Shown: positions 1 to 64,000 of the stretch, one piece after another | Numbering within the stretch: position 1 is the stretch's first letter | How the letters are laid out: each line of letters opens with the position of its first letter | Origin: Vulcanimicrobiota bacterium | Lineage (GTDB): Bacteria; Vulcanimicrobiota; Vulcanimicrobiia; Eremiobacterales; Eremiobacteraceae | Length of the DNA stretch: 64,000 nt | NCBI GenBank assembly: GCA_963812135.1 | Contig: CAWETU010000001.1 | Span: 1,696,001-1,760,000, forward strand | Direction: 5' to 3' | The notes under the pieces: model-generated | What the model saw: the letters and a program-made list of their open reading frames with translations, nothing else | Databases searched by the model: none | Told to the model about the DNA's origin: nothing | Position numbers and translations under genes: made by a program

Positions 1-27
1 AGCGGGCGCTTCACGACGCGACGCAGT

Positions 28-681
28 TCAGGCACTGAGCACCTCCGCCAGCGCTTCGTACGCGTTCTTGGTGAAGATCACGCGGTCGTGCGCGAGCAGC
101 GCATGCGCGCTCACGCCGCCATACGGCACGATCGTCACGCGCCGCACGTTGCGGCCCGCCTGCCTGATCTCTTGAGCGTGCTCGTCCTTCTCGGTATGCA
201 GCACGAACAGCACTTTATTGCGCGCGTCGGCTGCGTCGGAGCGCTCGAGGATCTCGATGAATTCTTTGGTCTTCGCCGGCTTGAGACCGGCCGCGTCGAT
301 CACGCTGATGCCGCCGTCCGCGGCTTTGGCCGCCACGGCCATGCCGAGCGCCGCACGCCGCGCGCTGCGGTTCATCGCGATGTTGTACGAGCGCGGATGC
401 GGACCGAACACGACGCCGCCTTTGCGCCACAGCGGTGAACGGATGCTGCCGGCGCGGGCGCGTCCCGTCCCTTTTTGGCGCCACGGCTTCTTGCCGCCGC
501 CGCGCACGTCGTCGCGTCGCTTCGTGTCGGCCGTTCCGGCGCGGCGATTGGCGAGATGGCGCATGACCGCGAAATGCAGCACGGCCGTCTTGGGCTCGCG
601 CGCGAACGCCGCCGGCACGTCGATCGATCCGACCGCTTTGCCCGATCCGTCGAGCAGCGGGAATTTCGTATCGGCCGTCAT
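28..681 (-). CDS. rplD: 50S ribosomal protein L4
   Basis: GGGKKPWRQKGTGRARAGSIRSPLWRKGG signature; follows rplC in S10 operon. Confidence 0.98.
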   Translation of the reverse strand: MTADTKFPLLDGSGKAVGSIDVPAAFAREPKTAVLHFAVMRHLANRRAGTADTKRRDDVRGGGKKPWRQKGTGRARAGSIRSPLWRKGGVVFGPHPRSYNIAMNRSARRAALGMAVAAKAADGGISVIDAAGLKPAKTKEFIEILERSDAADARNKVLFVLHTEKDEHAQEIRQAGRNVRRVTIVPYGGVSAHALLAHDRVIFTKNAYEALAEVLSA

Positions 682-1307
682 TTCGCTTTCGCTTTCACGG
701 ATGAGCGCACGAGCACCAGGGTGTTGCGTCCACCCGGCACCGTGCCGCGCACCAGCAAGAGGTTGCGTTCGGCGTCGGCGCTGACGACTTCGAGGTTCAG
801 CGAGGTGACGCGCTCCACGCCGAGGTGGCCCGGACGGTGACTGCCTTTGACGGTCTTGGCCGCATTGGTGTCGCCGTTCGATGCGGGCTGGCGGTGGATC
901 ATCGAGCCGTGGCTTGCGCCGCCGCCCGAACCGTTCCAGCGCTTGATGATGCCGGCGTAACCGCGGCCTTTGCTCGTGCCGATGACGTCGACTTTGTCGC
1001 CGGTCGCGAACTCGCCGACGGTGACCGTGTCGCCGGCTTTGGTCTCGCCGAGGTCCGTGCGGAACTCACGCAGCACCGCCTTGGGCGCTGTGTTGAGCTT
1101 CTCGAAACGTCCGCGCTGCGGCTTGGTCAGCTGTTTGTGCTTGGCATCTTCGAAGCCGAGCACGACAGCCTCGTAGCCGTCTTTCTCGCGTTGCTTGCGC
1201 TCGATCACCGAGCACGGGCCGGCCGCGATCACGGTGACGGGCACGTAGCGTCCGTCTTCCGTGAACACGTTGGTCATCCCGAGCTTGCGACCGATGATGT
1301 TCTTCAT
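678..1307 (-). CDS. rplC: 50S ribosomal protein L3
   Basis: IIGRKLGMT, VDVIGTSKGRG, LLLVRGTVPG motifs; synteny. Confidence 0.98.
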   Translation of the reverse strand: MKNIIGRKLGMTNVFTEDGRYVPVTVIAAGPCSVIERKQREKDGYEAVVLGFEDAKHKQLTKPQRGRFEKLNTAPKAVLREFRTDLGETKAGDTVTVGEFATGDKVDVIGTSKGRGYAGIIKRWNGSGGGASHGSMIHRQPASNGDTNAAKTVKGSHRPGHLGVERVTSLNLEVVSADAERNLLLVRGTVPGGRNTLVLVRSSVKAKAK

Positions 1308-1312
1308 GTCCT

Positions 1313-1621
1313 TTAGGCTTTCAGTTCGATGTCGACGCCCGCCGGCAAGTCGAGGTGCATCAACGCATCCATCGTCTTGGCGGAGGCTTGGAGTATGTCG
1401 ATCAAGCGCTTGTGCGTGCGGATCTCAAAGTGCTCGCGGCTCTTCTTGTCCACGTGCGGCGAGCGCAGGACGCACCAGCGATTGATCTCGGTCGGCAGCG
1501 GCACCGGGCCGCTGATGAACGCGCCGGTGCGCTTGGCCGTCTCGACGATGCGCTCGGCCGACTGATCGAGGATCTTGTGGTCGTACGCGCGCAACCGGAT
1601 GCGGATCTTCTGGCGTGCCAT
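1313..1621 (-). CDS. rpsJ: 30S ribosomal protein S10
   Basis: [35 protein letters not shown]. Confidence 0.99.
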
Positions 1622-1622
1622 G

Positions 1623-2816
1623 CTACTCGATCACCTTGGTGATGACGCCCGCGCCGACCGTGCGGCCGCCCTCGCGGATCGCGAAGCGCAAGCCCTCTTC
1701 CGCCGCGATCGGCGTGATCAGCTCCACGTTCATCTTCACGTTGTCGCCGGGCATCACCATCTCGACGCCTTCGGGCAGCGTGATCGAACCCGTCACGTCG
1801 GTCGTCCGGAAGTAGAACTGCGGACGGTAGTTCGAGAAGAACGGCGTGTGACGGCCACCCTCGTCCTTGGAGAGCACGTACACTTCCGATTCGAATTTCT
1901 TGTGCGGCTTGATGCTGCCCGGTTTGGCCAGCACCTGGCCGCGCTCGATGTCGTCGCGCTCGATGCCGCGCAGCAGCACGCCCACGTTGTCGCCCGCGAT
2001 GCCCTCGTCGAGCAGCTTGCGGAACATCTCGATGCCCGTCACCACCGACTTCTTGGACTCGCGGAAACCCACGATCTCCACTTCGTCGCCCACCTTGACC
2101 CGGCCGCGCTCCACGCGACCCGTGCCAACCGTGCCGCGACCGGTGATCGTGAACACGTCTTCCACCGGCATCAGGAACGGTTTATCCACGTCGCGCTGCG
2201 GCACAGGGATGTACTTGTCCACTGCATCCATCAGCGCGAGGATCCTGTCCGTCCACTCGCCCTTGGTCGTCTCTTCCAGCGCTTTGAGCGCTGACCCGCG
2301 GATGACCGGGATCTCCTGGCCGGGGAACTTGTAGGCTGAGAGCAGCTCGCGCACTTCTAGCTCCACCAGGTCGATCAGCTCGGGGTCGTCCACCATGTCC
2401 ACTTTGTTGAGGAACACGACCAAGTAGGGCACGCCCACTTGGCGCGCCAGCAAGATGTGCTCGCGCGTCTGCGGCATCGGGCCGTCCGCCGCCGACACCA
2501 CCAAGATCGCGCCGTCCATCTGCGCTGCGCCGGTGATCATGTTCTTGATGTAGTCCGCGTGACCGGGCGCGTCCACGTGGCTGTAGTGGCGCTCCTTGGT
2601 CTCGTATTCGGCGTGATACAGCTGGATCGTGATACCGCGCTCTTTCTCTTCGGGCGCGTTATCGATCTGATCCACCACCAGCTTCTTGGTCCCCGTGCCG
2701 GCCTCGGCCAGCACCTTGGTGATCGCCGCCGTCAACGTCGTTTTGCCATGGTCCACGTGACCGATCGTGCCGATGTTCACGTGCGGCTTGTTGCGTTGAT
2801 ACTTTTCCTTGGCCAT
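1623..2816 (-). CDS. tuf: Elongation factor Tu
   Basis: [33 protein letters not shown]-terminal GGRTVGAGV. Confidence 0.99.
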
Positions 2817-2834
2817 TTTCTTTCGTCTCCGTCG

Positions 2835-4958
<2,124 letters not shown>

Positions 4959-4963
4959 CGCGA

Positions 4964-5434
4964 TCACCAGCGATAGTGGGCGAACGCTTTGTTCGCCTCG
5001 GCCATGCGGTGTGTGTCCTCGCGCTTCTTCACTGCCTGACCCTGGTTGCCGGCGGCATCCATGATCTCAGCCGCGAGCTTGTCGGCCATCGTCCGCCCCG
5101 GGCGTGAACGCGCGAATTGGATGAGCCAGCGCATGCCCATCGCCTGACGGCGATCCGGGCGCACTTCCATCGGCACTTGATAGGTCGCACCGCCGACGCG
5201 CCGCGGCCGCACTTCGATGAGCGGCATCGCGTTGTTGAGCGCCTGCGTGAAAACTTCCATCGGGTCCTTGCTCGTCTTGCCTTGCACGATGTCGAACGCG
5301 CCATAGACGATGCCTTCCGCGGTGCTCTTCTTGCCGCGGAGCATGATCTTGTTGATGAAGCGCGCCATGGTCCGCGAGTTGTAACGCGGGTCGGGCAGCA
5401 CTTGGCGTTTCGGCGCCGGTCCTTTACGAGGCAT
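4964..5434 (-). CDS. rpsG: 30S ribosomal protein S7
   Basis: [26 protein letters not shown]. Confidence 0.99.
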
Positions 5435-5454
5435 ATCTTCCTTTTATAGTGAGG

Positions 5455-5892
5455 CTATTTCGGGCGCTTGGCGCCGTACTTGGAGCGCGATTGTTTGCGG
5501 TTCTGCACGCCTTGCGTGTCGAGCGTGCCGCGGATGATGTGGTAGCGGATGCCCGGCAGATCTTTCACGCGGCCACCGCGGATGAGCACCACCGAGTGCT
5601 CTTGCAGGTTGTGGCCGATGCCGGGGATGTAGGCGGTGACTTCGATGCCGTTGGTCAGCCGCACGCGCGCGACTTTGCGCAGCGCGGAGTTCGGCTTCTT
5701 CGGCGTGATCGTCTTGACTTGGGTGCACACGCCGCGCCGCTGCGGGTTGCCCTTTTTGATCAGCTTCGTGCGTTGCGGCAAGTCGGGGTGGCCAGGCTTG
5801 GCTCCGGTCAGCGAGACCAGGAACGCCGGCGACTTCGACTTTTTCTTGACCTTCTCGCGCCCGCGGCGCACCAACTGACTGATTGTTGGCAA
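5455..5892 (-). CDS. rpsL: 30S ribosomal protein S12 (TTG start, long internal insertion)
   Basis: [28 protein letters not shown]. Confidence 0.99.
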
Positions 5893-6171
5893 GACAACCC
5901 CTCGTGAATCATCGCTGTCGTAGAAAACAAAGAAGACAACGCGCGCGCGGCGCCGCTGCCTCTCCCTGGGGTGTCCCGCCTTTGGAGCCTAGTTTTGGTC
6001 GCTAATGCCGGTGGGGATCAAACCTCCGGGGATTTTTTCCTACCGGCAGGCGCCTGAGCGCCTGGGCCGGTTCGGATGAGTGCGGACGTCCCTATGGGAC
6101 ACCCGCCCAACCAAAGTATTTTACCAGGAAGGGTGCCTGGGGTCAAGCCGCGCGGGCCGGGTGCCCGTAGC

Positions 6172-6855
6172 TTACGTCGCGAGAAGTGCCGGTAATTGTT
6201 CGAGTGCGGTGATCGTCGCGTCCGGCGCGGGGATCCCGTCCGGGTACCGCGCGTCTTCTAGGTCGGCCCACACGGCTCGCAATCCTGCGGCTTTGGCACC
6301 AGCGACGTCGACGCTCGGGTTGTCGCCGACGTAGATCGTTGTCTGTGCGCTCATCGAGAAACGCTGCAATGCGATCTGGAAGGCGCGCGCGTCTGGCTTC
6401 CACGCGCCGATCTCTTCGGACGCGAGCACGGGGCCTTGGAATCCGATGATTTCGGCCTTGCGATGCTGCAGCTCGGTCCAGCCGTTGCTCAAAATGCCGA
6501 GCGCGAAGCCACGCGATTTCAACGCCTCGAGCATTGTTTCTGCGCCGGGCATCGGACGAACGCGCTCGGGCGCGAGTGTTAACACCTGACTCCGAAACGT
6601 CGCGATGGCGGCTGCCAGCCGCTCGGGCGGACAACCCAGCTCGCGCAGTCCGTCGCCGAGCGCCTGATCCAACGCCACGGGCGTGTAACGAAAGCGATCG
6701 AGTACGGTTTGGATTTGATCGTCGTTCGGCGCGCGTTGACAAAACGTCGCCGCGATCTCCCGAACGACGGAGAATTCGAGCTTGTTGTCGACGCCCAGCG
6801 TGTGGTCGAAATCGAAGAGGACGGCGTTGACGTCCCGGATCATGCGCTCCGGCAT
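6172..6855 (-). CDS. HAD-superfamily hydrolase
   Basis: FDFDHTL motif I, LSNG, KP, YVGDNPSVDVAGAKAAG. Confidence 0.92.
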   Translation of the reverse strand: MPERMIRDVNAVLFDFDHTLGVDNKLEFSVVREIAATFCQRAPNDDQIQTVLDRFRYTPVALDQALGDGLRELGCPPERLAAAIATFRSQVLTLAPERVRPMPGAETMLEALKSRGFALGILSNGWTELQHRKAEIIGFQGPVLASEEIGAWKPDARAFQIALQRFSMSAQTTIYVGDNPSVDVAGAKAAGLRAVWADLEDARYPDGIPAPDATITALEQLPALLAT

Positions 6856-6914
6856 TGTCTGCGGCCTCTACGATGCCCTTGGCGAACGGCGTGGGCGCGG
6901 GTAAGATAGGAGGG

Positions 6915-7940
6915 ATGTCACGACCTCGCATCGCGATGCTCGCTCCGATCGCCTGGCGCGTTCCACCGCGGCACTACGGGCCCTGGGAATACGTCGTCTC
7001 ACTGCTCACCGAGGGGCTGGTGGAGCGCGGCGTCGACGTGACGTTGTTCGCCACCGCCGATTCGCAGACGCGCGCCGCGCTGTGCGCAGTCGCGCCGCGC
7101 CCGTACGAAGAGGACAAGACGCTCAATCCCAAAGTGTGGGAGTGCCTGCATATCGCCAACGCCTTCGAACGCGCAGGCGAGTTCGACCTCATCCACAACC
7201 ACTTCGATTTCTTGCCGCTTAGCTATAGCGGGCTCGTCCGCACGCCGGTGCTGACGACGATCCATGGCTTTTCCTCAAAGACCATCCTGCCGGCGTACCA
7301 GCGATACAACGGCCGCCAGCACTACGTCTCGATCAGCGACGCCGATCGAGATCCGAGCCTGACCTACTTGGCCACCATCTACCACGGCATCCCGCTGCAC
7401 GAGTACACGTTCCGGCCCGATGCCGGCGACTATCTGCTGTTCTTCGGACGCATCCATCCAGACAAGGGCACCGCCGAAGCGATCGAGGTGGCGCGTTTGG
7501 CGAACCGCCGGCTGGTGATCGCCGGGATCATCCACGATCGTGGGTACTTCGATCGGTTCGTCGCGCCGGCGCTCGAACCGGGGGTCGTCGATTACATCGG
7601 TCCTGTCGAGCCCGCCGGGCGCGACGCGTTGCTCGGTGGCGCGTACGCGCTGCTGCACCTCGTGAATTTCGCCGAACCGTTCGGTCTGAGCATGATCGAG
7701 GCGATGGCATGCGGCACGCCGGTCGTCGCCTTTGGCCGCGGCTCGGTGCCCGAGATCGTGCGCGATGGCGTCACCGGTTTCGTCGTTACGTCGGTCGATG
7801 AAGCGGTCGAGCGGTTGTCGCAGATCACGGATCTCGATCGGGCGGCGATCCGCGCCGACGCGCAGATCCGCTTCGATCGCTCGCGCATGGTCGACGACTA
7901 CCTGCGCGCCTACGATGCGATGCTGGCAGTCCGCGCGTGA
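6915..7940 (+). CDS. Glycosyltransferase family 4
   Basis: GRIHPDKG and EPFGLSMIEAMACGTPV (EX7E); AGGAGGG RBS before ATG 6915. Confidence 0.93.
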   Translation: MSRPRIAMLAPIAWRVPPRHYGPWEYVVSLLTEGLVERGVDVTLFATADSQTRAALCAVAPRPYEEDKTLNPKVWECLHIANAFERAGEFDLIHNHFDFLPLSYSGLVRTPVLTTIHGFSSKTILPAYQRYNGRQHYVSISDADRDPSLTYLATIYHGIPLHEYTFRPDAGDYLLFFGRIHPDKGTAEAIEVARLANRRLVIAGIIHDRGYFDRFVAPALEPGVVDYIGPVEPAGRDALLGGAYALLHLVNFAEPFGLSMIEAMACGTPVVAFGRGSVPEIVRDGVTGFVVTSVDEAVERLSQITDLDRAAIRADAQIRFDRSRMVDDYLRAYDAMLAVRA

Positions 7941-9130
7941 GCGAGCGCTTTCGCCTGGGCGTCAATTATTGGCCGGCGCGCACCGGCATGTACTGGTGGT
8001 CGCACTTCGAGGCTGAGGATGTCAAACGCGACTTCGATCGGATCCGCAACGCGGGCATGGACTGCGCACGCATTTTCCTGATGTGGGAGGATTTCCAACC
8101 GAGACCGGACAGCGTGTCGCGCCGACACATCGAGCTGCTGCGCTACGTCTGCGAGGTAGCGTCAGGTAACGACCTCAAGCTGATCGTCACGCTATTCACC
8201 GGGCACATGAGCGGTGCGAACTTTCTACCCTTCTGGGCGCTGGCGCCAGGCGACGGCAAGTCCCGATTCCCCGTCGTCTCGAACGGCGACGTCAAGAACT
8301 CGCGACCGCGCGATTGGTACGCCGATTCAGAGGTCCGGCAAGCGCAAGCGCTGCTCGCGCTCGAGGTCGCGATCGCGCTTTCCGATCAACAGTCCGTCTG
8401 GGCTTATGATCTCGGCAACGAGAATTCAAACGTCGTCGTGCCGCACGACGTCCAAGCCGGCAGCGCTTGGCTTGGAATGATGCACGACGCGCTGCGCGAA
8501 GGCGATCATCATCGTCCGATCACGCTTGGCATGCACATGGAGGATCTCGAGGAAGACCGGCGCATCGGGCCTATCCAGGCTGCCGAGGTATGCGATTTTC
8601 TGAGCATGCACTGCTACCCCGTCTATACCGAATGGTGCACAGGCCCCACCGACGCGGTGCTGCTGCCCTTTCTTGCGCTCATCACGCAGTGGCTGGGCGG
8701 CAAGGACGTGCTCTTCGAGGAGTTCGGCGCGCCGACGCTCGATGACGACGACGAGGAAGCGCGCGCGTCGGGCGTGCCGTTGCTGGGTGAAGATCAAGCC
8801 GCCGCCTACACCGACGTCGCGCTCCGCCAGCTGCACGATTTCGGCACCAGCGGAGCCCTCGTCTGGTGCTTTAGCGACTACGATCGTCAGTTGTGGAAAG
8901 CGCCACCGCTCGACCGCGCGCCGCACGAACGGCACTTCGGGCTGTGGCGGGCGGACCGCTCTCCCAAACCGGCGCTCGAGGCCGTTGCGGCGCGTGCCGA
9001 TCTACTGCGCGGGGAGAAGATCGAGGATTACACGTGGATCGACATTGAGCGCGAGCGCTATTACGAACGGCCACGCGAGAACCTCGAGCGTTTGTACTCG
9101 CGCTTCCGCGAGCACTTCGACCTGAAATAG
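7937..9130 (+). CDS. Clan GH-A glycoside hydrolase (GH5-like, mannanase-like)
   Basis: LGVNYWPA, DLGNE (acid/base), FEEFG (nucleophile), HERHFGL; GTGA overlap with GT4 gene. Confidence 0.85.
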   Translation: MSERFRLGVNYWPARTGMYWWSHFEAEDVKRDFDRIRNAGMDCARIFLMWEDFQPRPDSVSRRHIELLRYVCEVASGNDLKLIVTLFTGHMSGANFLPFWALAPGDGKSRFPVVSNGDVKNSRPRDWYADSEVRQAQALLALEVAIALSDQQSVWAYDLGNENSNVVVPHDVQAGSAWLGMMHDALREGDHHRPITLGMHMEDLEEDRRIGPIQAAEVCDFLSMHCYPVYTEWCTGPTDAVLLPFLALITQWLGGKDVLFEEFGAPTLDDDDEEARASGVPLLGEDQAAAYTDVALRQLHDFGTSGALVWCFSDYDRQLWKAPPLDRAPHERHFGLWRADRSPKPALEAVAARADLLRGEKIEDYTWIDIERERYYERPRENLERLYSRFREHFDLK

Positions 9131-9158
9131 AATAGCGCGCTCCGAAGAGCGCGCTATT
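9131..9158. terminator. Perfect hairpin between convergent GH and rpoC genes; likely terminator
   Basis: AATAGCGCGCTC-CGAA-GAGCGCGCTATT, 12-bp stem; only short U-tracts. Confidence 0.6.
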
Positions 9159-9168
9159 GTCGTGGGCT

Positions 9169-9188
9169 CGGTCGAGTAAACTCGACCG

Positions 9189-9193
<5 letters not shown>
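9169..9193 (-). repeat. REP-like palindrome overlapping the rpoC stop codon
   Basis: Minus strand TGTAG-CGGTCGAG-TTTA-CTCGACCG. Confidence 0.75.
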
Positions 9194-12944
<3,751 letters not shown>

Positions 12945-12997
12945 TTACATCCCTTAGCAAGCCACATGTTATCGTCGTCGTATTGTTCTGTCTTCGT

Positions 12998-16816
<3,819 letters not shown>

Positions 16817-17173
16817 CTGATGTGGTTCTTACCTTTGCGGGCGGCGCGCACGGGTGAGCGGCGGCGAGCGTTGCTCGCCTTGCTATCTTATATAGAGTGG
16901 CGGTTTGTCGGCTGCTGCGTCAGGGGATGAAAAAGACGATACGCGGCGGGGTCCCGGCTGGGAGGTGGCGAGTCTGGCGTCGCTCACCACTCCTGTCGGT
17001 CGGCGCTATCGTCCCAAGGTGGCACAGACAAACATTATAGCATGAAATGCAAGCTTGTCAAACGGGACACGCGTGGGCTTGCGCGCGTCCTACTACTTAT
17101 TCGAGCTGGATGCTCCCGCGGATCAATTCGGCGGTCTGTCGCGCAAATCCCATATTGGGGGACATCGATTCAC

Positions 17174-18907
17174 TCAGTCGGACACCGCTGGGACCGGCTC
17201 GAGCATCTGTTTCTCGTAGAGCGATGCGTAGAGGCCGCCCCGGCGCAGCAATTCGTCATGCGTGCCTTGTTCGACGATCTTGCCGTCGGCCAGCACGAGG
17301 ATCGTGGCCGCTCGCCTGATCGTCGACAGCCGGTGCGCGATGATGAACGTCGTCCGTCCGACCAGCAGATGGTCGAGCGCCTCCCCGATCAACGCCTCTG
17401 AGTGGGCGTCCAGCGATGAGGTCGCCTCATCGAGGATCAGGATGCGCGGGTCGCGCAGGATGGCGCGCGCGATCGCGATGCGCTGGCGCTCGCCGCCCGA
17501 TAGGCGCATACCGCGCGAGCCGACGAGGGTCGCGTAGCCGTCCGGCAGCTTGCTGATGAACTCGTGCGCGTTGGCCAGCCGCGCCGCTTCTTCGATCTGC
17601 GCGTGCGTGGCGTCAAGCCGGCCATACCGTATGTTCTCTTCGATCGAGTCAGAGAACAGCTGCGGGTCCTGCGGCACGACGGCGATCGCGCCGCGCAGCG
17701 AGTGCAGCGTCACCCCGGCGACGTCGTGACCGTCCACGAGGAGCGATCCGCCGGTGGACTCGTAAAATCGCGGCACGAGATTGACCAGGGTCGTCTTACC
17801 TGCGCCCGACGGTCCGACGAGCGCCACGATTTCGCCCGGCGCGACGCTGGCGGATATTCCCTTGAGCACATCGCGCGCGCCGTCATAGCTAAAGCGCACG
17901 TCCTTGAACTCGACCGCTCCGCGCACATCGTGCAGGTCGGTCTTGTCCGCCTCTTCGGCCGTCTCCACCGGCAGATCCATCAGCTCGAAGACGCGCGTGG
18001 CAGCCGCAAACGCTTTGTTCAAGCTGCCGATGTAGTTCGACAGCTGCGCGATCGGGTTGGCGACCGTCGCGGTGACGGTGAAGAACATGAAGAACTGGGT
18101 ATAGGTCAGCGTCCCCGACACGACCTGATAGAGCGAGAACCCGGCCAGGATGAGCACGCCGATCATCACGACGAAATCGATCACCGGCGTCTGCGTCAGC
18201 GAGATCTGCGCGAGCTTCATCGATGCGCCGAAGTTCGCGTCGTTCCGATTCTCGAAGCGAGCTATCTCGTAGGGCTCCCGTGTGAACGCTTTGATGATGC
18301 GCATCGACTCGAGCGACTCTTGCAGCAACGAGTTCAGGTCGGCCACGCGGTTCAGCGCCGTCGTCGTCACGCGCCGAAGCACGCCCGAAAAGCGATAGAC
18401 AGCCCAGGAGATCAGCGGTGCGACTGCCATGGTGACCAGCGTCAGCTGCCAGTTCAGATAGAACATCACCGCGAGACCGGCGAGCAGCGTGAGGCTTGCG
18501 CTTAAGAACAGCGGCAACGCCGAGACGCCTTCCACCAGCACGAGCATGTCGTTGGAAAAACGCGACAGGATATCGCCGCTGCGCCACTTGTCGAACGTCG
18601 GCAGCGCCAGGTATTGGATCCGCGCGAACAGGTCGCGCCGGATGTTACGCACGACCTGTTGGCCGACCGACGTCAGCGCATACCCGCCGAAATACTGGCC
18701 CGCGTTTTTTAGCATGTTCAAGGCCAGCGCGGCGGCCAGGGCGATGCCGAGACCCTGCAAACTGCGATCCGACACTGCCTGGACCAGCAGCTTCACGGCC
18801 CCGGCGTAGCCGACGGTCGCCAGCGACGCGATCGCGGTGAGCAGCAGTCCGCCCAGCATGGGCGCGACAAACGGGCGCAGGTAGCGCACCAAACGCTGGT
18901 AGGTCAT
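17174..18907 (-). CDS. ABC exporter, fused TMD-NBD (MsbA-like)
   Basis: TM helices, GPSGAGKT, LSGGERQR, ILDEATS, IAHRLST. Confidence 0.93.
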   Translation of the reverse strand: MTYQRLVRYLRPFVAPMLGGLLLTAIASLATVGYAGAVKLLVQAVSDRSLQGLGIALAAALALNMLKNAGQYFGGYALTSVGQQVVRNIRRDLFARIQYLALPTFDKWRSGDILSRFSNDMLVLVEGVSALPLFLSASLTLLAGLAVMFYLNWQLTLVTMAVAPLISWAVYRFSGVLRRVTTTALNRVADLNSLLQESLESMRIIKAFTREPYEIARFENRNDANFGASMKLAQISLTQTPVIDFVVMIGVLILAGFSLYQVVSGTLTYTQFFMFFTVTATVANPIAQLSNYIGSLNKAFAAATRVFELMDLPVETAEEADKTDLHDVRGAVEFKDVRFSYDGARDVLKGISASVAPGEIVALVGPSGAGKTTLVNLVPRFYESTGGSLLVDGHDVAGVTLHSLRGAIAVVPQDPQLFSDSIEENIRYGRLDATHAQIEEAARLANAHEFISKLPDGYATLVGSRGMRLSGGERQRIAIARAILRDPRILILDEATSSLDAHSEALIGEALDHLLVGRTTFIIAHRLSTIRRAATILVLADGKIVEQGTHDELLRRGGLYASLYEKQMLEPVPAVSD

Positions 18908-18976
18908 TGGCTCGCATTCTTTGGTGAAACATGGGAGCGCCCCTCGCGGTAAAGCGGGCAAAGGGGGCTTGACGTC

Positions 18977-19555
18977 ATGGGTTGCTACTATCATCCGCGT
19001 TTGGCGACGGCACTACGCTGTCACGATTGCGGCCGCGAGATCTGTCAGACGTGCTCGGACGCCGGCATCTGCCCGGGCTGCCGGCTCGGGCGCGCGCTCC
19101 AAGGAGCGCCGGCGAAGAGCGCCGTCGCGGTCGCGGAAGCGCCGCGGCCGGGAACTTGGACCGCGCCGCGCGCCACCGCAAACGTCAGCGCCGTACGCGC
19201 GCCCGTCGTGCACGCCGATGAAGGGACGGCGTCCAATGAAGACCGCGTCCTCGCCGCGCTCTGCTATCCACTGTGGCCGCTCGCGCTCTTGCTCTTGCTG
19301 CTGCCATCAGGCCGCAGCGGATTCGTGCGCTTCCACGTGTTGCAGTCGCTCGGTGTGAACGCGCTCGGTGTCGCGCTGTACGTCATCTACGCGCTGTTGG
19401 CCAACGTACCGCTCATCGGATGGCAAAGCGCGTTCGCGCTGCCGTTCTTGGTGCCGCTGTGGATGCTTGGGGACTTGTACCTCGCCATCCGAGCCGCCAG
19501 CGGCCAGATGCCGCGCGTGCCATTCGCTGCGGATTGGGCGTCGCGCTTCCGCTAA
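18977..19555 (+). CDS. Membrane protein with N-terminal B-box-like zinc finger and DUF4870-like TM region
   Basis: CYYHP..CHDC..CQTC..CPGC; LAALCYP, FVRFHVLQS, three hydrophobic segments. Confidence 0.7.
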   Translation: MGCYYHPRLATALRCHDCGREICQTCSDAGICPGCRLGRALQGAPAKSAVAVAEAPRPGTWTAPRATANVSAVRAPVVHADEGTASNEDRVLAALCYPLWPLALLLLLLPSGRSGFVRFHVLQSLGVNALGVALYVIYALLANVPLIGWQSAFALPFLVPLWMLGDLYLAIRAASGQMPRVPFAADWASRFR

Positions 19556-20952
19556 GTCTCGCGGAAGGCGCGGTAGCGCTTGAGGAACTCGCGCGCCGTG
19601 CTCTCGTGGTCCACGATCGGCTGCGGGTATTGATCGGGCGTGAAGAAGCTCAGCTCGATCTGGTGCTGGCGATCCATCCGCCAGGGCGCGAGCGCCGCCG
19701 CGGTGGGAAGCTTGCGCAACTCGGGCACCCAGCGGCGCACGTACACCGCTTGGGCGTCGAATTGCCGCGCTTGCTTCTCGGGATTGTAGATGCGCGGATA
19801 CGCGGCTTGATCCGATCCGACGCCGGCGAGCCATTGCCAGTTGCCGTCGCACAGCGCTTCGTCGGCCGCGAGATATTGGTCCATCCACACATCCCGGCCC
19901 GACCGCCAATCCAGACCAAGATCGAAACAGCAGAACGATGCGGCGCAGATCGCCGCGCGTTGATGGACGAGTCCATGTGTGTGTAGCTGCCGCATCGCGG
20001 CGTCCACGAACGGATAACCGGTGCGGCCTTTGCGCCAGATCTCCAGCTTCTCGTCGTCGGTCGACCAAGGAAAGCTGCGCATCTTCTCCTGCAGCGCCTC
20101 GTCGTGCAGTTCGGGCACGAAGTACGCGAGCTGGGTGAAGAAATCGCGCAGCGCGAGTTGCCGCATGAATGCAGCCATGGACCGGCGCTCTTGCGCGAGC
20201 GTCCACGACCACGCCATGCGTCGCGCCATCGCCTGATGCACGACGCGCGGACTCACGCACCCAAAGCGCAGATAGGGCGCGAGACCCGAGGTCCCGTCGG
20301 TGGCCGGGTATTGCCCGCTTACGATGTAGTCGGCGGCGCGTGCGGTCACAAATCGCTCTAGAGCGCTGCGCGCAGCGGCCTCCCCCGCGGGCACCGGCGG
20401 AGCCGTGTCGTCCTCAGGCAGCGCGCCCGCCTGCTCGTCCCGCCCGTTCGGAATGACCTCGCCCGAGGGCACCGCGACGTCGAGCGATTGCCACGCCGCG
20501 AAGAACGGCGGGAACACGCGATAACCTTCGCCCTCGGATTGCTTGAGCTCAGCGACCGCCTCCGGTTCATGCACGACGTCGCCCTTTAACTTATGCAGCG
20601 CGATATCGGAGCGGCGCAGTGCGGTGGCCACTTCCGACTCGACGGCGCGCTCGCTGCGCGAGTACGATCGCGAGCAGTAGACGGCGGTCGCCTCGAAACG
20701 CTGGACTACGCGGACGAGCGCCTCAGACGGCGAGCCGCGCACGAGCGTGAGCGTCGCGTCGCGTTTTTCGAGCACCGTGCGCAGCGCGCGCAGCGAGCCT
20801 ATGGCGAATGCGCGTTGTCGCGCGTTCAGCTTGTCGAGCTCGTCGAGGCAGTACACCGCGTAGACGGGTCCGCCGCTACCCGCAGCGGCATTGAGGCCGG
20901 GATTGTCCGTCAGGCGCAGATCGCGCCGGAACCAGAACAGGCTCGCGCTCAT
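19552..20952 (-). CDS. Cryptochrome/photolyase family protein (divergent)
   Basis: WFRRDLRLTDNPGL, TSGLAPYLRFGCVS, TGYPFVDAAMRQL, NWQW, YVRRWVPEL. Confidence 0.92.
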   Translation of the reverse strand: MSASLFWFRRDLRLTDNPGLNAAAGSGGPVYAVYCLDELDKLNARQRAFAIGSLRALRTVLEKRDATLTLVRGSPSEALVRVVQRFEATAVYCSRSYSRSERAVESEVATALRRSDIALHKLKGDVVHEPEAVAELKQSEGEGYRVFPPFFAAWQSLDVAVPSGEVIPNGRDEQAGALPEDDTAPPVPAGEAAARSALERFVTARAADYIVSGQYPATDGTSGLAPYLRFGCVSPRVVHQAMARRMAWSWTLAQERRSMAAFMRQLALRDFFTQLAYFVPELHDEALQEKMRSFPWSTDDEKLEIWRKGRTGYPFVDAAMRQLHTHGLVHQRAAICAASFCCFDLGLDWRSGRDVWMDQYLAADEALCDGNWQWLAGVGSDQAAYPRIYNPEKQARQFDAQAVYVRRWVPELRKLPTAAALAPWRMDRQHQIELSFFTPDQYPQPIVDHESTAREFLKRYRAFRET

Positions 20953-21032
20953 CTCATGCCGTCTTCAATGCGACGCGCCGCTCGGTTCTGACGACCCGGC
21001 GGCGCGCGAGGCTCGGATCGGGGTCCAGCGCC

Positions 21033-21491
21033 TTATTTCAAAGACGCGACGTAGGCGGCGACATCAGCGATGTCCTTGGGGGACAGCGGGAGCTTGGGCA
21101 TCCCGGAATCCTTATCGATCGCTTGCGGATTCATCACCATGTACGCCACCTGGCCGGCCTTGAGGCCGGTGCCCGCGAGAGACGGGCCGACGGTACCGTT
21201 CTTGCCGCCTGCGCCGTGACAGCTCTCGCAATTGGCGGAGAAGACTTTCGCGCCGGCTGTCGCGTCACCGGCAGCGACTTTGGCGTTTGGCAACTTGGCG
21301 AGCGGGATCGGCAGCGGGCTGGCCGCCATCGCCATGGCGCTTGGCATCGCACTGGCTGCTGCCGAAGCGGCCGGCGCGGTCGTCGCCGCGGTATTCGAAC
21401 TCGATGAATTGTCAGTCGACGACTTCGTGCATGCGGCCGAAAACGCGAGGCTTACCGCCACCACAACGAGCAACACCGACGTTTTCTTCAC
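21033..21491 (-). CDS. Monoheme c-type cytochrome lipoprotein
   Basis: Lipobox-like SAAC, Ser/Ala linker, CESCH, distal Met in SGMP. Confidence 0.9.
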   Translation of the reverse strand: MKKTSVLLVVVAVSLAFSAACTKSSTDNSSSSNTAATTAPAASAAASAMPSAMAMAASPLPIPLAKLPNAKVAAGDATAGAKVFSANCESCHGAGGKNGTVGPSLAGTGLKAGQVAYMVMNPQAIDKDSGMPKLPLSPKDIADVAAYVASLK

Positions 21492-21532
21492 GGTCTCTTG
21501 CTCCTCTCAAGGGTCGATTGAGTCGCGACGCT

Positions 21533-22798
21533 TTAGGGGGGATCACGCCCCAATCCTTCCCGTTGTTCCCGCACGAATGACAGCGCAAACGCACCGCACG
21601 TCACGAACAGCGCGACCAACGCGAACAGCATGCGATAGCCCAAACCGAGATCGCCGGTGCTCGCGCCGACGCGGTCGACGAGCAGTCCGCCGGCGATCGG
21701 CGCGGCGACTTGCGGCGCCGACGCCCCAAGGTTCCAGATGGCCATGAGCGCGCCCGCCCGACCTGGCGGCAACAGATTGCACGCCAGCGCCCAATCGACC
21801 GAATAATACGCGCCCCAGCCGATGCCCAGCAGCACCGAGAGCAGACCGACAAGCGCGAGCGACTTCGTGAAGACCAGCGCGCCCGCGCCGGCGACGAGCA
21901 GCGCGAGCGCTATATAGATGATGGATTTTTTCGGGAACCGGTCGGCGAGCCGGCCCGCCGGTACCGTGCCGACCAACGAACAGCCGACCATCAGGAGCAG
22001 CAGCAGCAGGCTCGTCCCCAGATAATTCGCCACGTGCAATGCGAAGCGCAAATAGAACCCGAGGAACGGCAGGATCAGATACAGGCCTGCGCTCACGAAT
22101 CCACGCGACACGACTAGCCACCAGAAACTCGTGCGGCTCGGCCACGCCGCAAGAACGGGCTGGGGCGGTGGCACGTCGCCTTCGCGTTCGCCGACACCGA
22201 AGATCGTCACCACCAGTGCGACGGCGAGCACCACCGCGATCACCGAGACCAGCGCGATGAAGCCGGCGGTGTACATCTGTGGCGTGATGCCGGGACCGGG
22301 CTGATGGACGAATATCTTTGCGAGCAGCAGGCCGACTGCGGTGCCGGCCAGACGCATGAGTCCCATGAACGCCGAAGCGCGGCCTTGTTGGGATTTCGCC
22401 ACGCGGTCGGGGATCAGCGCCTGATAGGGTCCGCCGGCGATGTTCAACGCGATCTGGATCGCCGCGAACGATACCAGCACGGCGCCGAATGACGGCGCGA
22501 GCGCGAACGCATACAACGCGACGATATCGAGCACGGTGCCGACGATGATGAACGGCATGCGCTTGCGCAAGACGTCGGACGCGCGGCCCGCGCCATACTG
22601 CGTGACGATCGCGAGCAACGCGCCAAGCCCGCCCAGCAGGGCTGTTGCGCGGCCGTACGCAGTTTCAGGTATGAAGCGCGCGATATCCGCTTGCAGCGTT
22701 GCTCCCAGCAGCGCCGCCCAATGCATTTCCCAGGCGAACCAGTAGAACGCGAGCACGAACTGGTTTTGCGGCCGGCTGCCCGGCTCGGCCGCGCTCAT
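21533..22798 (-). CDS. MFS transporter
   Basis: About 12 hydrophobic segments, GRASD and GRLADR motif-A-like loops. Confidence 0.9.
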   Translation of the reverse strand: MSAAEPGSRPQNQFVLAFYWFAWEMHWAALLGATLQADIARFIPETAYGRATALLGGLGALLAIVTQYGAGRASDVLRKRMPFIIVGTVLDIVALYAFALAPSFGAVLVSFAAIQIALNIAGGPYQALIPDRVAKSQQGRASAFMGLMRLAGTAVGLLLAKIFVHQPGPGITPQMYTAGFIALVSVIAVVLAVALVVTIFGVGEREGDVPPPQPVLAAWPSRTSFWWLVVSRGFVSAGLYLILPFLGFYLRFALHVANYLGTSLLLLLLMVGCSLVGTVPAGRLADRFPKKSIIYIALALLVAGAGALVFTKSLALVGLLSVLLGIGWGAYYSVDWALACNLLPPGRAGALMAIWNLGASAPQVAAPIAGGLLVDRVGASTGDLGLGYRMLFALVALFVTCGAFALSFVREQREGLGRDPP

Positions 22799-23544
22799 TC
22801 GGCGGCCGCCTGCAAACGCCGGTCGGCGTACTCGAAATCTGCCAGCTCGTCGCAATCCATCGCGAGCGCCGGGTCTGCGCCTCTGATCGGCTCGAACTTC
22901 AAACCAGTCAGCTCGACAAGCCGAGCCTTGACGTCGGCGATGCGCAGTTGATGGCTCGCGTATCGGAGGGCGAGTCGCGGGCCGAGCAATCCAGCCAGCC
23001 CGAGCAGGCTCTTGCGCGCCGCGAAGGCGCGCTTGAGCAATGCTATATTGCGCAGCACTTTTTCTGCGTCGAGCACGAGCACGCTACCGCCGGTCCACTC
23101 GCCGTCCGCCAATCGCGCGAAGCTCGAGCGCCCACCGGGAAACGCGGCGGAGAACTCTTCGCGCGTGTAGATCGGATAGGCGCACGCGACATCCTCTGGT
23201 ACCAACGCCAGCAACCCTGCGATGCCGTGCGATGTGACGAACGGCAGGTCAGCCGCGGCGATCACGCACCGGCCCGAGCCGGCGCTTTGCAGCGCCGCGA
23301 TCACGTTTTCTTCGCCGCTGGCGCGCTCGTCAAGCCAATCATCCGCCGCTGCGCCGCACTCGCGTACCGCGGGCGGACCGACCACACTGATGCGCGCGAT
23401 CTCGGGAACGCCGCGCAGCGCCTCCACGAGGATCGCCAAGAGCGTCTTGCCGCCAACGCGCGCAAGCGCTTTGATGTCGGTGCCTTCGCGCCGCGCCTCT
23501 TCTGGTCCAAGGCGGCCGGCAGCCGCGATCACCGCGTTGAGCAC
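22795..23544 (-). CDS. MobA-like nucleotidyltransferase family protein
   Basis: AVIAAAG, KALARVGG, AADLP, MDCD. Confidence 0.75.
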   Translation of the reverse strand: MLNAVIAAAGRLGPEEARREGTDIKALARVGGKTLLAILVEALRGVPEIARISVVGPPAVRECGAAADDWLDERASGEENVIAALQSAGSGRCVIAAADLPFVTSHGIAGLLALVPEDVACAYPIYTREEFSAAFPGGRSSFARLADGEWTGGSVLVLDAEKVLRNIALLKRAFAARKSLLGLAGLLGPRLALRYASHQLRIADVKARLVELTGLKFEPIRGADPALAMDCDELADFEYADRRLQAAAE

Positions 23545-23548
23545 GGCC

Positions 23549-24769
23549 TCAGCTTGGCAGCGCCGGCGATGGCGCCCTGCAAACGATTGCGGTCTTCACG
23601 CCGCCGATCGTCGTGCAGGCCAGTATCGCGGCGTTATCGCCGCGCACTTTGAGCGCCGCCGCGATCTCGTCGGGCCGCATCGGAAAGGCGCGCGTTTTGA
23701 TGACCAACGACCCGATGCCGCGCGCGCGCAGCAGCGCACGCAAGCGTTTGACGCCGAACGGCAGCGACTCGATCACTTCAAACCACCGGACGTACGGATC
23801 GTCCGCCTCGTGGCCGGCGGTCACGTAGGCCAAATCTCGATCCAGCACCGCGGCCCCGATCCGAGCGCACAACGTGCCGATAAGGCCGGCACGGATGACC
23901 GCTGGATCGGGTTCGCCCAGGTAGCGCTCGAGCGGGCGGACAGGCGCAGGCTGCAGCGCACCGTCAAGCACATGCGCGCCGCCGGCATCGATGACCGTCG
24001 CGCTGCGCGCGCCATGGCGCCGCGCGAGCGCGCCGCACCATACGGCCGCTTCTTTGCATTCGCCGCGCTCGGACAAGTACTCCAGCTCGACCGGCGCCCC
24101 GCACAGCTCGCGCAACCCATCTTCTTCAACGCGCAGACCCGGCGCGATCTTGACGCCGAGCGCATGATCGGGGATTTCTTTCGCGCGCGCAAGGATCGAG
24201 CGCAGCGGCGGTTGGTACTCGTCGCCGTGTCGCGCGCGGCCTCGCGCCGTTCGGCGCGACGGATCGGCGAACGCGGCGTCGCCATTGCCGCCCAGCGGCC
24301 ATGCCAACGCATCTGCGTGATGGAACACGGCGGTGGCTTGCACGTCATAGACTTGCGCGTTGTGCCGCGCGCAGGCGAGCGCGTCCTCATCCGTGTCGAC
24401 ACCGTCGACGCGTCCTTCCGGTCCGTGCGCGGCCGCGATGGCGACCGAGTCGGATCCAATGCCCGAGCAAAGATCGATCACGCGCGCGCGATTCTCAAAA
24501 CGCGCCGCGCGATGGCGAGCTAGGGCCTCGGAGGACGCTTGCTCGTAGCCGGCGTGCGTGAAGAACATCTTGTCTGCGCGTGAGAACTTCCCGGCTGCGA
24601 CGGCTCGACGACGCGCGAACGCCGTCGTCAGCGCCGCAGCGGCACGCGCCGCATCGGTCCGCTTGCGAGCGATCGCCGCCGCCGCAGCGGCGCGCGACTC
24701 CGTGAAGGTGCTGAGCTCCGCCAGCAGCGCGTCACCCGCCGGGGTTGCAAGCCACTCATAGGGACTCAT
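23549..24769 (-). CDS. Class I SAM-dependent methyltransferase with THUMP-like C-terminus
   Basis: EQASS, VIDLCSGIGSD, FADPSRR, EPDPAVIRAG. Confidence 0.85.
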   Translation of the reverse strand: MSPYEWLATPAGDALLAELSTFTESRAAAAAAIARKRTDAARAAAALTTAFARRRAVAAGKFSRADKMFFTHAGYEQASSEALARHRAARFENRARVIDLCSGIGSDSVAIAAAHGPEGRVDGVDTDEDALACARHNAQVYDVQATAVFHHADALAWPLGGNGDAAFADPSRRTARGRARHGDEYQPPLRSILARAKEIPDHALGVKIAPGLRVEEDGLRELCGAPVELEYLSERGECKEAAVWCGALARRHGARSATVIDAGGAHVLDGALQPAPVRPLERYLGEPDPAVIRAGLIGTLCARIGAAVLDRDLAYVTAGHEADDPYVRWFEVIESLPFGVKRLRALLRARGIGSLVIKTRAFPMRPDEIAAALKVRGDNAAILACTTIGGVKTAIVCRAPSPALPS

Positions 24770-24794
24770 CGCGTGCGAATCGGCTATCTGCGGA

Positions 24795-25388
24795 TCACTC
24801 GGCGCCCGGTACGCTCATCACGTGCAAGCCGCCACCGGCCGTCAGCAATTCGGCGGCGGCCGGCGCGGTCGCCGAGTCCAGCGCGGCGACGACTGCGAAG
24901 CCGTGATGCTCGATCTCGTCGACGATCCGGAACGCCGCGTGGGTCGAGCGCTGCGGCGCGAGCGCGCTGCCCAGTGTGGCTCCGGCGAGCGATCCGACGA
25001 TGAAACACAACAGAACCGTGGCGAGCATGCGATAGTGCGCATCCACTGGGATCACATGCACGCTTGGGATGAGCGCGAGCGCGAATCCCGCCAGGACGCC
25101 GACGAGCGCGCCGATGACGGCGCCGCGGTTGATATTGTCCGAGCCGATCGCCGCCGATGCAAGGCCAGGTGCACCCGCTAACGGATCGTCCGGATCGACG
25201 TCGTCGCGCACGCCCAGCTCTTGCGCCAATTGTCCGGCGATCGGCCTCGCCGATCCGGCAGCGCCGATCGCGACATCCGCCGGCGCGACGCCGCTTGCCA
25301 ACAGCGAACGAACGGCGCCTTCTGCCGCAGCGACGTCCTTGAACGCGCACGCGACGAACACCGGAGTCGTGGGTGAAGGTCCCTGCAT
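24795..25388 (-). CDS. Hypothetical membrane protein (glycine-zipper type)
   Basis: GAVIGALVGVLAG and VGSLAGATLG helices; start uncertain. Confidence 0.6.
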   Translation of the reverse strand: MQGPSPTTPVFVACAFKDVAAAEGAVRSLLASGVAPADVAIGAAGSARPIAGQLAQELGVRDDVDPDDPLAGAPGLASAAIGSDNINRGAVIGALVGVLAGFALALIPSVHVIPVDAHYRMLATVLLCFIVGSLAGATLGSALAPQRSTHAAFRIVDEIEHHGFAVVAALDSATAPAAAELLTAGGGLHVMSVPGAE

Positions 25389-25425
25389 CGCCGCGCGTAA
25401 TTCACCCTGTCCGAGGTGCAGTCCC

Positions 25426-25710
25426 GTGGATTCCAAACGAGTTCTCGTCGGCAAGTCGGTGACCGTGCGGTCGCTCGACGTCGAGCCCAAGTATTTCACC
25501 GACGTGCATCGCGCACGCATCGGGCAGACCGGACGCGTGCACGCGGTCGTCGCCGGCGATCGCGACGATCCGCTTATCAAGGTCGGGTTCGAAGAGGGGA
25601 CGCAGATCGTTTTCTATCGACTCGCCGACCTAAGCGTCGATCACGACGCCGAGCCGGAGACGCCGAAACGTCACGGCCTCCGGGCGAGCCACCTACCGAA
25701 ACTGGGCTGA
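25426..25710 (+). CDS. Small hypothetical protein, possibly SH3/KOW-like
   Basis: GAGGTG RBS before GTG 25426; IGQTGRVHAV..LIKVGF..IVFY beta pattern. Confidence 0.55.
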   Translation: MDSKRVLVGKSVTVRSLDVEPKYFTDVHRARIGQTGRVHAVVAGDRDDPLIKVGFEEGTQIVFYRLADLSVDHDAEPETPKRHGLRASHLPKLG

Positions 25711-26559
25711 GAGCCACTCCAAGCCTTCAACCACGCGCGGCCCGTTGCGCTCGATGATCGAGTCGTTTGGCGGCTGAAACACGCGCCCACGTTGCACTGC
25801 GCGCAGGCTGCGCCACGGTTCGCGCGCACGCACGTCCGAACCGAACGGCGTATCCTTCGAGACGATGATGACATCCGGATCGGCGCGCAGGATCGCTTCG
25901 GCGCTCAGGTCGGGATACGGCTGGTCTACATCGCCTGCGATGTTCTCGCCGCCCGCGAGCGTGATCAGATCGTTGATGTACGACGACTTTCCAACGGTGA
26001 ATCCGGGCAATCCGAGCAAGAAAAGGACGCGCGGCCGATGCGCGGTGGTCAGCGGGCGCGCCACGATGCGCTTGAGGCGTTGCCGGATTTGCGCCGCGAG
26101 CGCCTTGCCTTGCGGTGCGCGGTCGCATGCTTTCGCGACACCGGCGATGTCCGCGTAGAGATCGTCGAGATTGCGATTGGGCAGATAGGTCACCGGAATG
26201 CCAAGACGGGCCTGGATCGGCCCGCCCTCGTGCTCCTGATCGTGCACGGCGATGGCAACACTCGGATGCAACTGTGCGATGCGCTCGAGATCTGCATGCG
26301 TAAGGTCAGCGACGTGCGGCAGATCTTTGGCAGTCGGCGGATAGTCGTCATACGTGGTGTCGGCCACCAGCGAATCGCCGCAACCGATCGCGAACGCGAT
26401 CTCCGTGAGCGACGGGGCGAGCGAGATGATGCGCGGCCCGTGGGTCGCCGGCTCTAGTGTAGCGGTCGAATTTATTCGACCGTGCGCGCAGCCCGCCAGC
26501 AGGCTCAGGCTTCCCACGAGCGCTGATAGCATGCGCAATGCCTTGCGCGTCTGCGTCAT
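25693..26559 (-). CDS. btuF: Cobalamin ABC transporter substrate-binding lipoprotein
   Basis: LAGC lipobox, RIISLAPSLTEI, LAGGENI, ADPDVII, RNGPR; riboswitch operon. Confidence 0.85.
   Translation of the reverse strand: MTQTRKALRMLSALVGSLSLLAGCAHGRINSTATLEPATHGPRIISLAPSLTEIAFAIGCGDSLVADTTYDDYPPTAKDLPHVADLTHADLERIAQLHPSVAIAVHDQEHEGGPIQARLGIPVTYLPNRNLDDLYADIAGVAKACDRAPQGKALAAQIRQRLKRIVARPLTTAHRPRVLFLLGLPGFTVGKSSYINDLITLAGGENIAGDVDQPYPDLSAEAILRADPDVIIVSKDTPFGSDVRAREPWRSLRAVQRGRVFQPPNDSIIERNGPRVVEGLEWLSAQFR
26458..26482 (+). repeat. REP-like palindrome inside btuF
   Basis: TGTAG-CGGTCGAA-TTTA-TTCGACCG, read as GRINSTAT on the minus strand. Confidence 0.75.
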
Positions 26560-28586
26560 TTCGCGGTGAGCCGCACGCTGAACGTCGTACCAAGCACGGG
26601 ATAACCATAGACCTGCGGCACGCGCTGGTCGGTCAGGTTGTCCACCCGCAGCAACAGGTTGAGGTGCGGGCTAAGGTTGCGCGAGACATGCAGCCCGACT
26701 GTCGCGTATGGCGGCAACAGATGCAAGTTCTCCTCATCGGCGTACTGTCGTCCGACGAACAGCAAGTCAAATCCGTCCTCGCCGATCGCCTGCTCGTGCG
26801 GATCGTACCCAGCTCGGCGCCAGATCTCAAGCGTCGCGGTCGCCGTGGGCCGATAGAGCAGACGGTTTCCGGTCGTCACAACGCCATTGATGTCGGGCGC
26901 GGTGCTCAGATCTTCCGCGAGCGGGTAGTCCGTGTAGGATGCTTGGGCGCCGAGTCGCAGGTTCCACGCGTTGCTGACCTGCACGCTGAAGCCGCGCACG
27001 CGGGCGCGTCCGACGTTGAACGGTAAGAAGTCCCCGAGCATGTCGATCGCCTGATTGACGATGAGATTGTTCGTATCGCTGCCGAAAAACGTGGCCGACG
27101 CGTCGATGCCTTTGTTGTTCGTCACGACACCGGCGTCGAAGGTCGAAGCATATTCCGGCTGCAACTTCGGGTTGCCGAAACCCGGGAAGTAGAGTTCATC
27201 GAGATTCGGCGCGCGGAACGAACGCGCATAACTTGCCCGCACCAGTGTGCCGTACCACGTCTCCCTGCCGCCCACTTGCTGGCTCGCCGCAAAGCTCGGC
27301 AGCGTCGTGCTTGGCGTGCCTTGCGTGTGCGCGAACTGCACGGCTGCATCGAGACGCGGTCCCTTGTCACCGGCGCGATATTCGTCCCCGACGTAGAGGT
27401 TGGTCGTGGAATCTCGAGCGACAAGCTGCATGGGCACATCGATCGTGCCTTGGAAGAGCGCGACGGTGCCGTTCTGTTCGTATTTCGCGGTGAGCGTATT
27501 GGTCCGACCAAGCTGAACGAGCTGCTCGACCGAAAAGCCGCGCTGTGTCGCGAGCGTCAACGTATCGTACGGAAATGATGGAGTCGGGTCGTAGAAATGC
27601 AAGCGCCGGCCGTCCACGTAGACGATGGCGGTGGTTAGCGCATTCGCGGTGCTGTACCGAAGGTTGAGTGAATTGCGCTGCACGTCGCGCTGCTGGCGCG
27701 CGAACACGCTCACGAATGATGGGCCGAATTGCACGCTACCGGGTGCGCCGACCTCCGACGTGTTATCCTCCAGATGTAAGTCGGCGGCGAGACCGCGCCC
27801 GTTTCCAAAAAAGTGAAAGCACGCGCACAACGTGATGTCGGAGGCGTGCAAGTCGTTGTTCGTGCGCGTGCCGCCGGCGAGGCCGGCGAAGCTCGGGTAG
27901 TCAAACGTGTTGTTGGCGTAGCGCGTGAAGGCGTCGACCACGACGCCGCCGTTCGCGCCGCTGCTGCTGACCTGGGCTCCGCTCCCGAAATCCCCTTGAT
28001 AGCCGACTTGCGCGTACGCGGAATCGTGCGGAGGGGAGAACGGATGCTTGGTGGATATCTCCACGACGCCGCCGATGGCGCCAGATCCATATCGCGACGA
28101 CATGCCGCCTTCGATCACGACGATGTTCTGGACACCGTCGAGCGGCATCGATGTGAAATCAGTGACCCCGGTATCGCCTTCATTGACGGGCCGGCCGTCG
28201 AGCAAGATCAGCGTCTGCGATGCGCTGTTGCCGCGTAGCGCAACGGTCTGGAGCGCGCCAGCCGTGCCTGTTTGGCGAACGAGAACACCGGGAACGAAGC
28301 GCAGTGCATCGCCGATCGTTCGCGCGCCGAGACGCTGCAGCTCGATGACCGGCAAAGTGTATCCTTCGCGCGGGCCTGCATGGGCGACGACCTGGCCGAG
28401 GTAGTTACTGTACAGCGTGATCGTCCTGAGTTTTGGCGTCGGCGATGGGCTCGGAACAGCGGAGGGCGATGGAGATGGCGATGGCGAGAGTGTCGGCGCA
28501 GGCGCCGTGCTGTCGGCCTTGCTCTGCGCCGCCCCGAGAACGCACGCGAGCGCGATAGCAATGCACGTCGCAGCGCGCACGCTCAT
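26556..28586 (-). CDS. btuB: TonB-dependent receptor, likely cobalamin
   Basis: Signal peptide, plug motifs DALRFVPGV, LILLDGRP, YGSGAIGGVV; FRAPNLDELY, VDNLTD. Confidence 0.88.
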   Translation of the reverse strand: MSVRAATCIAIALACVLGAAQSKADSTAPAPTLSPSPSPSPSAVPSPSPTPKLRTITLYSNYLGQVVAHAGPREGYTLPVIELQRLGARTIGDALRFVPGVLVRQTGTAGALQTVALRGNSASQTLILLDGRPVNEGDTGVTDFTSMPLDGVQNIVVIEGGMSSRYGSGAIGGVVEISTKHPFSPPHDSAYAQVGYQGDFGSGAQVSSSGANGGVVVDAFTRYANNTFDYPSFAGLAGGTRTNNDLHASDITLCACFHFFGNGRGLAADLHLEDNTSEVGAPGSVQFGPSFVSVFARQQRDVQRNSLNLRYSTANALTTAIVYVDGRRLHFYDPTPSFPYDTLTLATQRGFSVEQLVQLGRTNTLTAKYEQNGTVALFQGTIDVPMQLVARDSTTNLYVGDEYRAGDKGPRLDAAVQFAHTQGTPSTTLPSFAASQQVGGRETWYGTLVRASYARSFRAPNLDELYFPGFGNPKLQPEYASTFDAGVVTNNKGIDASATFFGSDTNNLIVNQAIDMLGDFLPFNVGRARVRGFSVQVSNAWNLRLGAQASYTDYPLAEDLSTAPDINGVVTTGNRLLYRPTATATLEIWRRAGYDPHEQAIGEDGFDLLFVGRQYADEENLHLLPPYATVGLHVSRNLSPHLNLLLRVDNLTDQRVPQVYGYPVLGTTFSVRLTAK

Positions 28587-28591
28587 TGAAT

Positions 28592-29326
28592 TCAGCGCGG
28601 GGTGCATACGATGTACCCCTCGGGATCTTCGTGCGTGGTGACGTCGACGCCGAACGCCCGAGTGAGCGTCGGCGCCCGAAAGACTTGCTCCGGCGCACCG
28701 CACTCGAGCACGCCGCCGGCGAGCAGCGCGACCGAATCGGCGAAGCGCGCCGCGAGCGTGAGATCGTGGATCGCAGCCAAAACCGCGACCCCCGATCGCG
28801 CGAGCGTCTTGAGCGTCCGCAGCACCTCGAGCTGATAGCGCAGATCGAGATGTGTCGTCGGCTCGTCGATGAGCAGCACGCGCGCTTGCGCGGCGAGCGC
28901 AGCGGCGATCCACGCGCGTTGCAACTCGCCAGCGCTCAACGTCGCTGCGGCGTCATTCGCGCGCTCGAGCAATCCCGTCCGTTCGAGCGCCGCATCAACG
29001 GCGTTATGCTCTGAAGGCGCACTACCCAACTGCCACCATGGCTTGCGCAAGGCGACCACGTATCCGGCTAGTTGCGCCGGCGTGACGTCGGGCGGCAATG
29101 CGAGCGAGGTCGCGACCAACGCGACGCGCTCCGGGCGCTCGATAGAACCTGCGCTCGTCTTCTGCGTCCCCGCGAGCAGGCGGAGCAAACTTGACTTGCC
29201 GGCGCCGTTCGGGCCGACGAGCGCCGTCATCTGACCGTCCGATAAGGCAATGTCGAGATCGGTGAACACCGACCGGGCGCCGTAGCGTACTGCCAGCCCG
29301 CGCCCGAGCAAAGCCGGCGCGTTCAT
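28592..29326 (-). CDS. Cobalamin/Fe-siderophore ABC transporter ATPase (BtuD-like)
   Basis: GPNGAGKS, LSAGE, IDEPTTHLD, IHDL. Confidence 0.9.
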   Translation of the reverse strand: MNAPALLGRGLAVRYGARSVFTDLDIALSDGQMTALVGPNGAGKSSLLRLLAGTQKTSAGSIERPERVALVATSLALPPDVTPAQLAGYVVALRKPWWQLGSAPSEHNAVDAALERTGLLERANDAAATLSAGELQRAWIAAALAAQARVLLIDEPTTHLDLRYQLEVLRTLKTLARSGVAVLAAIHDLTLAARFADSVALLAGGVLECGAPEQVFRAPTLTRAFGVDVTTHEDPEGYIVCTPR

Positions 29327-30345
29327 AGCTCCACCGGCCGGCGCGCTATCATAAGGAAGAACGGCACGCCGACCAGAGCTAGCAGGACCCCAAGCGGCAG
29401 CTCCGCCGGCGCGACAACCGTGCGCGCGAATGCGTCGGCGAGCATGACGACGGCGGCTCCGCCCGCAGCGCTTGCGGGCAGCAGCCAAACGACGTCGCCG
29501 CCCACTAGGCGGCGTGCCCCGTGCGGCACCATGAGGCCGACAAATCCGACGATGCCGGACACCGCGACGCACGCTGCCGCGACGAGCGCCGCCGCCGCGA
29601 GCACGGCGAAGCGCGTTCGTTCAACAGGCACACCTAATCCAGCGGCGGCTTCGGCGCCGAGTCGCAATACGTTGAGCGGTCGCAGCAAGAACACCGTCGC
29701 ACACAGGCCGAGCGATAGATACACGACGGTCCAGCCAAGATCGCTCCAACCTCTGCCGCCGATTCCGCCGGCGAGCCAGCCGAGAATCGTGAGACTGTCG
29801 GACGCGCCGCTGCGCAACAATAGGATGGTGATCGCGGCTGCGCATAACGATGAGATCGCGATCCCGAAAAGGACGAGCCGCAGATTGGCGCTCGGCCCGG
29901 AGCCCGCAGCCAGCAGCGTGACGAGCGCGGCGCACGCCAGACCGCCGGCGAACCCGAGCACCGGCACCACGGCGAACGACAAGCCGGCGGCGATGCTCGC
30001 GCTCGCAGCGAGCGCCGCACCTGCCGACACGCCGGTCACGTACGGATCGACCAGCGGATTCCGGAAGAGCGCTTGGAGCATCGCGCCCGCGACGCCGAGG
30101 CCTGCGCCCACGCACGCCGCGATCGCCAAACGGGGCAGCCTGATATCCCAGACGATGGTGTGCGCGAGACTGGGCGCTGCTGGGTGCGCGAGCGCCGACA
30201 GGATCGAGGATGGATCGATCGGCAGGCTGCCGACAGCGAGCGAAGCGGCCGCCGCGGAGAGCGCGACGCCGCAAAGCCCGAGCAGCCAAATAGGTTTGGA
30301 TGAAAAGGCGCGCGCGGCGCCGCTATGCGAGGAGACCACTGCCAT
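29323..30345 (-). CDS. btuC: FecCD/BtuC-family ABC permease
   Basis: IRLPR, QALFRNPLVDP, GIVGFVGLMVPH, ELPLG. Confidence 0.9.
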   Translation of the reverse strand: MAVVSSHSGAARAFSSKPIWLLGLCGVALSAAAASLAVGSLPIDPSSILSALAHPAAPSLAHTIVWDIRLPRLAIAACVGAGLGVAGAMLQALFRNPLVDPYVTGVSAGAALAASASIAAGLSFAVVPVLGFAGGLACAALVTLLAAGSGPSANLRLVLFGIAISSLCAAAITILLLRSGASDSLTILGWLAGGIGGRGWSDLGWTVVYLSLGLCATVFLLRPLNVLRLGAEAAAGLGVPVERTRFAVLAAAALVAAACVAVSGIVGFVGLMVPHGARRLVGGDVVWLLPASAAGGAAVVMLADAFARTVVAPAELPLGVLLALVGVPFFLMIARRPVEL

Positions 30346-30399
30346 ACCCCTTTGACGCGAAGGGTTAGGGGCGCGATGTCGCCATCGCGCATGGGCGTC

Positions 30400-30570
30400 G
30401 GGGCAGGTCTCCTGACTTCCGGATCATCGCCTTGTGGTGCCGGCGCCTTCCCTTGCGGTGGCGCGATCGGCGGCTCCCCGGTTACAGTGGCGCGACCGTG
30501 CTGGATTTGCACCAGCTTCCCTGTCGCCCCGAGCCACGTGCGTCTTGATTTTCGCCCTCGCTCCAGGCTT
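30400..30570 (-). ncRNA. Cobalamin riboswitch (ends approximate)
   Basis: Minus strand AGGGAAGCTGGTGCAAATCCAGCACGGTCGCGCCACTGTAA and B12 box AAGTCAGGAGACCTGCC, upstream of btu genes. Confidence 0.93.
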
Positions 30571-30602
30571 CCTGTATAGCTCGTGGAGAAAAGCGCGCCG
30601 CC

Positions 30603-31460
30603 GTGCAATACTTCGAACCGAATTTTGTCGACGAGGCGTTGGTCTTATTGGACCGCTTCGCGCCCACAGCCCGCGTGCTTGCCGGCGGTACGCTGCTCGG
30701 CCCCGAGGTGCGTCGCGGCGACTCCGACACCTCGACGATCGTCAACATCAAGCGCATTCCTGAATTGAAAGATATCGGTCTGGACGGCGAGGTCTTGCGT
30801 GTCGGCGCCCTCGTCACCGCCGCCGAGCTAGCCGCCGATGACATGGTGCGCCGCTATGCTCCGCTCGTGGCGCTTGCGGCTGGCACGCTCGGTGCCCGCC
30901 AGTTGCGCAACGTCGCGACGATCGGCGGCAACCTGTGCTCGACGCATCCGGCTGCCGACATCGTCGTCGCGCTGCTTGCGAGCGACGCACGATGCGTGGT
31001 CGCTGACATCGTCGCCGGACCAACCAGCATCACCGTGGATGATTTCTTGGTACTAGCAGCGTCACGCGATCCGCGCACGTTGTTGACCGCGGTCGAGATC
31101 CCAACGATACCGGTGTCGGTCTCGTATCAAAAGATGCAAACCAGACGCGCCTTCGAGATGGCGTTGGTGGCGGCCGGCGTCGCGGTACAGATTGTGGAGG
31201 GCACGATTCGCAACGCGCGCGTGGCGCTGGGCGGCGTGGCGCCATCGGTCGTGCGGGCGCCAAACGCCGAGCTAGGATTGCTCGGCAAACGTGCCGATGA
31301 GGAGACCGCTCGCGTCGCGGCTCGTATCGCGGCCGCGCAAGACACGCGCGCCGAAGACAACCTGCATGCATCGGCCGAGTATCGGCGGCATCTCGTCGCG
31401 GTGCTGTGCGAGCGCGCGTTGCGCGACGCGTTCGCGCAGCCGCCCCGGGTCGCGAACTGA
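30603..31460 (+). CDS. Xanthine dehydrogenase family FAD-binding subunit (CoxM-like)
   Basis: LAGGT, QLRNVATIGGNL, ASAEYRR. Confidence 0.9.
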   Translation: MQYFEPNFVDEALVLLDRFAPTARVLAGGTLLGPEVRRGDSDTSTIVNIKRIPELKDIGLDGEVLRVGALVTAAELAADDMVRRYAPLVALAAGTLGARQLRNVATIGGNLCSTHPAADIVVALLASDARCVVADIVAGPTSITVDDFLVLAASRDPRTLLTAVEIPTIPVSVSYQKMQTRRAFEMALVAAGVAVQIVEGTIRNARVALGGVAPSVVRAPNAELGLLGKRADEETARVAARIAAAQDTRAEDNLHASAEYRRHLVAVLCERALRDAFAQPPRVAN

Positions 31461-31984
31461 TGCAACCGGTTACGCTCTTCGTCAACGGCACGGAGCACGA
31501 AGTCGTCGTCGAACCGCTGGAGACGCTGCTTTGCGTCTTGCGCGAGCGGCTCTCATTGACGGGCACGAAAGAGGGCTGCGGCACAGGCTACTGCGGCGCA
31601 TGCACCGTGCTCGTGGATGGCCTGGCCGTGAATGCATGTCTTTTTCCCGCGGTCGACGCCGACCGGCGAGAGGTCACGACTATCGAAGGACTAGCAGAGA
31701 ACGAAGGCTCGCTGCACCCGGTCCAAGCCGCGTTTGTCGAAAAATTCGGATTGCAATGCGGATACTGCACCCCGGGCATGATCATGGCCGCCGCATCACT
31801 GCTCGCCGAAGAACCGCAGCCAACCGCCGCGCAGACGCGAGCCGCGCTCGCCGGCAACCTTTGCCGCTGCACGGGTTATCAGACGATCGTGGCCGCCGTC
31901 GATGAAGCAGGGCGTCGCCTTCGCGCGCAAGGCCGTGCGAGCGAGCAGCCGGGCAAACGCGCACGTATCAGGGCGCGGGCATGA
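31460..31984 (+). CDS. Xanthine dehydrogenase family (2Fe-2S) subunit (CoxS-like)
   Basis: GCGTGYCGACT, QCGYCTPG, NLCRCTGY. Confidence 0.95.
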   Translation: MQPVTLFVNGTEHEVVVEPLETLLCVLRERLSLTGTKEGCGTGYCGACTVLVDGLAVNACLFPAVDADRREVTTIEGLAENEGSLHPVQAAFVEKFGLQCGYCTPGMIMAAASLLAEEPQPTAAQTRAALAGNLCRCTGYQTIVAAVDEAGRRLRAQGRASEQPGKRARIRARA

Positions 31985-34251
31985 ACAAGACGTCGATCGT
32001 CGGCAGCGTCCGTCCACGCCTCGACGCTGCGCCGAAAGTCACCGGTCAGACCCGCTACACCGCGGACTTGCCGTTCGAAGATTCGCTCGCCGGCGTCGTC
32101 AAGCGCAGCCCACACGCGTTCGCGCGCGTCTTGCGCGTCGACGTCTCGCGCGCGGAAACGATGCCCGGCGTGCGCGCGATTATCCATGCCGGCAACACAC
32201 CCGCCAAGCCGTTCGATTTTGCGATCAAAGATGCGCACTTCTTCCCCCGCCCGTACGCGCGCTATGTCGGTGAGCCGGTCGCTGCCGTCGCTGCGGACAC
32301 CGAGGTACAGGCTCGTGCTGCAGCGGATGCGATCGACGTCGAGTACGAAGTCTTGCAACCGGTGTTTGACGCGCACAGCGCCCTGCAGCCTGGCGCGACG
32401 TTGATCCATCCGGACTGGCAGCGATATGAGAAATCGCCCGCACGAGTGCTTCGCGGCAATATCTGCGGTCACAACGCCATCCGGCGCGGCGACGTCGACG
32501 CCGCCTTCGCTCGGTCCGACGTCGTGCTGCACGAATCCGAGTTTCGATTCGCGCACGCCATGGCGGGATACATCGAACCGCGGGCCGCAGCCGCTCGGCG
32601 CGAAGCCGATGGTTCGCTCACCGTCTGGTGCGGGCTGCAATCGCCGTACGAGAGCCGCGATGAGCTCGCCGCCTTCTTCGACCTCAAGCCCGAGAAGGTG
32701 CGCTTCATCAACCAATTCGTCGGCGGCGCGTTCGGCAGCAAGATCCTCATGGCCGCGGAATGGTTCGCGGCTGCCCTCGCGTTGCGCTGCGATCGAGCCG
32801 TGCGCGTCGTGTGGTCGCGTCACGAGGACGGCTTGCACGCGTTTCCCCGCCACGGCGGCACTGCGTCGTTCAAGACTGCCGCGACGCGCGACGGCGAATT
32901 GGTCGCGATGCGGGCGGCCTTCATCTACGACACCGGCGCGTACATCGGGTACGGCAACGGCACCGCGCAGATCTCGACGATGCTCGCGTCGGCTCCATAT
33001 CGCATCCCGCATCTCGATCTTCAGGGCACGCTCGTCTACACGAACAAGCATATCGCAGGTCCCGTTCGCGCGCCCGGAGCTCCGCAGGCCAACTATGCGA
33101 AGGAGTTGCACCTCGACGAGCTCGCTGCCAAGCTCAAGATCGACCCGCTCGAGTTCAGACTCCGCAACGCGTGGGAAGACGGCGACGAAGGCCCTGGCGG
33201 TCAAAAGCTCAGCGGCGTGTGCGTGAAGGAAGCGTTGCGCAAAGTCGCCGCAGCGATCGGCTGGAACAAGCCCTTGTCGGCCAACGCAGGCCGTGGAATC
33301 GCGTGCACCTGGTGGTTCTCCGCGTGCGGCGAGTCAAAGGCGCGCATCGATATCCACGATGATGGAAGCGTCTCGTTGGCGAGCGGCAATCCTGAAGTGG
33401 GCACGGGCTCGGCGTTCACGCTGCCGATACTCGCGGCCGAAGTGCTCGGCATCGATCCGCAAAGCATCGTCCTCGTCACGGCAGATACTGCGACACAGAC
33501 CTACGATTCGGGTGTCGGCGGCAGCGCCTCGACGTTCAGCGCCGGCATGGCGGTCGACTTGGCGGCGAAAGATGCGCGCGCCAAGTTGGTCGCACGAGCC
33601 GAAGAACTGCTCGAAGCTCGCGCCGAGGACATCCAGCTGCGCGACGGGCGCGCGTTCGTGCGCGGTGTGCCGGACCGCTCGGCGGGTTTCGGCGAGCTCG
33701 CGCGGTCCGCCGGCGGCTCGATCGTCGGCGAGGGCGAAAGCAGCGAACAAGACGACCCGGAATTCGATGAAGCGCTCACCGAAACTCACGGCTTCTCGAG
33801 TTGGCTCGCGCCATCGTTCGCGGCCTCGGCCGCTCAGGTCGACGTCGATCCTGACACCGGCGCGGTTGCCGTGCGCAAGGTCGTCAGCGCGCAGGACGTC
33901 GGCTTCGCGGTCAATCCAGTCGGCGCGCTCGGGCAAATCGAAGGTGGCATCGTGATGGGCGTCGGATGGGCATTGACCGAGGAACTGCGCTTCGACGAAC
34001 GCGGCAACATCAAACCCGATCTCAAAGACTATCTGATGCCGACGGCTTTGGACGCGCCCGAGATTGAGGCGATCATCATCGAATCGTCATCCGGAGTCGG
34101 ACCCTACGGACTCAAGGGCGTCGGCGAACCCCCGATCACGACGCCGCCCGCGGCGATCGCCTGCGCGATTCGCGCCGCAGTGGGCGCGGCGCCGCACGAG
34201 ACGCCGATGACGCCCGAGCGGGTCTGGCGGACGATCAACCGTGGCCGCTGA
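31981..34251 (+). CDS. Xanthine dehydrogenase family molybdopterin-binding subunit
   Basis: KVTGQTRYTAD, VGGAFGSK, GQIEGG, KGVGEPP. Confidence 0.93.
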   Translation: MNKTSIVGSVRPRLDAAPKVTGQTRYTADLPFEDSLAGVVKRSPHAFARVLRVDVSRAETMPGVRAIIHAGNTPAKPFDFAIKDAHFFPRPYARYVGEPVAAVAADTEVQARAAADAIDVEYEVLQPVFDAHSALQPGATLIHPDWQRYEKSPARVLRGNICGHNAIRRGDVDAAFARSDVVLHESEFRFAHAMAGYIEPRAAAARREADGSLTVWCGLQSPYESRDELAAFFDLKPEKVRFINQFVGGAFGSKILMAAEWFAAALALRCDRAVRVVWSRHEDGLHAFPRHGGTASFKTAATRDGELVAMRAAFIYDTGAYIGYGNGTAQISTMLASAPYRIPHLDLQGTLVYTNKHIAGPVRAPGAPQANYAKELHLDELAAKLKIDPLEFRLRNAWEDGDEGPGGQKLSGVCVKEALRKVAAAIGWNKPLSANAGRGIACTWWFSACGESKARIDIHDDGSVSLASGNPEVGTGSAFTLPILAAEVLGIDPQSIVLVTADTATQTYDSGVGGSASTFSAGMAVDLAAKDARAKLVARAEELLEARAEDIQLRDGRAFVRGVPDRSAGFGELARSAGGSIVGEGESSEQDDPEFDEALTETHGFSSWLAPSFAASAAQVDVDPDTGAVAVRKVVSAQDVGFAVNPVGALGQIEGGIVMGVGWALTEELRFDERGNIKPDLKDYLMPTALDAPEIEAIIIESSSGVGPYGLKGVGEPPITTPPAAIACAIRAAVGAAPHETPMTPERVWRTINRGR

Positions 34252-35383
34252 CGCCGACGAGATCAAACTGCGCAAAGCGCGCGTCACGTACGCGCTCAGC
34301 ATCACCGCGCTCGTCATTGCGCTGGGTTTCGCGCTCTACGTGCTGCTGCATTTCCTCGGGCGCATCCACACCGTCACGACCATCATCGTCGGCGCGGTCT
34401 TCCTCTCCTATCTCGTCGCACCATCGGTCCGCGCGCTGCGGCAGCGCGTGCCGATGTGGGCAGCCGTGCTCATCGTGTACGCTGCGATCGCGCTCGTCGT
34501 CCTCACGTTGTTGTGGTTCGCGCTGCCGCTCATCGTTTCAGAGCTGCGTCAATTCGCCACGGACACGCCGTCGCTCACACGCGCACTGCAGACGTACGCG
34601 AGCGTCAACGGGCCCTGGGCCGCACATCTACCGGATTCCGTGAGAGACTACCTCAACACGGTTCCCGCTCGAATCTCCGCCGCGATCTCCACGAACGGTG
34701 TGTCGATCACGACCGGCGCCGTCCGCGTGATCTTGATGATGGCCTCCAGTCTCGTGTTGTTGATCCTCATCCCTATCTTCGCCGCATATGCGATCATGGA
34801 CGGCGAATGGCTGCGCGGTGCACTTTTCGGACTGATCCCAAAGAGCGTCCGCCCGAAGTTCGATGAGTTCATCGACAACGTCAACGCGGCGCTTGCGGGT
34901 TACATCCGCGGGCAGTTGCTCGTCGCGGCATGCGTCGGGCTGCTCGTCACCGTTCTCTTGCTCGTGCTGCACGTCAAGTACGCGATCGCGATCGGACTCT
35001 TCGCCGGTGCATTCGAGCTCGTGCCCTATGCGGGCGCGATCGCGGGTGCGATTCCGGGCGTCGGCATCGCACTGCTCACGAACGGCTGGGAGAACGCGCT
35101 TTTCGTCGCGCTCGGTTTTGTAGCGATCAATCAGATCAGCGGTCACGTGCTCTCGCCCCTGATCGTGGGCGACACCGTCGGCCTGCGCCCGATCTTCGTG
35201 CTGCTCGCGTTGCTGATCGGCGGAGAGCTCGCCGGGCTTCGAGGACTACTGATCGCGGTGCCGGTCGCTGGATTGATCCGCGCGGTCATCATCACGTTCG
35301 TGCCATTCGATAAGACGGCGCTGCCTCAGCCGCCGCCGCCAAAACCGAAGCGCGCCAAGCCGGACGCCCCGGCTACGTCATAG
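34241..35383 (+). CDS. AI-2E (PerM) family transporter
   Basis: GYIRGQL, ELVPYAG, LSPLIVGDTVGLRP, GLLIAVP. Confidence 0.9.
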   Translation: MAADADEIKLRKARVTYALSITALVIALGFALYVLLHFLGRIHTVTTIIVGAVFLSYLVAPSVRALRQRVPMWAAVLIVYAAIALVVLTLLWFALPLIVSELRQFATDTPSLTRALQTYASVNGPWAAHLPDSVRDYLNTVPARISAAISTNGVSITTGAVRVILMMASSLVLLILIPIFAAYAIMDGEWLRGALFGLIPKSVRPKFDEFIDNVNAALAGYIRGQLLVAACVGLLVTVLLLVLHVKYAIAIGLFAGAFELVPYAGAIAGAIPGVGIALLTNGWENALFVALGFVAINQISGHVLSPLIVGDTVGLRPIFVLLALLIGGELAGLRGLLIAVPVAGLIRAVIITFVPFDKTALPQPPPPKPKRAKPDAPATS

Positions 35384-37523
35384 TCGCGATCAGATCGTAG
35401 TCTTTCGCCCAACGGGGCGGTTTGCCGAAGCCGCTCGCTGAGGCGCTGCGCCAGCCGCGCGACAAGCCGTAGCTCAGGGCACGTCGCTCTTCCGCTAAGT
35501 AAAGCGCTTTCGCGTCGAAGCGCGCGTAGTACCAGGCGAACTTCGCGGTCTGTGCTGCGCCCGGCGCGACGTTTTCACGAACGATGAGACCGTATGTCCT
35601 GGAAAACGCCATGGCGCGCGAGACGTAGATGCGCGGAAACCGCTCGTGCGCCAATCCGACGATAAAGACATGCGGCCAGCGCTCGCCTTTGGAGCCGGAG
35701 ATCGTGTCGCACGCGATGGCATCGGGGCTGCGGTCCGCTGCCCGCACGGGCAGTTCGTCTGCTTCAAACGCGCCCACGAGTTCCAGCAGCGAACGTCGGC
35801 GGCCGCTCGCACCGTCAGCCGCAAACGCCTCGATGACTCGCAGCGCATCCTGCTGCAGACGCGCTCGGCGATGCGGCGGCGCGAGGGCCCACCGGGCCGC
35901 AAACCCCCCGGCTTTCATGAGGCCCGCCAATATTGCTGGCGCGGGCATGCCCGTATATTGCTCCCGCCATCGCTCGAGTTGCCGCCGGAAACGCTCAATC
36001 ACCCCGCGTGGCTCGTCGGGCAGGCGAGCGTCCACCGTCCCCTCGAGCATGTTGCGCGCAAGCGCGGTGCGTTGGCGCTCGCTCTCGGGCCGTTTGCGTT
36101 CGTCGCCCACGCCGACGTCGAGCGCGAGCTGCGTGACAGCGGCTGGGTCCTCGCACATCGCATAAATGCTGGCGTCGGCAAGGCCGACGAGCGGTGAGGC
36201 GAGCACGCGCAGCAAGTGCTCGTGATCGGAGGGATCGTCGACGATCGCGCCGAGAGCGAGCCAATCGCCGATCTCGCGCGGCGCCGCGAAGCGATCGAGC
36301 GGCGGATCGACCGGCACGCCCAGTTCTTCGAAACGCTGCGCGTACACCGCCGCCGCATCCGCGCTTCGTGTCAGTACCGCGATCTCCGACGCCGCTGCTC
36401 CCTGCGCGAAAAGCTCGGCGATCGCACCGGCGACCGCCGCGACTTCTTCCGCCTCATCATGATACCGCGTGACGCGCGGCTCCGGCGTTGTCGTGAGCGG
36501 CACCAACACGATGCGCTCGCTTGCGTTGAGCGAGCCCAGCGCCGAGCGGCGGCCTTGCAAGCCGTCGATCGTGGAATCCGGCCAGCCGGCCAGCGTCACG
36601 CCCGGCAAGCCGGCGGCGATCAGCGCGATCACGAGATCGACCAGCGCCGCTGGGGCGTCTTCTGCATCGTCGACCAGCGCGCACGAGTATGAGCGCGCGA
36701 GCGCGCGAGCCGAGGTCGCGTCTTCTGCGAGCCAGCGGACGCCCTCGTCGACGAGGTCCTCATCCGACATCAAGGCGGCGCTGCGCGCGACGCGCAGATA
36801 TTCGCGGTAGAGCCGCCCCAACAGCACCGCAAGGCCGCGCTCCGCGCGTTTTTGCTGCTGCAAGGTCGATGCGTTGGCGCGCAGCGCATCGCGACCGCGT
36901 TTACCGACGCGGCTTTGCAGCGCCGGATCCAAGCACTTCGCGACCGCCGCTTCCACTTCGTCTCCATAGAAGGCCGTCACGCCCGCTGCGCAGCCGCGCT
37001 CGAACTCGTCAGGGGTTACCCGGCCGCTGCGCAGTTGGCGCATCAGCGCCGCCGCCTCATCGAGAAACTTATCTGGCCGGCTCAAGAACGGCAGATTGAG
37101 ATCGAGATCGGCGATCTGCAGCTCCGGCCAGCTCATGTCGAGCAAGCCAGTTGCGGCCTCGCGGATGATGACCCGCGACGCGGCGTCGCCGCCGGCGCGC
37201 AGATCGGCGCGCACTCCCGCGAGCGCATGGTGCGCGCGAAGCCAGCGCAGACAGTGTTCAGGTGCGGTGCCGACTTGGATGTCGCCGCGTGCGCCCAGCC
37301 GCTCCAACTCCTTGCGAAACGCGCGGACGCCTGAGGCGTGAGAGCAGATGACGAGGACCGGTGCGATGCCAGCACGCGCCGCGGCGCGCAACGCCAGTGC
37401 GGTCGTCTTACCCGATCCCGGCGGACCAGTCACGACCAAGACGTCGCTATCAGCCGAGGCGGCGGCGTGGATCGCCGGCGTGACGTCGATGGCGATCTCA
37501 GCGCGCAAAAACGCGCTCGCCAT
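35373..37523 (-). CDS. UvrD/SF1A helicase-like protein with degenerate motifs
   Basis: GPPGSGKT, LVDDAED, EIAVLTR, SKGERW, EERRAL. Confidence 0.75.
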   Translation of the reverse strand: MASAFLRAEIAIDVTPAIHAAASADSDVLVVTGPPGSGKTTALALRAAARAGIAPVLVICSHASGVRAFRKELERLGARGDIQVGTAPEHCLRWLRAHHALAGVRADLRAGGDAASRVIIREAATGLLDMSWPELQIADLDLNLPFLSRPDKFLDEAAALMRQLRSGRVTPDEFERGCAAGVTAFYGDEVEAAVAKCLDPALQSRVGKRGRDALRANASTLQQQKRAERGLAVLLGRLYREYLRVARSAALMSDEDLVDEGVRWLAEDATSARALARSYSCALVDDAEDAPAALVDLVIALIAAGLPGVTLAGWPDSTIDGLQGRRSALGSLNASERIVLVPLTTTPEPRVTRYHDEAEEVAAVAGAIAELFAQGAAASEIAVLTRSADAAAVYAQRFEELGVPVDPPLDRFAAPREIGDWLALGAIVDDPSDHEHLLRVLASPLVGLADASIYAMCEDPAAVTQLALDVGVGDERKRPESERQRTALARNMLEGTVDARLPDEPRGVIERFRRQLERWREQYTGMPAPAILAGLMKAGGFAARWALAPPHRRARLQQDALRVIEAFAADGASGRRRSLLELVGAFEADELPVRAADRSPDAIACDTISGSKGERWPHVFIVGLAHERFPRIYVSRAMAFSRTYGLIVRENVAPGAAQTAKFAWYYARFDAKALYLAEERRALSYGLSRGWRSASASGFGKPPRWAKDYDLIATMT

Positions 37524-39072
37524 CGGCCGGACGTTCTCGACACGCGTGAGCGTACGCGCAGTACGAACACGGCGGGTCTTCACCTGGATAGAAATGCTCG
37601 ATGCCGCCGGTCGTCAGCTCGTCGGCCCGCGCAAGGAGCGCGTCGATCGCAGCCTCCATGTCCGCCGGCGTGCACGAACCGCGTACGATTCCGCTGCGCG
37701 GGTCTCGCTCGACGACCGCCTTGCCTTGATCGTCGACCATGTCAAGGGCCATCACCGTCACGGGATCGCGCGGATCGCGCAGCGAGACTAGCGCTAACCG
37801 CCCGACATCGTCGCCTCGCGTGCGGCGGACCGCATAGTAGAGCGCAAGCTGCGCTTCGTCCCCGCGCCGCATCGCCGCGACATATGCGCGCGGGTCTTCT
37901 TCGATGCGTCCGGTCTTGTAGTCGTAGATGGTGATCGGGCCGCCGCCGGCCGGGCGGTCGATGCGGTCGATGAAGCCGACGAAGGTATAACCGCGCATCG
38001 TCCAGCGCTGCAGCGATTCGACCGCCTCAACCTGCATAGGATGGTCCTGCGCCTCGGCGCGCAGCCAACGCGCGTAGTGCGCTGCGACCGCGCGCGCGCG
38101 CAGCCGGCTCACCTCGAACTCCAAGCGCGACGCGAATTCGTCGCGATTGCGCTCGAACGCGAGATCCAATTCGCCGTGCAGCCGCTCGAGGATCGAATTC
38201 CCCGACCAATCCGCGGGCACGCGGATCGTGCGATGCAGTGCTTCAAGCGCTTCGTGGAACACCTTGCCGTAGGTGGCAGCCGCCGAGCCCTCGTCGATCA
38301 GCGCATCGCAGAGATACTCGAAGAACCACCGCCGCGGGCATTTCACAAATCCGTTCAAGCGCGAGGCCGAAAACGTCATGGCGGGCGCGACCAGCGGGCG
38401 CGCTGCTTCTGGCGCCGGCCATGACCACGCTTCCTCGTCCGGCTCGGCACCCGCAAACCACTCGGCTAAAGCATACTGCGCTGGAACATCGACGATGATG
38501 CGAAGCTGCGCCTGCTCGCCACTGCTAAGCGCGTCTGGCGCCGCGCCCAACGACTCGGCCCAACCGCCCGCCTGGACCGCAGAGCCCGGTTCGTCCGCGA
38601 ATTCGATCGATGCGGTCTGCATCGGGAGATCGTCGGCACCGCGAGGATGTAAACGAAGGCCTGCGGGAGGTTCTCCGATCGCTTCGACGATCCAGCGGCG
38701 CATCACGACGTCGGCGGCGCCAGCATGTTTCGCCATTTCGAACGCTTCCGCCAGCGAGCGAGCTTCGCTCGCTCGAACATCCGAGTTTTGCTCGGGTTCT
38801 ACATCCAGCGGCCGGCGCATCGGGTTTTCGCGGCGTAAGTGCAAGAGCAAGCGCGCCACCGCACTACGCTCCGGGTTCTCGTCGGCGATGGCGGCCGCGA
38901 ATCCCAGCTCTTCCACGCCTGCGCGATCGCATGCGGTCGCCAGCGCGCACAGCCCATCGATGAACGAGTCGTCGGTTCGCAGCGCGAGGGGCCACGGCCA
39001 TTCCCCCGCCCCAAGCGCGGCAGCCACGGCGGCGCGTCGCTCGGCGGCGAGCCTGGTCGAATCGGAATCCAT
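37498..39072 (-). CDS. PD-(D/E)XK RecB-family nuclease with AddB-type 4-Cys pattern
   Basis: FSASRL..CPRRWFF, GKVFHEALE, GFIDRID, YDYKTG, QLALY, CSYCAYAHAC. Confidence 0.88.
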   Translation of the reverse strand: MDSDSTRLAAERRAAVAAALGAGEWPWPLALRTDDSFIDGLCALATACDRAGVEELGFAAAIADENPERSAVARLLLHLRRENPMRRPLDVEPEQNSDVRASEARSLAEAFEMAKHAGAADVVMRRWIVEAIGEPPAGLRLHPRGADDLPMQTASIEFADEPGSAVQAGGWAESLGAAPDALSSGEQAQLRIIVDVPAQYALAEWFAGAEPDEEAWSWPAPEAARPLVAPAMTFSASRLNGFVKCPRRWFFEYLCDALIDEGSAAATYGKVFHEALEALHRTIRVPADWSGNSILERLHGELDLAFERNRDEFASRLEFEVSRLRARAVAAHYARWLRAEAQDHPMQVEAVESLQRWTMRGYTFVGFIDRIDRPAGGGPITIYDYKTGRIEEDPRAYVAAMRRGDEAQLALYYAVRRTRGDDVGRLALVSLRDPRDPVTVMALDMVDDQGKAVVERDPRSGIVRGSCTPADMEAAIDALLARADELTTGGIEHFYPGEDPPCSYCAYAHACRERPADGERVFAR

Positions 39073-39082
39073 TAGGAGCTTG

Positions 39083-39110
39083 TTAGACGTCGCCACTGCC
39101 GCGTACTGCG
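39083..39110 (-). repeat. Degenerate copy of the fic 3' end (partner at 39962-39989)
   Basis: 23/28 nt identical; reads AVRGSGDV* versus AVRSGGNV*. Confidence 0.7.
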
Positions 39111-39138
39111 GAGGTTGAAAAAGAAGAGCGGCAGCCCG

Positions 39139-39951
39139 TTAGCAGCCGTAAACGCCGCCTTGGAAAACGCGCGTCACTGAATCGTGGGTCACGCGGTAGA
39201 TCTCATACTGCGATGCGCTGCCGAGCTCTTGTTGTATGACGACCTCGTCTACACCATCGCCGTCCACGTCTACCGTGTCGATAAAATGGGGCCCACCACC
39301 TGGACCGCCAGCGGCCACTTGTGTGTCAGCGCGAAGCAGCTCGGGTTTGCCGCCCTTATACGCCAACCAGATGAACATGAAATCGCGGTTGAGAAGGCGG
39401 GCGAATACTTCAGGTTGCCCGTCATGATAGACATCCATGACATCAATGCTCTGCAAGTGCAGCCCGTCTGAGCTCTTGCCCGCTCTTCGCAGCACGCTCA
39501 AGGCGGCGGCCAGCACGTCCTTCGAATAGCGCGGGTCGATCGGGTCGAGCGTTGAACTGCTAAGCCCTCGCGCCTGCGTATATCCGCTAACCGCGAGTCC
39601 AGGGATTGCGGCGATGCCGTGATCGAAAGATTTAGGATCGCTGATGCGGGCGTACCCCTCGACGGTCCGCGAGCACGGCGATCCGGTTGCACGAGGCGGA
39701 AGCAAGGTGTAGAAAACGTCGGCGGTTGCGACCTTGACACCGCGACTTACCAAAACGAAACGATGCGTCCAATTGAGCGGGCTCATTCGGCGGCGCGGAC
39801 TCGTGAAGTCGCTCACCGCGTCCGCGTACTTGCCCCCGTCATAGACGGCAATGGGGTCTATCCGAACGACGCGGGGCGTGTGCGAGCCGAGAATCTCCGT
39901 CACAACGGCGATCACGTTCGCCAGCAGCAAGAGGCCGACAGCCGCGATCAT
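39139..39951 (-). CDS. Hypothetical exported protein with FG-GAP-like DxDGDG motifs
   Basis: N-terminal hydrophobic helix; DVYHDGQPEV and DVDGDGVDEV. Confidence 0.7.
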   Translation of the reverse strand: MIAAVGLLLLANVIAVVTEILGSHTPRVVRIDPIAVYDGGKYADAVSDFTSPRRRMSPLNWTHRFVLVSRGVKVATADVFYTLLPPRATGSPCSRTVEGYARISDPKSFDHGIAAIPGLAVSGYTQARGLSSSTLDPIDPRYSKDVLAAALSVLRRAGKSSDGLHLQSIDVMDVYHDGQPEVFARLLNRDFMFIWLAYKGGKPELLRADTQVAAGGPGGGPHFIDTVDVDGDGVDEVVIQQELGSASQYEIYRVTHDSVTRVFQGGVYGC

Positions 39952-39961
39952 CGCTTCCTGT

Positions 39962-41170
39962 TCAGACGTTGCCGCCGCTGCGTACTGCGCCCGACAGGCG
40001 CGCAAGAGCGGCTTCGATACAATCGATCAACAACGCGAGCAGGCCGCTCATATCGCCGCTATCCGCTTCCTGCAAGCCATCGTAGTAGCGCTCACGGGCG
40101 TCGACATGCACGATCGCCGGCGGATAGCCGTTGGCTTCCAGGATGAGGTTGGAGAGCAGCCGTCCGACACGCCCGTTGCCGTCCAGGAACGGCGCGATGT
40201 TCAGGATCTTGGCCTGCGCGGCGGCCGCCTTGGCGACCGGGTCGGCGGACGATTCTTCGAGCCACTCGGTGAATTCGCGCAAGAGCGCGGGCACGAGGAC
40301 GCTTTCGGGCGGGAGATAGTCGCGGCCGACGATGCGGGCGTCGGTGCGCCGGTATTCGCCCGCTTGTTCATCGTCGATGGACGCGAACAGCCGCGCGTGC
40401 AGCTCGCGGATGGCATGCTCGGTCAGCGGCGCATCGCTTGCCGCGAGCACGGCGGCGCGGTCGAGCGCCTTGAACAGATTCACGGCTTCCAAATGCTCGC
40501 GCAGCGTCAGCCCCCCGACCGTGACGCCACGCGTCACCAGCTCCTCAGTCTGCGCGCGGTCCAACCGGTTGCCGCGCAGCGCGTTCGAATGATAGATCTC
40601 GTCGATGCGCCACTCGTTGCGCAAGCTCGCGCGGGCGATCGACGCGGCCTCGCCTTGCGCTCCAAAGGCCCGCAGCTGCTCGCGCAAGCGCTTTAGGCGC
40701 TCCTCGAGCTCGGGTGCGAAACGCAATCCGGTCGCTTCTTCTTCCGAACGCGCCGGCTGATCGAGGCCGTAGGCCGCCGGGTCGACGTTATGCTCGCGCA
40801 ACCAGTCGAGCGCCAACGACTCGAGCCGCCGTTGACGATAGGCAAGCCACGATCGACGCGCGCGCGGGTACGCGCTCAACGTCTGCAAGAATCGAGCCGG
40901 ATTGGTGGAGCCGATGGCCGCGGACCGCAAACGGTCGGCAAGCTCGCCGTCGAGGAGGGTCTCGATAAAATCGGACACGACGGAGGCCGCTTCGCCGTGC
41001 GACATCGGGTGAACCGCGATGACGTCGGCTCGGGCGGAAATGCGCAGCGCCGCGGGGTCGTCAGCCGCATACGGCTGGACGCGCCCAGAAGACGTGACGA
41101 AAAGATACCGGAACTGGCCGCTGCGATCATCGAGCGCGTCCGCCAGCTCCTCGAGCAGGAAGTTCCTCAC
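39962..41170 (-). CDS. UPF0158-like domain fused to Fic domain (start uncertain, GTG 41170)
   Basis: RF..L..YP....W..Y....L......WL pattern; EHLEAVN, AGEYR, APFLDGNGRVGR. Confidence 0.82.
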   Translation of the reverse strand: MRNFLLEELADALDDRSGQFRYLFVTSSGRVQPYAADDPAALRISARADVIAVHPMSHGEAASVVSDFIETLLDGELADRLRSAAIGSTNPARFLQTLSAYPRARRSWLAYRQRRLESLALDWLREHNVDPAAYGLDQPARSEEEATGLRFAPELEERLKRLREQLRAFGAQGEAASIARASLRNEWRIDEIYHSNALRGNRLDRAQTEELVTRGVTVGGLTLREHLEAVNLFKALDRAAVLAASDAPLTEHAIRELHARLFASIDDEQAGEYRRTDARIVGRDYLPPESVLVPALLREFTEWLEESSADPVAKAAAAQAKILNIAPFLDGNGRVGRLLSNLILEANGYPPAIVHVDARERYYDGLQEADSGDMSGLLALLIDCIEAALARLSGAVRSGGNV

Positions 41171-41416
41171 GACGGCCCGGCGCGGATTCGCTCGGCCGTC
41201 CCGCGATGCCTGGTCCCAAAGCGGCAGCCGCACGCAGAAACGTGACGCCGCACACTCGCGCTCCGGCGGAGAAACTCTCAAAATCAAAGAACCTGTATCG
41301 CGTTTCTGAGCAGGGGGCAAAAGCCTACGGCCGCCCCCATCCCGTCCCGTCATACAGCACAAAGGCGGAGCCCAAATGGCGTCTTGGTCCGCGCGCACGG
41401 CGGCACAGCTGTAACA

Positions 41417-42004
41417 ATGTTGCATCCGATACGGTCCAAGAAATTGGAACCAGTGTCGTCAGGGCCGGACCTTGCTCTGATGCAGCGCATCGCCAAAGGG
41501 GACGGAGATGCGTTCGCCGATCTGGTGCGGCGATACACGAGAATGCTGTACAACGTAGCCTACCGTTATAATGCGGCGTCCGCGGAGGACCTCGTCCAAG
41601 AGTCATTTCTCCGGGCGTTTCAGCATGCCAACACGTTTTCGGGCCGCAGCAAAGTCAGCAGCTGGCTGTATCGCATCTGCGTCAACGTCTGCCTCACGGC
41701 CATGGGCCGCGCGAGCCTGCAGACGACCGACATCGAAGAAGTCCCTGAATCAGAACTGACCGCGTCGATCAACGATCGGCCGGAGACGCGCGCGGAAGGC
41801 CGCGAGACGTACAAGGCGCTCGAAGAGGGCCTTGCACTGCTGCCGGCCCAGGAGCGCATGGTCTTCATCTTGCGCGAGCTGCAGGGGCTCGCCTATTCCG
41901 AGATCTCGGACGTGCTCGGCATGACCGAACAAGCCGCACGTACCAACTTGCACCGTGCGAAGCGCAGGCTCCAGACGTGGCTGAGCCCGCTGCTGACGTC
42001 GTGA
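41417..42004 (+). CDS. ECF RNA polymerase sigma factor
   Basis: AEDLVQESFLRAF, SWLYRI, GLAYSEIS, LHRAKRRL. Confidence 0.93.
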   Translation: MLHPIRSKKLEPVSSGPDLALMQRIAKGDGDAFADLVRRYTRMLYNVAYRYNAASAEDLVQESFLRAFQHANTFSGRSKVSSWLYRICVNVCLTAMGRASLQTTDIEEVPESELTASINDRPETRAEGRETYKALEEGLALLPAQERMVFILRELQGLAYSEISDVLGMTEQAARTNLHRAKRRLQTWLSPLLTS

Positions 42005-42020
42005 AAGGACAACTGTAAGG

Positions 42021-42920
42021 ATGGAGTGCTCTGAAGCGCTCGACTTCCTCTACCAGTCCTTCGACGCGCAACTGACGCCGACGCAGCAGATGCTGCTCGA
42101 CGCGCATCGGCGCACATGTTTCGCATGCGCCAACACCTTGACGCGCGCCGAGCGCTTCCAAGCACTGCTGCTGCAGGTGCCGCAACTAGTGGTGCCCCGC
42201 GGTTTGGAAGACCGCATCATCGAGCGCGTCTTCGCCGCGAACCACGTCACGACGAAGCGAGGCGAGACCTGGCAGACGCTGGTCGAGTCGATCACCAATT
42301 GGCGCAGCTTCGGCTATGCGATGGGCACGGCCGCTGCGGTCATCGCGCTGATCCTCATCAGCCGCGGCGTGTTCCAGCAGAGCGCGATGAGCCATCATGA
42401 AGCCCCGTCGACGATCACGGCAGCGATCAGCGGCACGCTCGACGTCAACACCGCGAGCGGCACGACGCAGCAATCCGGTTCGCTGATCCTTACGCCAGGC
42501 GAAACCCTGACGAATAGCTCGGACCAACCTTCCACGATCGCGCTGTCGCCGAATCTCGCGGTCACGATCGGCAATGGCACGCAGGTCAAGGTGGGCCAGG
42601 TCAAGGTCGACCCGCAGACCGGCGATCCTGATGTGGTCGCAGTACGCGTCGATCACGGCACCGTCGGCGTGCGCGAAAGCTTGCAGAAGAATTCCGGCGG
42701 GATCCACGTCGCGACCGACCAGGCGACGGTCGTGCCGACGGGCACCATCTTCACCGTCACTGCGGCGCCAGGCACGACCCAGGTCGCGGTCGGCGAAGGC
42801 AGCGTCGCCGTGTACCTGCCCGGCGAGACGTTCAACGTCCTCGCGGGCAACGAAGCGCGCATCACCGCGGACCAGCACACCGTCACCAAGCTGCGCACCG
42901 GCACGAAGTTCAGCCGCTAA
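42021..42920 (+). CDS. Anti-sigma factor: zf-HC2, TM helix, FecR-like domain
   Basis: HRRTCFAC (HxxxCxxC), one TM, GTIFTV..TQVAVGEGSV. Confidence 0.85.
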   Translation: MECSEALDFLYQSFDAQLTPTQQMLLDAHRRTCFACANTLTRAERFQALLLQVPQLVVPRGLEDRIIERVFAANHVTTKRGETWQTLVESITNWRSFGYAMGTAAAVIALILISRGVFQQSAMSHHEAPSTITAAISGTLDVNTASGTTQQSGSLILTPGETLTNSSDQPSTIALSPNLAVTIGNGTQVKVGQVKVDPQTGDPDVVAVRVDHGTVGVRESLQKNSGGIHVATDQATVVPTGTIFTVTAAPGTTQVAVGEGSVAVYLPGETFNVLAGNEARITADQHTVTKLRTGTKFSR

Positions 42921-43004
42921 ATTCCAAACGTTTTCAAGCGAACGGCCATCGTCGATGGAGCGTCGGGCTCGCATTGCCGCCACCCTTATGACCAGGCGAG
43001 TCCA

Positions 43005-43679
43005 TCAGCGTAGAGTCGTACCGGGCGGCGGAGGCCAGACCTCACCACCATCTGGAGTGACAATTTCACCTTTGTTCAGCACGATATATGGTGAACCACC
43101 CGGCACCGAGATCCCCGTGTTGATCGGCTTCAAAGAGAATACTACCAAACCGTCGCGCGAATACATCCACTTGACATAGAAGCGATCCGCAACGGGAACT
43201 CGGTTTACGATCTTAAGGATCACTGCACGGTCGTGTGAAGGCACTTTTTGTCGGTTTAGAGCGTCATCGTCGGCATTGTAGAAATGTTGTTGAGAATCAG
43301 GGAAGGTCCACACGCCGTTTACGGGCTTGCAGAAGTTCGCTGGCACGATCCCCGAGGCGTAGAATTTGTCGGGCAAGCCCCGACCTTCTGCGATGCGCTT
43401 TATGACGTCATCCGGCATTTGCTGGTTGAGTTGGGTCTTAGTGGCGGTATTGACTACCCACGACTCGCACGATGTGGGATGCGGAAGGGATTCAGTTTTA
43501 GTCTGAATCGGACTGCTTGAGGGCCCCGCCTCGCTCTTAGCGGGCGTAGGTGACGTTGCACCCGCATCAGCCCCACCACAACTTTGGAGCGCAAGCAAGG
43601 ATAGGGTTACTAGAGCGACATTTATAGCGCTGTGCTGCAAATAAGCATCTTTAGATGTCTTGATTTTGTCGCGACGCAT
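43005..43679 (-). CDS. Hypothetical lipoprotein, paralogue of 60024-60626
   Basis: AAGGAA RBS, LALQSC lipobox-like; conserved paralogue supports coding. Confidence 0.75.
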   Translation of the reverse strand: MRRDKIKTSKDAYLQHSAINVALVTLSLLALQSCGGADAGATSPTPAKSEAGPSSSPIQTKTESLPHPTSCESWVVNTATKTQLNQQMPDDVIKRIAEGRGLPDKFYASGIVPANFCKPVNGVWTFPDSQQHFYNADDDALNRQKVPSHDRAVILKIVNRVPVADRFYVKWMYSRDGLVVFSLKPINTGISVPGGSPYIVLNKGEIVTPDGGEVWPPPPGTTLR

Positions 43680-43728
43680 CAGTATAAGTTCCTTCCGCTC
43701 AATGGCCTTGATTCGACAGGTCAGGGAG

Positions 43729-45021
43729 TTACTGTTGTTGCCACACGGGAACTCCTGCGCACAACGGACTACCGAGGCATATGTTGACTGACATCGGACC
43801 CGATCCACCATATGTAACCACGTGAACAACATTGGGGCTGGGCGTTGGGAACGGATGGGCAGCTTGAAAAAGAAGCGATCCGCCTGTGCACAAACCAGCT
43901 TGACCGGTGTCGTACCCGGTTGGGTTTTCAAGAAGGCACGAGCCCGTTTGCTTTGTGAATGTGCCGATACCCGTATCATCGGATGCAGAATCGCCGTTGT
44001 TCCCTATCCGCATCGAGAAGAAGCTACCATCCATTTTGTATCCTTTTGGAATCGGGGATTGCGCAATCGTTACGTTAAGATACGTCGCCATGTTTGAACC
44101 CGTAGCGTTAAAGCCATCGCTTGAAGGAACCGACTGAACGTACGTCACCTGCTCATTTGTGGCCGGATAGCACGGACAGGGGCGACCGTCTTTGAATACG
44201 GGACCAAAGACGCCCTCAATCATCGTCGTTGAGAGGACCGAAAAGATCAAATCGTTGCTTTCCCCGTCGAAGCAACCGTAAAACCCGCTATAGCCGGTAA
44301 TGGTCGCCGTGGCGGCCGGTTTAGGAACAACGGCCATGTATGGTGCAAACCCCTTCGACGGCAAGTCCTTTTGGAAGCCGAGACCAAACTCTACCTGCGA
44401 TGGGTTTGAGCTTTGCAGATTTGCGTACGCGCCCATGTAAAAGAACCCCTCATCGCCGCTTTGAATCACGTAGTCGTCGCAGTTAGAAAATGAATACTGC
44501 GTAGGTGCGGGAGTTGGTCCAGGCCAGAAATCCGGCGTGATTGTATTGGACATCCACGATGTGCCACTAACAGAAAGCCGATAGAACGGCCCTGTCGAGT
44601 CCCTCGTGGGAAGACCGCTTTGTGGCTGGAGGGAGCCCTCGTTCGGTGGCGGGTCCCTGGGCAACATCAGCATCTGGCCCTCTGGGCCGCCGTAAACGCC
44701 AACTTCTCCAGGGACAGGCTTGTAGTAAAAGGCGCTGTTCAGCAGCTCTGGGCGGTTCGAATATATTCTTCCATCGCCTGCGATGTCAAAAAACACCACG
44801 TTTCGCCATTGAGTGGGGCGAAGCAACAACATCACATTTCGCATCACATTGTGATCGTGTGGCGACAGCGCGGGGGATATGTAGGCGTCGACTCCGTTTC
44901 CAGAGTACGTGCTCGGCGAAACTGAATTCATCACGCTGCTGATTCTTGTACAAGCGATGAGCATCGATGCGAAGAGGAGGATAAGCAGAATGAGAGTCCC
45001 GGGAGCAGCGCTTCGCGACAT
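43729..45021 (-). CDS. Hypothetical lipoprotein, beta-rich with several Cys
   Basis: 430-aa ORF in AT-richer DNA; hydrophobic stretch ending MLIAC. Confidence 0.72.
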   Translation of the reverse strand: MSRSAAPGTLILLILLFASMLIACTRISSVMNSVSPSTYSGNGVDAYISPALSPHDHNVMRNVMLLLRPTQWRNVVFFDIAGDGRIYSNRPELLNSAFYYKPVPGEVGVYGGPEGQMLMLPRDPPPNEGSLQPQSGLPTRDSTGPFYRLSVSGTSWMSNTITPDFWPGPTPAPTQYSFSNCDDYVIQSGDEGFFYMGAYANLQSSNPSQVEFGLGFQKDLPSKGFAPYMAVVPKPAATATITGYSGFYGCFDGESNDLIFSVLSTTMIEGVFGPVFKDGRPCPCYPATNEQVTYVQSVPSSDGFNATGSNMATYLNVTIAQSPIPKGYKMDGSFFSMRIGNNGDSASDDTGIGTFTKQTGSCLLENPTGYDTGQAGLCTGGSLLFQAAHPFPTPSPNVVHVVTYGGSGPMSVNICLGSPLCAGVPVWQQQ

Positions 45022-45095
45022 CGAGACACCCCCTAATCCGTTCGACGTTACTATTGGTGTTCATTTCCTACTTCAATTCGGGGTTCCCTCGGGAA

Positions 45096-46724
45096 TCAAA
45101 GTCCGAGCGCGGCGCCGTCGCTGCGCGCGTCTGATGCACCGATGTAGACCCCGCGAGCTTTGTCGATCACGATGGCGCCGGCGTGGCCCATCGATTCTTC
45201 CCAGTCGTCTGTGACGATCACGTGGTGGCCGCGCGCGCGCAATCCAGCGATGAATGCTTCACCTGCCCGCGCCTCGATGGCGACGCCCGGCTGCTGCGCA
45301 CCCCATGTGCGCCCGTAACGCCAGCGCGGCAGGTCCAATGCGGCCTGCGGGTCCATGCCAGCTTCGGCGATGTCGATCGACAGCTGCAGGTTGGTCTGCG
45401 GCTGACCCTCGCCGCCCATCGTGCCATAGATCAGCGTCGGGTCGTCGTCCGCGAGCAACATCGCAGCCATCAGCGTGTGGAATGGCAAGCGGTTGGGCGC
45501 GAGCGAGGTCGGCCTGCCCTCGTCCAGGGTGAACGAACAGCCGCGGTTTTGCAGGACGATGCCAAGCTCGGGCACGCCGACGCGTGAGCCGAAATGGAAG
45601 TACAGCGATTGGATCATCGACACGGCGTTGCCGTCGCGATCAACGCACGCGAAATACGTGGTGTCGCCGGGACCGGCGAGCGCCGGGCTGCTTTCCGGTC
45701 TCGCACGATAGGGATCGATGTCGGCCGCGAGGATCCGGGCACGGACGTCCGAGAGCAGCCGCTCGGTGGGCGCCTTCAGATATCTGGGATCGCCGATCCA
45801 CTCGTCGCGGTCGATGAACGCGAGTTTGATCGACTCGATGCCGAGGTGTGCCAACGCCGGGCTGCCGATTCGCGAATGCTCTCGATCCATCGCGACATCG
45901 TGGATGTTCTGCGCGACCAGCAACACCATGCCTTGCGAGTTCGGCGCCGTGGTGAGCGAGCTATGGCGCCCGAAACGCGAGCGCAAAGGCTCGGCGAAGA
46001 ATCCGCGATGCGCCGCGAGATCTGCCGCGCGCAAGGGACTGCCTGCGCGTACTGCCGACGCCTCGATTGCCGCCGCCGCTTCGCCGTCGTACCAATACGC
46101 CCGGCCTTCGGCTGCGATCCGCCCGAGCGTACGAGCGAGGACGGGCTGAACAAGGATATCGCCGATGCGATACTCGGGCTGCGCCGCGTAGAGAGCGCAT
46201 GCTCCTTCATCGGCCTCGAGGAGGGCGCGTTCCTCGTGCAGCCCGCGTGCCAAGCTGCGTGCGATGGGCGCGCCGTCGCGCGCATACCCGATGGCAGGCG
46301 CGAGCACGTCGGACAATGCCAATCTGCCGAACCGTTCGTGTAGGGCGAACCAAGCATCGACCGCGCCGGGCACCGTCAACGCCGCGGGACCACCGTGCTG
46401 GGGGATCGCATTTACCTCTAGACGCGCGTAGAACGACTGGCTCGCGAGCGCCGCCGATGCGCCGGATCCATTGTACGCGCTCGTCGTCTTCGTGCGCGCG
46501 TCATGATAAAGGAAGAACGCGTCGCCGCCAATGCCGGTCATATGCGGATACAGCACGCTCAGCGCCGCGGCGGTGGCGACACCTGCGTCTGCCGCGCTGC
46601 CTCCGGCGCGCAAGATGTCGACGCCTGCACGTGCGGCAAGCGCGTGCGGAGCGGTCACCATACCGCGAATGCCGACCGCGCTCGGACGCACGCCGGAGGG
46701 ATGCAGCGGATCGGAAGCGCTCAT
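45096..46724 (-). CDS. ggt: Gamma-glutamyltransferase family protein
   Basis: GGSAADA, GIGGDAF, GDTTYF, GTMGGEGQPQ, SDARSDG. Confidence 0.92.
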   Translation of the reverse strand: MSASDPLHPSGVRPSAVGIRGMVTAPHALAARAGVDILRAGGSAADAGVATAAALSVLYPHMTGIGGDAFFLYHDARTKTTSAYNGSGASAALASQSFYARLEVNAIPQHGGPAALTVPGAVDAWFALHERFGRLALSDVLAPAIGYARDGAPIARSLARGLHEERALLEADEGACALYAAQPEYRIGDILVQPVLARTLGRIAAEGRAYWYDGEAAAAIEASAVRAGSPLRAADLAAHRGFFAEPLRSRFGRHSSLTTAPNSQGMVLLVAQNIHDVAMDREHSRIGSPALAHLGIESIKLAFIDRDEWIGDPRYLKAPTERLLSDVRARILAADIDPYRARPESSPALAGPGDTTYFACVDRDGNAVSMIQSLYFHFGSRVGVPELGIVLQNRGCSFTLDEGRPTSLAPNRLPFHTLMAAMLLADDDPTLIYGTMGGEGQPQTNLQLSIDIAEAGMDPQAALDLPRWRYGRTWGAQQPGVAIEARAGEAFIAGLRARGHHVIVTDDWEESMGHAGAIVIDKARGVYIGASDARSDGAALGL

Positions 46725-47467
46725 GCGCCGGGCACGATGATGCTGGACTCGCGCGACGATACTGCCGCTTCTTCATCGAGCGCCTTGGGTTCGAGACGCA
46801 AGAACTCGTCGATGCTCACGATGCGTTTGCTGCGCACGAAATCGAGATGACGCCGTCTGACGGCCTGCGCCACTTCTTCAACGCTGCGGCCTCCGAACAT
46901 GACCGGACGTCCAAGGCTGACGTGTGCGTCGAGCGCGGCAAGCGCGCGGAGCGCCACCGGCGCGCCGTCGGCGACGACGCCTGCGCCGCGCCCGAGCGGC
47001 CACACTTCGATCGGTGCGCCTGATTCTTCGAGCACAGGCGTGCACCGCAAAAAGCCTGCCGACCAGCCATCGACGCGGTACAGCAGGCGGCGAGCGCTGC
47101 GCCACGCCTCGACCATCGCCCGATCCGTCGCGTCGAACGCCGGCCCGCGCTCCATCACGAACTGGTCGATCGCCGTGCGGCCATAGTGTTCAAGCCGCTT
47201 GTCGAACATCAGATGATCGACGACGCGTGCAGCGGCGGCTTCATCGATGGGCGTCCGCCAAAACGGGAATTCGTCGCGCGCCACCACATCGAGCGGAACT
47301 CCCACCGCGGTCTCCGCGAACCGGGCGAGCTGTGACAAACGGGGCAACACGCGTCGCTCGAGCGCTTCCGCGAAGCGATCGTGTTCCGCCTCACGCCCAA
47401 TGCAGCAGCGTTTGTACTTGCGGCCGCTGCCGCAGGGACATGGGTCGTTGCGCCCGGGTTTGTTCAT
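46721..47467 (-). CDS. SEC-C motif protein
   Basis: GRNDPCPCGSGRKYKRCC at the N-terminus. Confidence 0.85.
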   Translation of the reverse strand: MNKPGRNDPCPCGSGRKYKRCCIGREAEHDRFAEALERRVLPRLSQLARFAETAVGVPLDVVARDEFPFWRTPIDEAAAARVVDHLMFDKRLEHYGRTAIDQFVMERGPAFDATDRAMVEAWRSARRLLYRVDGWSAGFLRCTPVLEESGAPIEVWPLGRGAGVVADGAPVALRALAALDAHVSLGRPVMFGGRSVEEVAQAVRRRHLDFVRSKRIVSIDEFLRLEPKALDEEAAVSSRESSIIVPGA

Positions 47468-47484
47468 GCCGATAACCGTTTTAC

Positions 47485-48297
47485 ATGGCCTTACGACTTG
47501 TCCTCGCGCTCGCATGTCTTTACGCTGCATCGGCCGCTGCCAGCTCCGCTGCTGCGCCGGCGGCGGAACAGCTGTTAGCGCTGCGCTTGATGCCCGGCGA
47601 CCGGATCGTCCAACACTCCGAGCTGGTCGATGGCATCGACTGGCAGCTTCCGCCGGAGCGCCTGGAATCGTTTCGCTCGCAAGGCGTCGTCATCAACGAA
47701 GAAGTGCGCACGACGATCGTCGCGACCGGCGTCGTCGAGTCGCTGAGCGGGGGCAGCGCGCGCGTGAGCGGCGACGTCACGACCACCGTGCACGACGTGC
47801 CCCGCAACAAGACCGTGGTAACCCATGACAAGGGCGTGTCGATCACCACGGCGCGCAACGTGCAGACCGGCACCTCGCTGTACGCGCTCGAAGACGCGCC
47901 GATGATCGACTTGCCGGCGACACCGGTCTCGCTCGGCACGCGCTGGACGACGAAACAGCGCGTGGTGACGTCGCTCGGCTCGGGCGTGGCGGTCTTCCAG
48001 CATGTCGTCGCAGCCATCGATGGAGATGTGGTGCGCGTCGATGTGACCGGCAGCGGCGTGATCACGGGCAAGGAATATAACCTTCCCCACCTCCTGCCCG
48101 GCACGATCGCGTTGCGCGGCTCCGCGTGGTTCGATGCGGACAGCGGCTTGATCTCGCAAGAGAGCTACGCGGTCGACAACACGCTCGTCAAGACAAGCCC
48201 GCAGGGCCCCATCGGTTTCATCGAGCACCTCGACGCCGACACGGACGTGCACAAAGAAGGACGAACGCCGGGTCGCCTGAATTCGACGGCTCCGTAG
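47485..48297 (+). CDS. Hypothetical exported beta-rich protein
   Basis: Signal peptide; LPATPVSLGTRW, GSAWFD..SG; resembles 52371-53207. Confidence 0.7.
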   Translation: MALRLVLALACLYAASAAASSAAAPAAEQLLALRLMPGDRIVQHSELVDGIDWQLPPERLESFRSQGVVINEEVRTTIVATGVVESLSGGSARVSGDVTTTVHDVPRNKTVVTHDKGVSITTARNVQTGTSLYALEDAPMIDLPATPVSLGTRWTTKQRVVTSLGSGVAVFQHVVAAIDGDVVRVDVTGSGVITGKEYNLPHLLPGTIALRGSAWFDADSGLISQESYAVDNTLVKTSPQGPIGFIEHLDADTDVHKEGRTPGRLNSTAP

Positions 48298-48314
48298 ATA
48301 GCGAGGGTCCCCCA

Positions 48315-49160
48315 GTGCCAGATAAGATCACCGCGCCAGCGATCCGCGCCCGCAAGGGCGGCGCGAAGATCGCGGTCATCACCGCGTACGACGCGCCTTC
48401 AGCGCGCATCGCCGATCGCGCCGGCGCCGACATCATCTTGGTGGGCGATTCACTTGGCAATGCCGTGCTGGGCTACGACGACACGCTGTCGGTGACCGTC
48501 GATATCATGGTGCGTCACACGGCAGCCGTCACACGCACCAAACCCAACGCGCTCGTCGTCGGCGACATGCCGTGGTTGAGTTACCATCTCTCGGCCGCCG
48601 ATAGCGTGCGCAACGCCGCGCGTTTCATCGTCGAGGGCGGCGCGGGCGCGATCAAACTCGAAGGGGGGCGCAAGCGCCTGCCGATGGTCGAAGCGATCCT
48701 CGCCGCCGAGATCCCGGTGATGGGCCACCTCGGGCTCACACCGCAATCCGTGCATGCGATGGGTGGTTTCAAAGTCCAGGCCAAGCTCGTCGATGCGGCG
48801 CGTGAACTCATCGACGATGCACGCGCGCTTGCCGACGCCGGCGCGTTCGCCATCGTGTTGGAAGGCATCCCGGATATCGTGGCCGAGGAGGTCACGCGCT
48901 CGGTGCCGATCCCCACGATCGGTATCGGCGCCGGCCCGCATTGCGATGGACAGGTATTGGTCTTCCATGACGTCGTGGGCTTGAGCCCGGGCACGCCGCC
49001 CAAATTCGTCCGGCGCTACGCCGACCTCGACCGCGAAGCGACGGCCGCGGTCTCGCGCTTCTTCGACGACGTGCGTTCCGGCGCGTTTCCGTCAGATGCG
49101 GAGACCTATCACATGCCAGATGCGGATGCACGGGAGTTTCTCGCCGGCCGGCGCGTTTGA
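48315..49160 (+). CDS. panB: 3-methyl-2-oxobutanoate hydroxymethyltransferase
   Basis: TAYDA, LVGDSLG, KLEGG, GHLGLTPQ, IGIGAG..CDGQVLV. Confidence 0.97.
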   Translation: MPDKITAPAIRARKGGAKIAVITAYDAPSARIADRAGADIILVGDSLGNAVLGYDDTLSVTVDIMVRHTAAVTRTKPNALVVGDMPWLSYHLSAADSVRNAARFIVEGGAGAIKLEGGRKRLPMVEAILAAEIPVMGHLGLTPQSVHAMGGFKVQAKLVDAARELIDDARALADAGAFAIVLEGIPDIVAEEVTRSVPIPTIGIGAGPHCDGQVLVFHDVVGLSPGTPPKFVRRYADLDREATAAVSRFFDDVRSGAFPSDAETYHMPDADAREFLAGRRV

Positions 49161-50125
49161 AGATCCTTTTCTGCGACGACGGCTACTCAGAAGCGAGGCG
49201 CCGGCTCGCGCTCGAGCTGCCTGAGCATTCGATCGAGGCTACCGGCGCCGGCGAGGTGCAAGAGCACCTCGACGGTGTCGACGTGATCGTGCCCTACATG
49301 GCGCGCATCGACGCGGCGGTCATCGACGCCGGCACCTTCGGACTGGTACAGCAATTCGGCGTCGGTCTCGAGACGGTCGACGTCGACGCGGCGACGCGCG
49401 CGGGCGTGTGGGTCGCACGTATTCCGAGCGGCGGCACCGGCAACGCGGAATCGGTGGCAGAACATGCGCTGCTGCTCATGCTCGCACTCGCGCGCAAGCT
49501 GCCGCAGGCAGCCGCTGCGATGCGCGACGGCCGGCTGGGCGAGCCCGCCGGCAGTGCGCTTGCGGGCAAAACGGCGTGCATCGTCGGCATCGGCGCCGCA
49601 GGCGCAGCGCTTGCCCTGCGCCTTGCGGCGTTGAACATGCGCCTCATCGCCGTGCGCAAGAATCTTGCCGGCTCTTTGCCGGCAAACGTCGCGTTCGCGC
49701 AGACCTTCGACGTGCAGCACTTGTCAGATGCCGTTCGGGAGGCTGACTTCCTCGTCATCACGGCGCGCTACGACACAAGCGCCAAACATCTTGTCGACCG
49801 GCGTATCTTCGCAGCGATGAAGCCGGGCGCGTACCTGGTCAACGTTGCGCGCGGCGGCTTCGTCGATCATGACGCGCTCGCCGACGCATTGCGCAGCGGC
49901 CGGCTCGCGGGCGCCGGTCTTGACGTCATCGAGGGCGAGCCGGTCGCGCCGACGCATCCGCTGCTCGCGTTGAACGTCATCGCCACACCGCATGTCGCCG
50001 GCGTCACCGACCTGTCGTATGAGGGCATCGCGCGCGAGGTCGCGGACAATGTGCGCCGCTATGGACGAGGCGAAGCGCCGCGCTACGCCGTCAACGCGAT
50101 CGCGAAGCCTCGCGGCCGCCGCTGA
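49157..50125 (+). CDS. D-isomer-specific 2-hydroxyacid dehydrogenase
   Basis: SVAEH, GIGAAG, VNVARG, LDVIEGEP, TPHVAG. Confidence 0.92.
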   Translation: MKILFCDDGYSEARRRLALELPEHSIEATGAGEVQEHLDGVDVIVPYMARIDAAVIDAGTFGLVQQFGVGLETVDVDAATRAGVWVARIPSGGTGNAESVAEHALLLMLALARKLPQAAAAMRDGRLGEPAGSALAGKTACIVGIGAAGAALALRLAALNMRLIAVRKNLAGSLPANVAFAQTFDVQHLSDAVREADFLVITARYDTSAKHLVDRRIFAAMKPGAYLVNVARGGFVDHDALADALRSGRLAGAGLDVIEGEPVAPTHPLLALNVIATPHVAGVTDLSYEGIAREVADNVRRYGRGEAPRYAVNAIAKPRGRR

Positions 50126-52361
50126 GCGCGAACGAGCCCGGTTTCGAAGGCCCCGGATACCACACGCCTAGGTCGCGCAACCAGATGTCGCCCGATGGGT
50201 GCTCGGACGGCGGCGCGACGAGGTAGAGCCTCGTGAGCACGATCGGCCAGCGAGCTTGCACCGGCACGTCGGCGCTCACCGTTCGCCAACCCTTCCACGT
50301 GATGCGGCGCGCGAGGGTCATGCTGTCGCTGACCCCATCGCTGTTGCGGTAGGCGGCGCGCAGCCAGGCGCCGCTCGCGTCGCCGTACACGGTCACGCTC
50401 ACCACGAGCGGCTCGCCTTCGAGCGCGATGTCTTGTTCGATGAACGCGGCGCGCGTCGCGCCGACGCTGGCGAAGTCGTAGCTCAGATGCAGCGCCGTCG
50501 TGCCGTCGGGCGCCTTGCTGCTGTCGAGCGCCGCGGCCAAATCGCTCGGAACCTTGGTCAAATGCCAATGGCCTGGGCCGTTTCCCGGCATCATCGCGGA
50601 TTCGAGGCCGACCTCGTGCGCGCCGACCAGCAGGGTCGCGGCTGCGCGCGCGCCGCCCGCCCGCGCGACGACGTCGGCGCGAGACGCCACGCCGGAGCTG
50701 CGGAACGCTCCGTTGTCGTCGATCAAACCGCCATCGCCCGTCGCGGACCAGTGCACCGCCTCCGGATCTACCGCGATCGCGGATCCGTCGGCGCGGGTCG
50801 CGGTGACCTGCAGCTGCACCACCGTTGCAGGCGCGTAGGCGCGCTCGAGCCCGGCGAAGCGCAGCGAGTCGACGCGCGGCACTACCACGATCGTCAGATC
50901 ACCGCTTGCTTGGCCCGCGTGCGCAGTCACCGTCAAGACGCCGGGTGCTCGCGCTGACAGCAGGCCGTCTGCGTCGATAGTCGCTGCACCGGCAGGCGAC
51001 AGCGAATACGTCACGCGCCCGTCCGGCGCGACCGGCTGATCGTTGACGTCGACGCCCTCCGCCGCGATCGCGAGATGGCTGCCGACGAGCACCGCGGGCG
51101 CGCGCGAGCGCAGCACGACCCTGGAAGCAGGCCCTGGCGTCGCAGCATTGATGACGAACAAACCATCGGCGATCGATCGTTCCCGTCCGTCCGAGGGAAC
51201 GTTCGCGATCGTGACGTGCGGATCGCCCAGGTGCCGGACGACCATCTCGGTGGACCCGCCGCTGTCGAAGGCCATCGCATCGGACGCGCCGAGCGCGCTG
51301 AAGAGCGACGCGAGCATCGGGCGCGTGATGCCGATCGAACGCGCGGGCGCGCGGCCGTCCACGGTCACGAGCCACAGCGTCGCGCCGTCCGCGGACGTGC
51401 CCGCGCCGGTCAATGGATAGCGCACGTCGCGTTCCTCCGGCGATGGGGAATCCGGATCTTCGTACGGCGCGCCGTCGCGCAACAACACGGGACCACCGCC
51501 GACGCCCTCGCGCGCGCCGGGCACGTCCGGATCGAGCCGTTGCTCGAGCGTCACGAGGTCGCCCTCGTGGAATGTGTGCAGCAAATCAACGGCGGCGGTG
51601 CCTCGGGCGGCGATGCCAAGATCGGTTGGACGCAACGGCAAGAACGTCAGCTGGTCGGTGACCGCATGTTGCACCTGATAACGGCCGTCCGCCGCCGGAA
51701 TGAGCACGAGTTCTGCCTGCGCGTCTGCTCGGCTTGGCATTCCGAACGACTGGGTGAACAACATCATCTGCGTGCCATGGGACCAATCGTTCACGCTGTC
51801 GATGGCGACGCCATCGCCGCTCGGCGCGACCAGGCGCATCTGCAGCGACACCGGACCCATGACGATGCGATTGCCGTCACCGATGCGCAGCGTCGCGCGC
51901 CCATTGGGCGCGTGCTGGATGATGCCGTGCGCGAGCACGAGGTTCGTCGGCTCGCCGTTGCCGCTGATGTCGAAATAGTCCGCATTGATGCCGATTTCGG
52001 CTGCGCGCCGATCGGCCATCGTCGAAAGCGGCTCGCCGGGGCCGACGATGCGATCGTAACGCGTTCCGACAGCAAGCGCGACGTTCGGGTTGTGCAGGTC
52101 GACGCGCGCGATCGACAACGTCAGCGGCCCGCCGGCCGTCGCAAGGCGCCATCGTTCGAATTCCACACCTGGTCCGATGTGCTCGGTCGCGACTTGTGAG
52201 CTGCTGATGACCGGCCAGCCAGCCGGTTGCACGAAGGCCGCTTGGTGGAAGATCAGCATCCCGTCGTTGTCGACGCGCGACGGCGTCGGCTCGGCGGCGC
52301 GCACGCTCGCGATTAAGAGAATGCACGCACAGGCGGTAAAAGCGAGCTTCGCGGTGAACAC
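50091..52361 (-). CDS. Exported phosphodiester glycosidase (NAGPA) family protein with Ig-like and carbohydrate-binding-like domains (start uncertain)
   Basis: INADYF, GGGPVLL, VTVDGR, FDSGGST, PSDGRERSI. Confidence 0.82.
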   Translation of the reverse strand: MFTAKLAFTACACILLIASVRAAEPTPSRVDNDGMLIFHQAAFVQPAGWPVISSSQVATEHIGPGVEFERWRLATAGGPLTLSIARVDLHNPNVALAVGTRYDRIVGPGEPLSTMADRRAAEIGINADYFDISGNGEPTNLVLAHGIIQHAPNGRATLRIGDGNRIVMGPVSLQMRLVAPSGDGVAIDSVNDWSHGTQMMLFTQSFGMPSRADAQAELVLIPAADGRYQVQHAVTDQLTFLPLRPTDLGIAARGTAAVDLLHTFHEGDLVTLEQRLDPDVPGAREGVGGGPVLLRDGAPYEDPDSPSPEERDVRYPLTGAGTSADGATLWLVTVDGRAPARSIGITRPMLASLFSALGASDAMAFDSGGSTEMVVRHLGDPHVTIANVPSDGRERSIADGLFVINAATPGPASRVVLRSRAPAVLVGSHLAIAAEGVDVNDQPVAPDGRVTYSLSPAGAATIDADGLLSARAPGVLTVTAHAGQASGDLTIVVVPRVDSLRFAGLERAYAPATVVQLQVTATRADGSAIAVDPEAVHWSATGDGGLIDDNGAFRSSGVASRADVVARAGGARAAATLLVGAHEVGLESAMMPGNGPGHWHLTKVPSDLAAALDSSKAPDGTTALHLSYDFASVGATRAAFIEQDIALEGEPLVVSVTVYGDASGAWLRAAYRNSDGVSDSMTLARRITWKGWRTVSADVPVQARWPIVLTRLYLVAPPSEHPSGDIWLRDLGVWYPGPSKPGSFALSGGREASRSR

Positions 52362-52370
52362 GCGCGCACG

Positions 52371-53207
52371 ATGAAACAACACGATCCTCAAGTGCGTCGG
52401 CGTCCGCAGTGGTCCCTGCGAACGCTCTTTTTCTGCGTCGCCGGTCTTGTCGCATTCGCATTGCCCGTCAGCGCGGACGATGCGGTGCCGATCGCGCTGC
52501 ATCTAACGCCCGGCCGCTACGTACGCACGCAAAAACTCGTGCACCTCATCACATTTGACATGACCAAGTCCCTCAAGGCGATGGCCGGGGGCCGGGCAGA
52601 CGATCAGACCATCCTCGAAGACCGCGACCAAGTGATGATCGTCAAGGCCGGCAACGCGATCAACATCTCGGAGACGAACACGCGGCATTACGGCGGCGAT
52701 CATCCGAAAGGGAGCGACAGCAAGGTCCGGACGTCGACGTACGACGGCACGATCGCGCCCAACGGCGTGCTCACGCCGCCGCAAGCGGTGCTCGAAGACG
52801 CTGGCGACGGCGCGCTGGACCAACTGCCGGATATCCCGCTTGCCCCCGGCCAGTCATGGACCTTTTCACGACACGTGAAGGCCGAACGCGAATTGGGTGA
52901 CGGTCCGATGACCTATCTCGACAAAGTCCAAAAAATCGAGGATCGGAACGGCCATCGCATCGCGATCATCAGCGTGACCGGCAACGGAACCATGACACCA
53001 GCCAAAGATCTGCAAGAGCACGGCTTCAAGAACGCGCCGATGGATCTCTCGGGGACCGCCGAGTTCGATACGACCACCGGGCTGCCTGGCGTGCAGCACT
53101 ACACCGCCAAGGTGCGTTGGGGCACGGTCGTGATGTTCGCGCACATCGGCGTCGTCCTCACTGATACCTACGATGCGACCCCGGTCGAGCCCAAACCGCA
53201 GAGTTGA
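52371..53207 (+). CDS. Hypothetical exported beta-rich protein (start uncertain)
   Basis: Signal peptide; LPDIPLAPGQSW, GTAEFD..TG. Confidence 0.7.
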   Translation: MKQHDPQVRRRPQWSLRTLFFCVAGLVAFALPVSADDAVPIALHLTPGRYVRTQKLVHLITFDMTKSLKAMAGGRADDQTILEDRDQVMIVKAGNAINISETNTRHYGGDHPKGSDSKVRTSTYDGTIAPNGVLTPPQAVLEDAGDGALDQLPDIPLAPGQSWTFSRHVKAERELGDGPMTYLDKVQKIEDRNGHRIAIISVTGNGTMTPAKDLQEHGFKNAPMDLSGTAEFDTTTGLPGVQHYTAKVRWGTVVMFAHIGVVLTDTYDATPVEPKPQS

Positions 53208-54016
53208 GCCCGCCCCGTAAGCGCGCAGCACCAACGCCGTTGGAGGCCGCGGTGCTCGAGGGACTTGACGCCGCCGGATTACGCGAGCGCGCCGCGGCAG
53301 TCGTCATCGATCTGCGGACCGGCGCGACCGGCGCGTGGCGGGCCGACGAGGACATCTATCCCGCGAGCATCATCAAGCTGGCACTGATGGTCGAAGCGTC
53401 ACGGCGCTTCGACGACGGTTCGGTTGCACCCGATGCGCGCATCGCCGTCACGCGGAACAATCTCACGCCGACATCTGAAGCGACGCCGTTGATCGAAGGC
53501 TATAGCGCGCGGGTCGCCGAGCTCGTGGAGTTGATGATCGAACGCTCGGACAACATCGCGACGAATCAGCTCATCGATCTGCTGGAACGCACGCGCGTCG
53601 ACGATGCGATGCGCGCCTTGGGGCTTGCCCATTTCCATCTGGGGCGCAAACTTTCAGGTGCCGAGCCGCTGGTCGACGATCCCGAATCGGGCGAGCGCAA
53701 TTCGATGCCGCCGGCAGACGCGGCGAGACTGCTCGGCCTCATCGCGAACGGCGCCGTGCCACGCGCGGCGCAACAACGTGAATTGCTCGCGCGCTGCGTC
53801 GATCGCACCAAGCTCGCAGACGGTTTGCAGCCTGGCGATCGCTTCATGCACAAGACCGGCGAAACGAGTGCGGTAGCTCACGATGCGGGGATCCTGCGAA
53901 CCGCTCGCGGCCAAGAGTATGTAGTCGTTCTCTACACGACGGGGCACCGGTCCGTGCTGGGCGGTCCTCATGCCGCAATGGCGGCGTGGATGCGTTCCGT
54001 GCGAGCCCACCTCTGA
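53204..54016 (+). CDS. Serine hydrolase, class A beta-lactamase-like
   Basis: SIIK (SxxK), SDN, HKTG, HDAG. Confidence 0.85.
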   Translation: MSPPRKRAAPTPLEAAVLEGLDAAGLRERAAAVVIDLRTGATGAWRADEDIYPASIIKLALMVEASRRFDDGSVAPDARIAVTRNNLTPTSEATPLIEGYSARVAELVELMIERSDNIATNQLIDLLERTRVDDAMRALGLAHFHLGRKLSGAEPLVDDPESGERNSMPPADAARLLGLIANGAVPRAAQQRELLARCVDRTKLADGLQPGDRFMHKTGETSAVAHDAGILRTARGQEYVVVLYTTGHRSVLGGPHAAMAAWMRSVRAHL

Positions 54017-54081
54017 CGGCCCATCCGCCGAACGTCGCACGCATGCCAGGGTCGGAATAGGCGGAGGCGAACACAGGATTT

Positions 54082-57000
54082 GTGCCTGATACGCGCGTCG
54101 TCGTCACACTGCCGGAAATGGGTGAGTCGGTAACCGAAGGCACCGTCACAGCCTGGCGTAAGCGCGTCGGCGATACGGTCGAAAACGGCGAGGCGCTCGT
54201 CGACGTCACCACCGATAAGGTCGACGTCGAGGTCCCCGCGCCGGCTGCCGGTAAAGTCGTCAAGATCCTCGCGGACGAAGGCGCGACCATCAAGGTCGGC
54301 GGCCCGCTCGCCGAGATCGAGACCTCGGGCGACGGGGTCAAGAGCACCTCCGCCCCCACAAAACGTGCCGAGCCGGTCGAGCAAAATCGGCCGCAACAAC
54401 CACCTGCAGCGTCGGTCGAACAAGTTCGACCGCTACAGACTTCCGTCGACGCATCGCCATTGGCGTTGCGCGCGGCGGCGCTGCGCAACGTCGAGCTCAA
54501 CGGCATCAAGGGCAGCGGTCCAGGCGGAATCGTGCGCCGCTCGGATGTGCTCGGCGATGGCGCCGTGCGAACGATCGAGCAAGCTCGACCGCTACCAACG
54601 CCTGCCGTGACGGTCGACCAAGCTCCACCGCTACAACCGCCTGCGTCGCCGGTCGAGCAAGCTCGACCGCTACAGCCCAGCGCACCCTTACCGCCTGGCG
54701 CGACGCCGCTCAAAGGCCCGGCTGCTGCGCTCGTCAACTATATGGAAGAGAGCCTGTCGATCCCGACCGCGACCAGCTTCCGCACGATCGCCGTCGACAC
54801 GCTCGAGGTGCGGCGCCGCGACCTTAATAACGCTTTGCGCACCGCCGGCCGCGCAGAAAAGGTCTCGTTCACCCACCTCATCGGTTTTGCGCTGGCGCTC
54901 GCGACGCATCAAGTGCCGGTGATGACTGCAGCGTTCCGGCGCGAGGGCGACCAGGCTGTCCGCGTTGATCAGCCGTGCAATCTCGGCCTGGCCGTCGACA
55001 TGCAGCGCAAGGACGGCAGTCGTTTTCTTATCGTGCCCGTCATCCGCGACGCAGACAAGCTCGATTTCGCGACCTTCCATCGGACGTACGAAGCGCTCGT
55101 CGCCAAGGCGCGCGCCGGCGCACTGACGCCTGGCGATCTCACGGGCGCGAGCATGACCCTCACCAATCCGGGCGGCATCGGCACCGTCGCGTCGGTGCCG
55201 CGCCTGATGCCCGGGCAAGGCTCGATCATCGCGACCGGCGCCATCGGCTATCCGCCGGGGCTCGCATCGGTGCCGGAATCATCCCTGCGCGCGATGGGCG
55301 TCGCCAAAGTCATGACGCTGACGAGCACCTACGATCACCGCATCATCCAAGGCGCGCAATCGGGCGAATTCTTGCGGCGCGTCGAAGAGCTGCTCAACGG
55401 CGCCGACGGTTTTTACGACGCGCTGTTCGCGAGCCTGGGTCTTCCCAAACCCGCCGAGGTGTCGCGCATCGAGACGCGCGCGCCCGGCACGCAAGCGCCG
55501 GCTCCCGCGAGCCCGGAGCTCTTGCGCGCCGCGACCGCCGGCGCGTCGCTTGTCGCGCGCTATCGCAATTACGGGCACACCGCGGCGACGCTCGATCCGC
55601 TCGGCGAGCCGCCGGCGGGCGATCCTGCGCTGGATCCCGCGAGTTTAGGGCTGACGCTGCCGTTGATGGAGTCGGTGCCCTCGTCGCTGCTTCGCATTCA
55701 TCTGCCGGGGAGCACTCTCGCCGAAGTGCTGCCGCGTCTGCGCGACACGTATTGCGGCACGATCGCGTATCAGATGGAACACATCTCGAGCCACGCGGAG
55801 CGCGGCTGGCTGCGCGAACAGATCGAATCGGGCGTGCATCGGCGTCCGCTGTCACGCGAGGAGGCCTTGCGGCTGCTCGATGCGCTCACCAGCGTCGAAG
55901 TGTTCGAACGCTATTTGCGCAGGTCGTTTATCGGCCAGAAGACGTTTTCGATCGAAGGGCTCGACGCCATGATCCCGATGCTCGAGGTCATGCTCGATCA
56001 GCTCGCGGCAGACGGCGTCAGCGAAGTCGATATCGGCATGGCGCACCGCGGCCGGCTGGCCGTCATCACGCACGTCGTCGGCAAACCGTTTGAGGAGGCG
56101 CTGCGCGAATTCGAAGTGGCCGAAAAGCGCGGCGACACCGATCTGCCGGGCGACGTCACCGGCGACGTCAAATATCACCAGGGCGCCGCGGGCGTGCGCC
56201 AGTCGCCGGCTGGCAAGAACATCCGCGTGGTCCTCGCATCCAATCCGAGTCATCTCGAAGCGGTCGACGCGGTCGTCGAAGGCAACACGCGCGCGGCCCA
56301 GACCGATCGCTCGCGCAACATCGCGGCGCAGGACGTGCAAAAGGCCGCCGCGTTGCTGATCCACGGCGACGCGGCGTTTCCCGCGCAAGGCGTGGTCGCC
56401 GAAGTCCTCAACATGCAGCTGCTGCCAGGCTACACGACGGGCGGCACGATCCACGTCATCGCCAACAATCAGATCGGCTTCACTACGACGCCGGGCGAAG
56501 GACGCTCCACGCGCTACGCGAGCGATCTTGCCAAGGGCTTCGATATCCCCATCATCCACGTGAACGCGGACGACGTCGAAGCGTGCATCGCCGCGGTGAG
56601 CCTGTCAGTCGCGTTCCGCAAGCAGTTCAAGCGCGACATCCTCATCGACCTCGTGGGTTACCGGCGCTTCGGCCACAACGAGACCGACGAGCCGGCGTAC
56701 ACGCAGCCGATCATGTACGAGCGCATCAAGAACCATCCGACGGTGCGCGAGATCTATGCGCGACGGCTCGTCGAGCGCGGCCTCATCTCCGAGGACGACG
56801 TGAAGACATTGCTCGACAACGCGCAGCGCCGCATCGCGGGCGCGCACGCGGCGGTCAAGGGCGGCAGCGGCGAACCCAAAGCGCCGGCACCGGAGACCGG
56901 CAAGAACGGCGCGACCGACAATGCGATGGTCGACACGCGCGTGCCGGCCGACCAACTGCGCAAGCTGAACGAAGAGCTCGTCGCCGTGCCTGCCGGATTC

Positions 57001-58122
57001 GTCGTACATCCGAAGCTGACCCGACAGCTCGAGCGGCGGCGCGGCGCGCTTGGCGCCGGCGGCACGATCGACTGGGCGCTGGGCGAGGCCTTCGCGTTCG
57101 GCACGTTGCTCATTGCGGCGACCCCGGTCCGTCTCACCGGCCAAGACACAGAGCGCGGCACCTTCAGCCACCGGCACCTTGTCCTGCACGATCCGAAAAC
57201 CGGAGACAGCTACGCCCCGCTGCAACACCTGTCCGGCGCACGTGCATCGTTTGAGATCTATAACAGCCCATTGTCCGAATACGCCTGTGTCGGCTTCGAG
57301 TACGGCTACAGCGCCCACGCGCCCGAGGCGCTCGTCCTGTGGGAAGCGCAATTCGGCGACTTCTTCAACGGCGCGCAGATCATCATGGACCAGTTCATCT
57401 CGGCTGGCCAAGCCAAATGGGGCGAATCGCCGCGCCTCACGTTGCTGCTGCCGCACGGCTACGAAGGCGCGGGTCCAGAACATTCGAGCGCGCGGCTGGA
57501 GCGCTTCTTGCAGCTTGCCGGCGATAACAACCTGCGCATCGCAAATCTGACGACGCCGGCGCAGTACTTCCATCTTCTGCGCGATCAGGCGATGCGCCCC
57601 AAACCGCGCCCGCTCGTCATCATGACGCCGAAGAGCTTGCTGCGCCTTGCCGCCGCCAGCTCGACGGCCGCCGATCTGACCGAGCGCGGTTTTATGCCGG
57701 TCATCGACGACGCGACCGCGCGCGACCGCAAGAAGATCGAGCGCCTCATCCTCTGCAGCGGCAAGATCTACTACGACCTGACGATGGACCCGCTGCGCCA
57801 GGCGGCCACGGATCTGGCGATCGTGCGCGTCGAACTGCTCGAGCCCTTCCCGCTCGACGAAGTGCTGCAGCTCGTCAAATCGTATCCCTCGCTCAAGACC
57901 GTCGCCTGGGTCCAAGAGGAGCCGAAGAACATGGGCGCGCGCGCCTTCGTTTCGCGGCGTCTGCGCGAGCGGCTCACGCCGATGAACATCGCGTTCGGCT
58001 ACGTCGGCCGGCCCGACCGCGCCAGTCCGAGCGAAGGCTATCCCGGCCCGCATGCGGTCGAGCAGGAACGCATCGTGCGTGCTGCGCTTTCCCAGCCGAT
58101 CTATAAGGAGACGCCGCAGTGA
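54082..58122 (+). CDS. kgd: Multifunctional 2-oxoglutarate dehydrogenase: lipoyl, E3-binding, E2 succinyltransferase and E1 domains
   Basis: TDKVDVEV, GSGPGGIV, YDHRIIQGAQSG, GMAHRGRL, HGDAAF, WEAQFGDF, PEHSSARLERF. Confidence 0.93.
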   Translation: MPDTRVVVTLPEMGESVTEGTVTAWRKRVGDTVENGEALVDVTTDKVDVEVPAPAAGKVVKILADEGATIKVGGPLAEIETSGDGVKSTSAPTKRAEPVEQNRPQQPPAASVEQVRPLQTSVDASPLALRAAALRNVELNGIKGSGPGGIVRRSDVLGDGAVRTIEQARPLPTPAVTVDQAPPLQPPASPVEQARPLQPSAPLPPGATPLKGPAAALVNYMEESLSIPTATSFRTIAVDTLEVRRRDLNNALRTAGRAEKVSFTHLIGFALALATHQVPVMTAAFRREGDQAVRVDQPCNLGLAVDMQRKDGSRFLIVPVIRDADKLDFATFHRTYEALVAKARAGALTPGDLTGASMTLTNPGGIGTVASVPRLMPGQGSIIATGAIGYPPGLASVPESSLRAMGVAKVMTLTSTYDHRIIQGAQSGEFLRRVEELLNGADGFYDALFASLGLPKPAEVSRIETRAPGTQAPAPASPELLRAATAGASLVARYRNYGHTAATLDPLGEPPAGDPALDPASLGLTLPLMESVPSSLLRIHLPGSTLAEVLPRLRDTYCGTIAYQMEHISSHAERGWLREQIESGVHRRPLSREEALRLLDALTSVEVFERYLRRSFIGQKTFSIEGLDAMIPMLEVMLDQLAADGVSEVDIGMAHRGRLAVITHVVGKPFEEALREFEVAEKRGDTDLPGDVTGDVKYHQGAAGVRQSPAGKNIRVVLASNPSHLEAVDAVVEGNTRAAQTDRSRNIAAQDVQKAAALLIHGDAAFPAQGVVAEVLNMQLLPGYTTGGTIHVIANNQIGFTTTPGEGRSTRYASDLAKGFDIPIIHVNADDVEACIAAVSLSVAFRKQFKRDILIDLVGYRRFGHNETDEPAYTQPIMYERIKNHPTVREIYARRLVERGLISEDDVKTLLDNAQRRIAGAHAAVKGGSGEPKAPAPETGKNGATDNAMVDTRVPADQLRKLNEELVAVPAGFVVHPKLTRQLERRRGALGAGGTIDWALGEAFAFGTLLIAATPVRLTGQDTERGTFSHRHLVLHDPKTGDSYAPLQHLSGARASFEIYNSPLSEYACVGFEYGYSAHAPEALVLWEAQFGDFFNGAQIIMDQFISAGQAKWGESPRLTLLLPHGYEGAGPEHSSARLERFLQLAGDNNLRIANLTTPAQYFHLLRDQAMRPKPRPLVIMTPKSLLRLAAASSTAADLTERGFMPVIDDATARDRKKIERLILCSGKIYYDLTMDPLRQAATDLAIVRVELLEPFPLDEVLQLVKSYPSLKTVAWVQEEPKNMGARAFVSRRLRERLTPMNIAFGYVGRPDRASPSEGYPGPHAVEQERIVRAALSQPIYKETPQ
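54374..54674 (-). repeat. Five REP-like palindromes in frame within kgd (2 + 3 copies, 39-nt period)
   Basis: Plus-strand consensus CGGTCGAG-CAAG-CTCGACCG-CTACA at 54374, 54413, 54572, 54611, 54650. Confidence 0.8.
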
Positions 58123-59489
58123 GCGCGCGCGTCGTCGTGCTGGGCGGCGGACCTGCCGGCGATGTCGCCGCGCTGCGCGCCGCGCAGCTCGGCGCGCAAG
58201 TGACGCTCGTCGAACGCGCCCAACTAGGCGGCACGTGCCTGAATTGGGGCTGCATCCCGACCAAGGCGCTGCTCGCCAGCGCCGACCTGCTGCGCAAAGT
58301 ACGCCGTGCCGCCGACTTCGGCATCGAAGTGTCCGAGCCGAAGATCAATTTCGCGAAGATGATGTCGCGTAAAGAGGACATCGTCGTCAAGCAGCGTTCG
58401 GGAGTCGAGGCCGCGTGCAAGCGCAAGAAGGTCGAGGTCGTGCACGGCCAAGGCGCGCTGGCATCGGAAGCCGTCGTCGTCAATGGAACGCGCTATCCGT
58501 ACGATTTCTTGATCGTCGGCGTCGGCACGGAGCCCGCCGGGCTGCCGGTGCTCGAGATGGACCAGCCCGCCGTCATCACGTCCAACGGCGTGTTGCGGCT
58601 CGAGACGGTGCCCAAACGCATGCTGATCATCGGCGGCGGCGTCGTCGGTTGCGAGTTCGCCAGCCTGTTCGCGGCGCTCGGCACCGAGATCACGATCGTC
58701 GAGATCTTGCCGCGCATCCTGACCGGCATCGACGCGCGCACCGCCGGGCAGTTCCAGAAGATGATCGAGAAGGACGGCGTGCGCGTGCTCACCGGCCAAC
58801 GCGTCAAGGAGATCTTGCAGTACCGACGCGACGGCCTAGTCGCGCAGATCGATGACGGCTCGAAGTTCGACGTCGACAAGCTGCTCGTCTCGGTCGGACG
58901 CGTGCCGCAGACGCGCGACATCGGATTGGAAGGCGCGGGCGTGAAGATCGACGCGCGTGGCCACATCGAGACCGACGAGTACCTGCGCACCGCCAACCCG
59001 AAGATCTACGCGATCGGCGATTGCCGTGGCGGACTGCAGTTGGCGCACAAAGCGTCGGCGGAAGGCGCGCGGGCCGTCGAAAATGCGCTCGACCACCATC
59101 CGATGCCGATGGATTGGAGCGTGATTCCAAGCTGCATCTACACGCACCCGGAGATCGCGTCGGTCGGTCTGAACGCCGACGTGGCAAAGGAAGCCGGCCG
59201 TGAGGTCAAGCTCGGAACGGCGCGCGTCATCGGCAACGGCAAGGCCCTGGGTGAGGGCGAGCCCGACGGCTACGTCCAGATCATCACCGACGCGAAGACC
59301 GATCGCATCCTGGGCGCCACGCTGATCGGCATCCATGCGGTCGAGCTGATCCACGAGATCGCGGTCGCGATGTCGGACGCGTTGACCATGGACGAGCTCG
59401 GCGCGGTCATCCACGCACACCCGACGGTCAGCGAATTGGTCATGGACGCCGCGCAACAAGGCGAGGGCGTCGCCCCATACCTCTCGTAG
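58119..59489 (+). CDS. lpdA: Dihydrolipoyl dehydrogenase (E3)
   Basis: GGGPAG, GGTCLNWGCIPTK, GGGVVGCE, HPTVSE. Confidence 0.96.
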   Translation: MSARVVVLGGGPAGDVAALRAAQLGAQVTLVERAQLGGTCLNWGCIPTKALLASADLLRKVRRAADFGIEVSEPKINFAKMMSRKEDIVVKQRSGVEAACKRKKVEVVHGQGALASEAVVVNGTRYPYDFLIVGVGTEPAGLPVLEMDQPAVITSNGVLRLETVPKRMLIIGGGVVGCEFASLFAALGTEITIVEILPRILTGIDARTAGQFQKMIEKDGVRVLTGQRVKEILQYRRDGLVAQIDDGSKFDVDKLLVSVGRVPQTRDIGLEGAGVKIDARGHIETDEYLRTANPKIYAIGDCRGGLQLAHKASAEGARAVENALDHHPMPMDWSVIPSCIYTHPEIASVGLNADVAKEAGREVKLGTARVIGNGKALGEGEPDGYVQIITDAKTDRILGATLIGIHAVELIHEIAVAMSDALTMDELGAVIHAHPTVSELVMDAAQQGEGVAPYLS

Positions 59490-59512
59490 CATAGCCGCAA
59501 AGGAGTCAGCAA

Positions 59513-60016
59513 ATGCGTTTTGGAGCCGCTCTCATGCTCGTCGCGATGGTCGCCCTCTTGCCGGCGTGCGCGAAGAAATCCACGACCGAGAACGCCCCGG
59601 CCAACCCGGGCGCCACCACCACCGCCGCCACTCCCGGATCATCCGTGCAGCAGGCGACGGTCCAGACAAGCCAGGGCAAAGTCACGATGGGCCAAGGCGC
59701 GGTCGATCCGAACAGCCTCGGGTTGCCTGTCTACCCCGGCGCGACGCCGATCGACGCCGGCTCGTACTCGATGCAGACGGCGCAGGGCAGCGCGCAGATT
59801 GTCACCGTCGAGACGCACGACCCGTACGACAAAGTGATCGCGTTCTATAAAGACAAAATGCCCCCAGGCACGCAGAGCTTCTTGAGCGGGAGCGGTTCTA
59901 CCGCGAGCGCACAGTTCGTCGTCGGCAAGGACACCGACAAATCGAAGAAGCAGATCGTCATCGCGCAATCCAACGGAGCGGTGAGGATCACCATGCTCGT
60001 GGGCACCAACCAGTAA
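59513..60016 (+). CDS. Hypothetical lipoprotein
   Basis: AAGGAG RBS, LPAC lipobox, GLPVYPGA, KVIAFYK. Confidence 0.8.
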   Translation: MRFGAALMLVAMVALLPACAKKSTTENAPANPGATTTAATPGSSVQQATVQTSQGKVTMGQGAVDPNSLGLPVYPGATPIDAGSYSMQTAQGSAQIVTVETHDPYDKVIAFYKDKMPPGTQSFLSGSGSTASAQFVVGKDTDKSKKQIVIAQSNGAVRITMLVGTNQ

Positions 60017-60023
60017 GCGCACC

Positions 60024-60626
60024 ATGTCGCGTGTGGCGGCGGTCGTCCTCTGTGCGATCACACTCTGCGTTTTCGTCGGCGCTGGCAAGACCGACTCGCT
60101 GTCTTCACCGAGCGCCGCGCGATCTTCAAAGGCGCTCGCCGATAGCGGCAACCTTCCAAAACCTATATCCTGCGAAACGTGGGTTGTCGGCGCACAGCAG
60201 CTTAACCAGCAAATGCCGGACGACATCATTAGGGGCATCGCTGAGGGCAAGGGACTGCCGTCTCAGTTCTACTCATCAGGAACGGTGCCCGCGGACTTCT
60301 GTAGACCTGTGAATGGGGTTTGGACATTTCCAGACTCGCAACAACATTTCTATAACGCCGACGGGCTAGCGCTTCGGCAGCAAAAAGTCCTCGCAGGCGA
60401 TCGAGGAACGATTCTGTCCATCGTCCATCGAACGCCAGCCGCCGATCGCATCTACATCAAATGGATGTATTCGCGCGACGGCTTGATCGTGTTTTCGATG
60501 AAGCCGACAAACACCGGAATCTGGATGTCCGGTGGTCCGCCCTATGTGGTCCTAAATAAGGACGAAATCGTAACGCCTGACGTCGGGGAAGTCGGTCCGC
60601 CACCGCCGGGCACGAGTGTCCGCTAG
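60024..60626 (+). CDS. Hypothetical exported protein, paralogue of 43005-43679
   Basis: Signal-like N-terminus; shares PVNGVWTFPDSQQHFYNAD and KWMYSRDGL. Confidence 0.78.
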   Translation: MSRVAAVVLCAITLCVFVGAGKTDSLSSPSAARSSKALADSGNLPKPISCETWVVGAQQLNQQMPDDIIRGIAEGKGLPSQFYSSGTVPADFCRPVNGVWTFPDSQQHFYNADGLALRQQKVLAGDRGTILSIVHRTPAADRIYIKWMYSRDGLIVFSMKPTNTGIWMSGGPPYVVLNKDEIVTPDVGEVGPPPPGTSVR

Positions 60627-60633
60627 TCGACCG

Positions 60634-61799
60634 TTACGGTGTCGGTGTCCGCGCGATCACGCACTTGAGATAGGCCGTCTCGGGGGCAGCGATCAGCACT
60701 GGGTGATCCGGCGGCTGGCCGCGTTCTTCGAGGATCTGCACGTCGCGGCGCGCGTCCGTTGCCGCATCGCGCAGCATCTTGGCGAAGAGCTCGCGCGTCA
60801 CCGGACGCGAGCACGAGCACGTCACCAGGATGCCACCCGGCTCGAGCAGTTTGAGCGCGCGTAAGTTGATCTCTTTATAGCCGCGGATGGCGCCTTCGAG
60901 CGCACTGCGTCCACGCGCGAACGCGGGCGGGTCGAGCACGATCATCCCGAACTTCTCTTCGGCATCCGCCGCTTTGCGCAGCCAGTCGAAGCAGTTCGCC
61001 TCGACCACAGACGTGTTGAGGCAGCGGTTGAGCGCGAAGTTGCGCTCCGCCAAGCGGCACGCCTCGGCCGAGATGTCGACGTTGATCACCTCGGCTGCGC
61101 CGGCGAGCGACGCGTGCACGCCGAATCCACCCGAATACCCGAAACAATTGAGCACGCGGCGCCCTGCCGCGTACTGCGCCGCCGCCTGGCGATTGAGCCG
61201 CTGGTCCAAGAACAACCCGGTCTTCTGTCCGCGGACGACATCGACCAACAGGCGCGCTGGACCCTCGCCGATCTCGACCAGTTCGGGCGGCGGCGCACCC
61301 GCGAGCACACCCGTGCGCGGCTCCAATCCCTCCAGCGAGCGCTCGGGGACATCGCTGCGCTCGTAGATGCCGTGCGGCGATAAGTATTCGACCAGCGCGG
61401 CGACGATCGGTTCTCGCGCGCGTTCGATGCCAAGGGTCGAGAGCTGCACGACGAGCCAACCCGCGTATGAATCGACGATCAGCCCTGGAAGTCCATCGCC
61501 TTCCGAATTGACGATCCGGCGGCCGGCATCACTCGCAAGCGGCCCTCGGAGGCCGATCGCGGCTTGGACTCGCCCGCGCCAAAAGCTTTCGTCAACGGGC
61601 TCATCGAGCCACGAAACCACGCGCAGCGTGATCTTCGACGCGCGGTTGAGATAGGCCATCGCGAAGAACCGGCCACGCTGGTCGAGCACGCGCACGATTT
61701 CGCCGTTTTCAGCAGCATCCGGCAGTGCCGCGATTTCGCCCGCGAAGATCCACGGATGACGCGCGCGTTCCGGGCGCCTGGGCTTGAGCCGCGCGTCGG

Positions 61800-61803
<4 letters not shown>
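60634..61803 (-). CDS. RlmI/RlmK-family SAM-dependent rRNA methyltransferase
   Basis: [42 protein letters not shown]. Confidence 0.92.
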
Positions 61804-63998
<2,195 letters not shown>

Positions 63999-64000
63999 GG

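Follow-up and report, generated by a model that had tools for sequence, protein, structure and literature searches.

GTAG-tagged REP palindromes in the interdomain linkers of a fused 2-oxoglutarate dehydrogenase: reading frames, relatives, and the search for a RAYT

Introduction

GTAG REPs, which consist of a short tag followed by a hairpin, can supply stop codons and can also lie inside open reading frames (ORFs), as reported by Di Nocera, De Gregorio, and Rocco in 2013 (PMC3733652). In Opitutus terrae, the intragenic copies listed in that work include those in the E2 component of 2-oxoglutarate dehydrogenase (Oter_4191, aa 190-204; supplementary file 3 of PMC3733652), in dihydrolipoamide acetyltransferase (Oter_4192), in phosphoribosylformylglycinamidine synthase, and in a subunit of NADH-ubiquinone oxidoreductase, and the neutrality of intragenic REPs in flexible linkers was already proposed there. 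The presence of GTAG REPs in flexible parts of proteins, 2-oxoacid dehydrogenase E2 included, has thus been known since 2013. Perfect-palindrome REPs are defined as group 3 in PMC8266576, and a GT[AG]G tag together with in-frame REP insertions is described by Quentin et al. (PMC6006769). Among Pseudomonas REPs, which are RAYT-linked, 61% form the inverted doublets named REPINs according to Bertels and Rainey in 2011, even though tandem arrays also occur (PMC3116915).

The family described here shares with the intragenic GTAG REPs of PMC3733652 the architecture of tag and hairpin, the use of the tag as a TAG stop codon, and the in-frame occupation of housekeeping hosts. However, it differs from the REPs treated there in sequence and lineage, and its copies are mostly singlets or same-direction tandems instead of inverted dimers. 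Beyond the cases in that source, we find five copies in one fused Kgd protein, and orthologues recolonised in other frames and by other REP families. As in the TnpA_REP group 3 elements of Stenotrophomonas and Marinomonas, a short perfect stem follows right after the tag, there GT[AG]G (PMC8266576, PMC6006769), and such REPs stand in inverted arrays around the RAYTs of relatives, as in the group 3 REPtrons of PMC8266576, whereas no cognate RAYT was found in the genome under study. A sequence-only reading of this locus had pointed to the Rickettsia RPEs as its precedent. The likeness holds in that these palindromic repeats are translated in frame inside functional proteins, but they are not the sole closest case, given the REPs in the E2 protein of O. 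terrae; in the same source, RPE-4 and RPE-6 are described as CGTC-tagged and as lacking a transposase of their own (PMC3733652). The unit found here is 24 nt long and carries a GTAG tag, unlike the RPEs. Among these, RPE-1 is a longer insert.

No report of REPs in Eremiobacter/Vulcanimicrobi was found in the literature searched, subscription papers lying outside its scope, and, within the same bounds, none of the papers listed for linkers of dihydrolipoamide enzymes mentions an intragenic REP. The value added here is comparative, in that the same linkers and loops are refilled by REPs that differ in frame, orientation, and family. This refilling, plus a visible stop-codon filter, amounts to a clean natural test of hairpins supplying near-neutral protein sequence. 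The question of how REPs spread in vivo is touched by the missing RAYT and by a strand polarity seen on one arm; we consider the comparative detail and the polarity the parts worth following.

REP copies in the linkers of Kgd

The window, that is, the whole stretch of 64 kb of DNA analysed, contains a kgd gene whose product scores 1442.6 bits against NCBIfam NF008907 (cut-off 878). Its domains, by Pfam and NCBIfam, and the REP copies within it are the following:

54082..58122, plus strand: kgd, encoding a fused lipoyl - E3-binding - E2 acyltransferase - E1 2-oxoglutarate dehydrogenase of 1346 aa
54100..54318, plus strand: lipoyl domain, aa 7-79 (Pfam PF00364)
54319..54450, plus strand: linker 1, aa 80-123, a gap between Pfam matches, with REP copies 1 and 2
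54374..54397, minus strand: REP copy 1, decayed, tag GTTG, two mismatches to the search pattern; coding strand PVEQNRPQQ
54413..54436, minus strand: REP copy 2, perfect hairpin, no mismatch; coding strand SVEQVRPLQ
54451..54552, plus strand: E3-binding domain, aa 124-157 (Pfam PF02817)
54553..54702, plus strand: linker 2, aa 158-207, with REP copies 3, 4, and 5 repeating every 39 nt
54572..54595, minus strand: REP copy 3, one stem mismatch, one mismatch to the pattern; coding strand TIEQARPLP
54611..54634, minus strand: REP copy 4, decayed, one mismatch to the pattern; coding strand TVDQAPPLQ
54650..54673, minus strand: REP copy 5, perfect hairpin, no mismatch; coding strand PVEQARPLQ
54703..55398, plus strand: E2 acyltransferase catalytic domain, aa 208-439 (Pfam PF00198)
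58119-59489: E3-type pyridine nucleotide-disulphide oxidoreductase gene, next after kgd

With the pattern GTAGCGGTCGA-N6-TCGACCG, the window yields 10 matches at up to three mismatches, against 0.22 expected and with 10 reached in none of 100 shuffles; these matches correspond to seven distinct sites, three rows being the palindrome read on the opposite strand. All five units that the sequence-only reading had placed on the minus strand of kgd were located by this search. They span aa 98-118 and 164-197, namely both interdomain linkers by the Pfam boundaries. Linkers of 2-oxoacid dehydrogenase E2 proteins are flexible and tolerate changes in length and sequence. A model built by AlphaFold from single-sequence input has a mean pLDDT of 37, too low to be informative.

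The 39-nt period holds inside each linker, and 159 nt separate copy 2 from copy 3. Copies 2 and 5 are indeed perfect hairpins one compensated pair apart, with DNA fold energies of -8.5 and -8.8 kcal/mol, and the other three are decayed, with one or two pattern mismatches and weaker folds (-3.0, -5.4, and -3.3 kcal/mol for copies 1, 3, and 4). Other parts of that reading apply to some copies only. The TGTAG start fails in copy 1, tagged GTTG, and in copy 3, which has G instead of T before GTAG; the VEQxRPLQ peptide is present in two of the five copies and altered in the rest (VEQNRPQQ, IEQARPLP, VDQAPPLQ). The 14-nt spacers, described as variable, are so after copies 2 and 5, where they are unrelated flank, but those after copies 1, 3, and 4 have 9-11 of 14 nt in common, whereas in a null drawn from the linkers of relatives P(≥9) is 0.03 and P(≥10) is 0.009. 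This likeness suggests that a 39-nt unit was duplicated in tandem and copied between the linkers, so that a single founder with tandem amplification appears to account for the five copies better than five insertions do.

Two further copies of the unit lie elsewhere in the window, both as previously noticed, with the gene of the second being BtuF-like:

9169..9192, minus strand: REP copy whose GTAG tag provides the TAG stop of rpoC (rpoC by TIGR02386)
25693-26559, minus strand: gene of a BtuF-like periplasmic binding protein
26459..26482, plus strand: REP copy antisense in the BtuF-like gene, giving HGRINSTAT at aa 26-34

The BtuF-like protein scores below the cut-off of the NCBIfam BtuF model (119 vs 234). 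Rfam gives no match at E≤1 across positions 54000-55000.

A genome-wide family of GTAG-tagged REPs

The genome of the window (G000) amounts to 2.79 Mb in six contigs and is 98% complete, with contigs C1 and C5 not closed. It holds the GTAG-tagged family that had been predicted from the window, with 104, 59, and 30 copies at zero, one, and two mismatches, respectively, a total of 193 once palindrome self-matches are removed, against none at up to two mismatches in three triplet shuffles of the genome. The unit of 24 nt comprises the tag, which is GTAG or GGAG and not CGTC, and a stem of 8-9 bp, the 9-bp stem being perfect in 124 of 190 copies. Judged by these sequence features, the unit is a GTAG-type REP, and its cognate REPtron was searched for and not found. 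Most copies are singlets or same-direction tandems; the 190 copies form 22 neighbour pairs within 200 nt, of which only three are inverted, unlike in REPINs.

Gene calling by a self-trained dicodon model gave 2672 genes and 87.5% coding sequence, and the class counts that follow are for this reason approximate. On C1 and C5, 97 of the 190 copies are intergenic, 41 lie across a gene end, and 52 are inside 41 ORFs, the division between intragenic and intergenic sites that the sequence-only reading had asked about; 28 of these 52 are mid-protein, in 20 genes. Set against the high coding share of the genome, this is an enrichment between genes and at their ends. Wherever a copy overlaps a stop codon in the sense direction, its tag supplies the TAG stop (24 of 24). 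The 20 host ORFs scanned against Pfam, picked for their mid-protein copies, gave matches in 18 cases, and include a pseudouridine synthase, a PDH-type E2, SelB, ETF, NuoC, PurL, a FabH-type protein, CarB, ValRS, CysRS, and a penicillin-binding protein. The proposal that the element enters tolerant coding regions in frame is borne out genome-wide, with 53 of the 193 copies inside called ORFs and several of them absent from orthologues.

Regarding the mode of insertion, no target-site duplication was detected, since direct repeats flanking 160 copies are as frequent as in shuffled flanks. This would fit HUH chemistry and not a MITE or IS remnant, yet it leaves no positive mark of insertion.

Reading frames of the intragenic copies

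The intragenic copies show a marked filter by stop codons. On C1 and C5, 45 of the 52 are in the four stop-free frames, and the sense frame that contains TAG occurs in two copies, each of them tagged GGAG. Five intragenic copies, all of them in Kgd, are in the antisense frame that reads VEQ. In this frame, a stop is present in 156 of 185 copies outside Kgd and in none of the five in Kgd, where a rare loop removes it: CAA stands at that place in all five Kgd copies and in only 7 of the 185 others. As the five Kgd copies are not independent, the CAA loop counts as one event and not as five. In same-strand tandem pairs with both members inside ORFs, every period is divisible by three, and several pairs with an intergenic member have periods that are not (26, 31, 35, and 46).

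The same linkers and loops in relatives

Exact copies with a GDAG tag number 117-149 in four of seven genomes of the genus (141 in G005 and 149 in G006) and five, one, and zero in the other three, while 25 other genomes of the family have at most two each, which makes the taxonomic range a narrow one. The same REP is carried by a GTDB record of Candidatus Eremiobacteraeota, and its commonest 24-mer has no match in IMG/VR. In a tree of Kgd built from 16 of 30 loci, two REP-rich genomes are basal in the genus, which makes it probable that the REP was present in the common ancestor and decayed in G002-G004. Between members of the genus, differences at fourfold-degenerate sites are 0.30-0.48. Unpublished genomes were also used (G010, G013, and G016), and no main claim depends on them.

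Linker 1 is variable across the 30 aligned orthologue loci of Kgd. The VEQ peptide is absent from the Kgd of the REP-poor relatives, as the proposed alignment of orthologues reveals. In these genus members (G002-G004), linker 1 measures 51-56 aa and linker 2 measures 44-70 aa, against 43 and 52 aa, respectively, in G000. The linkers of G000 are therefore no longer than those of three REP-poor relatives, which implies that the REP overwrites the linker and does not create or lengthen it; the earlier suggestion that REPs generate new linker sequence does not stand in this form.

Where REPs are present in the Kgd of relatives, their arrangement differs. The metagenome relative L143 has one copy in linker 1, which also holds an unrelated 15-nt repeat, and three copies in linker 2, the latter all perfect; between G000 and L143, copies 3 and 5 of linker 2 differ by a compensated pair (GAG..GCT / GAA..GTT) in which a silent change at Glu is coupled to a Val/Ala replacement. 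P0010, with the N-terminus missing, has two copies in linker 2, and G001, the earliest-branching member, has one decayed copy plus two others, and also holds a second REP family in linker 2. In G005 and G006, linker 2 contains the same REP in a different frame, read as DGR[IM]NSTAP. In G011, which belongs to another genus, linker 1 contains two copies of that genome's own RAYT-flanking REP, present in 193 copies in its genome. The Kgd linkers of relatives have thus been colonised repeatedly, either by this REP read in a different frame or by different REP families.

This pattern extends to other hosts, since alignments of Kgd, ValRS, NuoC, FabH, PurL, and PDH E2 show the in-frame REP to be absent from some orthologues within the genus. 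In ValRS, the net insert in G000 is of about 7 aa, the REP is absent at the same site in G002 and G003, and G005 has it in the orientation opposite to that of G000 and G001. In NuoC, FabH, PurL, and PDH E2, the copies occupy loops whose length is similar in orthologues without REP.

These comparisons bear on two alternative explanations. One would see in the Kgd repeats an ordinary linker repeat born by slippage, or an assembly artefact, that happens to resemble a REP. Ala/Pro-rich linkers do often have tandem repeats, as the 15-nt repeat of L143 illustrates, and none of the short-read contigs examined spans the Kgd repeats: of 21 sequencing runs matched (one with more than half of the words), the contigs of four were searched, and the single RNA run examined gave short pieces from relatives only, none bridging the repeats. 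However, the unit belongs by sequence to a family whose roughly 190 copies are mostly extragenic or at gene ends, and it is found in Kgd in the independent assemblies L143, P0010, and G001. These two facts already contradict a slippage or artefact origin, which we hold to be very improbable.

The other explanation would be that the hairpins in kgd are selected for a nucleic-acid function, such as ribosome pausing, mRNA processing, or a DNA-binding site, or that the VEQxRPL peptide has a role of its own. G000 and G001 share a VEQ-frame copy at the same end of linker 2, the 24-mer of G001 being identical to copy 2 of G000, and the perfection of all three linker-2 copies of L143 would point in the same direction. 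Nevertheless, three of the five copies are decayed in the Kgd described here, copy number, frame, and REP family vary among relatives, with G002-G004 having no copies, and a REP1-type peptide pattern in the linker region matches only 5 of the 120 homologues listed (551 found). We judge such a selected function to be improbable.

RAYT genes in G000 and its relatives

The link to RAYT nucleases proposed from the window rests on the flanked RAYTs of relatives, since no RAYT gene was found in G000. The search of this genome, 98% complete, comprised Pfam PF01797, an HMM of a 17-sequence clade run with --max, and tblastn; the best tblastn match (E 3e-4) falls inside another called gene and is not seen by the HMM, and the RAYT of G001 used as a query gave nothing credible. 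Of two observations on which the sequence-only reading was to be judged, further genomic copies are abundant (193) and a RAYT was not found in G000. Neither was a RAYT found in the REP-rich G005 and G006, whose assemblies are not closed.

Among relatives, the Pfam model Y1_Tnp has matches in 16 of 41 genomes, most of them flanked by inverted arrays of tag plus hairpin. These RAYTs have about 150-190 aa, with a HUH motif and a Y-x-x-x-NP motif, and the two tested against NCBIfam NF047646 both pass. A REP two bases longer than that of G000 flanks the Y1_Tnp genes in L033, L035, L039, L048, and L051, and a variant of the same length as the G000 REP flanks that of L038. The sole RAYT of the genus, that of G001, has another REP on its flanks, and the site of this REPtron corresponds in G000 to a clean gene-gene junction. 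RAYT genes are found at differing loci among relatives, which indicates that RAYTs come and go. A search of GTDB genomes for this REP as inverted pairs 480-540 nt apart returned one locus, with no RAYT between the pair.

Proposed origin and upkeep of the copies

The explanation that we favour, and consider likely, is that a RAYT-type REP spread in the genus and that a founder copy in Kgd was amplified within an existing linker, where it serves as a near-neutral tether. The element would be a RAYT-type (TnpA_REP) REP with a GTAG tag and a perfect stem, and its spread through the genus most likely depended on a RAYT that may since have been lost from the lineage, or may not have been assembled. 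Copies would insert between genes, within them, and at stop codons, and purifying selection would spare the intragenic ones when the frame stays open and the protein is tolerant; the frame distribution displays this pattern, for which selection is the presumed cause. In Kgd, the founder would have been a copy with a rare loop, in which CAA (Gln) replaces the usual stop, lodged in an existing Ala/Pro-rich linker. Spacer likeness and the variation in copy number among relatives suggest that tandem duplication of a 39-nt unit then multiplied it and that copies passed from one linker to the other, and the amplified REPs may have displaced older linker sequence. Considering the domain architecture of E2 proteins, the resulting peptide would act as an ordinary flexible tether, close to neutral. 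The compensated changes in the stems indicate that it is the DNA hairpin that is corrected and not the peptide, which might take place by template switching, conversion between copies, or rewriting.

Two observations stand against this account: the copies are near-perfect despite the divergence at fourfold sites mentioned above, which a long-lost RAYT explains poorly, and the REP-rich G000, G005, and G006 are all without a detected RAYT. The second would also fit a REP that is still spreading and being rewritten without a RAYT, through a host mechanism or an unrecognised one acting on single strands and tied to replication, with the intragenic copies kept in step. These three genomes are 97-98% complete and hold 117-149 exact copies. 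Over 800 kb of G005, which contain 86 copies, only 29 of the 77 that could be mapped are at a REP site of G000 (four rows inverted), the mapping having been made by interpolation with a few rows loose; and in 14 of the 25 shared rows of the same orientation, G005 has GGAG where G000 has GTAG, in each case the majority tag of the genome. In G000 itself, the copy at C1:1933265 is missing from C4, a duplicate contig of 91% identity, and the strand polarity described below (92 of 99 sites over 0.97-2.37 Mb) would also suit such a mechanism. On the other side, RAYTs come and go among relatives, all these genomes have assembly gaps, with REP arrays around a RAYT being able to break assemblies, and G011 has the same one-arm polarity with an intact RAYT. 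We therefore regard RAYT-free spread as an unlikely explanation. Its stronger form, in which the REP rewrites its own copies without a RAYT, those in essential enzymes included, via a strand-specific process that orients copies in one direction over half the chromosome, appears equally doubtful. Were it true, the linkers of Kgd and of other core enzymes would be set by the turnover of DNA hairpins and not by selection on the protein.

Strand polarity along the chromosome

Contigs C1 and C5 overlap and form one stretch of about 2.73 Mb, along which the copies are unevenly oriented. With clusters collapsed, the stretch from 0.97 to 2.37 Mb has 99 REP sites, and in 92 of them the tag lies on the minus strand, as compared with 36 of 72 elsewhere; these boundaries were set after viewing the data, and the best half-genome contrast was reached in none of 2000 label shuffles. 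A second GTAG family of 34 copies has 16 of 17 on the minus strand in 1.4-2.2 Mb. The same orientation prevails in the syntenic stretch of G005, with 36 of 37, and most of these sites are not those of G000. In G011, 54 of 56 copies on the four contigs assigned to the polar arm agree in sense with this, and the three contigs assigned to the other arm show 27:16 the opposite way; these are hand counts that exclude C13-C20 (rows incomplete or unmapped) and set aside the dnaA-spanning C3 (3:4). In all, the polarity spans a whole replication arm in three genomes and holds for three REP families. As G011 has an intact RAYT, the polarity needs no new enzyme. Nothing on a one-arm REP polarity was found in the literature searched, with subscription papers outside its scope.

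Several simple causes were considered and set aside. Gene direction does not account for the polarity, as minus-strand REPs occur with both gene directions, and neither does a polarity radiating from a fixed RAYT locus, as RAYT sites vary between relatives. A simple leading/lagging account fits one arm only (21+:91- on arm 2, 22+:37- on arm 1, with the arms defined by an origin at dnaA, 0.31 Mb, and a terminus at 1.5 Mb). The GC skew is too weak to place origin and terminus, and the polarity of G000 extends beyond the presumed terminus. If the origin is at dnaA, the lagging-strand template of the polar arm is the strand that carries the tag, as described for IS200/IS605 (PMC3971601), and the other arm gives no mirror image of this.

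Linkers of Kgd and of the PDH-type E2

The 2-oxoglutarate dehydrogenase Kgd combines an N-terminal lipoyl domain and an E3-binding domain with the E2 and E1 parts in a single chain, a fused layout that is frequent among the relatives and homologues examined, some of which have two lipoyl domains. Two features of the window in this stretch are:

53204-54016, ORF of the class A beta-lactamase family (PF13354), directly upstream of kgd
54082-58122, Kgd

REP-derived sequence is also present in both linkers of the PDH-type E2 (L059, G000:C1:115963-117276, in the source genome G000; also locus L102), in G000 and in the relative G006; linker 1 of the same enzyme in the relative G001 holds a copy similar to the REP flanking that genome's own RAYT, the REP-associated nuclease gene. 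Short peptide repeats of other kinds (SAGLQ, GRPLxSR) occupy the linkers of the Kgd homologues P0013 and P0019 and, at the peptide level, look like translated REPs from other families. In G001, kgd (L007, G001:C6:278414-282545) is frameshifted immediately past linker 2 and the match to purL (L097) ends early, both of which are possibly long-read errors.

A second GTAG-tagged family

G000 contains a further GTAG-tagged family, with the stem CCCGAGC, which counts 34 copies, 18 of them in ORFs, where it mostly reads V-x-PERSSG. Among 32 genomes, this family is confined to G000 and G001, and at some of its G000 sites the relative G005 has family 1, the 24-nt hairpin repeat of the Kgd linkers.

Examples of the CCCGAGC-stem family in G000
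C1:1944447
C1:966158
C1:1768875

Arrays, probable strain variants and strand polarity

Another triple REP array with a period of 39 nt lies at G000:C1:2159925-2160026, which is intergenic by our own gene calls. The small contigs C3 and C4 of G000 duplicate C1:1928625-1949365 with 97% and 91% identity, respectively, and are probably strain variants; compared with C1, C4 lacks the REP of C1:1933265 as well as about 440 nt near 1942780-1943220.

Throughout G000:C1:970000-2370000, the region that includes the window, REP orientation is near-uniform, with 92 of the 99 sites on the minus strand, independently of gene direction. This one-way stretch crosses the presumed terminus, and the matching arm shows the same polarity in G005 and in G011, a genome from another genus. 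Runs of eight C in C1 and C5 of G000 are unevenly distributed, with 70 on the plus strand versus 1 on the minus strand, an asymmetry whose source may be one or a few homopolymer tracts.
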